Source: a virus (taxonomy: Duplodnaviria > Caudoviricetes). From it: a DNA stretch of 35,198 nt. Each line of letters opens with the position of its first letter. The stretch's first letter is position 1. This document shows, one piece after another, positions 1 to 35,198 of the stretch. The stretch is from IMG/VR virus record IMGVR_UViG_3300017909_001110, positions 1-35,198 of that record; one strand, 5' to 3'. The notes below the pieces were generated by a model, which saw nothing but the letters and a program-made list of their open reading frames with translations, made no database searches and was not told where the DNA came from. The position numbers and the translations under genes are program-made.

Positions 1-2
1 AA

Positions 3-206
3 TTCGTTCTCATTCTCATATCGCTACCCATTTTAGTGCTTATATGGAGTATCTTTAGTGACGACCCAAGCATCAAAGAAAAAATAGACATCTTCTTTGT
101 ACAGTTTGGAAGTTTACCTGTGTGGTATCAAGCACTCTTTGTAGGAGTAGTTGGATGTATATATGGTCTTAAAGGGGTAGACATATTTAGGAATAACAAG
201 AAATGA
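3..206 (+). CDS. Holin-like membrane protein (3TM holin type), 5'-truncated
   Basis: Frame 3 reads FVLILISLPILVLIWSIFSDDPSIKEKIDIFFVQFGSLPVWYQALFVGVVGCIYGLKGVDIFRNNKK*: two hydrophobic segments and a basic C-terminus, upstream of terminase/lysozyme. Not in the ORF track because its start lies outside the window. Confidence 0.7.
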   Translation, partial: FVLILISLPILVLIWSIFSDDPSIKEKIDIFFVQFGSLPVWYQALFVGVVGCIYGLKGVDIFRNNKK

Positions 207-433
207 TTTGGGCATTATCAATAATGCTTTGGTATCACGATGTACCAGAGCAGGACTTGCAGTATTGGCAACATAAAACGTTCGAGTCGCAGTACGAATG
301 CCACAACTACCTGGCTGATAACAAAGTTAAATTAGTCGATAGTGTATTAGAAACATTTAGAAACACAGACGGAAAGCTTTTACAGAACTTTGAGTTCTAT
401 TGTGAGAGTAAGTCTTATGTGATGGAAGTATGA
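203..433 (+). CDS. Hypothetical protein (hydrophobic N-terminus, two Cys)
   Basis: ATGA overlap with the upstream gene; tightly packed in the late operon. Confidence 0.7.
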   Translation: MIWALSIMLWYHDVPEQDLQYWQHKTFESQYECHNYLADNKVKLVDSVLETFRNTDGKLLQNFEFYCESKSYVMEV

Positions 434-792
434 AGATAAGTGAAAATACGTCTATCTCAATGCCAGCGCGAAACCTTATCTCTATTGTTACTGCGTGCAT
501 TGTTGGTGCTTGGTTTGGCTTTGGTGTCATTGAGCGCCTTAATATTATAGAAACAGAATTACAGTTGATGAACCAAGACTTGCTTGAGGCATCAACACAA
601 AAGCCTGTTGATATGGAGCAGTTTATGCTGCTTGAGTTTATCTCTAAAGAACACAACAAACTTAAAGATGACGTAGAAGAGAAACTACCAAAGATTGATA
701 GTATCGATATGCACGCACAGTTCTTAGAGGAACGCATAATAGATTTAGAAACTTTAACTGACAAACTAAGGAACGGTTCACATTATGATTGA
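430..792 (+). CDS. Hypothetical membrane-anchored coiled-coil protein
   Basis: TM segment LISIVTACIVGAWFGFGVI followed by heptad-like helical region; ATGA overlap. Confidence 0.7.
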   Translation: MKISENTSISMPARNLISIVTACIVGAWFGFGVIERLNIIETELQLMNQDLLEASTQKPVDMEQFMLLEFISKEHNKLKDDVEEKLPKIDSIDMHAQFLEERIIDLETLTDKLRNGSHYD

Positions 793-1003
793 AGTAGTAT
801 TCGCTATTCTAATGATACAGAACGGAAAGGTGATTGAATATGTACCAACGGGCGGTATGGCTGATTGCCTTGAACAGAAACGCATTGTTACAAGACAGAT
901 TGGCGAAGAGCAAGAGGGCATCTCTATGCAATGCAAACAAGTTAAAGCAGAAATTGAAATTGATATGGGAGAACGTAAACGCATTAAGAAGATTATTGAG
1001 TAA
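785..1003 (+). CDS. Hypothetical protein (hydrophobic N-terminus, two Cys)
   Basis: Overlaps upstream stop, abuts the next ATG. Confidence 0.7.
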   Translation: MIEVVFAILMIQNGKVIEYVPTGGMADCLEQKRIVTRQIGEEQEGISMQCKQVKAEIEIDMGERKRIKKIIE

Positions 1004-1213
1004 ATGGAAAAAGAAGACACGATAGAGAGTATCGTAGACGAACTTCCTGTCTTATTAGTCAGACAAGCATACAAGAAACTAAAATCTGGTGATGATTTGA
1101 CAGCATCAGAGATGAAAGTATGCCTAGAAGTCTGTAAGACCTACAGTTCAGAAGATATTGTCCGTAAGGCAAACAACATTTTAGATGAAGTGCCTTTTGA
1201 TGTAGATGAATAA
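1004..1213 (+). CDS. terS: Terminase small subunit (T7 gp18-like, DNA maturase A), putative
   Basis: 69-aa helical protein immediately upstream of and overlapping terL, ending in acidic/PF tail; assigned mainly by position and size. Confidence 0.6.
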   Translation: MEKEDTIESIVDELPVLLVRQAYKKLKSGDDLTASEMKVCLEVCKTYSSEDIVRKANNILDEVPFDVDE

Positions 1214-2843
1214 AATACAGAATTTCAAAAACTTTCTGTATCTTTGTTGGAAACATCTAAACCTACCAGAGCCAACACCGATACAATACGATATTGCAGA
1301 TTATTTGCAGTCAGATGATAAGAGATTAGTCATAGAAGCCTTCAGAGGTGTAGGTAAAAGTTGGATTACAAGTGCTTTTGTCTGTCACCAATTACTATTA
1401 AATCCTAATAGGAATATTCTTGTGGTCTCAGCTAGTAAAACTAGAGCTGATGACTTCTCTACATTCACACAAAGGTTGATTAGTGAGATGCCATTACTGC
1501 AACACTTGCAACCTAGAGACAACCAGAGACACAGTAAGGTTAGTTTTGACGTTGCACCTGCCAGAGCTTCACACGCACCGAGTGTTAAGTCTATGGGTGT
1601 TACAGGTCAACTTACAGGTTCACGTGCAGATTTAATTATTGCTGATGACGTTGAGAGTGCAAACAACTCACAGACACAGTTAATGAGAGACAGATTAAGT
1701 GAAACTGTGAAGGAGTTTGATGCGATTATCAAACCAGAGGTTGGCAGAATTATATTCTTAGGAACACCACAAACTGAGATGAGTTTATATAACTCTTTAG
1801 AGGAAAGAGGGTTTAAGACCAGAATATGGTGTGCACTTTACCCTACAAAACAGCAAAGTATCGGGTACGGAAACAAGCTTGCTAAGATAATTGCTGATGT
1901 AGAAGACAAAGAGGGTAAACCTACTGACCCTCTAAGATTTAATGAAATAGATTTAATGGAACGACTAAGTTCGTACGGTAGAAGTGGTTTCAACTTGCAG
2001 TTTATGTTGGATACAACATTGAATGATGCAAACAGATACCCACTAAAACTCAACGACCTCATTATTGTTTCAGGCTGTTCATCGTGGGATGAAGCACCTG
2101 CAAAAATACAATGGGCTTCTGGTCAAGACCAAATCACAGCGATTAGCTCAGATATACCAAACGTGGGTCTTAAAGGAGATTATTTCACTTCATATCTGTA
2201 TATGAGTGAAGAGTTTGCGCCTTGGGAGGGAACAGTTATGTCAATTGACCCTTCTGGGCGCGGAGAAGACAGAACAGGCTATGCCGTTATCAAAATGTTG
2301 CACGGTGTGTTGTATCTAACAGCCGTAGGTGCACTTGAAGGTGGCTATAGTGACGAAACATTAGAACAATTGTCTCGTATAGCGAAGAAACAAGACGTTA
2401 ATTATGTGGTAATCGAGTCAAACTTCGGTGATGGAATGGCAACGCAGTTATTAAAACCTGTGATGTCACGCATACACCCTTGTGAGATAGAAGAGGTTAG
2501 ACACAGCATACAAAAAGAGAAGAGGATTATAGATACCTTAGAGCCCATTATGAATACACACAGGCTCGTAGTTGACGAAGATATTATCAAACAGGACTTT
2601 CAGTTACCGCCTGACCATCAGTTATTTAGACAGTTAACACGTATCACCCGCGATAAAGGCGCACTCAGGCACGATGACCAACTAGATGCACTTGCTATAG
2701 CTGCAAACTATTGGGTTGAACGTATGGACAGAGACCAAATCCTTGCATTCGACCAACACAAAGAAGAAATGCTCGATAGAGAGCTGGAATTATTTATGGA
2801 GACCGCAATTGGCGAAAAACCTAGAGGAGATAATTGGTTATGA
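1206..2843 (+). CDS. terL: Terminase large subunit (T7 gp19-like)
   Basis: Walker A AFRGVGKSW, TGSRADLIIADDVE Walker B, LGTPQ, nuclease IDPSGRG, ESNFGDG, HDDQLDALA. Confidence 0.97.
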   Translation: MNKIQNFKNFLYLCWKHLNLPEPTPIQYDIADYLQSDDKRLVIEAFRGVGKSWITSAFVCHQLLLNPNRNILVVSASKTRADDFSTFTQRLISEMPLLQHLQPRDNQRHSKVSFDVAPARASHAPSVKSMGVTGQLTGSRADLIIADDVESANNSQTQLMRDRLSETVKEFDAIIKPEVGRIIFLGTPQTEMSLYNSLEERGFKTRIWCALYPTKQQSIGYGNKLAKIIADVEDKEGKPTDPLRFNEIDLMERLSSYGRSGFNLQFMLDTTLNDANRYPLKLNDLIIVSGCSSWDEAPAKIQWASGQDQITAISSDIPNVGLKGDYFTSYLYMSEEFAPWEGTVMSIDPSGRGEDRTGYAVIKMLHGVLYLTAVGALEGGYSDETLEQLSRIAKKQDVNYVVIESNFGDGMATQLLKPVMSRIHPCEIEEVRHSIQKEKRIIDTLEPIMNTHRLVVDEDIIKQDFQLPPDHQLFRQLTRITRDKGALRHDDQLDALAIAANYWVERMDRDQILAFDQHKEEMLDRELELFMETAIGEKPRGDNWL

Positions 2844-3259
2844 ACTACGATGAAATCAAAGAGAGCATTCGTAAGCACGAAGGGTATCGACTAGAGCCCT
2901 ATAAATGCACGGAAGGTTTCTTAACAGGGGGAATAGGACACAAGATTAACGAGGGGGAAGAAATACCGACCACGGAAGAGGGGTGGTTGGAGTTATTTGA
3001 TAAGGATTTTGAAATAGCCCTTAATGGCGCTAGGAGACTCCTCAATGAAGAAGAAACACACCCAGAGGCATTTGGTATTGTGATTGAGATGTGCTTCCAA
3101 TTAGGCGAATTTGGAGTCAGTAAGTTCAAGAAGATGCTAGCAGCCATAGAAGCAAAGAATTACTTTGATGCTGGCTGGGAAATGAAGGACAGTAAGTGGA
3201 ACCAACAGACACCCCATAGGTGTGAAGCCCTGTCTTTACGGATGCGGAATATTTCATAA
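2840..3259 (+). CDS. Lysozyme/endolysin (GH24, T4-lysozyme-like)
   Basis: HEGYRLEPYKCTEGFLTGGIGH catalytic region (E...C...T), MCFQLG, EMKDSKWNQQTPHR; ATG at 2840 overlaps terL stop. Confidence 0.9.
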   Translation: MNYDEIKESIRKHEGYRLEPYKCTEGFLTGGIGHKINEGEEIPTTEEGWLELFDKDFEIALNGARRLLNEEETHPEAFGIVIEMCFQLGEFGVSKFKKMLAAIEAKNYFDAGWEMKDSKWNQQTPHRCEALSLRMRNIS

Positions 3260-3640
3260 AAAAATTTGAGTGGGTATATCGATATATGAGGGTCGATTTA
3301 CCCCCTTGGCGGTGGTCGTTTGCGCGTCAAAAAGTGGTTTTTAAGGTCATATAACGCGCAAAAACCGTCTATATACAATTGATGCGTTATCAATTGGTGG
3401 AACCGCGCATACTTTTATTACGCGTTTGTGTTCTATAGGGTCTATTTTTTTGTTTTTAGTTTAGTTCCCGTATTAGATATATGCCAAGCCTCCGTTACAT
3501 ATATATAGATATACTAAAGAGTATCTTAAGGAGTATCTAAAGCATATCCGAAGGTCTACCCATAAGAGACACCTGCACCACCTCCCCCAATTATTCATAC
3601 CTAATACACCCTGAAAACTTTTTTTATTTTTTTAATAATA
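3260..3640. other. Probable genome terminus / terminal-repeat region (end-to-start junction)
   Basis: Non-coding gap between last late gene and first early promoter, as in T7-like maps; AT-rich runs, GAGTATCT twice (~3519, ~3532), inverted repeats; exact ends not determinable. Confidence 0.6.
3376..3396. repeat. Inverted repeat CAATTGAT-N5-ATCAATTG matching attP core arms
   Basis: Perfect 8-bp arms; same arms and spacing as CTATTGAT-TACAA-ATCAATTG at 8564-8584. Confidence 0.8.
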
Positions 3641-3672
3641 ATGGTTGCAATATGCATAAATAATATTATAAG
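3615..3672 (+). promoter_or_regulatory. Host sigma70-type early promoter
   Basis: A/T-tract UP-like element, TTGCAA (3645-3650), 16 bp spacer, TATAAG (3667-3672), upstream of first early gene. Confidence 0.55.
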
Positions 3673-3942
3673 TGATATCATCTAGTAACTAACTAGACAA
3701 AAAGGAGCATTTTCTGGCGTTTACCTCCTCAATACATAAAAACACCAGACAAGCGGGAGCGCAAAGTTAAATCTTGTAAAGTGCTCACTCCGCTACCTAG
3801 ACGGGATGTGACAGGTCTTAGTAGGTAGCATTTATTATATAGCCGTGAAGGTGTGGGGGGGGGGGCACCCCCGCTTCGCCTCCACACTTTCGCGCCTGTG
3901 TAATACAGGAAATCAAACAAACAATAACAAGGAGTAAAAATT

Positions 3943-4380
3943 ATGGGTACAAGATGTAACGTAATTATAAAATTTGGTGATACTAAAATAATTCTTTATC
4001 GCCATTATGACGGATACCTAGAAGTGACAGGGGAAAGTGTCTTAAACAAATTGAGACTTGCTGAACTTAGACACACTGAAACAGGCATTATTAATGTTGC
4101 CAAATTGGTGCAGTTGTTTCTAGTACAAGATAATGACTATAGACTTGAGACTGACTGCGCTTGCGATGGTGAGTTTGTCTATGAGATTAATCTTAAATCA
4201 GAATATCAGCACGGAGCACATTATAATTTTTCTTCGTTGGTTAGCCTTACTGTTTACCAGAGGGACAATTGGGAAGAAGATAATTATCTTAAATGGAGCT
4301 CTGCAAAATATGACTCTGTTGACTATGACTGCGATTTTGAAAAATTAATTAATAAATTGCAAAATAGGAGGGTGGCATAA
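3943..4380 (+). CDS. Hypothetical early protein
   Basis: AAGGAG RBS, 145 aa, MGTR...LYRHYDGY N-terminus. Confidence 0.85.
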   Translation: MGTRCNVIIKFGDTKIILYRHYDGYLEVTGESVLNKLRLAELRHTETGIINVAKLVQLFLVQDNDYRLETDCACDGEFVYEINLKSEYQHGAHYNFSSLVSLTVYQRDNWEEDNYLKWSSAKYDSVDYDCDFEKLINKLQNRRVA

Positions 4381-4463
4381 TGATAAGCGGAAACGATTTA
4401 ATCTTTGCTGTTCTACTTACTGTAGGCGGTGCAATTCTAATTCTTCAGGGGGTGTTATTATGA
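4380..4463 (+). CDS. 27-aa hydrophobic micro-protein
   Basis: AGGAGG RBS, TAATG coupling; MISGNDLIFAVLLTVGGAILILQGVLL*. Confidence 0.6.
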   Translation: MISGNDLIFAVLLTVGGAILILQGVLL

Positions 4464-4621
4464 ACTATATTGACACTCACAAGAACAGAATAAGAGAAAG
4501 CGCTAGGCGCAATCCGTTGAAAGCTTATTTCCTAGGCGGTTTCGAAACACTACCGCCAAAGCTACAAAAGGAAACAATCCGTTTTCTTAATAAGTGTAAG
4601 CGAACAAACAGGGAGGTTTAA
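4460..4621 (+). CDS. 53-aa basic hypothetical protein
   Basis: ATGA coupling, GGGGG RBS-like; MNYIDTHKNRIRESARRNPLKAYFLGGFETLPPKLQKETIRFLNKCKRTNREV*. Confidence 0.6.
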   Translation: MNYIDTHKNRIRESARRNPLKAYFLGGFETLPPKLQKETIRFLNKCKRTNREV

Positions 4622-4720
4622 ATGGATGAAGACTTATTAGAAGGTTTTCTCGAAGAGCTTGGTCTTGATGAATTTGAGATTGAGCAAGAAATCGAAAATT
4701 ATAATCAAGAAAATGATTAA
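4622..4720 (+). CDS. 32-aa very acidic micro-protein
   Basis: GGAGG RBS at 4612-4616; MDEDLLEGFLEELGLDEFEIEQEIENYNQEND*. Confidence 0.65.
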   Translation: MDEDLLEGFLEELGLDEFEIEQEIENYNQEND

Positions 4721-5185
4721 ATGAAACTAAGGGGGGCACGCGTTGCCCCTCTGGGCTTCGTTTAACTACGAAGACTAAGGAAGCAAGGTTGACACTTGAA
4801 AAGATTAAGTTCAATACAGGAAGTCATTAAATTAATTCCTGTCCCAATGAATTAACATTGTGGGTATAAACATTGCCTTGTTATCTTTACTAGACGAAGG
4901 CGCAAGCAGTAGGTTCAGCGCACGGACAATGAACCCAATTTACTAGACAGCAAGCTTTATTACTGCCGTAACGTGCACAGTTAGTGGTGGGAAGAGAGCT
5001 CGCTGTTTTTACTAGACGGCAGATACAGACCTAAGTGCACCCTGTAGAGGACAGACCTCTTTAAAAAACGTTGTGGTGGGTGCCTGTGTTTGTCGTCTTT
5101 TTTTAGTCGTTAGTAAACATCATCGTAAAACTACAATTGTTATGTCGCTGTGAGCCATAACAGCCGTTGCTGTTTACTAGACGGC
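4717..5185 (+). ncRNA. Hairpin-dense non-coding cassette 1 (candidate structured RNA)
   Basis: Back-to-back stems (4717-4764, 4816-4842, 4843-4864, 4873-4905, 4906-4966, 4973-5040, 5046-5060, 5138-5162, 5163-5185), several with G-U pairs; four TTTACTAGAC copies. Confidence 0.55.
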
Positions 5186-5214
5186 ACAATCAAACAAACA
5201 AACAAGGAGGACTA

Positions 5215-5424
5215 ATGGAAACTATATCAGACCGACTATGCAATGAAGCTTTTGGACTAATGCTTATCTGGAAGCAACGCATTGCACACGAACTAACAAA
5301 AGAAGCTCAGGAACTAGACCCACCTGATGCTGTTTATGTTGGGAACTTACTTATTGGATTACGTAAATTGGGTAAGCAGTATGGATGGGACTTAGATGAA
5401 TTAGTTAAGGAGGTAACAAAATGA
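5215..5424 (+). CDS. Hypothetical early protein
   Basis: AAGGAGG RBS before ATG 5215 (METISDRLCNEAFG...), preferred over the track start at 5167. Confidence 0.8.
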   Translation: METISDRLCNEAFGLMLIWKQRIAHELTKEAQELDPPDAVYVGNLLIGLRKLGKQYGWDLDELVKEVTK

Positions 5425-5696
5425 AATATCCAGACTTAGAAAATTTCTTAGTAAGAGCTTCAGATATGTATCAATACAATCTTGAACACTATCCTGAAGA
5501 AAAACCAACAATGCTAGGTGCTTTGAATGAAGTACTTGATGAAAGTTGGTGTTTAAAATTTGACAAATCAACGAAACGAAAAGAAGCAGAGCAAACAGTA
5601 CAAGATGCTCTTAATTGTTATGTTGAGGACTCAATAAGTGGAGATTTAGAGCAACAGCAAATTCTTAATGATGCATTTAAAACTCTAACAAATTAA
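5421..5696 (+). CDS. Hypothetical acidic early protein
   Basis: AAGGAGG RBS, ATGA overlap, 91 aa. Confidence 0.85.
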   Translation: MKYPDLENFLVRASDMYQYNLEHYPEEKPTMLGALNEVLDESWCLKFDKSTKRKEAEQTVQDALNCYVEDSISGDLEQQQILNDAFKTLTN

Positions 5697-5992
5697 ATGA
5701 TTTCAAGGGGGGTACACAAAAGTGCCCCTCTGGATGTCATTTAAAGGGGTTTTTTTCTTTCTACCCTGAAAATGGCAATTGCTGTTAACTTTTGGTATCT
5801 TTTTCTTTCTAGCCAGAAGTAACAGCTCATTGTTTCAATGCGCGGTTTACTAGACGGCATCCTACCTAATTATGCCTTTACTAGACGGCGCATTGTTTCC
5901 TTGTTTAACGCACACATTGCCTAGAAACTTCTTGGTTCTACTAGGCGGTGTGTGTGGGACAGCAGATACTAACAGGACTTGAGTTCTGTTAA
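5693..5992 (+). ncRNA. Hairpin-dense non-coding cassette 2 (candidate structured RNA)
   Basis: Stems 5693-5744, 5781-5826, 5836-5895 (CAATGCGC/GCGCATTG enclosing two motif copies), 5911-5954 (14 bp with two G-U pairs), 5971-5990. Confidence 0.55.
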
Positions 5993-6015
5993 TAAAAAAT
6001 ATTTACAAGTGTATA

Positions 6016-6043
6016 TTGACTTCATTTTTCAAATATACATTAT
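6016..6043 (+). promoter_or_regulatory. Possible sigma70 promoter for regulator/integrase operon
   Basis: TTGACT (6016-6021), 16 bp, CATTAT (6038-6043), AT-rich upstream. Confidence 0.4.
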
Positions 6044-6044
6044 T

Positions 6045-6435
6045 GGGTACATAGACTTTTGTTAGTCGAATCACAAAATCAGATTATGACTTTGTGTTGT
6101 ATGTTTCGGGGGATACTACCTTAGTTAACAAGTAGGGTAGACATACAGAAAACGAAACAGCCGATGGGCATCGTAGTTATACGTGTGAGACCAGGTTGAC
6201 ATAAAGTGGTAGACGCAAAAGTTTGAGCACGAGCTGGTATGAATGATATGAATGAAAATCGATACTGTTCAGTTCAACAGGTGAAACGTAACCACCTGCT
6301 ATAGAGAGAACCTAACCACTATCTCTCATAGGAAATCCTAACGGTTTTACTCTTCGCGCGGAGAGCTCAAAATTAGAACAATTATGCGCGTAGATGGAAT
6401 TAAGCCAGCGATGGGTGATGTCGCAACTGTTAGAA
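6045..6435 (+). ncRNA. Candidate large multibranch structured RNA / 5' leader
   Basis: Nested stems, e.g. TGTATGT/ACATACA, CTACCTTA/TAGGGTAG, TACGTGT/GCGCGTA, TTTGAGC/GCTCAAA, GAGCTG/CAGTTC, CAGGTG/CACCTG, GAGAGA/TCTCTC; no convincing ORF. Confidence 0.5.
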
Positions 6436-6461
6436 ACTTTTTTATGAAGGAGATAGACCTG

Positions 6462-6596
6462 ATGATTACATTTACATTATTTGGACAGACAGTCCAATTT
6501 GAGAAATGGCATAAGTGGTCTCCATACAATTGCAACGTAAACACACGCGAACGGGTAATTGATTGGGGCTATTGGCGAATGCTTATTACAAAATAA
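6462..6596 (+). CDS. 44-aa Trp-rich hypothetical protein
   Basis: AAGGAG RBS before ATG 6462 (MITFTLFGQ...), preferred over track start 6384. Confidence 0.6.
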   Translation: MITFTLFGQTVQFEKWHKWSPYNCNVNTRERVIDWGYWRMLITK

Positions 6597-6641
6597 AAAT
6601 CAACTAACTAAACGATATCAGTTATAATAAGGAGATTCGAT

Positions 6642-6806
6642 ATGCCTGATACTAAAAGATATACATCTGTAAGTGTGCCTAAGAAAGCTCACGCAGATTT
6701 AGAAAAACTAAAGTCGCAATACTATTTGCTACACGGATTTAATTTTTCAATTGCAAAGATAATTGAGAAGTTAGCAACAGAAGAGGTACGTAAGTATGAG
6801 CAGTAG
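6642..6806 (+). CDS. Ribbon-helix-helix-like DNA-binding protein (54 aa)
   Basis: AAGGAG RBS; MPDTKRYTSVSVPKKAHADLEKLKSQ...FSIAKIIEKLATEEVRKYEQ*: beta strand (YTSVSV) then two helices with S-x-x-x-II motif. Confidence 0.65.
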   Translation: MPDTKRYTSVSVPKKAHADLEKLKSQYYLLHGFNFSIAKIIEKLATEEVRKYEQ

Positions 6807-6966
6807 TAGAAGACGCAATCACGCACTAGGAAAAGTTTGGAGTTTTGTGAACAACAAAGCCCAAGCTGGTGCACCAAGAACTATTCTTGGATTGTTTCCA
6901 ACTAAAAAAACAGAACAAACAAATGGGGGGAGTTCAAATGCCGAAAGGAGTAATAGACCTAAGTGA
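6796..6966 (+). CDS. Possible 56-aa basic hypothetical protein
   Basis: GAGGT RBS, overlaps both neighbours; weak support. Confidence 0.3.
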   Translation: MSSSRRRNHALGKVWSFVNNKAQAGAPRTILGLFPTKKTEQTNGGSSNAERSNRPK

Positions 6967-7555
6967 AGGCAAAGGTGATGCACTACTTAAGATAGTAGAA
7001 ATAATGCGAGCACTTGATGCACGAATGGAAATGCAACAGTTCGCAGTATTTTTATATGTAGGTAGACACAGTATGCCGAACAGAGGTGTAACGATGCAGG
7101 AGATAGGTGAAGCTTTAAACTTACCGCAATCAACTACATCAAGAAATGTTCTTAGACTTTCAGAGCACGCAGGTATCAATAGATACACTAAGCAACGCAA
7201 CGTAGGTCTTGGACTATTGACGACAGAAGAAGACCCGAATGAGTTAAGGCGCAAAGTTGTGTTCTTATCTAAGTCGGGTGCAAAAATCTATGACGAGCTA
7301 ATGCGATATACAAAAGCTGATGCAACAAAAGTAGCAAGCAGTATGTCAAAAGAAATGTTAGCTGACTTAGACATCAAACTGTCTCAATTAAAAGAAGCAC
7401 AACGCGAAACAGAAAACTTTCGTAAATCGTTTGAAGTAACATTAAAGAATGTACAAAACGAGATTATGAAAAAACGAATTGCTAGCGGTACTGTTTCTTC
7501 AAAACGTGCGCAAGGGAAAACTTTTGCGCGGACTACAACAAACAAAAACAGATAG
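6938..7555 (+). CDS. MarR-like winged-helix regulator with C-terminal coiled coil
   Basis: VTMQEIGEALNLPQSTTSRNVLRL HTH and EDPNELRRKVVFLSKSG wing; GGGAG RBS before ATG 6938. Confidence 0.85.
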   Translation: MPKGVIDLSEGKGDALLKIVEIMRALDARMEMQQFAVFLYVGRHSMPNRGVTMQEIGEALNLPQSTTSRNVLRLSEHAGINRYTKQRNVGLGLLTTEEDPNELRRKVVFLSKSGAKIYDELMRYTKADATKVASSMSKEMLADLDIKLSQLKEAQRETENFRKSFEVTLKNVQNEIMKKRIASGTVSSKRAQGKTFARTTTNKNR

Positions 7556-7562
7556 GAGGACT

Positions 7563-8477
7563 ATGGACATTGTTCCAATACGAACCAATCATAAATTATT
7601 AATGAGTGTACACGCACGAGTTAAGAAGGAAGGTTGGAATAAAACGCAGGCTCGACTTGCAGAGCGCGCAATAGAAGACCACATCGGTAACATTGAAGTT
7701 AGCGAAGTGACAACAGCTACAATAGATGAACTAAAGCAAAAACTTTTTGCTACAGGAGTAGCAGAAGGTACGATTGACCGTACAATGACATCTATAAGTA
7801 AGTTGTTAAAGTATGCTCATCGTAGGCACGAACTCTACGGTGACTTTAAAATGCCTTACATCGAATACTGTAATCCTGACAATGCAAGAGACAGGTATAT
7901 GTCGGAGGAGGAAGAGTTAGAAATGATTAAGTGGTACCAACACAAAGGTTGGAATGACTTGCTCGACTTCAATCTCTTTGCCTTAGACACAGGTATGAGA
8001 AAAGGTGAAGGTCTACGATTTAAAGTAAAACAAGTGCACTTGCACACAAACAAAGAGGGAAGAGAACGTATGTATGTACGGTTGCTAGGCAACACATCTA
8101 CTAAGAAACATCAACGTAGTGTTCCTCTGACTGACCGTGCAGCAGCAATTGTTACGTCTTTAATTAAAGACCGTGAACCAGAAGACGTAGTGTTTGACCT
8201 AAATTATTGGACAATCGGTACGCGCTTCGACCAAGTAAAAGCTTTGATGGGGCTAGAGGAAGACAAGCAATTTGTGTTTCACACTTTGCGTCATACTTAT
8301 GCGTCAAGGCTAGTACAACAAGGTGTAAACTTGTACACCGTTGGTCAATTAATGGGTCATACAAACCCACGAATGACACAACGTTACGCACACTTTGCAC
8401 CAGAGCACTTGCTCGATGCTGTTGATGTACTCAACAGTACAACTTCACCAATTGATAACGTAGATAGCATCATCTAG
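7563..8477 (+). CDS. int: Tyrosine integrase
   Basis: DTGMRKGE, FHTLRHTYAS, MGHTNPRMTQRY catalytic motifs; AGGAGG RBS before ATG 7563. Confidence 0.96.
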   Translation: MDIVPIRTNHKLLMSVHARVKKEGWNKTQARLAERAIEDHIGNIEVSEVTTATIDELKQKLFATGVAEGTIDRTMTSISKLLKYAHRRHELYGDFKMPYIEYCNPDNARDRYMSEEEELEMIKWYQHKGWNDLLDFNLFALDTGMRKGEGLRFKVKQVHLHTNKEGRERMYVRLLGNTSTKKHQRSVPLTDRAAAIVTSLIKDREPEDVVFDLNYWTIGTRFDQVKALMGLEEDKQFVFHTLRHTYASRLVQQGVNLYTVGQLMGHTNPRMTQRYAHFAPEHLLDAVDVLNSTTSPIDNVDSII

Positions 8478-8532
8478 CATTGTCCTATTGATAATCAATT
8501 GGTATAATTAAAAATGAAAACTCTCAGAAAAG

Positions 8533-8585
8533 TGGTGCCCCCACACGGACTTGAACCGCGAACCTATTGATTACAAATCAATTGC
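8533..8585 (-). mobile_element. attP: attP core: 3' half of tRNA-Thr(UGU)
   Basis: Minus strand GCAATTGATTTGTAATCAATAGGTTCGCGGTTCAAGTCCGTGTGGGGGCACCA = anticodon arm (TGT), T arm, acceptor 3' strand and CCA; no D arm or 5' acceptor strand; directly downstream of int. Confidence 0.92.
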
Positions 8586-8681
8586 ACGCAGTTTAGCGGT
8601 GTTGGGATATAAAAGCAAGTTGCTAGTTTCCCGTGAAACATTCTGAGAGTTTTCCTTAAACAACTTAAGGAGAACTACTTT

Positions 8682-11126
8682 ATGGTTAAAATTATCGAAA
8701 CACTTCCAACTTTTCAGCAACAATACAAGTCTGAAAAAGAAATGAAGGAGCTGGGAATACAGCGAACATCCAAAAGACGACAATCGCATATCGCAAGAGG
8801 CGAGGAAAGCGTCACATCTTATGGCAAGGTTATGGTAGCCAATACCATTAGACCCCTTGCAAAACTCATCAATGAATACTTATCAGGGCAGGCTGACAAA
8901 GAAGGCGGCAGACCTGAAATAGCATATTTAAGGCTAAGTGAGGTAGAACCTGAAATTTCTGCACTAATCACAGCCAAGCATATAATCAATACAATTACTC
9001 AACAAAAGCCATTTACAGGCACCTGTATAGCTTTAGGGGGCAAAATAGAAACAGAGGTATCTCTTAAGAACTTTAAGAACCTTAACCCTGAGCTTTACGA
9101 GGCAGTAAAGACTGACCTAGACAAGCGCAGTTGGCACTATGCTTACAAGAAGCGAAAGCTACGAGAGAGTGCCAAGCGAGGTTTTGTAGAGTGGACTGAA
9201 TGGAGCAAGACAGACAAGCTACACGTAGGCATACGTCTGGTTGAGCTTATGGTGACAGCTACAGGACTGATTGAGATAGGTCACGATGTCATCAAGAAGA
9301 AACGTACAAAGGTTATCAGAGGCACCGTCAAAACCCACGAATGGATTAAGAAACGTAATTCTTGGAATGACCTACTGAACCCAGAGTATATGCCATCAAC
9401 TGAAATACCTAAGCAATGGACAACACCAGAAGATGGAGGCTATTGGACTGAGGAGATGCCACAACTCGACCTTGTTAAAATCCGCAACAAGCGATTTAAG
9501 CAGGAGCTGGAGAACTTCCGTATGCCAGAGGTCTATCAGGCAATCAATACTATGCAGAACACAGCTTTTAGAATTAACAAGTTTGTTTTAGATGTGATGC
9601 AGTTTGCGTGGGATAACCAAAAGCATTGGGGTCAACTCAATACAGGCTACAAGATAGATATCCCAAACAAACCACACGATATCGATACAAACGAGAAAGC
9701 TCGTAAGGAGTGGAAGAAACAAGCTGCAATAATTAATACGCAGAATAAACGTATTGAGAGTAAAAGCAGGTTGTTTGCAAAGGTGCTCTATCTTGCAGAT
9801 AAACACAAAGATGAAGAGCATCTTTACTATCCGCTTCAGCTAGACTTTAGAAGCAGAGTTTACTGCGTGCCTGCTTTTTTAAATTATCAATCGGTGGGTG
9901 GCGCAAAAGCCTTGCTTGAGTTTGCAAACGGTAAGGCTATTACCAAAGAAAACAAAGGCGACTTTTGGCTTGCAGTACACGGCGCTAATATGTGGGGCGA
10001 AGACAAATGTTCTTTGGCTGACAGAGTGAAGTGGGTTGCAGAAAACGAAGAGTGGATTGTAGCTTGCGGTGAAGACCCAATAGCAAACTTACAATGGACT
10101 GATGCTGACGAAGCATATCAGTTTCTTGCTTTCTGCAATGAGTGGTATAGATACAAACAAGCAGGGGATGGGTTTATTTCTCATATACCTGTATCTGTCG
10201 ATGGCAGTTGCAATGGTTTACAGCTCTATTCGCTGATGCTACGGGATGAAAAAGCAGGTAAACTCGTAAACCTAACTGTCACCGATGAACCTCAAGACAT
10301 CTACCAAGTTATTGCTGACAATGTGATAGAAAGGCTTCGCCAAGATGCAACAGACGGCAAGCCATATGCACAAGCTTGGCTCAACTATGGTGTCAAACGT
10401 TCAACAACAAAGCGAAGCATTATGACAATCTGCTACGGCAGTACACGTTACAGTTGCACAGACTTTGTTAAGGAAGACTTGGAGAAGCGCAAGGAGAAGG
10501 GTGAGAACCATCCGTTTGAAAGCGATATGCTGAAGCCTTGTGTCTATCTAGCAAGTCTTATCTGGGATAGCATAGGCGACAACCTCAAGTCAGCAAGAGA
10601 GGGTATGGACTTTCTGCAAAACATAGCTCGGATTGTTTGTAGAGAGCAGTTGCCTATACATTGGATTAATCCTGTTGGGTTTCCAATCTATCAATCATAC
10701 CCAGAGGTCAAGTCAATGCGTGTCAAAGCAATGTTAATGGGTGAGGTTATCAAACCTCGTTTAAACACAGAGTTAGACACAACAGATAGAAGACGAATGA
10801 TAAATGGTGTAGCTGCAAACTTTGTGCACAGCCTAGATGCTGCTTGTATGATGATTACAGTAAACCTTGCACACGAAAAAGGATTAGTTAACTTTTGCAA
10901 TGTACACGACAGCTTTGGTACGACTGCTGCAGATGTACAAACGTTGAGTGATACTTTGCGTGATGCTTTTGTCAAAGTGTTTTCAGAAAACGATGTGCTT
11001 GAAGATTTTAAAAATGGAATATTAAATTTAGTTCCTGACAAGTACAAAGACAAACTGCCTAACGTTCCTACTAAAGGTAATCTTGATATTAATTTATTAA
11101 AACAAAGTGAGTTCTTCTTTGCTTAA
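8682..11126 (+). CDS. Single-subunit DNA-directed RNA polymerase (T7 gp1-like)
   Basis: DFRSRVY, VDGSCNGLQ (motif A), RSTTKRSIMTICYG (motif B), NFVHSLDA, NVHDSFGT (motif C), C-terminal FFFA. Confidence 0.98.
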   Translation: MVKIIETLPTFQQQYKSEKEMKELGIQRTSKRRQSHIARGEESVTSYGKVMVANTIRPLAKLINEYLSGQADKEGGRPEIAYLRLSEVEPEISALITAKHIINTITQQKPFTGTCIALGGKIETEVSLKNFKNLNPELYEAVKTDLDKRSWHYAYKKRKLRESAKRGFVEWTEWSKTDKLHVGIRLVELMVTATGLIEIGHDVIKKKRTKVIRGTVKTHEWIKKRNSWNDLLNPEYMPSTEIPKQWTTPEDGGYWTEEMPQLDLVKIRNKRFKQELENFRMPEVYQAINTMQNTAFRINKFVLDVMQFAWDNQKHWGQLNTGYKIDIPNKPHDIDTNEKARKEWKKQAAIINTQNKRIESKSRLFAKVLYLADKHKDEEHLYYPLQLDFRSRVYCVPAFLNYQSVGGAKALLEFANGKAITKENKGDFWLAVHGANMWGEDKCSLADRVKWVAENEEWIVACGEDPIANLQWTDADEAYQFLAFCNEWYRYKQAGDGFISHIPVSVDGSCNGLQLYSLMLRDEKAGKLVNLTVTDEPQDIYQVIADNVIERLRQDATDGKPYAQAWLNYGVKRSTTKRSIMTICYGSTRYSCTDFVKEDLEKRKEKGENHPFESDMLKPCVYLASLIWDSIGDNLKSAREGMDFLQNIARIVCREQLPIHWINPVGFPIYQSYPEVKSMRVKAMLMGEVIKPRLNTELDTTDRRRMINGVAANFVHSLDAACMMITVNLAHEKGLVNFCNVHDSFGTTAADVQTLSDTLRDAFVKVFSENDVLEDFKNGILNLVPDKYKDKLPNVPTKGNLDINLLKQSEFFFA

Positions 11127-11161
11127 GATTGCTTGAAAGTGCTATGCGATATCATCTAGTT

Positions 11162-11179
11162 TAGTGCCCCTATATGAAC
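11162..11179 (+). promoter_or_regulatory. Putative phage RNAP promoter (middle genes)
   Basis: TAGTGCCCCTATATGAAC, variant of AAGTACCCCTCTTAGAAG, directly after the RNAP gene. Confidence 0.6.
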
Positions 11180-11226
11180 TGAATTCTTTTTTCGGTTCGT
11201 AATTTTTAACTAGGAGATATCGTGTA

Positions 11227-11838
11227 ATGAAAAACAATCACGAACGAATTGTAACAGGCATTGGTGTAAGTCAGTATGCTTACTTAACATCACCTGATAC
11301 AAGGTTTGACGAAGTTGGACACTATAAGACTAATCTTATTATGTCTGGCGAAGACGCAGAAAATCTAAAACAAAAGATTGATGCAGCAATACAGAAAAGC
11401 ATTGCTCTTGCTAAAGAGAAGGCTAAAGGCAAAAACATAAAAACTGCTGCAGCTCCGTACGAAGACGACACTAACGATGACGGCGAAGCTACAGGTTCCA
11501 CAGTATTTAAGTTTAAGACTAAAGCTCAAATTACTACCAAGGATGGGAAGTTAATTCCCAACAGGGTTGCAATCTTTGACTCAAAAGGTACTCCGATGAC
11601 CGATTGCAATGTTTGGTCAGGTAGTGAAATGAAGGTAAGTGCAGAACTCGTTCCCTACTATACAGCTATGGTTGGAGCTGGTGTGTCGATGAGACTACGC
11701 GCAGTTCAAATCACTAAGCTTGTAGAAGGTGGGAGTGGTAATGCCAAAGGGTACGGCTTCGGAGAGGAGGAAGGCTATGAGCAATCCATATCTGAAACGC
11801 CAGCAGAAGAGGAGAGCCAACAAGCCTTTGACTTCTAA
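11227..11838 (+). CDS. ssb: Single-stranded DNA-binding protein (T7 gp2.5-like)
   Basis: YAYLTSPDTRF, FKFK, GSEMKV, GVSMRLRAVQI, acidic tail ending in F. Confidence 0.93.
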   Translation: MKNNHERIVTGIGVSQYAYLTSPDTRFDEVGHYKTNLIMSGEDAENLKQKIDAAIQKSIALAKEKAKGKNIKTAAAPYEDDTNDDGEATGSTVFKFKTKAQITTKDGKLIPNRVAIFDSKGTPMTDCNVWSGSEMKVSAELVPYYTAMVGAGVSMRLRAVQITKLVEGGSGNAKGYGFGEEEGYEQSISETPAEEESQQAFDF

Positions 11839-12214
11839 CGAAGTCGGCTTGAGGTATGGTTTCCGTTCTGGTTTAGAGGAACGGATAGCCACAGAGTTAG
11901 AGACAGAGAGTGTTGTGTTTGAATTTGAAGAGACCAAGTTGGAATATACGAAGCCTCAGAAGGTTCATACCTACACTCCTGACTTTTACTTACCAAAGCA
12001 AGAGATATTTATAGAGACTAAAGGACTGTTCACAAGTGCAGATAGACAGAAGATGAGACTTGTAAAAGAACAACATCCTGATTTAGACATCAGATTTATT
12101 TTTAATAATTCTAAATCACGTATCAGTAAGAAGTCCAAAACAACTTATGGTATGTGGTGTGATAAATACGGATTTCCTTTCGCTGATAAACACCTGCCAC
12201 AGGAGTGGTTATGA
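11777..12214 (+). CDS. Endonuclease I / Holliday junction resolvase (T7 gp3-like)
   Basis: FRSGLEERIA, YTPDF, IETKG, HPDLDIRFIF, TTYGMWC. Confidence 0.95.
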   Translation: MSNPYLKRQQKRRANKPLTSNEVGLRYGFRSGLEERIATELETESVVFEFEETKLEYTKPQKVHTYTPDFYLPKQEIFIETKGLFTSADRQKMRLVKEQHPDLDIRFIFNNSKSRISKKSKTTYGMWCDKYGFPFADKHLPQEWL

Positions 12215-12642
12215 GTAACAAAAGAATTAAGACAGATTTTATTGTCGTACATTCTTCTCAGACAACTCCTGAGCAGGACATCACGGCAAGAGATATCGAA
12301 GAGATGCATCGTAAAGATGGATTGTTAACAATTGGCTATCACAAAGTTATTAGACGTGATGGTACGATAGAAGACGGCAGAGATATTGACCTTGCAGGTA
12401 TTCACGTTGAAGCCAAGGGTGACGTATCAAATGCAAATTCAATAAGCATTTGTCTTATCGGCGGATTATCTATTACAGGTGAGCCTGATTGTAATTTTAC
12501 ACTAGCGCAGTTTAGAGCACTAAACGAGCTGTTGGTTGAATTGCAGGCTTATTATGGTAATGTCCTCGTTATCGGTCACAGAGATGTGTCTGATACTTCT
12601 TGTCCTAATTTTGAGATTTCAGAATTAGGCAAGTTTGTTTGA
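12211..12642 (+). CDS. N-acetylmuramoyl-L-alanine amidase (T7 gp3.5-like)
   Basis: IVVHSS, IGYH, EDGR, SISICLIGG, GHRD...SCPNF Zn ligands; T7 synteny. Confidence 0.92.
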   Translation: MSNKRIKTDFIVVHSSQTTPEQDITARDIEEMHRKDGLLTIGYHKVIRRDGTIEDGRDIDLAGIHVEAKGDVSNANSISICLIGGLSITGEPDCNFTLAQFRALNELLVELQAYYGNVLVIGHRDVSDTSCPNFEISELGKFV

Positions 12643-12644
12643 TT

Positions 12645-12684
12645 GAGCTCAGGGTTTGGTTAGCCTCCCTGAGCTCTTTTATTT
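12645..12684 (+). terminator. Hairpin: intrinsic terminator or RNase III site
   Basis: GAGCTCAGGG/CCCTGAGCTC 10-bp stem followed by TTTTATTT. Confidence 0.6.
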
Positions 12685-12720
12685 CCTACCTAAATATTTC
12701 AGCAAAAAATTTTATTAACA

Positions 12721-14298
12721 ATGACAGAAAGTAATTTTCTATATCACACGAGCTGTGACTCCTGCGGAAGCAGAGACAACGTTGCAGTTTACGATGATGG
12801 ACACACCTATTGCTTCGGCTGTCAGCACGTGACAAGGGAGAATGAATTGACACAATCACAACAAAAAGAAACCACAGGTTTTATTAATTATGATGTAAAT
12901 GAAATTGCATCACGCAAGATTGATTACAATACAGTACAGAAATTCAATTATGGTACGGGTGCGTACTTTGGTAGACCTTGCCAGATTGCAAACTACTACG
13001 ACAAAGATAGACAATTGGTTGCACAGAAACTTAGGTATCCATCAAAAGAGTTTCAATGGCTTGGTGATGTTAAGCAAGCAACGTTATTCGGTCAGCACTT
13101 ATGGCGTGAAAAAGGAAAGATGGTTGTTGTGACTGAAGGTGAGATTGATGCGTTGAGTGTATCCAAACTTTGGAACAATAAATATCCTGTAGTCAGTATT
13201 AAGACAGGTGCTGCAGGTGCAAAAAAAGATATTTCAAAAGAGCTTGAGTGGTTAGAGAGTTTTGACAGCGTGGTCTTGTGTTTTGACCAAGACGATGCAG
13301 GCAAAAAGGCAGCGAGTGAGTGTGCTAGATTGTTCTCCCCTAACAAGGCTAAGATTTGTTCGCTGCCACTAAAAGATGCAAACGAAATGCTGGTCGCAGG
13401 TAAATACAAAGAACTTACAGATTGTATTTGGTCAGCTAAACCATACAGACCAGACGGTATTGTATGTGGAACTGATATCTGGGATGTCATACAGCAAGAG
13501 GACAATTACGTTACTGTTAATTATCCGTTTGAAAGTTTAAATGTGAAGACACACGGCTTGCGCAAAGGTGAGCTGGTTACAATCACAGCAGGCTCAGGTG
13601 TTGGTAAAAGTTCTTTCTGCCGTCACGTTGCATTACACCTATTACAAAAAGATTTTAAAGTTGGATACATCGCACTTGAAGAAAGTATCAAACGCACCTC
13701 ACTCGGCATTATGGGAGTGAGCTTACATAAACCATTACATTTAACACGGGAAGGAGTAGAGGATGACACCTTACGACACACATATAATGCTACTGTGGGT
13801 AACGGTAACTTTTATTTGTATAATCACTTTGGTAGTACAGTTGCCGACAATCTTATTTCAAAGATTAGATACCTGGCTAAGGCTTGTGCAGTTGATTTTG
13901 TTATTCTTGACCACTTGCATATGGCTCTCAGCTCTTTGGGTGATGAGCACACAAACGATGAACGAAAGCTTATCGATTATACAGTTTCCGTTTTAAGAAC
14001 TTTAGTTGAAGAGACAGGTATTGGCTTGATACTTGTATCACACCTGAGACGAAGCGAAGGAGACAAAGGATGGGAAGATGGCAAGAGTGTAACAATGAAT
14101 GCACTCAGAGGTTCTGCATCCATCGGTCAACTAAGCGATATGATTATTTCAATGCAAAGAGATTTGCAGGCAGACGACAACACCACACAAGTAAATATTC
14201 TTAAGAATAGATTTAGTGGTGAGACAGGTCACGCGTGCGATTTGTTCTTTGATTTAAGTACAGGTTGCCTAAGTGAAATTACCAACAATGACTTCTGA
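12721..14298 (+). CDS. Primase-helicase (T7 gp4-like)
   Basis: Zn finger CDSC...YCFGC, TOPRIM TEGEIDA/FDQD, Walker A AGSGVGKS, ILDHL, LRGS, KNRFSGETG. Confidence 0.97.
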   Translation: MTESNFLYHTSCDSCGSRDNVAVYDDGHTYCFGCQHVTRENELTQSQQKETTGFINYDVNEIASRKIDYNTVQKFNYGTGAYFGRPCQIANYYDKDRQLVAQKLRYPSKEFQWLGDVKQATLFGQHLWREKGKMVVVTEGEIDALSVSKLWNNKYPVVSIKTGAAGAKKDISKELEWLESFDSVVLCFDQDDAGKKAASECARLFSPNKAKICSLPLKDANEMLVAGKYKELTDCIWSAKPYRPDGIVCGTDIWDVIQQEDNYVTVNYPFESLNVKTHGLRKGELVTITAGSGVGKSSFCRHVALHLLQKDFKVGYIALEESIKRTSLGIMGVSLHKPLHLTREGVEDDTLRHTYNATVGNGNFYLYNHFGSTVADNLISKIRYLAKACAVDFVILDHLHMALSSLGDEHTNDERKLIDYTVSVLRTLVEETGIGLILVSHLRRSEGDKGWEDGKSVTMNALRGSASIGQLSDMIISMQRDLQADDNTTQVNILKNRFSGETGHACDLFFDLSTGCLSEITNNDF

Positions 14299-14488
14299 AA
14301 CAATACAATGGACATCGTTAGTGATGGAGGCACTTGCACAAGCAACAAAGAACCCACACAAAACAATCACAATAGATGTGGCATCACTAGAAGCTTATGA
14401 ACTTATTGATAACGCAGTCTTTGCACTTATTGCAGAAGGCAACGAAGCTGCTTGGCGCATTCAAATTAAAAAACACACACTACATTAG
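14288..14488 (+). CDS. Hypothetical protein
   Basis: ATG 14288 overlapping helicase end; 66 aa filling the gap to the next RBS. Confidence 0.65.
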   Translation: MTSETIQWTSLVMEALAQATKNPHKTITIDVASLEAYELIDNAVFALIAEGNEAAWRIQIKKHTLH

Positions 14489-14495
14489 GAGTAAA

Positions 14496-14834
14496 ATGAA
14501 AAAATATAAATTACCAAACACAATCAAAGTGTCTTACCACACACTCAAGATAACTATGCTTGACCCTGTAGTAGCACTTGAGGTTGGAGACCAACAAGGC
14601 AGCTATGATGCAAGAGGTCAGAATATATTTCTTGATAGTGCAATCATAGAGGAAGGTGGAGCAAGAGCTGTAAGTCTTGTTCTTCACGAAACGTATCATT
14701 GTTGTTGGTACGTATTCAATTTGGACAAAGCAGAAGAGGAAAGAGCTGTAGATAGCTTTGCAAACTTTACAACAGAATTGTTATTACGAAACCCACAACT
14801 TAGGAATTGGATTAATCAAGAGTTATGCGTTTAG
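14496..14834 (+). CDS. HEXXH zincin-like metallopeptidase domain protein
   Basis: AGGAG RBS; SLVLHETYH followed by EEERAV. Confidence 0.7.
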   Translation: MKKYKLPNTIKVSYHTLKITMLDPVVALEVGDQQGSYDARGQNIFLDSAIIEEGGARAVSLVLHETYHCCWYVFNLDKAEEERAVDSFANFTTELLLRNPQLRNWINQELCV

Positions 14835-16552
14835 TTTTTGATGTTGAGACTGATGGTTTGTTACCAGAAGTCAGCAAGGTGCATTGTATAGTGCTGAAAG
14901 ACCTCGATACAAATGAGATAATTACACCTAAGATTAAAAAAGCAATGCAGCTTTTAGGTGAAGCTGAACTTATTATTGGTCACAACATAATTAAGTACGA
15001 CATACCTGTGTTACAAAAACTGTATGGTTTTTACACAGAAGCTAAAATCTTTGACACCATTGTTGCGGCAAGACTTATGTATCCAGACATTATGGAAAGA
15101 GATTACCGTAAGTCAGAGTTTCCAAAAAAATTAATTGGTAGGCATAGTCTTGAAGCTTGGGGTCATCGCATAGGTAATTACAAATCACAAATCGTTACAG
15201 ATTGGAAAGAGTTTACACAAGAAATGTTAGACTATTGCATTCAGGATGTAGAAGTTACAGCTACTCTGTACACTATCCTTACACAAACAAAACAATCACA
15301 AGCCTTAGACTTAGAGCACAAGGTTGCACAAATTATTCACAAACAGGAACAGCACGGTTTCTCTTTTGACAAACCTGCTGCACTAGAATTGTTTGCAAAA
15401 TTAAATGCTAGACGATTAGAGCTAGAAGAACAGCTCCAAAGCATATTTCCTCCTGTGATTGAGAAAACAAAATTCATACCAAAAGTTAATAATAAAACTA
15501 GGGGCTATGTAAAAGGACAGCCATTCATAAAAGAAAAGACGGTGCCATTCAATCCATCTAGTCGTATGCATATTGCACAACGATTAAGAGATAAATTTAA
15601 TTGGCAACCGCAAGAATTTACACCTGATGGTAAACCCAAAGTTGATGAGACAGTATTAGAAAAGTTGAAATGGGATGAAGCAAAGTTATTAAGTGAACAT
15701 TTCTTGCTAGAGAAACGAATAGCGCAACTAGCAGCAGGCTCACAAGCTTGGCTAAAGCAAGAAAGAGATGGGCGCATACACGGCAACTGCAACACTAATT
15801 CTACAGTCACAGGCAGAGCATCACATACACATCCAAACTTAGGACAAGTACCAAGTATCAATAAAGTTTATGGCAAAGAGTGTCGTCAGTTATTCAGGGC
15901 TACACCAGGCAAAGTTTTAGTTGGTATCGATATATCAGGATTAGAAGTTCGTATGCTTGCGCACTACTTGGCTAAGTATGATGCAGGTGATTATGCCGAT
16001 GTCGTGTTGAATGGTGACATCCATAGCAAGACGCAAGAACTTGCAGGTCTTGATAGCCGAGATATAGCAAAGAGATTTTATTATTGTTTTTTATACGGAG
16101 GTGGTGTCAAAAAGATTGCACAAGTTACAGGCAAGACAGTTGGTGACGCAGGTAAGACTCGAACCCGCTTCTTAAATAATTTACCAGCACTCAATAAACT
16201 TATTAAAGATGTACAGTCTGCATCAAAGAGGGGTCACATCGTTGGTCTTGATGGCAGACAGGTCAAAGTACGTTCGCGACATTCAGCACTTAACACACTA
16301 TTACAATCAGCAGGAGCTATCGTTTGTAAGCAATGGCTCGTAGAGTTTGATAAAAACATAAAAAGAATACCAGACGTTCAACAAGTTGTTTGGGTTCACG
16401 ATGAAATACAAGTTGAGTGTGATGAAGAGGATGCAGATACTGTCGGACAAGTAGCGGTTGATGCAATACAGAATACAGGTATGCACTTTAAATTAAGAAT
16501 ACCATTAACAGGGGAATATAAAATTGGCGAGACTTGGGCTGACACACATTGA
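14825..16552 (+). CDS. polA: DNA polymerase family A (T7 gp5-like)
   Basis: Exo DVETDG, GHNIIKYD, YCIQDV; DISGLEVR (A), RDIAKRFYYCFLYG (B), WVHDE (C). Confidence 0.97.
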   Translation: MRLVFDVETDGLLPEVSKVHCIVLKDLDTNEIITPKIKKAMQLLGEAELIIGHNIIKYDIPVLQKLYGFYTEAKIFDTIVAARLMYPDIMERDYRKSEFPKKLIGRHSLEAWGHRIGNYKSQIVTDWKEFTQEMLDYCIQDVEVTATLYTILTQTKQSQALDLEHKVAQIIHKQEQHGFSFDKPAALELFAKLNARRLELEEQLQSIFPPVIEKTKFIPKVNNKTRGYVKGQPFIKEKTVPFNPSSRMHIAQRLRDKFNWQPQEFTPDGKPKVDETVLEKLKWDEAKLLSEHFLLEKRIAQLAAGSQAWLKQERDGRIHGNCNTNSTVTGRASHTHPNLGQVPSINKVYGKECRQLFRATPGKVLVGIDISGLEVRMLAHYLAKYDAGDYADVVLNGDIHSKTQELAGLDSRDIAKRFYYCFLYGGGVKKIAQVTGKTVGDAGKTRTRFLNNLPALNKLIKDVQSASKRGHIVGLDGRQVKVRSRHSALNTLLQSAGAIVCKQWLVEFDKNIKRIPDVQQVVWVHDEIQVECDEEDADTVGQVAVDAIQNTGMHFKLRIPLTGEYKIGETWADTH

Positions 16553-16956
16553 AAAATTCAAAATTCGATTTGGACTTGGCTTATGGTCAAGACCGAGAGC
16601 AACGTGTTGCTGCTATATTTGATACCGATAAATTTAAAGTAGAAGTTAAGACTGAAAGAGATTGGTGGTATCGCACAGGAAACATCGCAATAGAAGTTGA
16701 AAGCTACGGCAAGCCGTCAGGCATTGCAGTAACAGAAGCAGACTATTGGGTGCACATTTTAGCAAACGGTGACAAAGATTATTGTCGGTTGATATTTGAT
16801 ACTGACACAGTTCGCCTGCTTGCTGAAAAATACAAACACACATTGAAGAGTGTTGGTGATGGTAAGAAATCAAAAGTTATTCTTATTCCTATTGCCGAGC
16901 TCTTTGACAAATCAAACTTAAATTTAGGAGATAAAAATGAGAACACTATTAATTGA
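16549..16956 (+). CDS. Hypothetical protein, PD-(D/E)XK-like
   Basis: VEVKTE...TGNIAIE...SGIAVTEADYW; TTGA overlap with polA. Confidence 0.7.
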   Translation: MKNSKFDLDLAYGQDREQRVAAIFDTDKFKVEVKTERDWWYRTGNIAIEVESYGKPSGIAVTEADYWVHILANGDKDYCRLIFDTDTVRLLAEKYKHTLKSVGDGKKSKVILIPIAELFDKSNLNLGDKNENTIN

Positions 16957-17680
16957 TGGTGACATTCTTATTTACAAAATTGCTACTCTAAATGAAGAGC
17001 CTACTCATTGGGGAGAAGGGTTATGGACTTTACATTGTGACGAAAATATTTGTAAAGCAGAGGTCGACAGACAAATAGATGAGTTACTTGATAACTTAAA
17101 AGCAGATAAGTATATCGTTGCGCTGACTGATAAGAAAAACTTTCGCAAAGATATTTTACCTAGCTACAAAGACAATCGTAAACAAAAGCGCAAGCCGTTG
17201 GCATTGCCATTCTTACGACAGCATTGCATAGACAATCACAATGCAGTCATTATGGACAGTTTAGAGGCTGATGATGTGATGGGCATACTTGCTACAGAAC
17301 CATCAAACGACGAACGCATCATCGTATCGATTGATAAAGACCTCTATCAAATACCTGCCAAGGTATCAAAAGACGGTAAGACTTACGAAGAGATATCAGA
17401 GAATGAAGCCAACTATTGGCATATGATGCAGACGCTTACAGGCGACAGCACAGATGGTTATTCAGGATGTCCAAAGGTTGGAGTCAAAACCGCACAGAAG
17501 ATATTAGGAGACCACGCAAACGTTCCCCTCTTAGACCTATGGATGCGTGTACTAGCTGCTTACGCAAAGGTTGGATACTCAACTGATGAAGCACTAGCAC
17601 AAGCAAGGGTCGCAAGAATTTTAAGAAACTCAGATTACAACAAAGATACAGGAGGCATTAAGCTATGGCGGACTTCGTAA
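16937..17680 (+). CDS. 5'-3' exonuclease (T7 gp6-like)
   Basis: LIDGD, YKDNR, LEADD, SIDKDL, GDSTDGYSGCPKVG. Confidence 0.95.
   Translation: MRTLLIDGDILIYKIATLNEEPTHWGEGLWTLHCDENICKAEVDRQIDELLDNLKADKYIVALTDKKNFRKDILPSYKDNRKQKRKPLALPFLRQHCIDNHNAVIMDSLEADDVMGILATEPSNDERIIVSIDKDLYQIPAKVSKDGKTYEEISENEANYWHMMQTLTGDSTDGYSGCPKVGVKTAQKILGDHANVPLLDLWMRVLAAYAKVGYSTDEALAQARVARILRNSDYNKDTGGIKLWRTS
17520..17537 (+). promoter_or_regulatory. Putative phage RNAP promoter variant
   Basis: ACGTTCCCCTCTTAGACC shares CCCCTCTTAGA with the consensus; upstream of DUF3310/RNR. Confidence 0.45.
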
Positions 17681-17925
17681 AGAAACCTCCTCATTATTTC
17701 AGATACAAAATAGAGCCGATTACTTTCATTATGCAGAACGAAGTTCCGTATGCGGAAGCCAACGCCATAAAGTATTTAATGAGATGGAGATACAAACACG
17801 ATACCAAAGATAAACAACTGCAAGACCTGCACAAGGCAAAGCAGTACATCGATTTACTAATAGAAAAAGAAACACAGGAAGGCGATAAGCAACTCAGCTT
17901 TCGATTTGGTGATACCAATGAGTAA
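17665..17925 (+). CDS. DUF3310 protein (T7 gp1.7-like nucleotide kinase)
   Basis: PPHY...IEPI...NAIKYLMR...QDLHKAKQY. Confidence 0.85.
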   Translation: MADFVKKPPHYFRYKIEPITFIMQNEVPYAEANAIKYLMRWRYKHDTKDKQLQDLHKAKQYIDLLIEKETQEGDKQLSFRFGDTNE

Positions 17926-19852
17926 CGCACTTCCTACAAACTACCAGCAATATATTCACACATCACGCTACGCTAGGTTCATAGACGAAAAAGGTCGAAG
18001 AGAAACTTGGAGTGAAACAGTTGAACGATATTTTGATTTTATGGAGCAACATCTTAAGAAAAACCATAAATACATATTACCGAAACAACTACGTTCCGAG
18101 TTAGAAGGGGCGGTATTGTCTCTTCGCATTATGCCTTCGATGCGAGCTCTAATGACCGCAGGTGCTGCCTTAGAGAGGGACAATACTGCAGGCTACAACT
18201 GTAGCTACATACCGATAGATGATGTGAGGAGCTTTGATGAAGTAATGTACATACTTTTATGTGGTACGGGTGTTGGCTTTTCTGTTGAGAGAAACAACAT
18301 AGAAAACTTACCTGTGATTGCAGAAGAATTTACTGACAGCGATACAGTTATTGTTGTTCAAGATAGTAAGGCAGGTTGGGCTAGAGCATTTAGAGAACTC
18401 TTAGCAATGTTATATGGAGGACAGGTACCTAAAGTTGATGTCACTCGTGTACGACCAGCAGGCGCACGATTAAAAACAATGGGAGGCAGAGCAAGCGGTG
18501 CACAGCCATTAGTAAACTTGTTTGACTTCGCAATTGATATGTTCAAGAAAGCAGCAGGCAGAAGACTTGATGCTATTGAAGCACACGACTTAGTTTGTAA
18601 AGTTGGCGAAGTTGTAGTTGTTGGCGGTGTCAGACGTTCAGCTCTGATATCTCTCAGTAGCATACAGGATGACCAGATGCGCAAAGCAAAGTCAGGTCAA
18701 TGGTGGCTAGAGAATGGTCAAAGAGCTTTGGCTAATAACTCTGGCTGTTATTCTCGTACACCAGATATGGGTCTATTTATGTCTGAGTGGAAAGCTTTGT
18801 ATGACAGCAAGTCAGGCGAAAGAGGTATCTTCAACAGGCAAGCTGCAAAGAACAAAGCATCAGAGAATGAGAGACGTGATACAGAGTTTGAGTTTGGTAC
18901 TAATCCTTGCTGCGAAATAATCCTACGACCTTATCAATTTTGCAATCTTACAGAAGTTGTTATCAGGGCTACTGATAATGAGCTTGAGATAAAAGAAAAG
19001 ATTAGACTTGCAACAATACTTGGCACGTTCCAATCCACACTTACAGATTTAAAATATCTGCGCAAGATTTGGAAAGATAACACAGAAGCAGAAAGACTGC
19101 TTGGTGTATCACTCACAGGTATTATGGACAACAGATTGACCAGCAGACCTAGTGCAAAATTTTTGCAAGAACTTAGACATACTGCAGTTGATACAAACAA
19201 AGTCTTTGCAAAGAAACTAAAGATACAACAATCAACAGCGATAACTTGTGTCAAGCCAAGTGGGACTGTTAGTCAGTTAGTAGATAGTGCATCAGGCATA
19301 CACTCAAGGCACAGCGATTACTATGTTCGTACAGTCAGAGGCGATGCCAAAGACCCACTTACACAATTCTTGATTGATAAAGGTATCCCACACGAGCCAG
19401 ACGTTACAAAACCAAATGACGTTATGGTGTTTTCTTTCCCAATCAAATCCCCAGACAAATCTATTACACGCAATGATATGACAGCAATAGAGCAACTAGA
19501 GCTATGGCTTATGTATCAAAGGCATTGGTGTGAACATAAACCATCTGTAACAATTAGTGTTAGAGAAGAAGAATGGATGAAAGTCGGTTCTTGGGTTTAT
19601 GAAAACTTTGACGAGATTGCAGGTATTAGTTTCTTGCCACACGTAGAACACAGCTACAAGCAGGCACCTTACCAAGACATCGACAAAGAAGAGTATCATA
19701 AATTAAAGAAGGCAATGCCAAGCAATCTTGATTTCAAAGAGCTACAAAACTATGAAAAAGAAGATAATACCACAGGTTCACAAGAATTAGCCTGTGTTGG
19801 CAACGTCTGTGAATTAGTGGACACAACAAAAGTACCCCTCTTAGAAGAATAA
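17918..19852 (+). CDS. nrdJ: Class II (adenosylcobalamin-dependent) ribonucleotide reductase
   Basis: PSMR, YNC, GTGVGF, GGVRRSA, TNPCCEI, FCNL, TCVKPSGT, C-terminal CVGNVC; no beta-subunit gene nearby. Confidence 0.92.
   Translation: MSNALPTNYQQYIHTSRYARFIDEKGRRETWSETVERYFDFMEQHLKKNHKYILPKQLRSELEGAVLSLRIMPSMRALMTAGAALERDNTAGYNCSYIPIDDVRSFDEVMYILLCGTGVGFSVERNNIENLPVIAEEFTDSDTVIVVQDSKAGWARAFRELLAMLYGGQVPKVDVTRVRPAGARLKTMGGRASGAQPLVNLFDFAIDMFKKAAGRRLDAIEAHDLVCKVGEVVVVGGVRRSALISLSSIQDDQMRKAKSGQWWLENGQRALANNSGCYSRTPDMGLFMSEWKALYDSKSGERGIFNRQAAKNKASENERRDTEFEFGTNPCCEIILRPYQFCNLTEVVIRATDNELEIKEKIRLATILGTFQSTLTDLKYLRKIWKDNTEAERLLGVSLTGIMDNRLTSRPSAKFLQELRHTAVDTNKVFAKKLKIQQSTAITCVKPSGTVSQLVDSASGIHSRHSDYYVRTVRGDAKDPLTQFLIDKGIPHEPDVTKPNDVMVFSFPIKSPDKSITRNDMTAIEQLELWLMYQRHWCEHKPSVTISVREEEWMKVGSWVYENFDEIAGISFLPHVEHSYKQAPYQDIDKEEYHKLKKAMPSNLDFKELQNYEKEDNTTGSQELACVGNVCELVDTTKVPLLEE
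19830..19849 (+). promoter_or_regulatory. Phage RNAP promoter (late/structural operon)
   Basis: AAGTACCCCTCTTAGAAGAA, identical 20-mer at 34505; located at start of structural module (T7 phi6.5 position). Confidence 0.8.
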
Positions 19853-19855
19853 GCT

Positions 19856-20050
19856 ATGGAAAAAGATAACGATTTAGTCTTACCAAAGACAGTTACTGAA
19901 CTTTTAGAACTGTTAAATAAATTATTTCCTGAGAAAACTCCTGATATAGAGCATTCTCCAAAGGATATTTATTTTGCTGCAGGTCAAAGAGACGTAGTTA
20001 GATTCTTAAATTTCTTAAAAGAACGTGCTGATAAGGAGGCAATTTTATAA
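19856..20050 (+). CDS. T7 gp6.5-position hypothetical protein
   Basis: LLELLNKLFP...AGQRDVVRFL; first gene after late promoter. Confidence 0.75.
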   Translation: MEKDNDLVLPKTVTELLELLNKLFPEKTPDIEHSPKDIYFAAGQRDVVRFLNFLKERADKEAIL

Positions 20051-20271
20051 TGTGTTTTATGCGGACTGCTAAACCCGTTGTTTACAAGAGACCAAACCCT
20101 CAAGACATTTACTACAACGGCAACATTTATGACCCTAAATCAAAGGATGTCATAGATAAAGAAAACCAAGATAAAGCAGAAGACCTTGCTAACCAAATGG
20201 TTGGTAAACCAGCAAACGCACCTACCAGCAATTTATTAAATCAGTCCTCAACAGGACTACAAATCACATAA
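20050..20271 (+). CDS. Small virion protein (gp6.7-like)
   Basis: MCF N-terminus, STGLQI C-terminus, TAAGGAGG RBS. Confidence 0.7.
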   Translation: MCFMRTAKPVVYKRPNPQDIYYNGNIYDPKSKDVIDKENQDKAEDLANQMVGKPANAPTSNLLNQSSTGLQIT

Positions 20272-20284
20272 GGAGGATAGCAAT

Positions 20285-20524
20285 ATGTGTCTAGGAGGCA
20301 ATAACCCACCAGCTCCACAACCAGCTCCTGAACCACCTCAACCCGTAATCAATGCATCACCAATTGGTGACACATTAGCACCTGAATTACAAATTGCGGA
20401 TGAGGCGATGGATGAAGCGGCTAAAAAGAAGCTGAAAAAGAAAAAGGGAACTTCACAACTTAACACTCAACTTTCATCTGGTCTTAACATACCAGCTACA
20501 TCAAGCGGGATTAACGTAGCATAA
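20285..20524 (+). CDS. Small virion protein (gp6.7/7.3-like)
   Basis: MCLGG, Pro-rich, KKKGTSQL, SGINV C-terminus; AGGAGG RBS. Confidence 0.75.
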   Translation: MCLGGNNPPAPQPAPEPPQPVINASPIGDTLAPELQIADEAMDEAAKKKLKKKKGTSQLNTQLSSGLNIPATSSGINVA

Positions 20525-20802
20525 TGTGTATGGGAGGCGGCGGCGGAGGCGGCTTCGGCGGAGGAGGCGGCTTTAGTGGCGGAGGCGGCTTCGGTAATAT
20601 AGGTAACGTAGGAAGTATATCAGGCTTCGGTGGCGGTGATGGCAACTTAGTATCAGCTCCTGTTAGCGGAATAATTGCGCCTGTAAACCCTAATGTCAAA
20701 GAAGGTGGAAAAGAATTTTTAGGTTCTAAGCCTGGCTTTGATGAAAAGAAACTGACTGCACTCGCAAACAAAGCAGGCAAACAAAGTCTGTACGTTAGTT
20801 AA
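20524..20802 (+). CDS. Glycine-rich small virion protein
   Basis: MCMG-(GGGGGF)n, GKQSLYV C-terminus; TAATG coupling both sides. Confidence 0.7.
   Translation: MCMGGGGGGGFGGGGGFSGGGGFGNIGNVGSISGFGGGDGNLVSAPVSGIIAPVNPNVKEGGKEFLGSKPGFDEKKLTALANKAGKQSLYVS
20533..20595 (+). repeat. In-frame 18-bp tandem repeat (GGGGGF x3)
   Basis: GGCGGCGGAGGCGGCTTC / GGCGGAGGAGGCGGCTTT / AGTGGCGGAGGCGGCTTC. Confidence 0.8.
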
Positions 20803-22394
20803 TGAATGAAGATTACTCAACTAAACAACACACCGCTAAAGAACGATATGCAAAATTAAAAGAGAAAAGAGAACAATATTTAGATAGAGCCAGAGAATGT
20901 TCTGAGCTAACTATTCCTGCCTTAATACCAGAGGATGGTTTTCATTATACATCCGAACTTTACACACCTTTCCAATCAGTAGGAGCTAGAGGTGTAAACA
21001 ATCTGGCTTCCAAACTTTTATTATTATTACTTCCACCTAACTCACCTTTCTTTAGATTAAGTGTAAGTGGCAAAGCTAAAGAGCAGCTTGGTGAGCAAAG
21101 AGAACTTGGAGCTGAGGTAGAGAAATCTTTACAGAGAATAGAAAAAGAAGTTCAAAACAAAATAGAACAACTTGCATTACGCGTATCCGTATTTGAGGCA
21201 ATCAAACATCTTGTTGTAGGTGGTAACGTTCTTTGCTACTTGCCAAAAGATGGGCATATGAAAGTTTTCCCTCTTTCACAGTATGTTGCCACAAGAGATA
21301 GTGAAGGTGAATTATTAGAGATAGTAATTAAAGAAAGCATTACACCTCTTAGTCTTGATGTTGATGTTAGAGCACAAGTTATAAGTGACCCTGATTATAA
21401 AGAAGATGAGGAGTGTGAACTTTATACACACATCTACAAACTAGATAACAACAAGTATTACGTATGTCAGGAAGTACACGGCATAAAAATACCAGGTTCT
21501 ATAGGAACGTTTGCTGCTGATACCTTACCTTATATGTGCTTGCGTATGGTGCGTGTTGACGGTGAGGATTATGGAAGAGGATATGTAGAAGAATTTTTAG
21601 GTGATTTAAAATCTTTAGAAGGTTTATCACAAGCATTGGTCGAAAGTGCTGCTGCATCAAGCAAGGTCGTATTTATGATTAGACCTAACTCTGTCACAAA
21701 GAAAAGAGATTTAGCTCTAACACGTAATGGTGACATCATCACAGGAAGTAGAGACGATGTGTCAGTATTGCAAACTGATAAGCAATATGACTTACGAGTA
21801 GTTCAGGAAAGTATAAAAGCACTTGAAGAGAGAATGTCTTTTGCATTCTTACTACACACAGCAATTCAGAGAGATGCTGAAAGAGTTACAGCGCAAGAGA
21901 TTAGATATATGGCTGAACAGCTAGAGACATCTATGGGAGGTATTTATTCCCTGTTGTCTTTAGAGTTCCAATTGCCATTAGTAAAACTATTGATGAAGCG
22001 GATGTCTCAAACAAAAGAGATACCTGCTTTACCAAAGGGGTCTGTCAAGCCAACGATTATTACAGGCATTGAAGCTTTAGGTCGTGGCAATGACTTACAA
22101 AAATTAAGAGAGTTTATCGCTGAGTTTGTAAACCTAGCACAAGTCAACCCTCAAGTTATGCAAACACTAAACCCAGGTGATTTGATTAAAAGAATTGCAA
22201 CAGGTTTAGGCATAGAGACTGACGGATTGATTAAATCAGAAGAGCAAATGCAAGCAGAGATGATGGCTCAACAAGAACAAATGATGCAAGAGCAACTTAT
22301 GAATGCAAGTACAGATGCTGCAGCTAAGTCAGTTCCAGGCATCGCTAACAACATAACCAAAGGAATGATGAATGGTAGACCAAGTGGAAATTAA
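20802..22394 (+). CDS. Portal / head-tail connector (T7 gp8-like)
   Basis: QSVGARGVNNLASKL, GEDYGRGYVEE, ERVTAQEIR, ALGRGNDL. Confidence 0.97.
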   Translation: MNEDYSTKQHTAKERYAKLKEKREQYLDRARECSELTIPALIPEDGFHYTSELYTPFQSVGARGVNNLASKLLLLLLPPNSPFFRLSVSGKAKEQLGEQRELGAEVEKSLQRIEKEVQNKIEQLALRVSVFEAIKHLVVGGNVLCYLPKDGHMKVFPLSQYVATRDSEGELLEIVIKESITPLSLDVDVRAQVISDPDYKEDEECELYTHIYKLDNNKYYVCQEVHGIKIPGSIGTFAADTLPYMCLRMVRVDGEDYGRGYVEEFLGDLKSLEGLSQALVESAAASSKVVFMIRPNSVTKKRDLALTRNGDIITGSRDDVSVLQTDKQYDLRVVQESIKALEERMSFAFLLHTAIQRDAERVTAQEIRYMAEQLETSMGGIYSLLSLEFQLPLVKLLMKRMSQTKEIPALPKGSVKPTIITGIEALGRGNDLQKLREFIAEFVNLAQVNPQVMQTLNPGDLIKRIATGLGIETDGLIKSEEQMQAEMMAQQEQMMQEQLMNASTDAAAKSVPGIANNITKGMMNGRPSGN

Positions 22395-23106
22395 AGAAGC
22401 AGAAACTACTGCTGAGAAACCTGAAGAACAGGTTGTCGAACAGAGTAAGCCAGAAGGCTTGCCTGAAAAATTTAATTCAGTTGAAGACTTAGCAAAGTCT
22501 TATGCTGAGTTAGAGAAAAAATTAGGAGAGCCTAAGCCTCAAGAAACTCCTGAGCCAAAACAAGAAGAGGCGAAGTCTGATGATTTGGAAATTGCAAACA
22601 AGGCTGCAGAATCTGCAGGACTTAATGTGCAAGACCTACAAGCTGAGTTTGATAACACAGGCGAATTAAAAGCTGAAAGTTATGCAAGCTTAGAGAAGGC
22701 AGGTATTCCAAAAGAATATGTAGACCAATTTATAGCAGGACAGCTTGCTATGCGTGACAATCTCGTTAGTGATGTAAAGAACGTTGCGGGCGGTGATGAT
22801 GCATACGCAACAATGATGCAATGGGCATCAGACAATTTAGCTGAAAACGAAAAGGCTGCTTACAACAATGCTGTCAACAGTACAGACATTGAGTCAATCA
22901 AGTTAGCAGTAACAGGATTGAAAGCACGTTATGAAGCTGCAAACGGTATAGAGCCTACACTTGCAAAAGGTAAAGCTAGTCCGTCAACAGAAGGCGGTTT
23001 CCGTTCTTGGGCTGAAGTAACAGAAGCTATGGCTGACCCTCGCTATACAAAAGACATCGCCTATCAGGATGATGTGAAACGTAAAATCCAAAACAGTAAC
23101 TTATAG
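22372..23106 (+). CDS. Capsid assembly scaffolding protein (T7 gp9-like)
   Basis: LPEKF...LAKSYAELEKKL, GGDDAY...WA, AMADPRY. Confidence 0.93.
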   Translation: MVDQVEIKEAETTAEKPEEQVVEQSKPEGLPEKFNSVEDLAKSYAELEKKLGEPKPQETPEPKQEEAKSDDLEIANKAAESAGLNVQDLQAEFDNTGELKAESYASLEKAGIPKEYVDQFIAGQLAMRDNLVSDVKNVAGGDDAYATMMQWASDNLAENEKAAYNNAVNSTDIESIKLAVTGLKARYEAANGIEPTLAKGKASPSTEGGFRSWAEVTEAMADPRYTKDIAYQDDVKRKIQNSNL

Positions 23107-23114
23107 GAGGAGAA

Positions 23115-23258
23115 ATGGCTAAACGTGGATTATATGCAAACATTAATGCTCGGAAGAGAAAAGGCATTTCTCGACCAAAATCAAAATCAACAATAACTGC
23201 AAAAGCATATGCAAATATGAAAGCAGGATTTCCCAAGAAGAAAGGGAAGAAAGGTTAA
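23115..23258 (+). CDS. 47-aa highly basic protein
   Basis: AGGAGG RBS; MAKRGLYANINARKRKGISRPKSKSTITAKAYANMKAGFPKKKGKKG*. Confidence 0.8.
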   Translation: MAKRGLYANINARKRKGISRPKSKSTITAKAYANMKAGFPKKKGKKG

Positions 23259-23260
23259 TT

Positions 23261-23398
23261 ATGCCAGGACACTACGGTAAAATGAAAAAACCAAAAGCTA
23301 AAAACAAAAAGCTTGCAGGTATGTACGGCAACAAAAGTAAAATCACTCGTGGTGATATTATCGCTGCTGCTAAAAAACGTAAAAAGACTAGAGCTTAA
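23261..23398 (+). CDS. 45-aa highly basic protein
   Basis: MPGHYGKMKKPKAKNKKLAGMYGNKSKITRGDIIAAAKKRKKTRA*; TAATG coupled to next gene. Confidence 0.75.
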   Translation: MPGHYGKMKKPKAKNKKLAGMYGNKSKITRGDIIAAAKKRKKTRA

Positions 23399-23634
23399 TG
23401 GTCGCTAAAAAGTATCAAAATCCTTCTGGTGGATTGAATGCTGCTGGAAGGCGATACTATAAAAGCAAAGGACATAATTTAAAAAGACCTGTTACAGGCA
23501 AAGTAAAAAGTGGAAGTGCTGCAGCAAAAAGACGTAAATCTTTCTGTGCACGGATGAGCGGTGTTAAAGGCGCTATGAGTAAGAACGGAAAACCAACTCG
23601 TAAAGCTTTAGCATTACGCAAGTGGAACTGTTAG
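23398..23634 (+). CDS. 78-aa highly basic phage protein
   Basis: NPSGGLNAAGR...RRKSFCARM...ALRKWNC. Confidence 0.8.
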   Translation: MVAKKYQNPSGGLNAAGRRYYKSKGHNLKRPVTGKVKSGSAAAKRRKSFCARMSGVKGAMSKNGKPTRKALALRKWNC

Positions 23635-23760
23635 TTGTGCGACCTTTTTAGGTGGCAACTGCTAAAACATAACCAAGCAAGTGCTTGACCCTCTGCGGAG
23701 GACAATCTTGATTATGAGCTGAATTTATGTGGAGGCTTTCTTTAAACAACAATCCAACCA
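23633..23760 (+). promoter_or_regulatory. Structured leader of the major capsid gene
   Basis: Stems AGTTGT/GCAACT with ACCT-TTTT-AGGT; CAAG..TTG..CCTC-TGCG-GAGG..CAA..CTTG. Confidence 0.5.
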
Positions 23761-23772
23761 AGGAGAATAAAA

Positions 23773-24750
23773 ATGGCAAACGCAACGCCCGTATCAGTGG
23801 GTAAAGTCAATGCTGGTGGTTCGGAAGATGCATTGTTTCTGAAAGTATTCGCAGGAGAAGTTTTAACTTCTTTTGAAAGAGCTTCAGTAACAGCAGGTGC
23901 AGAGACTGTGAGAACAATCTCTAATGGTAAGTCTGCTACATTCCCTGTAATGGGAAGAGTGGCTGCTGCTTATCATACACCAGGTGCCGAAATCACAGGT
24001 TCAGACGTAAACCACAACGAGAAAGTCATTACTGTTAATGACCTTCTAGTTTCTTCTGTGTTCTTATCGAACATTGAAGAAGCAAAAAACCATTGGGATG
24101 TTAGAAGTGCATACTCTCAAGAAATTGGAAGAGCTTTGGCTTTCCAAAAAGATAAGCACATCTTGCAAACTATTGGTCAAGCATCACTAGCTTCTGCAAA
24201 CGTATCTGACTCAGGATATGGAGCAGGAACTACACTAACCGATGCAAACATCGCTAGTGCAACTGATGCAACTGCTGCAAACGCAATGATTGACGCATTG
24301 TTTGATGCCGCAAAAGCGCTTGATGATAACTACGTTCCAAAGGAAGGCAGAAAATGTTTCCTAAGAACTGAAGAGTATTACAAGTTAGCTAACGGTACAA
24401 ACGTTGTTAACGTTGACTTTAGCGGTGCAGGCTCAATCGCTGACGGAAAAGTAATCAAAGTAGCTGGAATTGAATTAGTCCCAACTCCGCACTTTGTTTC
24501 TTCTAACGTGAACTCAGGAGTAGACCAAGGTTCTGCAACTCAGGGTGGTTCAAACCCTCAAGCTGTAGACCTTTCTAACTACGTTGCTCTTGTATGTCAC
24601 CCTTCAGCAGCAGGAACAGTTAAGCTTATGGACTTAGCTGTCGAGTCTGAATACGACATAAGAAGACAAGGTACTTTAATGGTAGCTAAATACGCTATGG
24701 GACACGGCGTACTTCGCCCAGAAAGTGCAGTAGGAATTAAGGAAGCTTAA
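23773..24750 (+). CDS. Major capsid protein (T7 gp10-like)
   Basis: ALFLKVFAGEVLTSF, GKSATFP, KVITVNDLL, KYAMGHGVLRPE; AAGGAG RBS. Confidence 0.97.
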   Translation: MANATPVSVGKVNAGGSEDALFLKVFAGEVLTSFERASVTAGAETVRTISNGKSATFPVMGRVAAAYHTPGAEITGSDVNHNEKVITVNDLLVSSVFLSNIEEAKNHWDVRSAYSQEIGRALAFQKDKHILQTIGQASLASANVSDSGYGAGTTLTDANIASATDATAANAMIDALFDAAKALDDNYVPKEGRKCFLRTEEYYKLANGTNVVNVDFSGAGSIADGKVIKVAGIELVPTPHFVSSNVNSGVDQGSATQGGSNPQAVDLSNYVALVCHPSAAGTVKLMDLAVESEYDIRRQGTLMVAKYAMGHGVLRPESAVGIKEA

Positions 24751-24757
24751 TCCTAAT

Positions 24758-24790
24758 AGAGGGGGAGATTTATTTCTCCCTCTCTTTTTT
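24758..24790 (+). terminator. T-phi-like terminator after capsid gene
   Basis: AGAGGGGGAGA/TCTCCCTCTCT stem followed by T-run. Confidence 0.85.
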
Positions 24791-24795
24791 ATATT

Positions 24796-25398
24796 ATGGC
24801 AACACAAATCACACCAACCACAGAGTTACAAGCTGTTAACATAATGCTTAGTGTAATTGGAGAAGCTCCGATTAACACTCTAGCAGGAAGTACAACGACA
24901 GATGTATCTATCGCTATTAATCTTTTAAACGAAACTTCTATGTCCGTACAAAGTATGGGCTGGAACTTCAACACACACTACAACTACATTGTATCTGTAG
25001 ATGACACAGGCAAAATACCGCTACCTTCTAACTGCGTGCAAGCTGACGCGTCTTCTGCAAATCGTGCTTACAATTGGGTAATGCGTGATGGTTTCCTCTA
25101 TGACCTTGATAACCACACAGATATATTTACTGCTGATAAACAACTTGATGTAGTTTTAGTCCAACAATTTGAACACCTCCCAGAATATGCAAGACGTTAT
25201 ATTACAGCAAAAGCTGCCAGACGTTTTGCAGCACGAACTATTGGTGATGGTGAACTTACGCAACTAGCTGGTAATGACGAACAGGAAGCATACATTGCTT
25301 TTCAACAAGCAGACAGTCGTTCAGCAGATGTGAACATATTAGAAGGGGATGCAAACACATTCTCAATAATTAACAGAGTACCAAGAAGGACTTACTAA
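24796..25398 (+). CDS. Tail tubular protein A (T7 gp11-like)
   Basis: ELQAVNIMLSVIGEAP, QSMGWNFN, LPEYARRYI. Confidence 0.95.
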   Translation: MATQITPTTELQAVNIMLSVIGEAPINTLAGSTTTDVSIAINLLNETSMSVQSMGWNFNTHYNYIVSVDDTGKIPLPSNCVQADASSANRAYNWVMRDGFLYDLDNHTDIFTADKQLDVVLVQQFEHLPEYARRYITAKAARRFAARTIGDGELTQLAGNDEQEAYIAFQQADSRSADVNILEGDANTFSIINRVPRRTY

Positions 25399-27890
25399 TG
25401 CCTGTTGTTTCACAAACTATACCTAACTTTTTGAATGGTCTGAGTGAACAAAGTCCAACGCAAAGAGGTATTAATCAGGGTACAGACCAGATTAATTATC
25501 AAAACAATATTGTTGAAGGTTTAACTAAAAGACCTCCGCTAGAGTACATTGCAACTCTTGATGCAAACAATGTCTTTCCTAACACTATAAAGTTTTGGAA
25601 TATTGATAGAGATGCAACATCAAGATTTATTGTTACATTTTACAATCAAGGTGTTCGTGTCTTTGGTTTAGATGGAACTGAGTATCCTGTTTCAACACCT
25701 AATGGTACAACTTATCTAACTTCTACAAACCCAAGAGAAGATTTTAACTGTGTAAGTGTTGCAGACTTTACATTTATTGCTAACAAATCAATCATACCTA
25801 CTGCTAGTGGTTCTACAAGCCCAGCTAAAGTAGAAGAGTTTTTAATTAATGTTGCAAAGTCACAATACGGTATTGAATATAAAGTTACTGTAAACCATCC
25901 AAGTATGGCTAATCCACTTGCAGTTATTTTCCAAATGCCATCAGGTAATGATGCCACAACTGATAGTGCATTTCGTGACACTAACAAAATTAAAGATATT
26001 TTATTAAATGGTACTTCTAGTACGCATTGGAATGGTTCTGCATCACAAATAGGATTTAAAACTATTAATGCAACAAGTGGCGCAACTGTATCAACAACAC
26101 AAGGACTAGCAAACTATTCAGGGATTACTTCGTACTTTACGTTTGAGAGTTATGACTCTGTAATTTATGGCAAGCCTACAGATGGTAATGCAAACTATAG
26201 TGTCGAGACTGCTGACGGTCAGGGAAACTTGGCTATGTATGTAATTAGAGATGAAATACAAGACTTCACAAGATTGCCTTACTACGGCAAGACAGGTGTA
26301 AAGATTAAAGTTACAGGTGATGAAGGAGATAATCTTACTGACTATTTTGTAAACTTTGTAGGTAACGGTGTTTGGTCAGAAACAATCGCACCAGCAACAT
26401 CACTTGGTTTAGATAATACTAAAATGCCTCACGCATTGGTTAATAACAACAACGGAACATTTACATTTAAACAACTGACATTTAACGAACGTATATGTGG
26501 TGATGCAACTACAAACCCAGACCCATCGTTTGTTGGTCAGGCAATACAAAATTTAACATTTTATAAAAACAGATTAGGCATTCTCGCTGGTGAGAACCTT
26601 GTCTTTACAGAGAATGGAGGTTTCTTTAACTTCTACGGAACAACTGTAACGCAAGTATTAGATACAGACCCTATCGATATTGCAGCTTCAGGAGTTCAAG
26701 TTAACACTCTTAAGAACTCTGTAGCTTTTAATGAAACATTATTGTTATTCTCTGATACGCAACAATTTAAGTTAGATAGTGCAGGAGATAATATTACACC
26801 GACAACTGCAATACTGAATGCTGTCTCTACCTTTGAACACGATGATGCTGTTCAACCTGTTGCAGCAGGAAGATTTGCATATTTTGCACAACCACGTAAC
26901 AACAACACAGCTATTAGAGAATATTATGCAGACGATGACACACTAACAAATGATGGTATTGATATAACAGTTGCTGTACAGACTTTGATACCAAAGAATG
27001 CTTTTCAAATAATCAGTAACAGTATTGAAGATACATTGTTTGTATTATGTCACGATACCAACAATGCAAACACAGCTCCCTATGCTGCAGGACAAGATGT
27101 AAATCCTACAAACGCAAACACAATGTATATTTACAAATACTTCTTTGATAAAGGAGAGAAAGTACAAACAGCCTGGTCGAAATGGACATTTAATGGAGCT
27201 GAGATACTAGGTGCAGTTAGTGTTGAAAGTTTCTTATATGTTTTGGCTAACGAAGGTCAATCAACAAAGTTATATAAAGTTGATTTACAAAACTTAAACG
27301 AAACAGGATTAACATTTAAAGTTTACTTAGATTTAAAAGCGCAAGTAGGCGCAACCTATGACGCAGCAACAGGGCTGTCTACATTTACTTCACCGTATGG
27401 AGCTAAAACAGGTTTAGTTGCTGTAGATATTACAAATGGTATTAGGTATGAAGCGACCAATACAACAGGAAGTACATACACGATACCTGCTAACGTAACT
27501 AATGTATTTATTGGAGTACCTTATACTTCTACTTATATTTTATCACCGCAATTTGTACGTGAAGAAACAGGTAGGGGTCGACTAGCAATCAGCTCTGGTC
27601 GTTATCAAATAAGAACTATAACTTTTGACTTTGCTGACACAGGATTTTTTAAGGTAGAAGTGACACCTAAAGGAAGAACTACAAAAACTACAGAAATGAC
27701 AGGATATATTTTAGGTGAACAAACTTCTGTTATTGATACACCTCCAATAATCTCAGGCAATCTGCGAGTACCGATACAAGCGCGTAATACAGATGTGGAT
27801 GTCAAAATTCTTACTGACAGTCACTTACCTGTACACCTTACGCAAGCTGAAGTTGAAGGTTTCTATCACAGAAGGTCGAGACGTATTTAA
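25398..27890 (+). CDS. Tail tubular protein B (T7 gp12-like)
   Basis: GLSEQ, GLTKRPP, PHALV, PSFVG, FYKNRLG, DPID, QTAWSKW. Confidence 0.95.
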   Translation: MPVVSQTIPNFLNGLSEQSPTQRGINQGTDQINYQNNIVEGLTKRPPLEYIATLDANNVFPNTIKFWNIDRDATSRFIVTFYNQGVRVFGLDGTEYPVSTPNGTTYLTSTNPREDFNCVSVADFTFIANKSIIPTASGSTSPAKVEEFLINVAKSQYGIEYKVTVNHPSMANPLAVIFQMPSGNDATTDSAFRDTNKIKDILLNGTSSTHWNGSASQIGFKTINATSGATVSTTQGLANYSGITSYFTFESYDSVIYGKPTDGNANYSVETADGQGNLAMYVIRDEIQDFTRLPYYGKTGVKIKVTGDEGDNLTDYFVNFVGNGVWSETIAPATSLGLDNTKMPHALVNNNNGTFTFKQLTFNERICGDATTNPDPSFVGQAIQNLTFYKNRLGILAGENLVFTENGGFFNFYGTTVTQVLDTDPIDIAASGVQVNTLKNSVAFNETLLLFSDTQQFKLDSAGDNITPTTAILNAVSTFEHDDAVQPVAAGRFAYFAQPRNNNTAIREYYADDDTLTNDGIDITVAVQTLIPKNAFQIISNSIEDTLFVLCHDTNNANTAPYAAGQDVNPTNANTMYIYKYFFDKGEKVQTAWSKWTFNGAEILGAVSVESFLYVLANEGQSTKLYKVDLQNLNETGLTFKVYLDLKAQVGATYDAATGLSTFTSPYGAKTGLVAVDITNGIRYEATNTTGSTYTIPANVTNVFIGVPYTSTYILSPQFVREETGRGRLAISSGRYQIRTITFDFADTGFFKVEVTPKGRTTKTTEMTGYILGEQTSVIDTPPIISGNLRVPIQARNTDVDVKILTDSHLPVHLTQAEVEGFYHRRSRRI

Positions 27891-28363
27891 TGGAAGTAGC
27901 TTACGTTAGGGATGCACAACTTGCTGACGTTTTAGTTTTATCTAAGACAATGCGAAAGGCAGATAGAGAAGAGATTATGGCATCTAATGGTGTAAGTGCA
28001 TTAGAAGCTTTGGTTACACCTTTTACTGTAAAGGATGCAATAAACTTTAGCATCATAGGTACGGGTGATGAAGGTGTAGTAGGAATGTTTGGTTGTGTTC
28101 CAAGTGTTGACCCTCAGTATGGCTGTGCGTGGTTACTACAAAGTGACAAACTACTTACACATAGAAAACAATTTTTAAAAGAATGCCCTTATTGGGTTTC
28201 TAAAATGGGTGAAGGTTATGATTACCTCTACAACTTTGTTGATAAGAGGAATTGGGTTTCACTCAAATGGCTGCAGTTCTTAGGCTTTGAACCAAGAGAA
28301 GAGTTTGAAGAATATGGACACGGCAAAATACCATTTTTATTAATGATAAAGGAGATGAAATAA
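27890..28363 (+). CDS. Internal virion protein A (T7 gp13-like, acetyltransferase-like fold)
   Basis: MRKADREE, LYNFVDKRN...WLQFLGF; T7 synteny. Confidence 0.85.
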   Translation: MEVAYVRDAQLADVLVLSKTMRKADREEIMASNGVSALEALVTPFTVKDAINFSIIGTGDEGVVGMFGCVPSVDPQYGCAWLLQSDKLLTHRKQFLKECPYWVSKMGEGYDYLYNFVDKRNWVSLKWLQFLGFEPREEFEEYGHGKIPFLLMIKEMK

Positions 28364-28876
28364 ATGTGCGGAACTGACCCCGTTTCTTTAGCAATCGGGA
28401 CATTGAAAGTTGCTTCGGCTGTAACAAGCTGGCAAGCAGACCGACAACAAGCCGCTAATCAATCTTATGCAGATTATAGAACCAGACAAAATGCTGACCA
28501 AGCATATCTCGAAGATTTATCAAGAATAGAAACTGAAAGAGGAAGAGCATCAAGAGAAAAGTCAGTTGAAAATCTTAGAGCAAAAATGAAACGTATAAAA
28601 GATTTAGCAAAAGCACAAAACGCAGGTTTTGGTAATTCACTTCGTGTTGCTCAAGATATAGGAGCAGTCTATGACCAAGAATATAACGATATCGCATTTG
28701 AATTTGAAAGCGATATGATAGCTTTGAATAATCAGCGAACAGATGCTTACGCAAACCTCACAAGAATTTATAACAACATAGCTCCTGTATATATGCCTAC
28801 CACAGGCGACTTACTACTAAGGACTGCAAGCGCTGGTGTTGAGGGCTATGCGACAGGACAGGCAATACAATCATAA
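28364..28876 (+). CDS. Internal virion protein B (T7 gp14-like)
   Basis: MC N-terminus, hydrophobic start, Ala/Gln-rich helix; synteny. Confidence 0.75.
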   Translation: MCGTDPVSLAIGTLKVASAVTSWQADRQQAANQSYADYRTRQNADQAYLEDLSRIETERGRASREKSVENLRAKMKRIKDLAKAQNAGFGNSLRVAQDIGAVYDQEYNDIAFEFESDMIALNNQRTDAYANLTRIYNNIAPVYMPTTGDLLLRTASAGVEGYATGQAIQS

Positions 28877-30765
28877 TGGCTTACAAATCACAAGTTACAA
28901 ATAAGCGAATGGGCTCATCATTCCAAGGCAGGGTAAACCCTGGTCGTGAGAATGAGCTAACACAACTCGCACAATCGCTAGAAGAGTTTTCTGATGCACT
29001 ACCAAGAGGTATCAATGCTTACAAAAATGAACAAGTAAAGAAAGCAGAAGAACAATTAGAATATCTAAGGACAACAATGGAGCCTGAAGAGTTACAAGCT
29101 TACATTCTAAAAGGTGAAGACCCAATATTATCTAATCAGTTTGCTGTGTCAGTCGTAGAAGGGCAGACAGGTAGATTTCACGCAGCAGATGTAATTAATC
29201 AAATAAAAAGAAACTACAATTCTTATAATTATGAAGACGGTAGTTTAAGAGGTTTTTATAAAAATTACATACCTGATATGTCTACCAAAAGTTCTGCTTA
29301 CCGAAATGGTTTTTCGGTTGCATTCAACAATTGGGCTGCTGATGAATACATAAGAGATGCTGAGTTTAGAGCAGAGAAAGCACAGGAAAAGAAATTTAGT
29401 GGTGCAAGAACATTGCTATCAACAATTACAGATATAAACGAATATTGGGAAACAGTAGCTTCATTAAACTCAAGAATGCCTAATGACGGCGGTGAAAACT
29501 ATTTCTTTACCACAGATGAAATGAATGAGCTTGTTATGCAAGACGTAAGAGGACTTATTCTTAATGCTACAAGCCTAGATGACTTTGACAAAGCACAAGC
29601 AATTCTACTTGCAGATAGAGGTATAGGTAAAGGTGGAAATAAACTTGGGTCATTGCTAAGTACAAACAGAGAAGACGTAGATAAACTTAATAACGATTTA
29701 GCCTCAGCTAGATTTGCATTTGAAAGACGACAAATACAAACAGAAAACTATAACGAACAGCAAGCAATCTCAGATATCTTTAACGATGCATTCTTAAACA
29801 AAGATTTGACTGACCCATTACAGGTACAAAGTATAAAAATGGAACTTGCAAAAATAGATGCAACGACAGTTGTAACATTTGAGAGATTAGTAGACATTAC
29901 AAGAGATAACGCAGTAGGTGAGGATGCCAAGAAAGCTTTCTTATTAGGTATCGCACAACAAGAGTACGACTACGATATTCAACAGCTTGTTTTAGATTTT
30001 GAGGCAGCAAGAATGCCATTAGATTTCTTCCCACAAGTATTGTCTACTTGGAATGATGCACACAGAAGAAGCAGAACTAATGAAGCTGCTGTCTATGAAA
30101 GAAACTCAGAATATGCTAACGGAACTACTGATGTATTAAATGCTGTTAAGTCATCATTTACTTTTGAAGGCATATTACAACCTAACTATTATGCTGCTGC
30201 ATACAATGCAAAGTATTACATACAATCAGAGATACTTGCTTTTGAAGCTTCCTTTGAAGAGCAATACGGTAGACCTATAACGCAAGAAGACAGACGACAG
30301 TTTATGAATAGGGTTGGTAAGTTTGTCATTGATAACTTTACACGTACACAAATGGCAGACCCTAATATTCCTGACTTTAGAAGCATTGATGAAATGGATG
30401 CTGAGATAGCAAGTAATCAGCAAACATTCTCAGATGTTGTTGACCAAATGGCTGGTAGTCCACTTAGAGTATTTAATACTGCAGAAATAAATAAACAGAT
30501 GGCAGATTTTATTAGAGATGACGGAGCATCTAATATGGAGGTGCTAGAACAAAAGCAACAAGCATACTTAAGTGAAAATGTTTACCCTCTAATTATAGAC
30601 ACCGTTCTTCAATCGTTGCCTTCTTACCTTCAAGATGACTTCCCACAGTTTATTGACAGGCTAGTATCTAACAGCTTTGCAAAATCAAAATTAGCTGCTT
30701 CTCTTGGTATCGACTCTAAGATTTTGCATAACGCACTAGCGCAGGCAAGAGCTGAAAGTGAGTAA
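28876..30765 (+). CDS. Internal virion protein C (T7 gp15-like)
   Basis: 629-aa helical protein in gp15 position. Confidence 0.7.
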   Translation: MAYKSQVTNKRMGSSFQGRVNPGRENELTQLAQSLEEFSDALPRGINAYKNEQVKKAEEQLEYLRTTMEPEELQAYILKGEDPILSNQFAVSVVEGQTGRFHAADVINQIKRNYNSYNYEDGSLRGFYKNYIPDMSTKSSAYRNGFSVAFNNWAADEYIRDAEFRAEKAQEKKFSGARTLLSTITDINEYWETVASLNSRMPNDGGENYFFTTDEMNELVMQDVRGLILNATSLDDFDKAQAILLADRGIGKGGNKLGSLLSTNREDVDKLNNDLASARFAFERRQIQTENYNEQQAISDIFNDAFLNKDLTDPLQVQSIKMELAKIDATTVVTFERLVDITRDNAVGEDAKKAFLLGIAQQEYDYDIQQLVLDFEAARMPLDFFPQVLSTWNDAHRRSRTNEAAVYERNSEYANGTTDVLNAVKSSFTFEGILQPNYYAAAYNAKYYIQSEILAFEASFEEQYGRPITQEDRRQFMNRVGKFVIDNFTRTQMADPNIPDFRSIDEMDAEIASNQQTFSDVVDQMAGSPLRVFNTAEINKQMADFIRDDGASNMEVLEQKQQAYLSENVYPLIIDTVLQSLPSYLQDDFPQFIDRLVSNSFAKSKLAASLGIDSKILHNALAQARAESE

Positions 30766-33700
30766 TTGGTGGGAGCAAACTTACGAAGAATACACAGGTA
30801 TAGATGAGCCTGAAAAAGTAGATGTACAACAAAACGCACTTGATAAGCTGACATCTCAACAATTCGTAAACACATTAAGAGATTATTATACATACAGAAC
30901 AGGCGACAACTACTTTGAGATGGATGATGCCGATGTAATAGAAAAGTTTTATGATGATAGAAGTTGGGCTAATTACAATACTGTATCTATGACAAAAGAC
31001 TTGAGTAGAGTTATGTCAGAGGCAGACCCAAGAAGACTTCAACAGTTCTCTGAAATAAATAATTTATATATGGAACTGCCAAACTTTTGGAATGACCCTA
31101 ATAGAAACTTTGGGCAATGGTTAATGGATGTTGGCGGTGCAATGGTACTAGACCCAATCAACCTAGTAGGTTTTGGTATTGGAGGACAAGCTGCAAAGCA
31201 AGCTTACAAACAAACCTTACGTAACCAACTTAGAGGCAAGATAGCTGCTGAAATTGACAGGCAAGCTATAGAAGCTGTAGCAAAGAAAGCTAACAAAAAA
31301 GCTTTAACTTCAGCTATCAAACGCGGTGCAATTTATGAAGGTGTATATTCAGGACTTATATCAGGCACTCAAGATGTGCTGTTACAAAACACTTCTATTT
31401 TATCAGGACAAACAGATGAGTTTAGTTTTAAAAGACTTGGCTTAAATACTGCATTTGGTTTTGGAATGGGTACTGCATTCGGCGGTGCTTTTGCTGCAGG
31501 AGGATTTAAAATAGCACTAGCTGGTCAAAAAAGAAATACTATCAAAAATTTAACAGATATTCACAATTACGGATTTGACGAATTAAAAGGCAAAAGACTA
31601 TTTGCAGATTTGTCAGAACCTAAAAAAGATAAACAATTTTACAAAAATAAAACAGCCGAAGAAATTGCGCAAGCTAGAAAGTATAATGAAATTGAAGCCA
31701 AGAATATGGATGATTACATCCAACAAATGCGCCAGGATGCTAGGAAACCTTTTGGCAAACCACCTAAAGAAAAATTTAATTATCAAAGATGGGCAGAAGG
31801 TGATGAAGACCACACGGCAGTTGAGTTAATAAGGCAAACAGCTAACGACCTTAAGAAACAACTTGATGAAGATGTTAGAGCTAACAAGTTTGATGTAATT
31901 AGAGAAGAAGCAGCACTTCTAGGTGCAGACCCAGAAAATGTTGTAAGACAAATTAAAGAACTCGGTGACACAAACATTGCAGCTTTTATGTTAGCAATGC
32001 GTGCTCGCATCAAACAAAATGCAGACTTTATGATTAAGCAGTCAAGGCAGATTGACGATATAACATTATCAAAATCAGACAGAGAAAAACTTAAGAAAAA
32101 TTTTGAGCAAAGTATGAATTTAACAAGAGAGCTTTTAGTTCTTCAAAAGAGTGCACAGGAAAGAATTGCAACAGCACTCGCCTCACAAAGACAAAGAGTA
32201 GATGACGCACCAATAGATGTAGAAAAAGCTATTGATTTATTAGTCAATCCTGAAAAAGCAGATATGCAATTGAAGATAGACGGCAACATAGAAGACTATA
32301 TGAGAGCTGTAGGTAAAATTTACGATGACAACCATATGATTTTGTCATTGCAAAATGTAAACAAAGTAAACAAATGGGATTTGGCTGCTGAGTATGTAAA
32401 CAATAACTTACTGTCTAGTCCTGATACACACTTGCTGAACATTGCTTCAGGACTTATGCAGACGCAATGGAAGCCAATGACAATGCTTTTTAGAGCAATG
32501 TATCTATCGCCTACTGATAGCAAAAGAGCTGCAGAAGTTGCAAACGAGGCATTAGAAACTTACGTATATCAATACACATATACGATAGAAGCTGTAAGAA
32601 GTGCTTTTAGAAGTTTTAAAGCAGGGCGACCGTTGCTTGACAGTAGAGCATTGAAATATGACAGCAACATACGACAAGGACAGCTAGCTAATTATCTAAA
32701 TGAAATGGTTGCTTCATTCACAAATGTTTTGCCAACAACAGCCGCAAGAGCTGTACAAGGTTTAGCTAAAATTCCTATTACAGCAATCACAGTTCCACTT
32801 AGAGTTTTGTCTGCAGGTGATGAATTTCTTAAAACACTAGCATTCAAAGCCAGAGCTGCAGCACAAATCAATTCACGTATTGCTAGAGAAAATCCTGAAA
32901 TATTTACACGAACACGTAGATTTAAAGACAGGCAGGCTTACAAGGAAAAAGTAAATGAGTATATGAAAGAATATATTGATGAGTCTGGTAGAGCTCGTTC
33001 AACAGTTCAAGGCACAGATTTAAGTATGAACGCAGCAGGTTTATCTGCAGCCGACAGACTAGAGGTTAATGACCCATTACACTACGCACGAGAAGCTTCG
33101 TACACACAACCTGCAACTTCACAAGCACAGAAAGCAGATGGGACTTTTATTGGTGAAACTGAAGGTAGAGTTACAGGAGCTGTCTTAGACTTTACTGCAA
33201 GGCACAGATGGACTAGAGCTATGGGTCTACACTTTATCAACACACCTTCAAACTTGATACGTTGGAACTTTCAACATCTACCAATCCTTGGAAGGTATCA
33301 ATTCCAAATGAAACAAATGCTGAAGAAAGATGCATCAGGAGATTACATAAACCCAGAAGCAGCAGCAGAAGCTAATGCAAGAATTACTATGGGTTATATG
33401 GTTTGGATAGCTGCATTCTATGCTGCCATAAGCGGCAAAGTAACAGGCGGTGGTGAAAGAGATTACAGAAAGAATTTACAAAAAGAAGTTAACACAGGAT
33501 GGCAGCCATACTCATACAAAACACAAGATGGCAGATACATAAGTATGAACAGACTTGACCCATTCTTTACACCGTTTGGTATTGCTGCTGATATGGTTTA
33601 TGCAATGGACAAATTTTATGCACATAATGAAAACTTAACTCCGTATCAAGAAAGTAGAATGACTGAGTTAGCTATGGGCGCAATCACAAGTCTTACAAGA

Positions 33701-34501
33701 AACTTTACTTCTAAATTTTATACAAAAGGAATGTTGGAGACAATTGACCTTTTCTTGGGCGATGGACTTATGCATACAAAAGACCCTGAGAGAAAGAGTG
33801 CATTATTCTTAGGAAGATTTGGATTTAAGTTTGCGCCATTGTCAGGAATGTTTAGATACGTAAATCGTGTAAACGATGACTACTCAAGAGAGTTGTGGGG
33901 TTTATCAGACCAACTTAACAGCTACAAAATTACAGATGACCCTGATGCAGTAATGCCTAGACGTAATATGTTTGGCGAAAAGATTGATAGGCAAAACGGT
34001 TGGTTGTTTGGCATAGGAGGCAAAGAGGGCATATGGTCATCACCATTCTCTATGACAACCTTTGCCAATACAGAAACAGCAAAGTTCTTTTCAGAAGAAG
34101 GTAGAACTGTTGACTATCTGCCGCCATCTAAAATTGCAAAGCACACAAATATAAATCTTAAGGATATTAAAAATGCTAAGGGGCAAACAGCTTATGATAG
34201 ATGGATGGAAATAAAATCAGAAATAACCGTTCCATATATGGGTTTTAATGCATCACTTAAAGAAATAGTAGAATTCCTGATAACTGACTCACAAAGTCCA
34301 CTCAAAAAGTTACCAGAAGGCACTATTGAAGGACAGGATATGATGCAAAGAGAAATACTAAGAGTTGTAAGACAGTTCGAAAGAGCTGCTTATCAAAAGA
34401 TGTTACAAGAATTCCCAGAAATAAATAAAGAACGAAGAAGAAGAGAGACTAGCATTCAACGTTCAGTTGAAGATGCATTGGATGCTTTTGTGAACCAATA
34501 G
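30758..34501 (+). CDS. Internal virion protein D (T7 gp16-like)
   Basis: 1247 aa, NNLLSSPDTH, AGDEFLK, FINTPSN, GWQPYS, RLDPF; position before tail fibre. Confidence 0.8.
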   Translation: MSNWWEQTYEEYTGIDEPEKVDVQQNALDKLTSQQFVNTLRDYYTYRTGDNYFEMDDADVIEKFYDDRSWANYNTVSMTKDLSRVMSEADPRRLQQFSEINNLYMELPNFWNDPNRNFGQWLMDVGGAMVLDPINLVGFGIGGQAAKQAYKQTLRNQLRGKIAAEIDRQAIEAVAKKANKKALTSAIKRGAIYEGVYSGLISGTQDVLLQNTSILSGQTDEFSFKRLGLNTAFGFGMGTAFGGAFAAGGFKIALAGQKRNTIKNLTDIHNYGFDELKGKRLFADLSEPKKDKQFYKNKTAEEIAQARKYNEIEAKNMDDYIQQMRQDARKPFGKPPKEKFNYQRWAEGDEDHTAVELIRQTANDLKKQLDEDVRANKFDVIREEAALLGADPENVVRQIKELGDTNIAAFMLAMRARIKQNADFMIKQSRQIDDITLSKSDREKLKKNFEQSMNLTRELLVLQKSAQERIATALASQRQRVDDAPIDVEKAIDLLVNPEKADMQLKIDGNIEDYMRAVGKIYDDNHMILSLQNVNKVNKWDLAAEYVNNNLLSSPDTHLLNIASGLMQTQWKPMTMLFRAMYLSPTDSKRAAEVANEALETYVYQYTYTIEAVRSAFRSFKAGRPLLDSRALKYDSNIRQGQLANYLNEMVASFTNVLPTTAARAVQGLAKIPITAITVPLRVLSAGDEFLKTLAFKARAAAQINSRIARENPEIFTRTRRFKDRQAYKEKVNEYMKEYIDESGRARSTVQGTDLSMNAAGLSAADRLEVNDPLHYAREASYTQPATSQAQKADGTFIGETEGRVTGAVLDFTARHRWTRAMGLHFINTPSNLIRWNFQHLPILGRYQFQMKQMLKKDASGDYINPEAAAEANARITMGYMVWIAAFYAAISGKVTGGGERDYRKNLQKEVNTGWQPYSYKTQDGRYISMNRLDPFFTPFGIAADMVYAMDKFYAHNENLTPYQESRMTELAMGAITSLTRNFTSKFYTKGMLETIDLFLGDGLMHTKDPERKSALFLGRFGFKFAPLSGMFRYVNRVNDDYSRELWGLSDQLNSYKITDDPDAVMPRRNMFGEKIDRQNGWLFGIGGKEGIWSSPFSMTTFANTETAKFFSEEGRTVDYLPPSKIAKHTNINLKDIKNAKGQTAYDRWMEIKSEITVPYMGFNASLKEIVEFLITDSQSPLKKLPEGTIEGQDMMQREILRVVRQFERAAYQKMLQEFPEINKERRRRETSIQRSVEDALDAFVNQ

Positions 34502-34504
34502 CAT

Positions 34505-34524
34505 AAGTACCCCTCTTAGAAGAA
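34505..34524 (+). promoter_or_regulatory. Phage RNAP promoter (tail fibre; T7 phi17 position)
   Basis: AAGTACCCCTCTTAGAAGAA identical to 19830-19849. Confidence 0.8.
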
Positions 34525-34545
34525 ATTTCAAAATAAGGAGATTAA

Positions 34546-35198
34546 ATGGCAAATAGCTTTGTACGTTACACAGGTGACGGAAACACTGCAACTTACTCAA
34601 TACCTTTTAGTTATAGAGTTGCTGGTGATTTAACCGTTACTCTCAATGCTGTCGCTACAACAGCTTTTACATTTAATGCTGCAGGAACAACTATTACATT
34701 CAATAGTCCTCCAGCTAACTCTACCGCTATTGAGATAAGAAGGACTACAAGTCAGACTACAAGACTTACAGACTATGCCTCTGGTTCAGTTCTTACAGAA
34801 AGTGACCTAGACACAGATAGTACACAGTCATTCTTTATGTCTCAGGAAGCAATCGATGATGCTGCAGATAAGATTAAGATTGACCCTGCAGACTTCCAAT
34901 GGGATGCAACAAACAAACGTATCAAAAATGTTGCAACTCCTACTGCTGACACAGATGCAGTAAACAAATCATTCATTTCTACAAATATTCCCAACATTAC
35001 AACTGTCGCAGGAATATCTGGTGACGTAACAACTGTCGCTGGTATTTCAGCAAATGTCACTACAGTAGCTGGTAACAATGCCAACGTAACGACAGTAGCA
35101 AGTAACATTGCTAACGTTAATACAGTTGCTACAAATATTGCAGACGTTACAACTGTGGCTAATGACCTTAACGAAGCAATCTCAGAAATAGAAACTGC
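34546..35198 (+). CDS. Tail fibre protein (T7 gp17-like N-terminus), 3'-truncated
   Basis: TAAGGAG RBS; MANSFVRYTGDGNTATYSIPFSY...IRRTT...GSVLTESDLD; then 10-aa VTTVA repeats; open to window end. Confidence 0.92.
   Translation, partial: MANSFVRYTGDGNTATYSIPFSYRVAGDLTVTLNAVATTAFTFNAAGTTITFNSPPANSTAIEIRRTTSQTTRLTDYASGSVLTESDLDTDSTQSFFMSQEAIDDAADKIKIDPADFQWDATNKRIKNVATPTADTDAVNKSFISTNIPNITTVAGISGDVTTVAGISANVTTVAGNNANVTTVASNIANVNTVATNIADVTTVANDLNEAISEIET
34990..35165 (+). repeat. 30-bp / 10-aa tandem repeat in tail fibre shaft
   Basis: ITTVAGISGD VTTVAGISAN VTTVAGNNAN VTTVASNIAN VNTVATNIAD VTTVA. Confidence 0.8.

Follow-up and report, generated by a model that had tools for sequence, protein, structure and literature searches.

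Why should a T7-like phage carry, close to the end of its linear genome, a palindrome whose arms repeat those of its attP? The question reaches beyond one genome: pelagiphages and cyanopodoviruses abound in the sea, integrate and have linear genomes with short repeats, and the route by which these genomes become circles is not stated in the accessible text of the papers that describe them. The window analyzed here, the whole stretch of 35,198 nucleotides, belongs to an HTVC019P-type pelagiphage, a marine T7-like phage. Its source record, a linear virus contig of 35.2 kb, is 85% complete, and the junction of the genome ends therefore lies inside the window.

Genes in the window follow the order terL, lysozyme, a non-coding stretch, early ORFs, marR, int and RNAP. 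Those on the plus strand include the terminase large subunit (1206..2843; 84.5% identity to HTVC109P), the lysozyme/endolysin (2840..3259), which is the last late gene ahead of the terminal repeat, a MarR-like regulator with a long C-terminal extension (6938..7555, its start chosen by the ribosome-binding site), a tyrosine integrase of 304 aa (7563..8477) and, by gene annotation, a T7-like RNA polymerase (8682..11126). The integrase (Int) is ~41% identical to HTVC019P-type integrases and consists of an N-terminal core-binding domain followed by a catalytic domain with intact catalytic residues (R146, H240-x-x-R243, H266, Y275); domain searches detected no arm-binding domain, and the nearest PDB chains by sequence are 5c6k, XerA/XerD and the HP1 integrase. 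The MarR protein is ~205 aa long, compared with ~110 aa in HTVC019P and HTVC109P. Elsewhere, a short glycine-rich repetitive ORF (20524-20802) precedes the head-tail adaptor, and a base at 6438 is missing from the contigs of three runs, such that the window may hold an assembly insertion. The palindrome TCCTTAA-ACAAC-TTAAGGA (8653-8671) overlaps the RNAP ribosome-binding site, as similar A/T palindromes do in relatives, and is a possible repressor operator or translational hairpin.

Two palindromes with common arms

The palindrome near the genome end (3376..3396), hereafter the end site, has 8-bp inverted arms around GCGTT and is a predicted Int recombination site. It reads CAATTGAT-GCGTT-ATCAATTG, and the attP core reads CTATTGAT-TACAA-ATCAATTG (8564-8584), so that both have the form ATTGA-N7-TCAAT, with TGCGTTA as the centre of the end site and TTACAAA as that of attP. 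This pair, with its common arms and spacing and its different centres, had been pointed out in the initial annotation, and we found it again at the same positions. Its shared pattern has exactly two matches in the 35,198 bases, against a mean of 0.02 in shuffled sequence, none of 100 shuffles reaching two; likewise, the arms of the end site match attP at 12 of 12, a score found in just two of 146 record windows, which are those of the end site and attP.

The attP core is part of a tRNA. Positions 8532..8584 on the minus strand form the 3′ half of a tRNA-Thr(UGU) in which the core is the anticodon stem-loop; 8536-8584 of that strand matches Rfam RF00005 (35.5 bits, E 3.8e-6), and the anticodon loop UUUGUAA within this 3′ half identifies the attP palindrome as the anticodon stem of tRNA-Thr(UGU). 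In every pelagiphage with a mapped attP the site is found between int and RNAP, as far as the accessible text goes (bioRxiv 10.1101/410191), and the attP of the window occupies the same interval. Near it, in the 3′ end of the integrase gene, is an accessory pair of inverted core-type half-sites, CCAATTGAT ... ATCAATTGG, flanking a small palindrome at the centre (8446..8502). This pair likely belongs to attP and may stand in for arm-type sites: it is present in all seven Thr-group records, varies together with the core arms in the relative L056, and is absent from the four attP-less records compared. It also contains an inverted copy of positions 3385-3399, which measures 13 bases by script (8448) and 15 bases when read by eye (8446-8460).

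Searches for a host partner returned little. A 37-nt attB pattern had no match in 301 sampled genomes, no SAR11 prophage appeared among 79 integrase loci in genome contigs, and the abundant contigs in four runs that match 8533-8582 contain no clear junction to a host. The exact 21-mer of the end site occurs in one IMG/VR contig only, and exact searches are therefore of no help in finding relatives.

Position of the end site in the terminal repeat

The initial annotation had made its proposal depend on the palindrome lying within the terminal repeat, and it does fall inside the direct terminal repeat that we infer at ~3277-3443. One copy of this repeat is present at the assembled junction (3277..3443, with the left edge at 3277-3279), placed by alignment to the exact 162-bp end repeat of HTVC019P, the one record with exact end repeats among six GenBank records tested. 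In this alignment the HTVC019P palindrome AAGGA-CAGCATA-TCCTT corresponds column for column to the end site of the window. Logan contigs add weak hints, in that one begins at 3277 and the piece 3241-3397 has a depth of 16.7, compared with 10.5-11.2 in its flanks. The right edge carries a TCT(A/G)+T-run landmark (3440..3451, plus strand) that is kept in relatives; T7 has TATCTGTT directly after base 160. The landmark is likely the concatemer-junction (CJ) signal, a function that we presume for it. The single-strand fold of the repeat has a z-score of -2.9, due in part to the palindrome itself.

A second phage offers a comparison. P-SSP7 has a 206-bp repeat that was mapped experimentally, according to the accessible text (PMC3350473), and the palindrome GCTAGA-TATGTAA-TCCAGC lies in its first 80 bases and hence within that repeat. 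By homology to the 162-bp repeat of HTVC019P and the 206-bp repeat of P-SSP7, then, the end site is assigned to the direct terminal redundancy. A 512-bp repeat in RHEph01 was set aside as an assembly overlap, being ~700 bp from the end landmark and spanning coding sequence.

The region past the repeat holds further signals. Candidate phage RNAP promoters occur at 3464, 19830 and 34505, GTTCCCGTATTAGATA directly past the repeat and AAGTACCCCTCTTAGAAG at the two others, and relatives have AAGTTCCCATA at the same post-repeat place and also before RNAP. Words of the TACTAGACGG type occur ten times on the plus strand of the early region (3693-5948), the exact 8-mer having no occurrence on the minus strand; they are possibly a regulator or DNA-entry signal.

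Co-variation of the end site with attP

That the end-site arms would track the attP arms in relatives with other tRNA targets was an expectation of the initial annotation that holds for phages targeting Cys, Phe, Leu-TAA, Leu-TAG and Arg-TCT. Phages of the Cys, Phe and Leu-TAA groups have AGGA-N7-TCC at both the end site and attP, and those of the Arg-TCT group have TCGGT-N7-ACC at both, the Arg-TCT phage HTVC120P having TCGGT-N7-ACCG at the end site and TCGGT-N7-ACCC at attP. The end site of HTVC011P is CTGGT-N7-ACCAG and its attP has the left arm CTGGT; L056 has CGGA/TCG arms at both sites, and in MedDCM S28-C10 a 10-base left arm is common to the two.

To put numbers on this, 27 hand-located attP cores were scored against 240-nt end windows. 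Cognate pairs averaged 9.75 across 16 arm classes picked by hand, compared with 8.35 off the diagonal (permutation p 1.5e-5), a p-value that is optimistic, like that for the clusters below, because the choice of scoring rules, attP cores and class representatives was made by hand post hoc and related phages are not independent. Seven of the 16 classes beat all 200 shuffles. The ProddE score was equalled in five of 200 shuffles and came from a position other than the site found by eye; four classes were modest against shuffles (L056, L086, L303, P-SSP7), and four were no better than shuffles when scored against their own attP arms (L159, L153, LUZ100, S-TIP37). The cognate repeat was top in just eight of the 16 rows, strictly so in four, because many targets share GGA..TCC. 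With respect to spacing the result is sharper: the score peaks at a spacer of 7 (9.75) and lies between 8.0 and 8.6 at all other spacers from 1 to 13, and the 7-bp spacing of the end site is that of a crossover core and is kept across lineages.

The centres behave differently from the arms. Bases 1-3 of the end-site centre mismatch the attP centre in both orientations in all 22 pairs examined, five of the 27 having been dropped from this comparison because their best-scoring position was no credible site. The 12 Cys-group records compared all have the same attP centre, and their end-site centre has four variants within fixed AGGA/TCCT arms. Such a variable centre fits a site whose partner would be its own copy, although a plain binding site would allow the same.

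Some relatives fit the pattern less well. L300 and L301 are not part of the matrix, as neither has an identified tRNA loop, and the end site of L300 is discordant in that it mismatches the best att-like palindrome of that phage. These two are sister phages with different end-site arms, and the att-like palindrome of L300 fits the end site of L301. A clade of four (L154, L159, L277, L278) has one degenerate end-site arm, BB8 has a partial end site, and S-TIP37 and P-SSP7 each have a GA-N7-TC palindrome near the left end with a weak arm match to their own attP. The RHEph01 site, CCAGA-N7-TCTG, was seen by eye and lies outside the top eight by score; CRP-361 has an end palindrome and no identified attP.

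Co-occurrence with the integrase gene

A core-type end site is present in 28 of 35 clusters with int and in none of 13 clusters without it (Fisher p 4e-7, under a presence rule that was written post hoc and fires in 24% of shuffled windows, the clusters being not fully independent). Of the seven int-bearing clusters that were missed, three (ProddE, L153, L303) have a candidate beyond the 180-nt window, L166 has a CA/TG core, and the other three have one degenerate arm. The phages without int form three separate lineages among the site-bearing phages in the terL tree, and the end site is absent from int-less phages whose terminase is 82-83% identical. The end site thus co-occurs with int and follows neither marR nor attP nor the terminase lineage.

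Integrases that have no attP are informative here. In 33 of 137 int-RNAP loci (a redundant set) the gap between the two genes is at most 64 nt and holds little beyond a promoter and a ribosome-binding site; these 33 loci have no attP in the gap and no marR match, and the catalytic residues of their integrases are intact. Int abuts RNAP in this way, with neither attP nor marR and under purifying selection, in at least two pelagiphage-like clades (L080, L168, L170, L141, L270 and others). For attP-less integrases, the 21 pairs of one clade have a dN/dS of 0.09-0.16 and the 11 computable pairs (of 15) of the other have 0.04-0.16, similar to the 0.08-0.20 of integrases with an attP. Among seven attP-less records that include the end region, five have GGA-N7-TCC, one has CGCA-N7-TGCG and one is degenerate; two such records that are 99-100% complete have a perfect end site with 6-bp arms and nothing else that scores above 8/10. 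The main grounds for concluding that no attP lies elsewhere in these genomes are the int-RNAP gap of 52-55 nt and the scan for arms, given that the tRNA searches were insensitive: the Rfam search for attP remnants gave an attP-bearing control just E 0.29, and a tRNA-word regular expression recovered five of eight such controls. Syn5 has its int elsewhere, no visible attP after it, and CTAGA-TGTCTGA-TCTAA at 133-149.

Because the site is kept where marR and attP are missing and is absent where int is missing, it appears tied to Int and not to MarR or attP, and the pattern as a whole suggests that a catalytic function at the genome ends is under selection. It is highly improbable that the palindrome serves MarR, the terminase or a host protein instead, or that it arose by chance. 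Genome ends are indeed rich in signals, and GA-N7-TC is a short motif, as the 24% of matching shuffled windows makes plain; against this, the arms follow those of phage attP and the chance expectation in the window is 0.02. A MarR operator was rejected on the retention of the site where marR is lost, and a terminase signal on its absence from the int-less phages with the 82-83% identical terminase noted above.

It is also worth considering that the end site might be an alternative attP with some host site as its partner. Its full arms and correct spacing would permit this, and it would give attP-less phages a route of integration. In the second clade, two of 11 loci have a full tRNA-Cys upstream of int (L141:2438-2511 and L143:1442-1515), which can be counted in favor of such a partner, or attP may itself have moved to this tRNA in L141 and L143; its anticodon stem is unlike the Int arms and resembles the replacement tRNA of HTVC019P. 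Nevertheless, we regard an alternative attP as very unlikely, for the end-site centre varies among close relatives whose true attP centre stays the same. It is also at odds with the mapped attP sites of pelagiphages, all of them between int and RNAP, and in S-TIP37 deletion of attP abolished the junctions tested, according to the accessible text (bioRxiv 10.1101/410191; PMC8776855).

A more serious alternative is that Int binds the end site without recombining it, shielding the ends from host exonucleases, hindering terminase cutting or tuning early promoters. Co-variation and co-occurrence show recognition and not catalysis, a variable centre is as compatible with a plain binding site as with a recombining one, and the core-type half-sites of other spacing at the 3′ end of int are probably for binding only. 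However, across lineages the end site has retained a crossover spacing of 7, which the accessory pair has not, and attP-less integrases retain R-H-R-H-Y and a low dN/dS although no other cognate site was found for them. Moreover, a search within 60 bases of the end site revealed no sigma-70-like promoter, on which ground a promoter reading was rejected. Taken together, these points make a binding-only role unlikely.

A possible route to a circular genome

Comparison of sequences gives the position in the repeat homologue, the co-variation of the arms, the 7-bp spacing, the differing centre and the co-occurrence with int. The reading that we favor, and consider likely, is that Int recombines the two copies of the end site to form a circular genome, which is then integrated by attP x attB recombination. 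After DNA entry each end would bear one copy of the site, in direct orientation and with an identical centre, as both repeats are copied from one template. Int expressed early would cut out a circle that retains one repeat, leaving a linear by-product of ~165 bp, and integration between attP and the tRNA-Thr gene would come after the circle had formed. Strand exchange by lambda-family integrases requires matching overlaps between partner sites, and a different, asymmetric centre would for this reason keep the end x end reaction apart from attP x attB. The lytic end-joining genes (an ssDNA-annealing protein and an exonuclease) lie downstream of RNAP and, judging from T7 biology, would be silent under repression of lysis; this would account for a site-specific route being needed. 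Within the attP-less lineages, Int and the end site would work as a stand-alone Cre/lox-like pair, with circular persistence, end protection or multimer resolution as its possible roles.

Alternatively, replicated DNA could be the main substrate of Int, which would break dimers or concatemers down into unit circles or join copies together. Each concatemer junction would hold one site in direct orientation, the end site persists in the lineages without attP, and Cre and Xer serve in this manner. Yet a linear genome with direct terminal repeats must become a circle before a tyrosine integrase can integrate it, and the int-less sister phages have no site. In addition, deletion of int from S-TIP37 left a normal latent period and unchanged lytic fitness in the accessible text (PMC8776855), and the end reaction is therefore not needed for lytic growth in that phage. 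We judge a role mainly on replicated DNA to be quite unlikely.

Implications

The predicted Int site in the terminal repeats is real and conserved, and is probably undescribed. In a search that covered papers outside subscription, no title or abstract describes such a site or end joining driven by Int, and the word "circular" has no occurrence in the accessible text on LUZ100. With somewhat less assurance than we attach to the circularization reaction itself, we lean toward a broader proposal from these genome comparisons: that integrase-bearing T7-like phages share an unrecognized end-joining system in which one integrase works two orthogonal site pairs, and that several abundant marine lineages lacking attP and repressor keep Int together with the end site. 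Its scope would take in pelagiphages, cyanopodoviruses, rhizobial, roseobacter and other lineages, with the end site co-evolving with each tRNA target.

If this is true, an integrase gene in an attP-less lineage would mark circular, non-integrated persistence or end protection and not a prophage, which offers a possible reason for T7-like phages to keep an integrase without attP and a caution against treating integrase genes as markers of lysogeny. It would also be a specific and testable answer to how these linear genomes close, and int and attP mutants of S-TIP37 already exist. One can further imagine a use in genome engineering for small natural integrases that may work two site pairs without cross-reaction.

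Comparison with known recombination systems

It is informative to set the end site beside recombination systems that are already understood. In phage P1, loxP has inverted arms and an asymmetric centre and lies in terminally redundant DNA, where Cre recombines end with end into a circle and also resolves dimers. The end site resembles it as a putative site of a tyrosine recombinase that lies in a terminal redundancy and combines inverted arms with an asymmetric centre. In contrast, Cre is specialized as a resolvase and its site measures 34 bp, and the enzyme here would be a tRNA-targeting integrase; the end-site arms derive from a tRNA anticodon stem and, unlike in P1, the repeat is a fixed direct terminal repeat of ~165 bp. 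There is no Cre among 15 PDB matches to the integrase, and the arms are 8 bp around 5 (or 7+7+7), not 13-8-13. The end site would thus be lox-like in its working and outside the Cre/loxP family.

The nearest known relatives, the HTVC019P-type phages, are alike in phage group, in a tyrosine integrase upstream of RNAP, in an attP within the int-RNAP interval and in the use of a tRNA target. The targets named for them in the accessible text are Cys, Leu and Arg, compared with Thr(UGU) in the phage of the window, and that text does not contain the word "circular" or describe a second site (bioRxiv 10.1101/410191). Likewise, S-TIP37 and P-SSP7 have linear genomes with direct terminal repeats and integrate into tRNA genes in a manner that depends on int and attP, and in the accessible text of the S-TIP37 article neither "circular" nor "terminal repeat" occurs and the closure of the linear genome is not addressed (PMC8776855, PMC3350473).

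Among the integrases of more distant phages, those of lambda, P2 and HP1 offer the closest parallel in the core, with inverted core-type half-sites around a 7-bp overlap and, in HP1, a crossover in a tRNA anticodon loop. They are heterobivalent enzymes that use arm-type sites, and these phages circularize through cohesive ends and not through Int; their integrases have an arm-binding domain, and none was detected N-terminally in the integrase of the window. XerCD, which acts at dif, cer and psi, is encoded by the host, has two subunits and resolves multimers at sites with a 6-8-bp centre. It is alike in that one recombinase serves several sites, and differs in that here a single phage enzyme would do so, with a second site that co-varies with attP.
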